Shown here piece by piece: positions 1-24,163 of a stretch of DNA of 24,163 nt. Origin of the DNA: a virus (Duplodnaviria > Heunggongvirae > Uroviricota > Caudoviricetes). A program made the translations under genes and the position numbers. The DNA is taken from IMG/VR virus record IMGVR_UViG_2565956616_000001, positions 1 through 24,163 of that record; one strand, written 5' to 3'. The notes under the pieces were generated by a model. It was not told the origin of the DNA. It was given only the letters and a program-made list of their open reading frames with translations, and made no database searches. Numbering within the stretch: the first letter of the stretch is position 1; each line of letters begins with the position of its first letter.

Positions 1-407
1 GTTGACGAATTCTTGTTTTCCCGAAAGTTTCCTGACTGAAACATGGCTGCGCGATAGTCATTCCACCCTCTTGCATACATGGGATTAACTTGCACTCCAT
101 CTTTTACGCAATATGCCTGACCTCCACGGTTGATAACCTTGATTTCGTCCATAGCGCCAGACTTCAGCCCCGCATTCTCCGCCGCCAACGCCGAAAACTT
201 CTCGTGTGCCAACTTAACAGCCGAATCAGCCTGCTTAATTGACTCAATCGCTTTCTGCTGGTCTTCGGACAGAGCCGAAATCTTGGCCTCCGCTTCAGCA
301 AATTTACGCACCAGATATTCAGCGTTTGTTTCGTTAACCTTTAAATCTCGTGGGATGCATTTACCTTTCAGAAATCCATCCATCTCAATTAGTGACATTT
401 GTTTCAT
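1..407 (-). CDS. hypothetical protein, 3' end truncated by window edge (starts [16 protein letters not shown]...)
   Basis: Minus-strand ATG at 407-405 overlaps the stop of the upstream ORF in an ATGA arrangement; reading frame stays open to position 1. Not in the supplied ORF track; translated by hand. The antisense plus-strand ORF 130-477 is low complexity. Confidence 0.4.
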
Positions 408-568
408 TTCTTCCCACTCCGCCACATTGCATTCAGATATTTGTTTTGATTCACTGATGGAAAAGAATTTCTCTTAAACAATTCCTCTCTCGATGGCATT
501 GGCTTTACGCGTTGGCGAATAATCATTTCTGCCGGAAGAATGCCGGGATTGTATGCAAGTCCTCTCAT
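404..568 (-). CDS. small hypothetical protein (54 aa, [15 protein letters not shown]...)
   Basis: Internal ATG of track ORF 404..718, preceded by GAGGAA Shine-Dalgarno (plus 575-580, reverse complement) 7 nt upstream; the upstream ORF's stop lies inside this RBS. Confidence 0.35.
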
Positions 569-578
569 GGTAAATTCC

Positions 579-872
579 TCAGTCATTACTGATAGCGCCA
601 TAGCGTGAGCGGTAATTACGCAGGCGCGGGTCAATTTCAGGGAAGTGGGTATATGTGGCTTTGCGGAATGGTCGGATTGATGTCTGGTAAATTCGCTCGA
701 GTTCTTCTTTCTCTGCAAGCCATATACAATGGCGAAATTCCTTTTCCTCTTTCGTTTCCTGCGGTAGCGACATTATCCGATCGTAGTTTTTTCTGAATTT
801 ATCCAGCACCTCCGATACGGAATTGCCGGAACAGCGGCGCGGGTCATCCGCACCATACAGAGGCGCTGGCAT
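579..872 (-). CDS. hypothetical protein (97 aa)
   Basis: ORF with AGGAG-like RBS (plus 879-884 CTCCTG, reverse complement) just upstream of ATG at 872; same strand and tight spacing with the exonuclease gene. Confidence 0.45.
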
Positions 873-888
873 GGTTTTCTCCTGTTGA

Positions 889-1437
889 TTATTTAGCTAA
901 CTTTTTCCAGATCGCTGAAACGTATTTGGCTTGGTGAATGGCATCATCAAGAGCGTTGTGGCGAGTTCCTTTGAATGGCATATCTCGCTTAGGGTCGAAT
1001 CCTATTACCTTTCCAAGCTCGACGATTGTTCTTACGTCGCGGTCATTCCACCACTGCCATGGAACTGGCTGCCCTGTCAGCGAATAACTGTTTCGGAGAA
1101 TAACGCAGTCAAATGATGCTCCATTCCCCCAAACCTGAACGAATTTGTGGTTAGCGTTCTTTATGATGAATTCAGATAACCATGAAAGAGCCGTTGAAAG
1201 CTCCTGAGTGTTGCTGGTTAGCGATTTTCTGGCTTCTTCACTCTGTTCCAGCCACCATAAAATCGTTGAAGCGTCAGGACGCGCCCGATATCGCATTGAT
1301 GACTCAAGCGAGATATTTACCGAGAACTCTTCTCCTGTTTCTCCGGTATTCGGGTCAAAGAATACCGCCCCAATAGAAATAACTGGCGCGTATGGCCCGT
1401 TGCCCATTGTTTCAAGGTCAACCATCAAGTGATTCAT
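889..1437 (-). CDS. DnaQ-like (DEDD) 3'-5' exonuclease
   Basis: Translation begins MVDLETMG (the Exo I D-x-E motif) and carries a distal H-x-A-L-x-D-A motif (HNALDDAIHQAKY), typical of DEDDh exonucleases. Confidence 0.7.
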   Translation of the reverse strand: MNHLMVDLETMGNGPYAPVISIGAVFFDPNTGETGEEFSVNISLESSMRYRARPDASTILWWLEQSEEARKSLTSNTQELSTALSWLSEFIIKNANHKFVQVWGNGASFDCVILRNSYSLTGQPVPWQWWNDRDVRTIVELGKVIGFDPKRDMPFKGTRHNALDDAIHQAKYVSAIWKKLAK

Positions 1438-1445
1438 GTAAGTCC

Positions 1446-1925
1446 TTAAATTGCGTGAATAGCGTGACGAGGGAAGGGGAGAGTTACTGGTTCCTCGTCT
1501 GGGTAGATAGGTTTGTTATGTTTGTGCCACTCGACATGACATGACTTGCAGAGCCACATTACATCGGTTGGTTTGCTGTAGTCGCAGTGGTGCGCCTGTG
1601 GTTTACATTCTGATCCGCAGCACTCACATTGTGGTGGTCGGATTAGCTTACCGTCGCGCAAAAAATTACCCACAATGATGTGGGCTTTTCTTTTCCATGG
1701 GTTGCTCTGAATGAACCGCTTTTTGGCTGCGTTACACCGTTCTCTTCCGCGTTCCGATGATTGATATTCTCTCCTTGCTGATACTCGATGTGGCAATCCA
1801 GCGCGTTCTTTGTCGTATTCAGCCAGGCAAGCCCGGCAAGCGGCAGTTAATCCATCTCTGGATGCTCTTCTGATTTGAAAGTCCCTTTCTTCCTTCTGTT
1901 GATGGCATCTTGAGCAGATTTTCAT
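1446..1925 (-). CDS. HNH-family endonuclease-like zinc-binding protein
   Basis: Cys-rich N-terminus (CSRCHQQKEERDF...CRAC) and C-terminal HNH-like motif (CECCGSECKPQAHHCDYSKPTDVMWLCKSCHVEWH). Confidence 0.6.
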   Translation of the reverse strand: MKICSRCHQQKEERDFQIRRASRDGLTAACRACLAEYDKERAGLPHRVSARREYQSSERGRERCNAAKKRFIQSNPWKRKAHIIVGNFLRDGKLIRPPQCECCGSECKPQAHHCDYSKPTDVMWLCKSCHVEWHKHNKPIYPDEEPVTLPFPRHAIHAI

Positions 1926-1934
1926 ATTCAGCTC

Positions 1935-2408
1935 CTAGAACGGAATATCCGAATCGTCGAAGTTCATAGGTGGTTCGCTGTGATTTCCATGCTGCTGAGA
2001 TTGCTGTCTTTGTTGCTGACCGTTATTTCGCTGAGGTGAAGACTGTTCATTGCCTCCTTGCTTGCCACCAAGCATTTGCATGGTTCCACCAACGCCCACG
2101 ATGACTTCGGTAGTGAACCGATCCTGTCCGCTTTGATCCTGCCATTTTCTTGTCCGCAATTTGCCTTCAAGATAAACCTCAGAGCCTTTTCGCAGATATT
2201 CGCTGGCAATTTCTGCCAGTTTCCCGCTCATTACCACACGGTGCCACTCCGTCTGCTCCTTTTGCTCTCCAGTTTGCTTATCACGCCATTGTTCTGACGT
2301 AGCAACTGTAAGGTTTGCAAATGCCGTTCCTGAAGGTGAATATCTGATTTCTGGATCATGCCCAAGGCGACCAATAATGATCACCTTATTTACGCCTCTG
2401 CTTGCCAT
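1935..2408 (-). CDS. ssb: single-stranded DNA-binding protein
   Basis: OB-fold N-terminus ([27 protein letters not shown]), Gly/Gln-rich linker and the canonical acidic tail ending DDSDIPF. Confidence 0.9.
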
Positions 2409-3116
2409 TTATGCCGCCTGTTTTAGCTCGTTAACTCTGATGTTCATTACCTGAACGCATTTAGCCTGCGCATCCTCATTGCCAGCCATTAATTGCCAGT
2501 CACGCTGATAACGCTCGATGAGTTTTTTCTTGTCAGTTTCTGTTGACGCATAATCGCTGAAGTCTTTCAGGATTTGCTCGCAGTCAACCGATGGAGATTT
2601 CTGGTTGGTATTTTCTGGTGATGGTTTGTTATCTGATGCTGGGATTGCCCATCCCGGCAGCGATGGAGGGAGCCAGTAAAATCCTGTTCCATCCTTGAGT
2701 TTTGCCCTGTGCCATCCCTGCTTTTTATCGAGAGATGTTTGTGCGAAACCTTCCTCAAGGTTATACAGATACCGACCGATTCCCCACTGTACGGCAGTGC
2801 GCTTCATTGCACCGGAACGACCACCTTTGACGGCTTCTACCTGCGTGTTTTCAGCAGCATCCCATTTGGTTACCCATTCGGAATCAATCCTGATTGATAT
2901 GCCGCATTCAACGCCGCCGTTGTTAGGAATATCGCGGTATTCATTGCGCCATCCTGCTTTGCCACAAACATCGTCAAGGCGTTTCATGATTGCCCGGTTC
3001 GTGACATAAGCCAGCACCATAGCCCACACTTTGCCATCGCGTGTTTTACCGCTTTGCTGTATTCGCCATTCGATATCTTCAGGGCTGAATGGCTCATCGA
3101 ATTTATTCAAATCCAT
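2409..3116 (-). CDS. Rad52-like single-strand annealing protein (phage recombinase)
   Basis: 235-aa protein with a conserved core (KRTAVQWGIGRYLYNL) resembling Rad52/Sak-type annealing proteins; immediately upstream of and contiguous with ssb (stop/start adjacent at 2408/2409). Confidence 0.65.
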   Translation of the reverse strand: MDLNKFDEPFSPEDIEWRIQQSGKTRDGKVWAMVLAYVTNRAIMKRLDDVCGKAGWRNEYRDIPNNGGVECGISIRIDSEWVTKWDAAENTQVEAVKGGRSGAMKRTAVQWGIGRYLYNLEEGFAQTSLDKKQGWHRAKLKDGTGFYWLPPSLPGWAIPASDNKPSPENTNQKSPSVDCEQILKDFSDYASTETDKKKLIERYQRDWQLMAGNEDAQAKCVQVMNIRVNELKQAA

Positions 3117-3215
3117 AAATCACCTCAGAATGGACACGGCCCAAGGAAATAACGCTGATTTAATACTTCGACTCGGGACAAATTAAGGCATACCCGCATT
3201 CCTTCGCGGTCGCCA

Positions 3216-3374
3216 TTATGGCGATACCAGAGAGCTTTCTGCGTGTACATGCGTCTCTGTAACTTGCTCTCCTTCACTGTGGTTGCAAGTGACATGAATA
3301 TCTCCTTCGTTACCGATTAATTCTTTCATCTGACGAATGAATTCTTCGTCTGACCAGTTATCCGTAAAACTCAT
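3216..3374 (-). CDS. small hypothetical protein (52 aa, MSFTDNWSDEEFIRQMKEL...)
   Basis: ATG at 3374-3372 overlaps the cIII-like stop in an ATGA coupling arrangement; acidic small protein in the kil/cIII neighbourhood. Confidence 0.35.
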   Translation of the reverse strand: MSFTDNWSDEEFIRQMKELIGNEGDIHVTCNHSEGEQVTETHVHAESSLVSP

Positions 3375-3541
3375 GGACGGCCTTGTTGTTTCAAAATATC
3401 CCAAAGCTTTTCGAGCAAACTTTTCATTCTTGGTTGTTTAAAGTCTGCTCCGGTTAAAATATTTTTTCGTGAATGCTGTACCGATAAAATTGGGTTGAAA
3501 GGGCGAACCGATGCCGCCCCTGCAATAGCGAACTGTTGCAT
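3371..3541 (-). CDS. cIII: cIII-like small regulatory protein (56 aa)
   Basis: Internal Met of track ORF 3371..3646 with strong GAAGGAG Shine-Dalgarno (plus 3549-3554 CTCCTT, reverse complement). Sequence MQQFAIAG...KSLLEKLWDILKQQGRP resembles lambda cIII (MQYAIAG...LIDILNQPG) from memory. Confidence 0.5.
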   Translation of the reverse strand: MQQFAIAGAASVRPFNPILSVQHSRKNILTGADFKQPRMKSLLEKLWDILKQQGRP

Positions 3542-3604
3542 AGGATGCTCCTTCTGTTTGATTGCATAACGAAAACGCCTCGAATGAAGCGTTATTGGTA
3601 TGCA

Positions 3605-3631
3605 TATAAAAAAGCCCTCACACTGGAGGGC
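3605..3631 (-). terminator. rho-independent terminator (minus strand)
   Basis: Inverted repeat GCCCTC/GAGGGC (3614-3619 / 3626-3631) with 6-nt loop, followed on the minus strand by a U-run (plus A-run 3605-3613). Confidence 0.5.
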
Positions 3632-3749
3632 AAAGAAGATTTCCAATAATCAGAACAAGTCGGCTCCTGTTTAGTTACGAGCGACATTGCTCCGTGTATT
3701 CACTCGTTGGAATGAATACACAGTGCAGTGTTTATTCTGTTGTTAGTGC

Positions 3750-3775
3750 CAAAAATAAAGGCCGACTATGCGGCC
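3750..3775 (-). terminator. rho-independent terminator (minus strand) at the end of the 212-aa gene
   Basis: GGCCG/CGGCC stem (3760-3764 / 3771-3775) followed on the minus strand by a U-run (plus AAAAATAAA 3751-3759); the gene's stop codon lies in the loop. Confidence 0.5.
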
Positions 3776-4404
3776 TCGGAAGGAAGTCCAATCATCTTAT
3801 TCAAATCTTCTACCCGTAAAGCAGGAAGTGCTGTACTTGCTTTATCTGCTTCTTTTGGTAGCAATTCTTTGCTTTCAGGCCAAACTTCAATAAGTCGCTT
3901 AACTGTTGTGACTGAGTTCAAAGCAGCCCATACATTTGATTCGATATCCTTTTTCTTGGCTTCAAGTTTTTGTTGCAATGCGCAGATTTCATCAAACCTT
4001 TTTGTTATTTCGTGTTCTGCGCTAAACATGCATTTATCTTCGGTCGGAGTAGGGAGCAATATATCTTCGCCGTTGCCGTCTTTCCCATATGAATGCCATC
4101 CAACCCTTCGGCCAGATACAGTCAGATAAATTGAAGTAGAACGAACATCGTATGAGTAAAATGAACATCCCAGTTTTTCAAGTTCTTCACTTATAGCTAC
4201 TAACTTGGAATATAAATGATCCACTTCCTCAGTTTTCTTTTTACCGCCAAACGCAATAACTCTGGCGTCAAGTGCAAGCTGGTTCTTTAACTTTGTTACT
4301 TCTTCAAGTTCAGTGAAAACCCCAGACTTAATTAAAGCGTTACGAGCGATTTCCTCTTTCATTCTCGTAGTTAAGCGGATTGATGACATATTAATTCCTC
4401 TCAA
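3766..4404 (-). CDS. hypothetical protein (212 aa), unrecognised accessory gene
   Basis: Long ORF with GAGG-type RBS upstream of ATG 4404; hydrophilic, no recognisable motif; bracketed by terminators on both sides. Confidence 0.6.
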   Translation of the reverse strand: MRGINMSSIRLTTRMKEEIARNALIKSGVFTELEEVTKLKNQLALDARVIAFGGKKKTEEVDHLYSKLVAISEELEKLGCSFYSYDVRSTSIYLTVSGRRVGWHSYGKDGNGEDILLPTPTEDKCMFSAEHEITKRFDEICALQQKLEAKKKDIESNVWAALNSVTTVKRLIEVWPESKELLPKEADKASTALPALRVEDLNKMIGLPSEAA

Positions 4405-4502
4405 ATAAGTGGTTTGCTACCTAATTTCATTTTCTGGCGACCAACACAAGTCACGCCCATTTCACTGCGTGGCTTGCGGTAGTAAATTAGGTTTGTTCAG
4501 AC

Positions 4503-4525
4503 AATAAAAAACCCACCGAAGTGGG
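4503..4525 (-). terminator. rho-independent terminator (tL1-like) right after the N-like gene
   Basis: CCCAC-CGAA-GTGGG hairpin (4512-4525) followed on the minus strand by a U-run (plus AATAAAAAA 4503-4511). Confidence 0.55.
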
Positions 4526-4864
4526 CTATGACCATTTTTTATTTGGATTTCGTTGGTGAGCGTGATTAACAACTCTGTGCATTACATCCTCATATTTTTC
4601 ATCTTCAATTTTTTCGACATCGCGAGGAAATGGTGTTGCTAATGCTTTGTCAACTTTGTCCATTGGTTCTTCATTAATCTTATATTCAGGACCGTCATCT
4701 ATAGCATTAAATCCAGGTGTTATACCGTTTTTTAATGCATATGCTATCCTTTTTTCCCATCTCGCTATTCTCCTCCTGTCTCGAGATGTAATACCTCTAT
4801 CAGATACTTTTCTGTTTTGTCCGCTGTCAGGATTAACATAAATAGTCTTTTTCACCATAAGCAT
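4526..4864 (-). CDS. N: N-like transcription antiterminator (arginine-rich motif protein)
   Basis: First gene downstream of the OL/pL region on the leftward strand; arginine-rich motif SRDRRRIARWEKR near the N-terminus resembles boxB-binding ARMs of lambdoid N proteins. Start uncertain (TTG 4870, ATG 4864, ATG 4858); weak RBS. Confidence 0.45.
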   Translation of the reverse strand: MLMVKKTIYVNPDSGQNRKVSDRGITSRDRRRIARWEKRIAYALKNGITPGFNAIDDGPEYKINEEPMDKVDKALATPFPRDVEKIEDEKYEDVMHRVVNHAHQRNPNKKWS

Positions 4865-5126
4865 ACCCAATAAGCACCGTACGGTAGTTTACTGTACAAT
4901 TTTATTTTTTGGACTGCATGTATTTTGTTTCCTAATGGGTTTGAATCTTTGCAATAAATACTTCTATTTTTTCGAACGGCTTCTATATCAAAAAGCTGCT
5001 TTGCTTTTGTGACTAAAAGCAAAAAAGCCTTCTCGCTAATGAGCAGCATTGCCGTTCATCCTGAACCCGCCGCGCTCCCGACGCATGGTTTAATGTCGCG
5101 CCGTTCGACATGGCTTAACTATATCC

Positions 5127-5153
5127 AAAGCTATTATTGCTGTAAATAGCTAT
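5127..5153. promoter_or_regulatory. OL-type operator palindrome (AAAGCTATT-N9-AATAGCTAT) within the pL region
   Basis: 9-bp inverted arms separated by 9 bp, the same architecture as a site in the cI-cro intergenic region; AT-rich promoter-like sequence adjacent. Confidence 0.5.
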
Positions 5154-5241
5154 AGTTATAAAATAACTCCTTTGGTTATTTAGTTATTGATATCTAATGT
5201 AATTTATTTTTCTTGTATGTGAGATTTGGTGTTTTTTGGGC

Positions 5242-5265
5242 AATAAAAAACCCGCAAAAAGCGGG
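5242..5265 (-). terminator. rho-independent terminator downstream of the repressor gene (minus strand)
   Basis: CCCGC-AAAAA-GCGGG hairpin (5251-5265) followed on the minus strand by a U-run (plus AATAAAAAA 5242-5250). Confidence 0.55.
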
Positions 5266-5285
5266 TTTGTTGTGGTGTGATGAGG

Positions 5286-6017
5286 TTAGTAGTCAACTAC
5301 AGACCACCAGAAGATTCTTCCGATGATCTCGATATCGCTTAGATTCTTTTCTTCTTGTGGGTATTCCAGTGAGTTAAAGCTTCTAATGCTTACCTTGTCA
5401 GGCCCTGATCGAAAGAGAATCTTAATGCGTTTCCAACCGTTCTCGTTAATGGCGTAAATCTTTCCGTCAACTATTTTCTTATCGTTGGTGTTAACAGCAA
5501 CTGTTGTTCCATCAGGAATGTTTGGCTCCATACTGTTGCCACGAGCCGGAAAACAAACAACCCCGCTTCCATCACTGTTCGCGCCAACTCTGCGAAGGGT
5601 TGATTTGGAGAAGCGCAACATAAAGCCGTTGTGATCTTCATCAATCACCCGACCATCCCCGCATGCAAACTCAATATCTTTAAGGTAAGGAATTTCAACT
5701 TCATCACCTCTTAAAGGCGTTCCTCCATCCCATGGGTCCAAATATCCCCACGTGCTTTCATGAGGAATAGAAGATTTTGGATTATAAGGTTCAACTCCCT
5801 CATCACGCATTGGCCCAGTTCCATCTGAAAGCCATTCCGTACGAACTCCAAGCACTTTTGATATTTCAAAAAGTTTGCGCGTATTGCGTGTTTTTCCAGA
5901 CGTAAGTTTCCAGACGCTTGGCTGAGACATGCCAACAGCATTGCCAAGAGAAGCCTGAGTAAACCCAGCCTGATCCATCGCGTATGTAAGCCTTTGAGAA
6001 AAAGTATCTAGTTTCAT
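5286..6017 (-). CDS. cI: cI-type prophage repressor (HTH N-domain plus LexA-like S24 peptidase C-domain)
   Basis: N-terminal HTH (QASLGNAVGMSQPSVWKL) and C-terminal S24 autocleavage domain with catalytic Ser (GNSMEP) and a downstream Lys; divergent from cro; no Shine-Dalgarno upstream. Confidence 0.9.
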   Translation of the reverse strand: MKLDTFSQRLTYAMDQAGFTQASLGNAVGMSQPSVWKLTSGKTRNTRKLFEISKVLGVRTEWLSDGTGPMRDEGVEPYNPKSSIPHESTWGYLDPWDGGTPLRGDEVEIPYLKDIEFACGDGRVIDEDHNGFMLRFSKSTLRRVGANSDGSGVVCFPARGNSMEPNIPDGTTVAVNTNDKKIVDGKIYAINENGWKRIKILFRSGPDKVSIRSFNSLEYPQEEKNLSDIEIIGRIFWWSVVDY

Positions 6018-6028
6018 TCGTACAACCT

Positions 6029-6095
6029 ATAGCTACAGCTATTATTAGTCAAATACCTAAAGCTATTTACTTTCTGAATAGCTTTGGCTATTATT
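6029..6095. promoter_or_regulatory. OR-type operator cluster with divergent pRM/pR promoters
   Basis: Palindromes ATAGCT-AC-AGCTAT (6029-6042) and AAAGCTATT-N9-AATAGCTTT (6059-6085), plus a repeated GCTATTATT half-site (6038-6046, 6087-6095). Candidate pR -35 TTACTT (6067-6072) and -10 TATTAT (6089-6094). Confidence 0.5.
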
Positions 6096-6125
6096 CTGAT
6101 TGTGAATTCAGCAGGAGTTATTTTT

Positions 6126-6356
6126 ATGGTCAACAAGGCTATTAAAGCGGCTATTGACTCAGTAGGAAGTCAGCAAAAGTTAGCTGATGCCTGCGGTGTT
6201 AAGCAGCCGTCTGTATGGGCTTGGTTGCATGGGAAGAAAAGGGTATCCGCTGAAAATGCCAAGCGCATTGAAATGGCTACCAATGGAAGCGTCCCTGCAT
6301 ACCTGATTCGCCCTGATTTATCCGCTTTGTTCCCCAATCCGAACAAAGCAGCTTAA
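6126..6356 (+). CDS. cro: Cro-like HTH repressor
   Basis: ATG at 6126 with AGGAG RBS (6113-6117); HTH motif QQKLADACGVKQPSVWAWLHGKK; divergent from cI across the operator region. The track's TTG start at 6084 lies inside the operators. Confidence 0.7.
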   Translation: MVNKAIKAAIDSVGSQQKLADACGVKQPSVWAWLHGKKRVSAENAKRIEMATNGSVPAYLIRPDLSALFPNPNKAA

Positions 6357-6475
6357 TAAAGCAAATTTTTATACCGAACGGCCCGGTATACGGTCGGGTG
6401 CCCGGCGTGGTCAAGGATGACTGTCAATGGTGCACGATAAAAACCCAAATTATTTACCTATGGAGATAGTAAGAA

Positions 6476-6772
6476 ATGACACAAACAAGTTACAGCAAGC
6501 CAACACAGCGAGAAATTGATCGCGCTGAAACTGATTTACTCATCAACCTGTCAACGCTTACCCAGCGCGGTCTGGCAAAGATGATTGGCTGTCATGAATC
6601 GAAGATAAGCAGAACGGACTGGAGATTTATTGCTTCGGTCTTGTGTGCTTTCGGAATGGCATCAGACATCAGTCCGATTAGCAGGGCTTTTAAGTATGCG
6701 CTTGATGAAATCACAAAGAAAAAATCCCCGGCCGCCACCGAGGATTTTAAGCAAATTGATATGCAATTCTGA
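6476..6772 (+). CDS. cII: cII-like transcriptional activator
   Basis: 98-aa protein with HTH (QRGLAKMIGCHESKISR) and C-terminus KKKSPAATEDFKQIDMQF paralleling lambda cII (KKRPAATERSEQIQMEF); GGAGAT RBS. Confidence 0.8.
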   Translation: MTQTSYSKPTQREIDRAETDLLINLSTLTQRGLAKMIGCHESKISRTDWRFIASVLCAFGMASDISPISRAFKYALDEITKKKSPAATEDFKQIDMQF

Positions 6773-6804
6773 GGGAATTACTGGATCAATCCACAGGAGT
6801 AATT

Positions 6805-6966
6805 ATGACAAAACGTCGTAAGAAATACCAGGAAAAAGAAGAGATTCGACACCCTGATTCACCTGAGGGATTAGTGGTAGCCGCAGCAAATAACAGGGCG
6901 TTCGCAGAGCGCCTTGTTGGTGTTTACAGACTAGCCAAAGCAGGAGTGAAACATGGGCGTCGTTAA
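6805..6966 (+). CDS. small hypothetical basic protein (53 aa, MTKRRKKYQEKEEIRH...)
   Basis: ATG 6805 preceded by AGGAG (6795-6799); below the ORF-track size cutoff; its 3' end overlaps the O-like gene start. Confidence 0.4.
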   Translation: MTKRRKKYQEKEEIRHPDSPEGLVVAAANNRAFAERLVGVYRLAKAGVKHGRR

Positions 6967-14812: not shown

Positions 14813-14931
14813 CCCGTGCATATCGGTCACGAACAAATCTGATTACTAAACACAGTAGCCTGGATTTGTTCTATCAGTAATCGACCTTATTCCTAATTAA
14901 ATAGAGCAAATCCCCTTATTGGGGGTAAGAC

Positions 14932-15255
14932 ATGAAGATGCCAGAAAAACATGACCTGTTAGCCGCCATTCTCGCGGCAAAGGAACAAGGCATCGGGGCA
15001 ATCCTTGCGTTTGCAATGGCGTACCTTCGCGGCAGATATAATGGCGGTGCGTTTACAAAAACAGTAATCGACGCAACGATGTGCGCCATTATCGCCTGGT
15101 TCATTCGTGACCTTCTCGACTTCGCCGGACTAAGTAGCAATCTCGCTTATATAACGAGCGTGTTTATCGGCTACATCGGTACTGACTCGATTGGTTCGCT
15201 TATCAAACGCTTCGCTGCTAAAAAAGCCGGAGTAGAAGATGGTGGAAATCAATAA
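14932..15255 (+). CDS. S: holin (lambda S type, dual-start MKM)
   Basis: Translation [39 protein letters not shown]... matches lambda S107/S105 as remembered. Confidence 0.95.
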
Positions 15256-15715
15256 TCAACGTAAGGCGTTTCTCGATATGCTGGCGTGGTCAGAAGGAAC
15301 TGATAACGGACGTCAGAAAACCAGAAATCATGGTTATGACGTCATTGTAGGCGGAGAGCTATTCACTGATTACTCCGATCACCCTCGCAAACTTGTCACG
15401 CTAAACCCCAAACTCAAATCAACAGCGGCCGGACGTTACCAGCTTCTTTCCCGTTGGTGGGATGCCTATCGTAAGCAGCTTGGCCTGAAAGACTTCTCTC
15501 CGAAAAGCCAGGACGCTGTTGCACTGCAGCAGATTAAGGAGCGTGGCGCTTTACCGATGATTGATCGCGGTGATATCCGTCAGGCAATCGACCGTTGCAG
15601 TAATATCTGGGCTTCACTGCCGGGCGCTGGTTATGGTCAGTTCGAGCATAAGGCTGACAGCCTGATTGCAAAATTCAAAGAAGCGGGTGGAACGGTCAGA
15701 GAGATTGAGGTATGA
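15239..15715 (+). CDS. R: endolysin (lambda R, lytic transglycosylase)
   Basis: [39 protein letters not shown]... matches lambda R as remembered; overlaps the end of S. Confidence 0.95.
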
Positions 15716-16179
15716 ACAGAGTAACCGCGATTATCTCCGCTCTGGTTATCTGCATCATCGTCTGCCTGTCGTGGGCGGTCAATCATTACCGTGATAATGC
15801 CATCGCCTACAAAGAACAGCGTGATAAAAAAGTCAGTGAGCTGAAGCAGGCGACCGCCACCATTACTGACATGCAGCAACGCCAGCGTGCTGCTGATGCA
15901 CTCGATGCTAAATACACGAAGGAGCTAGCTGATGCGAAAGCTGAAAATGATGCTCTTCGGCGCAAGCTTGATAATGGTGGCAGGGTGCTCGTCAAAGGAA
16001 AATGCCATGTGCCATCCTCAGCCGAAACCTCCGGCGCCTCCGGCATGGGCAATGATTCCACCGTCGAACTCTCTCCAGTTGCTGGACGAAACGTTCTCGG
16101 TGTCCGGGACGGAATTATCCGCGACCAAACAGCACTGAGAACGCTTCAGGAATACATCAGGACGCAATGCCTTCGATGA
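15712..16179 (+). CDS. Rz: i-spanin Rz
   Basis: N-terminus [31 protein letters not shown] is lambda Rz-like; C-terminal half diverges from lambda. Confidence 0.85.
15932..16138 (+). CDS. Rz1: o-spanin Rz1 (lipoprotein embedded in the +1 frame of Rz)
   Basis: [19 protein letters not shown] with lipobox VAGC followed by a Pro-rich segment; entirely inside Rz. Confidence 0.8.
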
Positions 16180-16354
16180 TAGCGATAATTTTACTCATCA
16201 TCCTTCACATCTGGCTCTGTAGACAGGATGGTGATCACTTCTGGAGTGAATCCAGATTAAACATCTCATTGCTGATGCTTGATATTGAGCATCTGGCGCG
16301 CGGTAAGGGGCTGCGTTGAGATAAGAGCCAGTTCATTACAAATACCAGTATTTA

Positions 16355-16379
16355 GCCTCGCATTCGCGGGGCTTTTTTA
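16355..16379 (+). terminator. rho-independent terminator downstream of the lysis cassette
   Basis: GCCTCGC-ATTC-GCGGGGC hairpin followed by TTTTTTAT. Confidence 0.5.
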
Positions 16380-16525
16380 TATCTGCAACAAACGCGCTTC
16401 ACACGCGCGACTTCTGAACACAGAACCTTTCAGGATGACCCTTGAGGATGCCGGTTTGGTGATCGGTGCCTTTCTGTGGGCCGGAATCCTGTGTGACAAG
16501 GTTCATCACTAAAAGGTAATCACTG

Positions 16526-17056
16526 ATGAAGTACCCAACAGTTATTGTCAATGGTGTGTCCGTTCGTGTTGATGAGGATGGACGCTACAACTTAAACGAT
16601 CTCCATGCAGCAGCAGTTGCAAATGGAGAGGCTACAGAGCAACAGCGCCCAAGCCAGTTTTTGCGTAGCGCGCAGATAAAACGCTTCATAAAAGCACTGG
16701 AGGCCAAAGTGCAAAAAAGCACTTTGGAACAAATTCAACCACTTAAAATAATCAAAGGTGGTGCAGAACCAGGTGTGTGGGGTGTTGAGCTTCTGGCAAT
16801 CAGATATGCAGCATGGATTAAGCCGGAATTTGAAATCGAAGTTTATGAAGTTTTCAAAACGGTTGTCCGTCTCGGCGTTGGCGCAATGTCCCGTCTGAAT
16901 AGAATCGATCACATCATCAATACTGAAACCAAAGCGATAAGCCAGTGCGCAAGCCAAATGGCTAAGTGGGGCGTTGGTGGGCGAAAAAGATTGCTTCATG
17001 TTGCACGTGAGAGAGCGGCAAATGAAGTGCAAATGTATTTGCCCGGAATGGTGTGA
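16526..17056 (+). CDS. KilA-N domain protein
   Basis: N-terminal VRVDEDGRYNLNDLHAAA resembles the KilA-N DNA-binding domain signature. Confidence 0.55.
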   Translation: MKYPTVIVNGVSVRVDEDGRYNLNDLHAAAVANGEATEQQRPSQFLRSAQIKRFIKALEAKVQKSTLEQIQPLKIIKGGAEPGVWGVELLAIRYAAWIKPEFEIEVYEVFKTVVRLGVGAMSRLNRIDHIINTETKAISQCASQMAKWGVGGRKRLLHVARERAANEVQMYLPGMV

Positions 17057-17312
17057 TTTCGCAGGTTAATCCAGTTTTTGCATTACTGCAGTACCGCGAA
17101 GCAACCCAAGCCAGTAAGTGGGGAAATAACACTGGCAGCCACTGAAAGATGAACCTCCTGCCTTATGGCAAAAAAGATTCTTTGTGGTGGCGGACTGATG
17201 GAAAGACATCGGTTATTGCAGAGACCATTCAATGAGTGGTCTCGACAATGGCTTATACCCTACACGGGATATCTTAACTGATACCCCTTTTAACGGATAA
17301 ACGGAGCCAACA

Positions 17313-17555
17313 ATGGCAGAGATTATTCCCATGACTGAAGAACAGAAATTCCAGTTAGAGATTTACAAACTGGTCATGAACCAGAACGCAGCCGCAGAGG
17401 AAGCATTTCAATTCATCGGCACTGACGAGCTGAAGCTTGAGCTATTCAAAATTCACTTCCAGTCAGGCGGCGCTAATTCAGATATCACGATCCGCACATT
17501 TGAAGCGGTGCGTAAATCGAAGGAAGCGTTAGACCTGTTCACTACCGGAGCATGA
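17313..17555 (+). CDS. hypothetical protein (80 aa)
   Basis: ORF with AACGGAG RBS upstream of ATG 17313, directly before the terminase genes. Confidence 0.45.
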   Translation: MAEIIPMTEEQKFQLEIYKLVMNQNAAAEEAFQFIGTDELKLELFKIHFQSGGANSDITIRTFEAVRKSKEALDLFTTGA

Positions 17556-17584
17556 TGCTCAACCTGAAATAACAAATAAGTGAG

Positions 17585-18079
17585 ATGAATATGGCAGCAC
17601 CAAAGGGCAACCGATTTTGGGAGGCCCGCAGTAGTCATGGGCGAAATCCTAAATTCGAATCGCCTGATGCGCTGTGGGCTGCTTGTTGTGAATACTTCGA
17701 GTGGGCTGATGATAACCCGCTATGGGAGGGTAAGGTATTTTCATATCAGGGAGAAATAATTAAGGCTAATGTCCCTAAGATGCGAGCCATGACTATTTCA
17801 GGATTGTGTACCTTCCTTGATATCACCAGGCAAACATGGGGAACCTTCCGGTCAATGGAAGGTTTTTCTGACGTCACATCACGAGCGGAAGACATCATCT
17901 ACGACCAGAAATTCTCTGGTGCAGCCGCTGACCTTCTCAACGCTAACATCATCGCCCGTGATTTGGGCCTCAAAGAGCAGTCGCAAGTTGAAGACGTGAC
18001 ACCTGATAAGGGAGATCGCGATAAGCGACGCTCTCGTATCAAGGAGCTATTCAACCGTGGAACTGGACGCGATTCTTGA
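17585..18079 (+). CDS. terS: terminase small subunit (P22 gp3-like)
   Basis: Immediately upstream of and overlapping the large terminase gene; N-terminus [22 protein letters not shown]. Alternative start ATG 17591. Confidence 0.75.
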
Positions 18080-19556
18080 TAACCTGAGCGACGAAGAGCA
18101 AATCGAATTGCTCGAGCTACTCGAAGAAGAAGAGAACTACCGTAACACACACCTGCTATATGAATTTACGCCATACAGCAAACAGCGTGAGTTCATCGAC
18201 GCCGGGCATGACTATCCAGAGCGCTGTTTTATGGCTGGTAACCAGCTTGGTAAGTCATTTACTGGTGCTGCTGAAGTCGCGTTTCACCTTACAGGGCGTT
18301 ATCCGGGAACAAAAGGCTATCCGGCTGATGGTAAATATGGCGGGGAGTGGAAAGGTAAGCGTTTCTATGAGCCTGTTGTCTTCTGGATTGGCGGCGAGAC
18401 AAACGAGACGGTAACCAAAACGACTCAACGCATCCTGTGCGGTCGTATTGAAGAGAATGATGAACCGGGTTACGGTTCAATACCGAAAGAGGACATCATT
18501 AGCTGGAAGAAGTCTCCTTTCTTTCCGAACCTTGTTGATCATCTTCTGGTTAAGCATCACACGGCTGATGGCGTTGAAGATGGCATTTCAATCTGCTACT
18601 TCAAACCATACTCGCAAGGCCGTGCTCGCTGGCAGGGTGACACAATCCACGGCGTGTGGTTTGACGAAGAACCACCATACAGCATTTATGGCGAAGGCCT
18701 TACCCGTACCAACAAATACGGTCAATTCTCAATTCTGACGTTTACCCCGCTGATGGGGATGTCTGACGTTGTTACCAAGTTCCTGAAGAATCCCAGCAAG
18801 TCGCAGAAAGTGGTCAACATGACCATCTATGACGCTGAGCACTATACCGACGAGCAGAAAGAGCAAATCATCGCATCCTATCCCGAGCATGAGAGAGAGG
18901 CGCGTGCTCGCGGTATTCCTACGATGGGTAGCGGTCGAATCTTCCAGATACCGGAAGAGACGATTAAGTGCCAGCCGTTCGAGTGTCCTGATCACTTCTA
19001 CGTAATTGGCGGGATGGATTTCGGATGGGATCACCCACAGGCGCAGGTTCAGCTTTGGTGGGATAAGGACGCAGACACAATCTACGTTTCACGCGTGTGG
19101 AAGGCGAAAGAAAAAACAGCTGTTCAGGCATGGGGAGCTGTTAAATCATGGGCGCATAAAGTGCCAACCGCATGGCCTCATGACGGAAACCAGCACGAGA
19201 AGGGCGGCGGTGAGCAGCTTAAAGGGCAGTACGCGGACGCTGGTTTTATGATGTTGCAGGAGCATGCGACATGGCCTGATGGCGGTAATGCTGTTGAGCC
19301 TGGAATCACTGAATTGCGCGACATGATGCTAGATGGTCGCTTCAAGGTATTCAACACCTGTGAACCATTCTTTGAGGAATTCCGCCTCTATCACCGTGAT
19401 GAAAACGGGAAGATAGTCAAGCTTAACGACGACGTGCTATCCGCCGTTCGCTATGCATACATGATGCGCCGCTTCGCAAAAATGATGCGCGACATCAAAA
19501 AACCAAAAGAGAAAAAGATACCAGCCCCAATCAGGCCCATCGCACGGAGAACTTAA
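18057..19556 (+). CDS. terL: terminase large subunit (P22 gp2-like)
   Basis: 499 aa, the same length as P22 gp2; N-terminus [30 protein letters not shown]; Walker A-like GNQLGKS; GTG start overlapping terS. Confidence 0.9.
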
Positions 19557-21722
19557 ATGGCCGACGAAAACAGACTCAATTCCATTCTGTGTAAGTTTGA
19601 CGCGGACTGGATGGCGAGCGATGAAGCCAGAACCGAGGCGACAAATGACCTGTATTTTAGCCGAGTGTCGCAATGGGATGACTGGCTATCAAACTACACT
19701 ACCCTGCAATATCGCGGACAATTCGATGTTGTTCGCCCGGTGGTCAGGAAACTGGTCGCAGAGATGCGCCGTAACCCTATCGACGTTCTCTTCAGACCAA
19801 AAGACGGCGCTAATCCTGATGCTGCCGATGTGTTGATGGGAATGTATCGTACTGATATGCGCCATAACACGGCAAAGATTGCCGTTAACGTTGGAGTTCG
19901 TGAGCAGATAGAGTCCGGCGTTGGTGCATGGCGTCTGGTCACCCAGTACGAAGACAACGACCCAACAAGCAACAATCAGGTAATCCGACGCCTTCCAATC
20001 CATGAAGCCTGCTCACACGTCATATGGGACGCCAACAGCAAGCAGATGGATAAGAGCGACGCTAAGCACTGCACGGTGATTAACGCTTTGTCACGCAATG
20101 GCTGGAAAGAGTTCGCAGAGGATTACGGTATTGATCCTGACACGCTGCCATCTTTCCAGAATCCGAACGACACATGGCTGTTTCCGTGGGTATCGAATGA
20201 TGTCGTCTACGTCGCTGAGTATTACGAGGTAGAAGAGAAGAAAGAGAAGGTCTTCATCTACCGCGACCCGCTGACAGGTGAGCCGGTCAGCTATTACCAG
20301 CAGGATATCAAAGACGTCATCGATGACCTGGCTAATCGTGGATTCATTAAGGTAGCAGAGCGTAAGGTCAAGCGTCGGCGTGTGTATAAGTCGATCATCA
20401 CCTGCACGCAGATACTGAAAGACCGCGAGAAGATAGCTGGAGAGCATATCCCAATCGTTCCTGTGTACGGCGAATGGTCATTCGCTGGTGACAAGGAGTG
20501 CTACGAGGGCGTGGTAAGGCTGACGAAAGACGGTCAACGCCTTCGTAACATGATCATGTCGTTCAACGCCGATATTGTTGCTCGTTCACCGAAGAAGAAA
20601 CCGACCTTCTTCCCTGAGCAAATCGAAGGCTACGAATACATGTACGGTGGAAATGATGACTATCCGTACTATTTGCAGAACAAGACCGATGAAAACGGCA
20701 ACGACCTGCCGATTGGTCCAATCTCCTACATGGAAAACCCTGAAGTGCCGCAAGCCAACGCTTACATGCTTGAGGCTGCCACCAACGCAGTAAAAGAGGT
20801 GGCTAGTCTTGGCGTGGATGCGCAGGCAGCAAACTCTCAGGTCGCTTTCGATACCGTCAATCAACTGAACATGCGGGCAGACCTTGAGACATACGTGTTT
20901 CAGGATAACCTGGCTACCGCAATGCGACGTGATGGCGAGATTTATGCCTCAATGGTCAACGATATTTATGACGTTCCTCGTCATGTAACGCTGACACTTG
21001 AAGATGGAAGCGAGAAAGACGTTCAACTCTATGCGCAAGTTGTCGATTACCAGTCCGGCAATGTGGTCACACTCAACGACATTCGTGGTCGCTATGAGTG
21101 CTATACGGACGTTGGACCATCCTTCCAGAGTATGAAGGAACAGAACCGCGCAGAGATTCAGGAGTTGCTCACCAAGGTTCCGCAAGGTACTCCAGAGTTC
21201 CAGATGCTGATGCTGCAATACTTCACGCTGCTTGACGGTAAAGGCGTCGAGATGATGCGAGAGTACGCGAACAAGCAACTGGTGATGATGGGGCTGAAGA
21301 AACCAGAAACACCTGAAGAGATGGAGATGGTGCAGCAGGCACAACAACAGCCGCAGCAGCCATCAGCAGAGCAAATTCAGGCGCAGGGTATCCTTCTGCA
21401 AGGTCAGGCTGAATTGCTCAAGGCAGAGAACCAACAGGCGCAGATTCAGGTTGAAGCCGCCAAGGTTGAAGCCCAAAACCAACTCAACGCCGCAAAGATT
21501 GCAGAGATCTTCAACAATATGGACCTCGACAAGCAGGCAGAACTGCGTGAGTACCTCAAGCTCGTAGGTCAATTCCAGCAACAGCGCAGCAAAGATGCTC
21601 GTGCTAACGCTGAGCTGCTTCTTAAAGATGCAGACCAGACTCATTCACAACGCATGGATTTCGCGAATCTTATGCGTCAAGTTCAAATCCCCTCCGGCGG
21701 AGTAGCCGAGACACCTCAATAA
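19557..21722 (+). CDS. gp1: portal protein (P22 gp1-like)
   Basis: 721 aa; conserved blocks ([20 protein letters not shown]-terminal coiled-coil barrel region) match the P22 portal as remembered; ATG directly abuts the terL stop. Confidence 0.9.
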
Positions 21723-21735
21723 GAGAGAGTTAATC

Positions 21736-22647
21736 ATGGACCAAACCACCGACATTCAGGCTTCTGAAGAATTAACCCTGCCCGGCAATCATGCAGCGGC
21801 ATCTGCTGATGGCTTAGTTGTCGATAATGCCAACGACAACGCAGGTCAGGAAGAAGGCTTCGAGATTGTCCTGAAAGACGATGAGAAACCAAAACAAGAC
21901 CCGGCAACTAATGCTGAATTTGCCCGTCGCCGCATCGAACGCAAACGCCAGCGTGAGCTTGAGCAGCAGATGGAAGCGGTTAAGCGTGGAGAGTTGCCGG
22001 AGCACCTGCGGGTGAACCCTGAGTTACCAAAACAACCAGACCCTAACGATTATCTTTCCGAAGATGCACTGGCTAAGTACGACTATGACCAGAGCCGCGC
22101 ACTGGCTGCCTTCCAGCAGGCAAACAGTGAATGGCAGATCAAGGCTATGGACGCACGAAGCCAGGCTGTCGCCGAGCAGGGTCGCAAAACTCAGGAGTTC
22201 ACCCAGCAATCAGCGCAATACGTCGAGGCAGCCCGTAAGCACTACGACGCAGCGGAAAAGCTCAATATCCCTGACTATCAGGAGAAAGAGGACGTATTCA
22301 TGCAACTGGTGCCGCCAGCAGTCGGTGCCGACATCATGCGCCTCTTCCCGGAGAAATCCGCCGCTCTCATGTATCACCTTGGTGCTAATCCTGAGAAAAC
22401 ACGCCAGTTGCTGGCGATGGACGGGCAATCCGCGCTGATTGAACTCACTCGACTGTCAGAACGTTTAACTCTCAAGCCTCGAGCCAAGCCTGTTTCAGAA
22501 GCCCCGTTACCTGATGAACCCATTCAGGGGCACGCTGTTGCTGCAAATATCTCTGCGATTGAAAAGCAGATGGAAGCGGCAGCAAACAAAGGGGATGTAG
22601 AGACGTACCGCAAGCTTAAGGCGCAACTGAATAAAGGAATTCGATAA
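21736..22647 (+). CDS. gp8: scaffolding protein (P22 gp8-like)
   Basis: 303 aa, the same length as P22 gp8; [31 protein letters not shown] and C-terminal helix-turn-helix coat-binding region. Confidence 0.9.
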
Positions 22648-23942
22648 TGGCATTAAATGAAGGTCAACTGGTCACGTATGCTCTGGATGAAATCATCGAA
22701 ACCGTCCAGAACCTGACGCCAATGGCGTCAAAAGTGACAAAATACACCCCTCCGGCAGAATCCATGCAGCGTTCAAGCAACACCGTGTGGATGCCTGTTG
22801 AGCAGGAAGCGCCAACCCAGACTGGCTGGGATTTAACTGGCAACGCAACCGGGATTCTGGAACTCTCCGTGAAATGCAACATGGGCGATCCGGATAACGA
22901 TTTCTTCGAGCTTCGTGCAGATGACCTGCGTGATGAGCGTTCTTACCGTCGCCGCATCCAGGCATCCGCCAAAAAACTGGCGAATAACATTGAGTCAGCG
23001 ATTGCCAAACAGGCAACTGAAATGGGCTCGCTTGTTGTTCACGATACCCGCGCAATTGGTCCATCTACTGGCCTGTCTGGCTGGGATTTTGTGTCTGACG
23101 CAGAGCGCCTGATGTTCTCCCGTGAGCTAAACCGCGATATGGGCATCAGTTACTTCCTGAACCCTGACGATTACCGCAAAGCAGGCCGCAACCTGGTAGA
23201 TGGTGACATCTTTGGGCGCGTTCCTGAAGAAGCGTATCGCAACGGTACTATTCAGCGTCAGATTGCTGGCTTTGATGAAATTCTTCGCTCACCGAAACTT
23301 CCGGCAGTTACCAAGTCAACCGCTACTGGTGTAACTGTTTCTGGTGCGCAGAAGTTTAAGCCGCAGGCATACACCCTTGATACCGATGGTAACAAAGAGA
23401 ACGTCGATAACCGTGTTGCAACGGTGACCGTATCCTCCACCACCGGATTTAAGCGCGGCGACAAAATCAGCTTCACTGGTGTGAAATTCCTGTCTCAGAT
23501 GGCGAAGAACGTGCTGACTGATGATGCGACTTTCTCAATCACCCGTGTGATCGATGGTACTCACATCGAAATCACGCCGAAGCCGATTGCACTGGATGAC
23601 GCGTCACTGACAAAAGAAGAGAAGGCTTACGCTAATGTAAACACATCTCTTGCTGATACCACTCCGGTAAACGTTCTGAACGTGGCAACAACCACCGCTA
23701 ACGTGTTCTGGGCTGATGACTCAATCCGTCTGCTGTCTCAGCCGATCCCGGTAACCCATGAACTGTTTGCTGGTATGAAAACGTCTTCCTTCAGCATTCC
23801 TGGCATTGGTGTTAACGGCATCTTCGCAACGCAGGGGGATATCAACACTCTGTCTGGCAAGTGCCGTATTGCTGTGTGGTATTCAGCATGTGCTGTACGA
23901 CCAGAGGCAATTGGTGTTGGTCTGCCTAACCAGACCGCGTGA
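22647..23942 (+). CDS. gp5: major coat protein (P22 gp5-like)
   Basis: 431 aa; [10 protein letters not shown] start and C-terminus [14 protein letters not shown] match P22 coat as remembered. Confidence 0.9.
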
Positions 23943-23949
23943 TAACCAG

Positions 23950-23973
23950 AGGGAGCTTCGGCTCCCTTTTTTA
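23950..23973 (+). terminator. rho-independent terminator after the coat gene
   Basis: GGGAGC-TTCG-GCTCCC hairpin followed by TTTTTTTAT. Confidence 0.6.
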
Positions 23974-23986
23974 TCTGGAGACAAGC

Positions 23987-24163
23987 ATGACACACATGAT
24001 CTTTCGTCATGGAGACATGAAGAAGTGGAAAGGCGTTGGATACGACTTTGAAATCGTGAAAGCCGAAGAGCTTCAGGAATATCTGGATGCTGGCTGGTTT
24101 GCACATCCTGATGATCTTCTGAATGATGTTGCAGAGCCAGAGCCAGAGCCAGAGCCAGAGCCA
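23987..24163 (+). CDS. hypothetical protein, 3' end truncated by window edge, ending in an (EP)n dipeptide repeat
   Basis: ATG 23987 preceded by GGAG (23977-23980); translation MTHMIFRHGDMKKWKGVGYDFEIVKAEELQEYLDAGWFAHPDDLLNDVAEPEPEPEPEP; frame still open at the last base. Confidence 0.5.
   Translation, partial: MTHMIFRHGDMKKWKGVGYDFEIVKAEELQEYLDAGWFAHPDDLLNDVAEPEPEPEPEP
24134..24163 (+). repeat. hexanucleotide tandem repeat (GAGCCA)x5, truncated by window end
   Basis: Five perfect in-frame copies encoding Glu-Pro repeats. Confidence 0.9.

Follow-up and report, generated by a model that had tools for sequence, protein, structure and literature searches.

How a 3'-5' exonuclease could serve a phage recombination module built around an annealing protein is not obvious, since its polarity is opposite to that of the 5'-3' resection with which annealing proteins are normally paired. 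This question was raised by a preliminary description of the window analyzed here, i.e., a 24,163-nt stretch of a Caudoviricetes genome (IMG/VR record IMGVR_UViG_2565956616_000001), whose leftward operon was said to encode a Rad52-like annealing protein (SSAP), a single-stranded DNA-binding protein (SSB), an HNH nuclease and a DEDD exonuclease in place of the lambda proteins. We consider it likely that the region is a Rec module, carried in the early-left operon by a lambdoid phage resembling P22 and Sf6, and composed of a constant SSAP-SSB-Abc2 core and two optional nuclease cassettes.

Gene content and operon setting of the module

All four open reading frames of that description (235-aa, SSB, HNH and 182-aa) are present, and domain searches sustained their assignment to an annealing protein, an SSB, an HNH nuclease and a DEDDh exonuclease. 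The call of a non-lambda recombination module was likewise upheld by matches to PF04098, PF00436 and PF11043, and phages Sf6, mEpX2, epsilon34 and Bas106 are annotated in the same way. The four genes were rightly included; however, a fifth, abc2, located directly downstream at 579-872, had been overlooked. The features of the region, with their predicted functions, are as follows:

579..872, minus strand: Abc2 anti-RecBCD protein, 97 aa (PF11043, 7.6e-63, full length)
889..1437, minus strand: DEDDh 3'-5' exonuclease, 182 aa, DexA/Rv2179c-like; optional cassette with its own ribosome-binding site
1446..1925, minus strand: optional cassette encoding an HNH (His-Me finger) nuclease of 159 aa that has a helical linker and, N-terminally, a 4-Cys zinc ribbon
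1446..1490, minus strand: 45-nt segment, 14 codons plus stop (tail PVTLPFPRHAIHAI); the HNH C-terminus here, fused in frame to SSB after DIPF in HNH-less relatives
1935..2408, minus strand: bacterial-type SSB, 157 aa (PF00436, TIGR00621)
2409..3116, minus strand: SSAP, 235 aa (PF04098, phrog_1097)
3125..3404, minus strand: a pair of short, overlapping ORFs (56 aa at 3125-3295 and 62 aa at 3216-3404), homologous to HK97 gp42/42.1
5118..5162, minus strand: PL-like promoter candidates; upstream of the module there are no other leftward sigma-70-like sites
5286-6017: cI-type repressor gene, with the PL-like promoter candidates downstream of it

The genes are ordered SSAP-SSB-HNH-exo-abc2, all on the minus strand and downstream of the cI-type repressor gene. 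They are tightly packed, and the module consists of genes for an annealing protein, an SSB, two nucleases and an anti-RecBCD protein, with none extraneous. Since a consensus scan, itself weak evidence, found no promoter-like site on the minus strand inside 300-5100, we take the module to belong to the early-left operon.

The N-terminal domain of the SSAP (residues 4-136, about 2709-3107) is of Rad52/Sak type, matching PF04098 with an E value of 4.1e-25 (88.9 bits against a cutoff of 20.3), and the protein matches phrog_1097 at 3.8e-129. The earlier label "Rad52-like" therefore suits the N-terminal domain but not the last 79 aa or so, which form an Erf-type domain (residues 157-235, about 2412-2648). 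These 79 residues are 65% identical to the C-terminus of P22 Erf, while the N-terminus is unrelated to Erf; in keeping with this, P22 Erf matches phrog_1097 through its C-terminal part only. Sequence searches for a solved structural relative of the SSAP returned none, and its predicted function as an annealing protein follows from these profile matches.

Whether the two small ORFs at 3125-3404 are members of the module is uncertain. They accompany the SSAP in most related loci, fill the position held by arf in P22, and match phrog_1723 and phrog_2123, both of which carry the label "recombinase". That label is unsupported, since P22 Arf belongs to phrog_2445 and a tblastn comparison with Arf was not significant. 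More broadly, tblastn searches of the window for homologues of P22 Arf, Abc1, Kil and CIII gave nothing significant.

Abc2 and the polarity of resection

The protein encoded by abc2 is 93% identical to P22 Abc2 and retains both Pro68, which engages PpiB, and the IRPFRK segment; of 80 related loci, 79 carry it. In modules of the P22 type, 5'-3' resection is known to come from host RecBCD by way of Abc2 (PMC9836394, PMC5928155). Abc2 binds RecC, changing both the response of RecBCD to Chi and its 5' nuclease activity (PMC9836394). Given its identity to the P22 protein, we infer that the window's Abc2 would hijack RecBCD in the same manner. The window contains no Chi site, but with 0.71 expected this count is uninformative as to an Abc2 lifestyle.

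Since Abc2 turns RecBCD into a 5'-3' resection enzyme, the polarity puzzle largely disappears. The supposed pairing of a 3'-5' exonuclease with the annealing protein is not supported, given the recognition of abc2 and the facts that half of the modules with the same SSAP lack any nuclease and that the exonuclease family also occurs without an SSAP. The value of the finding lies mainly in correct annotation, i.e., of a catalogued lambdoid Rec module that poses no polarity paradox.

In the working proposed for the module, Abc2 would bind RecC and make RecBCD the 5'-3' resection enzyme, and SSB would coat the resulting 3' single strand. The acidic tip of SSB may then help to load the SSAP, by analogy with HK620, and the SSAP would anneal complementary strands in genome circularization, repair and recombination-dependent replication. 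The HNH and exonuclease genes are separate, independently assorting cassettes inserted between ssb and abc2.

Distribution of the nuclease genes

A census was drawn of 79 loci whose annealing protein is at least 98% identical to that of the window. SSAP, SSB and Abc2 were constant throughout, whereas nuclease content varied: 39 loci had none, 18 the exonuclease only, 18 the HNH gene only and 4 both. Each nuclease was therefore present in 22 of the 79 loci, independently of the other (Fisher p 0.28), and the order was always SSB-HNH-exo-abc2. Since the core is constant and the nucleases are variable and unlinked, the latter are best described as independent optional cassettes. The borders of the exonuclease cassette could be read directly as TAA/GGACTTACATG...TAAATAATCAAC/AGGAG, the slashes marking its ends.

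The exact five-gene order was found in 37 of 5,426 E. coli genomes and in phage Bas106, which was also the one phage record among 50,697 to contain the HNH-exo junction. A combination of HNH and exonuclease genes is not described in the text of a 325-phage survey (PMC12315714). The module with both nucleases is rare, yet it is merely the union of two known types.

The HNH gene and the 3' end of ssb

The 159-aa protein has a beta-beta-alpha metal finger with the catalytic His and zinc-binding CxxC pairs. No Pfam or NCBIfam model matches it or any of 34 family members, and its sole database label is that of PHROG 2340, "endonuclease". The family, a Pfam orphan, is very large, comprising tens of thousands of 50%-identity clusters.

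The SSB itself is identified by profile matches (PF00436, 1.7e-38; TIGR00621, 181.5 against a cutoff of 53.95) and, as first described, ends in DIPF: the ORF closes with ...DSDIPF*, leaving an acidic tip with a free carboxyl terminus. In HNH-less relatives this tip is internal rather than terminal, since the SSB continues for 15 residues past DIPF and these extra residues match the HNH C-terminus. The shared segment, 1446..1490 in the window, spans 46 nt in BLAST matches; the records of phages HK75, ECP1 and CP-1639 match this segment only, within their SSB genes, and in the annotation of Sf6 gp26 a stretch of 14 aa is said to be shared identically with an "E. coli SSB". In HNH-less alleles the 3' end of ssb reads ...ATGGATTTTGACGACGATATCCCCTTTGCACCAGTAACTCTC... 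HNH-carrying alleles have a recoded patch of their own in the last ~30 nt of ssb (1938-1967), comprising 7 substitutions and a 3-nt indel, while over the preceding ~1.1 kb HNH-carrying and HNH-less alleles are at least 99% identical.

In this lineage the phage SSB thus occurs in two states coupled to the HNH gene, one with a free DIPF tip and one in which the tip is masked by 15 residues. Since SSB tips recruit host repair proteins and phage annealing proteins, this polymorphism could alter recombineering efficiency and host takeover.

The HNH gene always lies directly after the DIPF codons of ssb, in two SSB linker alleles and in two HNH lineages that are 48% identical. Its presence in 22 of 79 otherwise near-identical modules, at one precise site and with a 30-nt recoded flank, supports the early suggestion of a selfish insertion; for the anti-restriction role offered as an alternative we found no evidence. 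Most likely, the protein is a free-standing homing-type endonuclease whose gene inserts itself precisely behind the terminal DIPF codons of ssb. One HNH copy, at locus L160, has an in-frame stop, and pieces of HNH are also found joined to SSB or the exonuclease; these fit a cycle of gain, decay and loss.

The association with SSB tips extends across the family. Among 135 loci with HNH relatives, 114 had the HNH gene directly downstream of a gene ending in an SSB-type acidic IPF tip, compared to 14 of 738 control windows. The strict pattern [DE][IVL]PF gave 86 of 135, and the count of 114 was reached after the definition was relaxed for variant tips, with controls scored under that same definition. 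The genes upstream represent five or more protein families that are unrelated to one another, HNH divergence is decoupled from that of the upstream gene (e.g., 96% versus 12% identity), and DNA identity climbs at the tip codons. The association suggests homing to ssb 3' ends. That the family consists of homing endonucleases specialized on DNA encoding the acidic ...D-I-P-F tip of ssDNA-binding proteins is a tentative proposal, to which we give slightly less than an even chance.

If this were true, the 3' ends of SSB genes of unrelated kinds (OB-fold, DUF669, Gp2.5-like and others) would be open to invasion across bacterial phyla and archaeal viruses, by a widespread class of mobile element taking advantage of a short motif that is among the most conserved in bacterial DNA metabolism. 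In the Sf6 lineage, insertion would split the 15-residue extension off SSB, such that the HNH gene decides whether the canonical partner-binding tip is exposed. The family might also be a source of nucleases with a predictable target.

Alternatively, the HNH-less state could be the derived one: an ancestral SSB(DIPF*)-HNH pair would have lost HNH, an old resident, by a deletion that kept the frame and left the final 15 codons of HNH joined to ssb. All HNH-less alleles do retain the 45-46 nt of the HNH 3' end, the fused tail (APVTLPF...) is exactly the C-terminus of the P0021/22-type HNH, Ala included, partial HNH remnants fused to SSB or exonuclease are known, and canonical SSBs end at IPF. 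However, the tail is absent from distant HNH homologues and the recoded flank sits on the HNH-carrying allele. Moreover, tails of the form A/S-P-V-G-L-Q-Y-x-R-H-x-I-x-A-L follow the IPF of distant phage SSB-like proteins that have an intact HNH gene downstream (loci L107, L109 and L114). The tail therefore appears to be associated with SSB, for which reason the simple reading of it as an HNH leftover was downgraded to a rival; we consider a derived HNH-less state unlikely, though credible.

The 3'-5' exonuclease and its possible roles

The assignment of the 182-aa protein to the DEDD/DnaQ-like exonucleases proved sound. It matches PF16473 at 2.9e-73 (245.7 bits against a cutoff of 27) and T4 DexA (PDB 8KEL) at 9.5e-14 with 32% identity, and the catalytic residues D7, E9, D110, H160 and D165 are invariant, T4 DexA included. 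In the alignment with DexA, made at 32% identity, W130 corresponds to DexA W152, and D169 falls at V143 with an Asp four residues later; the tetramer residues S87 and D90 of DexA are not conserved, D90 falling at a gap or at T82. The protein is a portable relative of T4 DexA and, judged from this similarity, probably degrades DNA from its 3' ends as DexA does, though RNA may instead be its substrate since the Pfam namesake Rv2179c is an exoribonuclease. Its most likely role is the trimming of 3' tails or flaps, or other DNA-end processing; it is not the resection partner of the annealing protein.

Could both nucleases nevertheless be selected members of an integrated machine, the HNH protein nicking or breaking DNA or joining SSB-coated DNA through DIPF and the exonuclease processing ends together with the SSAP? 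The tight packing of the operon would suit such a machine, and the 2025 survey holds the same view for the epsilon34 DnaQ and ES18 HNH proteins (PMC12315714). An SSAP, an SSB, the same HNH family and a DEDD exonuclease also recur independently in non-homologous Sak4 modules, and the HNH gene follows that of SSB in ERF, Rad52, Sak4 and Gp2.5 contexts and in SPP1. However, the 39 of 79 modules that manage with neither nuclease, the independent assortment of the two and the decoupled divergence of HNH and SSB all argue against it. A partnership would not need the HNH gene to follow the tip codons directly, members of the exonuclease family are found in prophages without annealing proteins, and an HNH protein of S. 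aureus phage 80-alpha was reported to be dispensable (PMC6316719). We therefore regard integration as quite unlikely and favor optional cassettes.

It is more improbable still that the exonuclease is an EcD/HREX-type nuclease of competitor exclusion or defence that degrades hydroxymethylcytosine-modified (T-even) DNA and takes no part in recombination, even though it belongs to the T4 DexA family, lacks S87 and D90 while conserving the W152 equivalent, and has homologues that in other prophages neighbour genes related to DNA modification (DndB-like, Dam), and even though the E. coli DexA homolog EcD cuts 5hmC DNA only and protects against T4 from a plasmid-borne copy (PMC12153337). EcD, known here by its start and primers, has a different sequence (beginning MIDTET), and no protein with that start occurs among the 120 closest homologues; D169 has no conserved counterpart in the alignment, and the evidence on EcD comes from plasmid expression only. 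The position of the gene in a repressed early-left operon, without a promoter-like site of its own in the consensus scan, also hints that it would stay silent in a lysogen. The EcD (HAK9828821.1) primer-pair pattern had no match in viral contigs; a single 20-mer primer match was due to chance, with no DexA-like ORF there.

Comparison with known systems

Modules of this kind are catalogued as ES18-type lambdoid Rec modules (the "ES18 functional type"; Casjens 2004), with DnaQ-like and HNH nuclease types listed (PMC12315714); with its two nucleases, the window exceeds the 0-4 genes described there. The swap of the Erf C-terminal domain and the unusual nuclease had already been remarked upon (PMC2629481).

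Shigella phage Sf6 (genes 25-28: abc2, gp26, ssb, gp28) shares the SSAP, SSB, HNH and abc2 genes, arranged as in the window with ~98.5% DNA identity and at the same early-left position, but it has no exonuclease cassette, which in the window lies between HNH and abc2. Conversely, Salmonella phage epsilon34 (genes 33-36) and the E. coli phages mEpX2 and mEp235, all of DnaQ type, have the order SSAP-SSB-exonuclease-abc2 with an exonuclease region 93-99% identical to that of the window; they lack HNH, and their SSBs of 168-171 aa bear the 15-aa extension past DIPF. Escherichia phage CurroJimenez_Bas106 (PQ850599), an uncharacterized phage, has the identical five-gene order at 98.2% identity (99.8% across the HNH-exo junction), although upstream of the SSAP its sequence departs from that of the window.

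The P22 erf-abc1-abc2-arf system shares Abc2 and the Erf C-terminal domain with the window and, since RecBCD is hijacked, neither has a phage resection nuclease. P22 differs in having the Erf N-terminal domain, Abc1 and Arf but no SSB, whereas in the window the N-terminal domain is of Rad52/Sak type, an SSB is encoded, and neither Abc1 nor Arf was detected. The Sak4-SSB-Abc2 module of HK620 also combines an SSAP, a cognate SSB and Abc2, and its SSB C-terminal hexapeptide is required to stimulate annealing (PMC5928155); however, its RecA-like Sak4 SSAP and DUF669 SSB are both non-homologous to those of the window.

The exonuclease shares the DEDDh family, the catalytic residues and W152 with T4 DexA (8KEL) and EcD/"HREX" (PMC12153337). 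DexA is a 3'-5' DNA exonuclease whose roles include support of intron homing; the window protein differs in having neither the extra loops nor the S87/D90 tetramer contacts of DexA, and no residue that clearly corresponds to D169.

The setting of the HNH gene resembles that of T4 segG, a homing endonuclease gene which lies beside gene 32 (SSB) and encodes a GIY-YIG enzyme. It likewise resembles that of SPP1 gp36.1, which lies after ssb gene 36 (PMC6316719). All three share a nuclease gene beside an SSB gene, a sporadic distribution and altered flanking markers. They differ in the enzyme concerned, since SegG is of the class named above and gp36.1 is I-HmuI-like, whereas the HNH protein of the window represents a separate, Pfam-orphan family of putative homing endonucleases.

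Gene content of the recombination module

Four tightly packed minus-strand ORFs were found in the window at precisely the coordinates of the preliminary description, which had read them as a non-lambda recombination module. Pfam and TIGR profile matches confirmed three of these assignments, among them Rad52_Rad22 for the 235-aa single-strand annealing protein (SSAP) and a DEDDh exonuclease for the 182-aa protein. The 159-aa protein is a putative HNH nuclease by motif and fold, a call in which a curated profile plays no part; Pfam has no model for its family. The fifth gene, abc2, had been overlooked.

Features of the module
2409-3116, minus strand: SSAP, 235 aa; Pfam Rad52_Rad22, E 4.1e-25, far over the curated cutoff
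1935-2408, minus strand: bacterial-type SSB, 157 aa; PF00436, 1.7e-38; TIGR00621 over cutoff; C-terminus ...NFDDSDIPF
1446-1925, minus strand: putative HNH nuclease, 159 aa
889-1437, minus strand: exonuclease, 182 aa; PF16473 (Rv2179c-like DEDDh exonuclease), 2.9e-73
579-872, minus strand: abc2, 97 aa; PF11043, 7.6e-63; starts 16 bases downstream of the exonuclease gene

The label "Rad52-like" held for the N-terminal domain of the SSAP and failed for its last ~79 residues, which share 65% identity with the P22 Erf C-terminal domain. Judged by sequence, the protein is a chimera, Rad52/Sak-like in its N-terminal domain only, and the Erf domain swap explains its "Erf-like" database label; the same swap was noted earlier in the epsilon34 genome paper (PMC2629481).

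Nuclease genes as optional cassettes

Among 79 IMG/VR loci whose SSAP is at least 98% identical to that of the window (the census), SSAP, SSB and abc2 formed a constant core (79/79). Neither nuclease was present in 39 loci, the exonuclease only in 18, HNH only in 18 and both in 4, with a Fisher p of 0.28 for co-occurrence, and the order SSB-HNH-exo-abc2 was kept without exception. HNH and exonuclease are optional cassettes with distinct borders that assort independently of each other; the exonuclease cassette comprises the gene and its own ribosome-binding site, set into the spacer between ssb or HNH and abc2.

The module also resembles a hotspot for free-standing endonuclease genes. In some relatives, an HNH_3-type (PF13392) gene with a helix-turn-helix tail lies at the SSAP-ssb junction or just upstream of SSAP (loci L013, 5709-6170; L092, 2060-2527; L107, 1979-2446), and the L092 module holds two HNH genes.

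An HNH family beside SSB tips

The HNH family comprises 31,242 50%-identity clusters (E <= 1e-10). Distant homologs were sampled in nine contexts, and in 9/9 HNH is immediately preceded by a gene ending in an SSB-type acidic ...IPF tip; these upstream proteins come from families unrelated to one another and lie near annealing proteins of Rad52, ERF or Sak4 types. A larger sample covered 160 loci from viral contigs and genomes of many phyla, 135 with a near-complete HNH, and a tip was counted if it ended within -150 to +90 nt of the HNH start. Tips were observed beside HNH in 114/135 loci (84%) vs 14/738 control windows (odds ratio 281, p 7e-104), in 110/117 relatives at least 39% identical, and in 81/101 lineages after clustering at 70% identity. 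A stricter tip regex, tried first, gave 86/135 vs 1/620 controls. The upstream proteins included OB-fold SSBs, DUF669/HK620-type SSBs, a Gp2.5-like protein, phrog_4477 and small phrog_18187 proteins.

Divergence of HNH is decoupled from that of the upstream gene: in Psychrobacter, HNHs are 82-96% identical and their upstream proteins only ~10%. In three groups, DNA identity is at background level ahead of the tip codons, jumps there to 0.6-0.8 and remains elevated across the spacer and HNH. Because of this strict position and the decoupled neighbours, we favour a homing endonuclease family aimed at SSB-tip-coding DNA, in which HNH would home; the possibility of a selfish insertion, raised in the preliminary description, is supported. 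The rival explanation, that the SSB tip recruits the nuclease and selection keeps the two adjacent, is kept alive by the independent recurrence of SSAP, SSB, this HNH family and a different DEDD exonuclease in Sak4-type modules of Hafnia (L091, 901-3540) and Pantoea (L095, 909-3498). These contain an ExoX-like DEDD exonuclease (PF00929 + PF20600), a Sak4-like SSAP, an HK620-type SSB with the C-terminus DDDIPFN and a relative of the window HNH, and are an independent, non-homologous counterpart of the same four-function set. Our literature search found no paper on an association between this HNH family and SSB tips; SPP1 likewise has the order SSAP-SSB-HNH, with an HNH of another type (PMC6316719).

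Relatives of HNH occur far beyond Enterobacteria, in a Haloarculaceae archaeon MAG (L229), Thermotogota (L219) and Saccharibacteria (L200, L259). The gene directly before HNH ends ...DSDIPF or ...DDDVPF in L229 and L219, a DSDIPF-ending ORF lies ~270 nt upstream in L200, and no tip-ending gene was found upstream of HNH in L259.

HNH and the SSB tail

Every HNH-carrying census locus encodes an SSB terminating in DIPF, and in 56/57 HNH-less loci the SSB continues as ...DDDIPF-APVTLPFPRHAIHAI. The tail APVTLPFPRHAIHAI is the same 14-15 residues that close the window HNH protein (window 1446-1490; SSB end 1935-1967); the Sf6 annotation mentions 14 residues common to its protein and an "E. coli SSB". 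The lineage thus has two SSB forms, free DIPF with HNH always present and DIPF-APVTLPFPRHAIHAI with HNH absent (e.g., L008, L029, L075). Since SSB partners bind the carboxylate of the terminal Phe, the tail-extended SSB may be functionally masked.

Two different SSB linker alleles share the position of the HNH indel, and the same ssb site is used by a second lineage of HNH with only 48% identity. Between the window and an HNH-less locus of the same SSB allele, identity is 99-100% up to ~30 nt before the ssb stop; the last ~30 nt hold 7 substitutions and a 3-nt indel, mainly synonymous recoding, and the shared 45-nt tail is back at 100%. Sequence comparison found the tail absent from distant HNH homologs, and in distant phages SSB-like proteins carry tails like APVTLPFPRHAIHAI beyond their IPF tip. 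Insertion of HNH between SSB tip and tail is therefore favoured; origin of the HNH-less state through deletion is the rival, and still a serious one. In L160 the start region of HNH contains an in-frame stop (…CSRCHQ*KEER…), and several database proteins are SSB-HNH or HNH-exonuclease fusions covering only 31-70% of HNH (P0011, P0014, P0024, P0053, P0060, P0063); both look like decaying cassette copies, and fit a cycle of HNH gain, decay and loss.

Short post-tip extensions of SSB-like proteins in distant phages, e.g., ASVGLQYGRHRIYAL, APVGLQYARHAISALYA and APAYARAAWSIA, suggest a loose shared motif, A-P-x...R/K...A-I/L (L107, SSB 3092-3562; L109, 2534-3508; L114, L127, L138, L163, L201, L215), and are seen even with an intact HNH downstream.

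In E. coli MB06231 (L087, NZ_CM129886.1), the 159-aa HNH ORF is unannotated by RefSeq/PGAP: the annotation is blank for 497 nt (2697-3193) from "3'-5' exonuclease" to "ssb". E. coli genomes thus probably contain more copies of the gene than are reported.

Abc2 and the role of the exonuclease

The preliminary description had considered the 3'-5' polarity of the exonuclease puzzling beside an annealing protein. The adjoining abc2 encodes a protein with 93% identity to P22 Abc2, which has been studied experimentally; Pro68 is retained. Abc2 is a RecC-binding protein, and in the proposed mechanism it commandeers RecBCD, which then produces ssDNA for the phage recombinase; phages with an Abc2 gene usually encode no resection exonuclease themselves (PMC9836394, PMC5928155). 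Given this identity, resection would be carried out by Abc2-RecBCD; the 3'-5' exonuclease need not be the resection partner, and the puzzle is mostly dissolved. The SSB tip may help to load the SSAP, by analogy with HK620, in which loss of the last six SSB residues lowers recombineering tenfold.

The five catalytic residues of the exonuclease are invariant throughout its family. Since that family is very large (3,806 matches) and ~60%-identical homologs lie in prophages with no annealing protein seen nearby, the exonuclease is a portable accessory gene and not a dedicated SSAP partner. Of the relatives with a solved structure, T4 DexA (8KEL) is nearest to it; DexA is a 3'-5' DNA exonuclease with roles in scavenging of host DNA and intron homing. 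Most likely, the enzyme would act on DNA 3' ends, trimming 3' tails or flaps in annealing-based repair. A lysogen-defence role is possible, as EcD, an E. coli homolog of DexA, is reported to cut 5hmC-modified DNA only and to protect against T4 (PMC12153337), but is not favoured because EcD, known here from primer sequences, differs in sequence and the window gene belongs to the repressed early-left operon, for which a promoter scan showed no separate promoter-like site at this gene.

The exonuclease family is loosely tied to DNA-modification genes. The ~60% homologs in Salmonella and Klebsiella (L097-L103) adjoin DndB-like (PF14072) genes near prophage integrases, and in P2-like prophages of Serratia (L104-L105) they immediately precede a Dam-type methyltransferase and gpA.

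Other genes of the early-left operon

Features upstream of the module
3125-3404, minus strand: two overlapping small ORFs (56 and 62 aa), homologs of HK97 gp42/42.1
3371-3646, minus strand: ORF with ...MQQFAIAGAAS...SLLEKLWDILKQQG..., weakly CIII-like (P22 c3 tblastn, 29%/52 aa, E 0.7)
3766-4404, minus strand: 212-aa protein, full-length Pfam match to Nmad5 (nucleotide modification associated domain 5), E 3.7e-71
4526-4870, minus strand, N position: PHROG "Nun-like transcription termination factor" match, 9e-70

The small ORFs carry the PHROG label "recombinase" with no visible support; the ...WSDEEFI... of the 62-aa ORF recalls ...FSDEEFI... of P22 Arf, a homology that is not significant. Only a subset of related loci has the Nmad5 gene, which here lies after the N/Nun-like gene and ahead of the Rec module. 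Terminator-like hairpins follow the N-position gene (4527-4510, 3777-3758, 3631-3614), and a search of the window detected no Kil homolog.

Comparison with known modules

The module region matches 245 phage records and 1,387/5,426 complete E. coli genomes. Sf6 genes 25-28 are abc2, HNH, ssb and SSAP, and mEpX2, mEp235 and epsilon34 carry abc2, exonuclease, ssb and SSAP. Upstream of ~3374, the window departs from Sf6 and mEpX2. In phage Bas106, all five genes stand in the identical order, at 98.2% identity. In a 2025 survey classifying the Rec modules of 325 lambdoid phages (PMC12315714), the module belongs to the "ES18 functional type", found in 25 phages. The survey recognises four types of Rec-module nuclease, DnaQ-like 3'-5' and HNH enzymes among them, and says of the DnaQ-like enzymes that they "curiously, usually inhibit homologous recombination"; its text lists modules with two same-function genes in only three phages, none with HNH + DnaQ. 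As the HNH-exonuclease junction is also scarce (1/50,697 phage records; 37/5,426 E. coli genomes), the window is a rare union of two described module types. Overall, the module is real yet largely ordinary, since its type is catalogued, a deposited phage is near-identical and a neighbouring gene answers the central puzzle; the rarity of its two-nuclease form and the SSB-tail and HNH observations place it slightly above the routine.

Follow-up and report, generated by a model that had tools for sequence, protein, structure and literature searches.

An Nmad5-family gene carried as a one-gene cassette in the early left operon of a lambdoid phage

In phage lambda, the accessory genes located between N and cIII, such as ral, sieB and ea10, are non-essential and need antiterminated transcription from pL. 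The gene described here lies in the same slot of a P22-like/lambdoid phage and belongs to the Nmad5 family (nucleotide modification associated domain 5), presumably defined by Iyer et al. in 2013. Its product has no sequence relationship to Ral, SieB or Ea10 (Pfam, E<=0.1) and, unlike SieB, contains no membrane segment. The closest described relatives are lambdoid: mEp235_037, Kapi1_018 and the copies in HK542, PhiR12 and E. coli RefSeq records are the same gene, of 207 aa and 95-99% identical, located after N or Nun and before cIII. The module upstream of it varies: PhiR12 has only N, mEp235 and Kapi1 have both N and Nun, and the phage studied here has putL and Nun but no N.

Other described members come from quite different phages. 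Those of the Yuavirus/M6 group (YuA gp15, Lydia PaL_00002, SN1_019) match the Pfam model PF18757 with E=4e-56 as stand-alone proteins of about 186 aa. In YuA, Lydia and M6/SN1, Nmad5 has the 5-hmdU DNA kinase genes on one side and a dUMP hydroxymethylase on the other, embedded in a thymidine-hypermodification cassette of which the sequence analysed here has no genes; the family name derives from this context. Dhillonvirus members (PhiSMS22 CDS6, PhiSMA8 CDS7) are represented here by a proxy, Oekolampad gp07, chosen because its 254 aa are the standard length in the genus. It matches PF18757 over its full length (E=6.9e-60) and is 34% identical to our protein over the C-terminal 100 residues, sharing the motifs T-x-K-K-L-I-x-x-W-P-E and L-N-x-x-x-G-x-P. 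The Dhillonvirus proteins differ in their length (254-334 aa), in a divergent N-terminal half, and in being encoded by a solo opposite-strand gene among head genes.

Dhillonvirus Nmad5 is the sole family member with genetics, the known phenotypes being those of Dhillonvirus and not of the lambdoid protein. The only functional treatment of Nmad5 in the literature searched is that of Yamashita et al. 2025 (PMC11846954), in which Dhillonvirus escape from the defence system Tmn was mapped to the nmad5 missense mutations K216E/K296E; reverting the nmad5 mutation restored Tmn sensitivity. Deletion of the gene gave viable phages that neither escaped Tmn nor became sensitised to it, and the wild-type gene was not clonable and apparently toxic (PMC11846954). 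The authors took the escape mutation as a gain of function and ascribed anti-Tmn activity to a different protein; their label of "DNA modification enzyme" is a citation of the computational study by Iyer et al. 2013 alone (PMC11846954). In the literature searched, neither a base-modification role nor an anti-defence activity is reported for any Nmad5 member. The Ksap1/KpAvs2 and RAZR triggers of the Dhillonvirus SECphi18 proved unrelated to Nmad5, as did accessory-gene screens followed as literature leads.

The gene and its family

The window, that is the whole stretch of 24,163 nucleotides that was analysed, is P22-like/lambdoid by its Pfam and PHROG matches. Its gene order begins with abc2, exonuclease, endonuclease, SSB, a Rad52-like annealing protein, small genes and cIII, continues with Nmad5, a Nun-like gene, a cI-type repressor, a cro-like gene, cII, an O-like gene and a primase-helicase, and ends with NinB, Ant, RusA, Q, lysis genes, terminase and a P22-type portal. 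Nmad5 is thus the first gene of an operon in which abc2 and the genes for exonuclease, endonuclease, SSB and the Rad52-like protein are also located. The genes of the 24-kb window include neither a hydroxymethylase nor a 5-hmdU DNA kinase nor an aGPT-Pplase. The presence of abc2 alongside Nmad5, here and in mEp235 and PhiR12, weakens the idea of a Gam/Abc-type anti-RecBCD substitute.

The initial annotation had proposed an open reading frame at 3766-4404, which is indeed in the ORF list (minus strand, TTG start, 212 aa). The true start, however, is almost certainly the ATG at 4389 and not the TTG at 4404, judging from homologues, which all begin M-S/T-S-[IV]-R-L-T at the position equivalent to this ATG; a CDS of 624 nt is also the annotated form of the same gene in mEp235, PhiR12 and Kapi1. 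The product, of 207 aa and 23.2 kDa, has a pI of 6.0, a GRAVY of -0.35 and no hydrophobic or membrane segment along its length, in keeping with its earlier description as hydrophilic. The gene has a GC content of 40%, against 48% for the whole window. The strength of its Pfam match (E=3.4e-71), the 2,315 clusters of its family and a pN/pS of 0.34 among 58 close alleles mark 3766-4389 as a genuine, conserved phage gene.

The same annotation had considered the gene unrecognised and assignable to no family. On the contrary, residues 4-203 cover the PF18757 model from end to end (positions 1-206 of 206), with a score of 240 bits against a gathering threshold of 27. The protein also matches PHROG 1965 (E=1.3e-82, 278 bits), whose function field reads "unknown", and in RefSeq/PGAP this gene is entered as "Nmad5 family putative nucleotide modification protein"; the annotation of Kapi1 already mentions the Nmad5 domain. 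By these matches the gene is an already known and annotated Nmad5-family early phage gene. Clear homology to a housekeeping phage protein had been named as the outcome that would speak against a defence function; what the search returned is a family match, but one to a family with no demonstrated function, and so not homology of that kind. In a Pfam scan at E<=0.1, the only other matches were sub-threshold, chance ones to YfjL_C and P4Ha_N, and no Ral, SieB or Gam family appeared. An NCBIfam search gave no match, and no family of the PADLOC-DB v2 defence HMMs matched at E<=1.

Alleles 95-99% identical to ours are carried by 211 of 5,426 complete E. coli genomes, and the region around the gene recurs in 337 phage records, among them many Stx-converting phages as well as mEp235, HK542, Kapi1 and PhiR12; in Stx2a prophages, an IS element truncates the gene. 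A search of 1.84 billion representative proteins yielded 2,315 family clusters at 50% identity. The relatives retrieved are stand-alone proteins of about 200 aa with PF18757 as their sole domain, and are phage-borne, with hosts that include Vibrio, Pseudomonas, enterobacteria and alphaproteobacteria. At least 146 Dhillonvirus records contain Nmad5, which is near-universal in these virulent phages, and N4-like phages also carry it.

Cassette limits and expression

The features of the locus are collected in Table 1. Between positions 4860 and 5117, the window is 97% identical to the pL-putL-Pnun-nun region of HK022 and O276. According to the O276/HK022 annotation, nun has its own promoter, located downstream of putL. 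Around the module, these phages differ from ours: their nun is followed by IS903 and then by tL2a/ea10, in place of the Nmad5 cassette found here, and the repressor region of the window is of a different immunity type. No N gene or N-like ORF is present upstream of Nmad5. An Rfam search of the window reported nothing, the putL equivalent having no reporting model. The identity with HK022, combined with the lack of an N-like ORF, points to early-left antitermination of the RNA-based HK022 type.

Table 1. Features of the early left region around the Nmad5-family gene (window coordinates)
Feature	Position	Strand	Basis or remark
pL-like sigma-70 promoter, TTTACA-17-TATAGT	5118..5146	-	Scan; coincides with annotated HK022 pL -10
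putL antiterminator RNA equivalent	5041..5103	-	2 mismatches to HK022-type putL
nun promoter equivalent (-35, -10) of O276/HK022	4891..4919	-	Mapped from O276 annotation; sequence identical
HK022-type Nun-like transcription termination factor	4526..4864	-	112 aa by HK022/O276 analogy; PHROG 5632, E=9e-70; 97% DNA identity to HK022/O276 nun
Strong terminator directly 3' of nun-like gene: UUCG loop on a GC stem, then U6	4510..4527	-	z=-2.66
Shine-Dalgarno-like GAGGA	4396..4400	-	6 nt 5' of ATG at 4389; read from sequence
Nmad5-family CDS	3766..4389	-	207 aa + stop; Pfam, PHROG, homologue starts, 624-nt CDS annotations
Terminator-like hairpin overlapping Nmad5 stop codon	3758..3777	-	-11.0 kcal/mol; travels with cassette
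Further terminator-like hairpin, upstream of cIII	3614..3631	-	Consensus scan and folding
Fourth, weaker terminator-like hairpin, upstream of cIII	3574..3593	-	z=-3.0
cIII, next gene downstream of Nmad5	3371..3541	-	PHROG 550, residues 36-91 of 91-aa ORF

The leftward terminators that had been proposed on either side of the gene were recovered at slightly shifted coordinates (4527-4510, 3777-3758 and 3631-3614), together with a fourth at 3593-3574. A terminator scan of positions 3000-5400 gave 6 sites, against 2.3 +/- 1.4 in shuffled sequences; the hairpins are GC-rich, fold at -9.9 to -11.1 kcal/mol and are followed by U-runs. Insulation on both sides, as suggested earlier, is nonetheless not a conserved property of the cassette. 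A hairpin follows the stop codon in 59 of 77 related lambdoid loci, but one lies within 250 nt upstream of the gene in only 20, and the same nun terminator in only 5. A comparison of 80 closely related lambdoid loci placed the upstream limit of homology at 4400-4510 in 74 cases and the downstream limit at 3510-3740 in most; the block so delimited includes the hairpin at the stop codon in every locus. These breaks in homology just outside the ORF, the retained downstream terminator and the low GC content delineate a one-gene mobile cassette, made of a leader of about 20-100 nt, the CDS and its own terminator, inserted between the pL-putL-Pnun-nun module and cIII. By the same comparison, the upstream terminator is to be assigned to the nun module and not to the Nmad5 cassette. 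Different small genes occupy this slot in other phages. The earlier placement of the gene in an accessory slot between N and the recombination genes is thus upheld in one respect: breakpoints, GC content and swapped genes all point to a discrete cassette close to the promoter, in the variable part of the leftward early operon. It needs amending as regards the neighbour of the gene: the gene upstream is Nun, and there is no N.

This arrangement suggests when the gene would be expressed. Since Pnun lies downstream of putL, transcripts initiated there lack putL and should end at the terminator that follows nun, which would leave Nmad5 silent in a lysogen. Transcription from pL, carried on by putL-modified polymerase, would instead read through this terminator and into Nmad5. 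A simple consensus scan detected no sigma-70 promoter site with at least 9 of 12 consensus matches between 4390 and 4527, so the gene would be reached solely by putL-antiterminated pL transcripts. A structured 5' leader or riboswitch was considered and discarded, the leader structure being non-significant (z=-1.1) and without Rfam match. Nmad5 is thereby predicted to be a delayed-early lytic gene, turned on after infection or induction, and probably switched on only during lytic growth; such expression would argue for a function in the lytic cycle and against a defence expressed by the lysogen.

Fold, conservation and gene neighbourhoods

AlphaFold2 models built from 21 and then 57 aligned homologues reached a pLDDT of 85.9 and 92.3 and a pTM of 0.71 and 0.82, respectively. 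The modelled protein is mostly helical. Residues 8-72 form three long helices at the N-terminus; next come a small beta element (86-100, with additional short strands), a helix of 32 residues (127-158) and short C-terminal helices, then a disordered, variable linker (181-190) and, modelled with intermediate confidence, a conserved helix at the end (194-200). The remote-homology search called for in the initial annotation led back to the family itself. The top 15 Foldseek matches in BFVD have E-values from 9e-13 to 2e-3, and each of them that bears a family name is an Nmad5 protein, the others being unnamed or uncharacterised; no outside fold was retrieved. Among solved folds, the model has no significant match, and a PDB sequence search with the family profile produced only chance coiled-coil matches (E>0.2).

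Across 57 diverse members, L166, W170, P178 and N197 are invariant, and I14, A18, R43, G48, G93, T162, P171, E172, L176, L196 and G201 nearly so; most of the latter are G, P, A, L or I. Our protein has all the family-conserved residues tested (R43, G48, G93, T162, L166, W170-P171-E172, L176, P178, L196-N197 and G201), taken from columns invariant or at least 90% conserved in these members. The most constrained segment is C-terminal and reads T-x-K-[KR]-L-x-x-x-W-P-E-x-x-E-L-L-P ... L-P-A-x-x-V-x-x-L-N-x-x-I-G-L-P. Among E. coli alleles, substitutions cluster at residues 50-125, and 150-205 is almost invariant. Neither the alignment of 57 members nor the models contain catalytic-looking conserved residues or an enzyme-like fold. 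This pattern is that of structural or interface conservation, not of catalysis, from which we infer a non-enzymatic binding protein with the C-terminal third as its key surface. A DNA mimic was ruled out: the pI is 6.0, the family ranges from 5.0 to 9.6, and there is no acidic bias. In the Dhillonvirus motif T-D-K-K-L-I-K-A-W-P-E, the second lysine is K216; it aligns with R165 of our protein, which would place the Tmn-escape lysine in the best-conserved family motif; this mapping goes through Oekolampad gp07 and not PhiSMA8.

Gene neighbourhoods were sampled at 24 dereplicated IMG/VR loci, with Pfam counts over the 143 neighbours located within 3 genes on either side. Domains found in cI-type repressors are frequent, HTH_3 being counted 6 times and Peptidase_S24 4 times, and the N peptide occurs twice. 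Also counted were DUF2800, Enc34 ssDNA-binding, DNA_pol_A and PDDEXK_1 (3 each) and AAA_24 (2), with DUF669, DUF3799, Rv2179c-like, VapE and dUTPase seen once. The arrangements themselves are diverse. In an N4-like Ithacavirus the order is PolI-DUF6378-ThyX-Nmad5-PD-(D/E)XK nuclease-primase; in one temperate phage, the repressor is followed further on by Nmad5-DUF7173-Sak4 (AAA_24)-DUF669-helicase. Elsewhere, Nmad5 lies between a DUF2800 nuclease and PolA without being adjacent to them, overlaps a DEDDh exonuclease upstream of PolA (two loci), or forms the series SNF2 helicase-Nmad5-ParB-like. In ZRG1 and L099 it belongs to islands of small genes that separate terminase from portal, in SPN3UB it is part of the nin region, and in Dhillonvirus and a metagenomic phage (L100) it stands alone on the reverse strand among structural genes. 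About a quarter of contexts fall outside DNA-metabolism modules. We found no obligatory partner gene, as no BLAST cluster of the 143 neighbours exceeds 5 members. What these contexts share is that Nmad5 is an early gene, in most cases leading a replication/recombination module or lying within one, and its place here, ahead of the Rad52-like, SSB and nuclease genes, agrees with this.

HMUDK, aGPT-Pplase and hydroxymethylase were found at none of the 24 dereplicated loci within 3 genes on either side. Association with modification genes thus holds for Yuaviruses, but not for the window or these 24 other loci; it is a feature of context and has no part in HMM membership. Homology to the helical domain of the 5-hmdU DNA kinase (PF18723, HMUDK_hel), a candidate taken from the Lydia annotation, was rejected: hhalign against YuA gp14 returned a probability of 0.35%, and the Lydia Nmad5 homologue matches PF18757 only.

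Candidate roles and significance

In the absence of any hydroxymethylase, 5-hmdU DNA kinase or aGPT-Pplase in the window, Nmad5 would not perform a thymidine-hypermodification step in this phage. Its recurrence as the leading or an internal gene of early modules for replication/recombination in diverse phages makes a role in DNA metabolism or host takeover the likeliest in our view, although we hold it tentatively, as possible rather than probable: Nmad5 would be a delayed-early, non-enzymatic binder. As a soluble, mostly helical protein of about 23 kDa, it would act by binding instead of catalysis, using the C-terminal T-x-K-[KR]-L ... I-G-L-P segment as its interaction surface. Its partner may be a conserved host or phage component of DNA metabolism, or DNA itself, and it would act on phage DNA metabolism or on host takeover at the time when replication and recombination begin. 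Several observations speak against this reading. Neighbourhood is weak evidence in mosaic phages, all the more as a quarter or so of the contexts differ and no partner is conserved; the gene is dispensable, judging from the viable Dhillonvirus deletions and the truncated copies of Stx2a prophages; and neither experiments nor structures link any Nmad5 protein to replication or recombination.

Early timing alone would also account for the proximity to replication genes if Nmad5 were a dedicated counter-defence protein, produced early to bind and neutralise host immunity, for instance the membrane NTPase Tmn, or to hide the phage from it. The swappable cassette in a lambdoid slot of the ral/sieB type, its low GC content and an allelic diversity that centres on one surface region (residues 50-125, with an overall pN/pS of 0.34) are all consistent with this, and the solo reverse-strand gene among late genes of some virulent phages suggests separately timed expression. 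The one experimental hint is the K216E/K296E escape from Tmn, at a lysine that aligns with R165 through Oekolampad gp07, but deletion of nmad5 neither sensitised nor rescued Dhillonvirus with respect to Tmn (PMC11846954). Moreover, with over 2,300 clusters and a C-terminal motif that barely varies in phages of Vibrio, Pseudomonas, enterobacteria and alphaproteobacteria, the family is better suited to a conserved core target than to a defence system of patchy distribution, and no anti-defence activity is on record in the literature searched; we regard a dedicated counter-defence role as rather unlikely. The family name invites yet another reading, in which Nmad5 would be an adaptor without catalytic activity, serving to recruit a modifying enzyme or to stimulate it; in lambdoids this enzyme could be a host one, much as Ral stimulates EcoKI methylation. 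The Yuavirus cassette, the position of Nmad5 after ThyX in one N4-like phage and its location here at the position of ral, going by lambda gene order, agree with such an accessory. This is quite improbable, however, given that modification enzymes are lacking from the window and from all 24 loci, that the paper reconstituting the thymidine-hypermodification pathway has no mention of Nmad (0 occurrences), and that neither a relation to the HMUDK helical domain nor an enzyme-like fold or residues could be found. Finally, the initial annotation had proposed a defence or counter-defence function, and a moron that acts against other phages from within the lysogen, by defence or superinfection exclusion, would suit the variable slot, the low GC content and the neighbouring nun, itself an exclusion gene expressed in lysogens. 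A moron is expected to have its own terminator directly downstream, which the gene has (hairpin 3777-3758 with its U-run), and its own promoter directly upstream, of which the consensus scan found no sign; what separates the gene from Pnun is a strong terminator. Also against a moron, the protein matches no PADLOC family and has no membrane segment, Stx2a prophages carry the gene truncated by an IS, and N4-like phages, in which a lysogenic state does not exist, carry the family, as do virulent Dhillonviruses, where it is core; we consider this reading very improbable indeed. The probability left after these readings goes to something else.

The gene itself adds little, being already known and named across hundreds of records from phages and E. 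coli. Interest lies rather with the family, which has more than 2,300 clusters, is phage-specific, resembles no solved structure, counts one relative genetically linked to the outcome of a Tmn encounter, and bears a named function without experimental basis in the literature searched. This name, resting on the gene context of one phage group, is probably misleading for most members. With some hesitation, we put forward the possibility that Nmad5 is misnamed altogether and is a very widespread early effector, with a fold absent from solved structures, whose conserved, flexibly tethered C-terminal helix docks on a conserved host target, and which protects or primes replicating DNA or blunts immunity. 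If so, this would explain why a charge reversal in T-x-K-[KR]-L alters the Tmn outcome, and the putL-gated lambdoid copy would become a tractable model. With a genetically easy phage-host pair and a well-understood antitermination switch, this copy would be a convenient place to learn how Nmad5 acts.

Early-left control and replication modules

On the minus strand, the window carries an early-left control region of the HK022 type (4860-5146), which consists of a pL-like promoter, the antiterminator RNA putL, a nun promoter and nun. No N gene is present, and putL is reported by no Rfam model. The adjoining repressor differs from that of HK022 in immunity type, and shares its type with APC_JM3.2 and PDP110P2. 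Because a strong terminator-like hairpin follows the repressor gene, its maintenance transcripts should stop short of pL and nun, without read-in to either.

The replication module is a fused primase-helicase that adjoins an O-like initiator gene and stands where lambda has its P-type loader. Among the recombination genes, the N-terminal region of the 'endonuclease' also matches Lar-like restriction-alleviation proteins, though more weakly (PHROG 5558, E=7.5e-7).

Features of the window and of Nmad5 loci in other phages
Feature	Sequence	Coordinates	Strand	Details
'Endonuclease', 159 aa	Window	1446-1925	-	PHROG 2340; flanked by SSB and exonuclease genes
ORF, 133 aa	Window	3728-4129	+	GTG start; antisense to Nmad5 gene
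putL antiterminator RNA	Window	about 5041-5103	-	2 mismatches vs O276/HK022
Strong terminator-like hairpin	Window	5248-5268	-	8 bp then T-run; immediately 3' of repressor gene
Repressor gene	Window	5286-6017		Adjoins early-left control region
Primase-helicase, 826 aa	Window	7818-10298	+	Primase-like PHROG 510 and DnaB-like helicase PHROG 19
Nmad5-exonuclease overlap	L096	6001-7205		Metagenomic phage
Nmad5-exonuclease overlap	L098	4286-5559		Metagenomic phage
5'-truncated Nmad5	L182	325-1225		Stx2a-converting phage Stx2_716, LC616058.1

Allelic variation and antisense ORFs of Nmad5

Among 60 E. coli prophage variants of Nmad5 (3766-4389 in the window), amino-acid variation is concentrated in residues 50-125, corresponding to helix 3 together with the beta region, and is nearly nonexistent in the C-terminal 55 residues (150-205). 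The variable positions include 58, 60, 71, 73, 80-83, 99, 116, 117 and 123. The contrast between the two stretches could reflect a diversifying surface combined with a conserved interface. Besides the 133-aa frame, there are listed ORFs of 40-41 aa antisense to Nmad5, and all look like shadow ORFs of this conserved minus-strand gene.

Truncation and gene pairing in other phages

In Stx2a-converting phages, which account for 48 records of the tblastn summary, an insertion-sequence end has taken the place of the first ~100 nt of Nmad5, and an IS3-family OrfA-like ORF of 108 aa abuts the truncated gene. Nmad5 is therefore dispensable in the prophages that carry this truncation.

The closest gene pairing observed for the family is found in two unrelated metagenomic phages, where a gene for an Rv2179c-like (DEDDh) 3'-5' exonuclease begins in overlap with the Nmad5 stop codon and a family-A DNA polymerase gene lies downstream. 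As judged from this overlap of stop and start codons, Nmad5 and the exonuclease may be translationally coupled in both phages.
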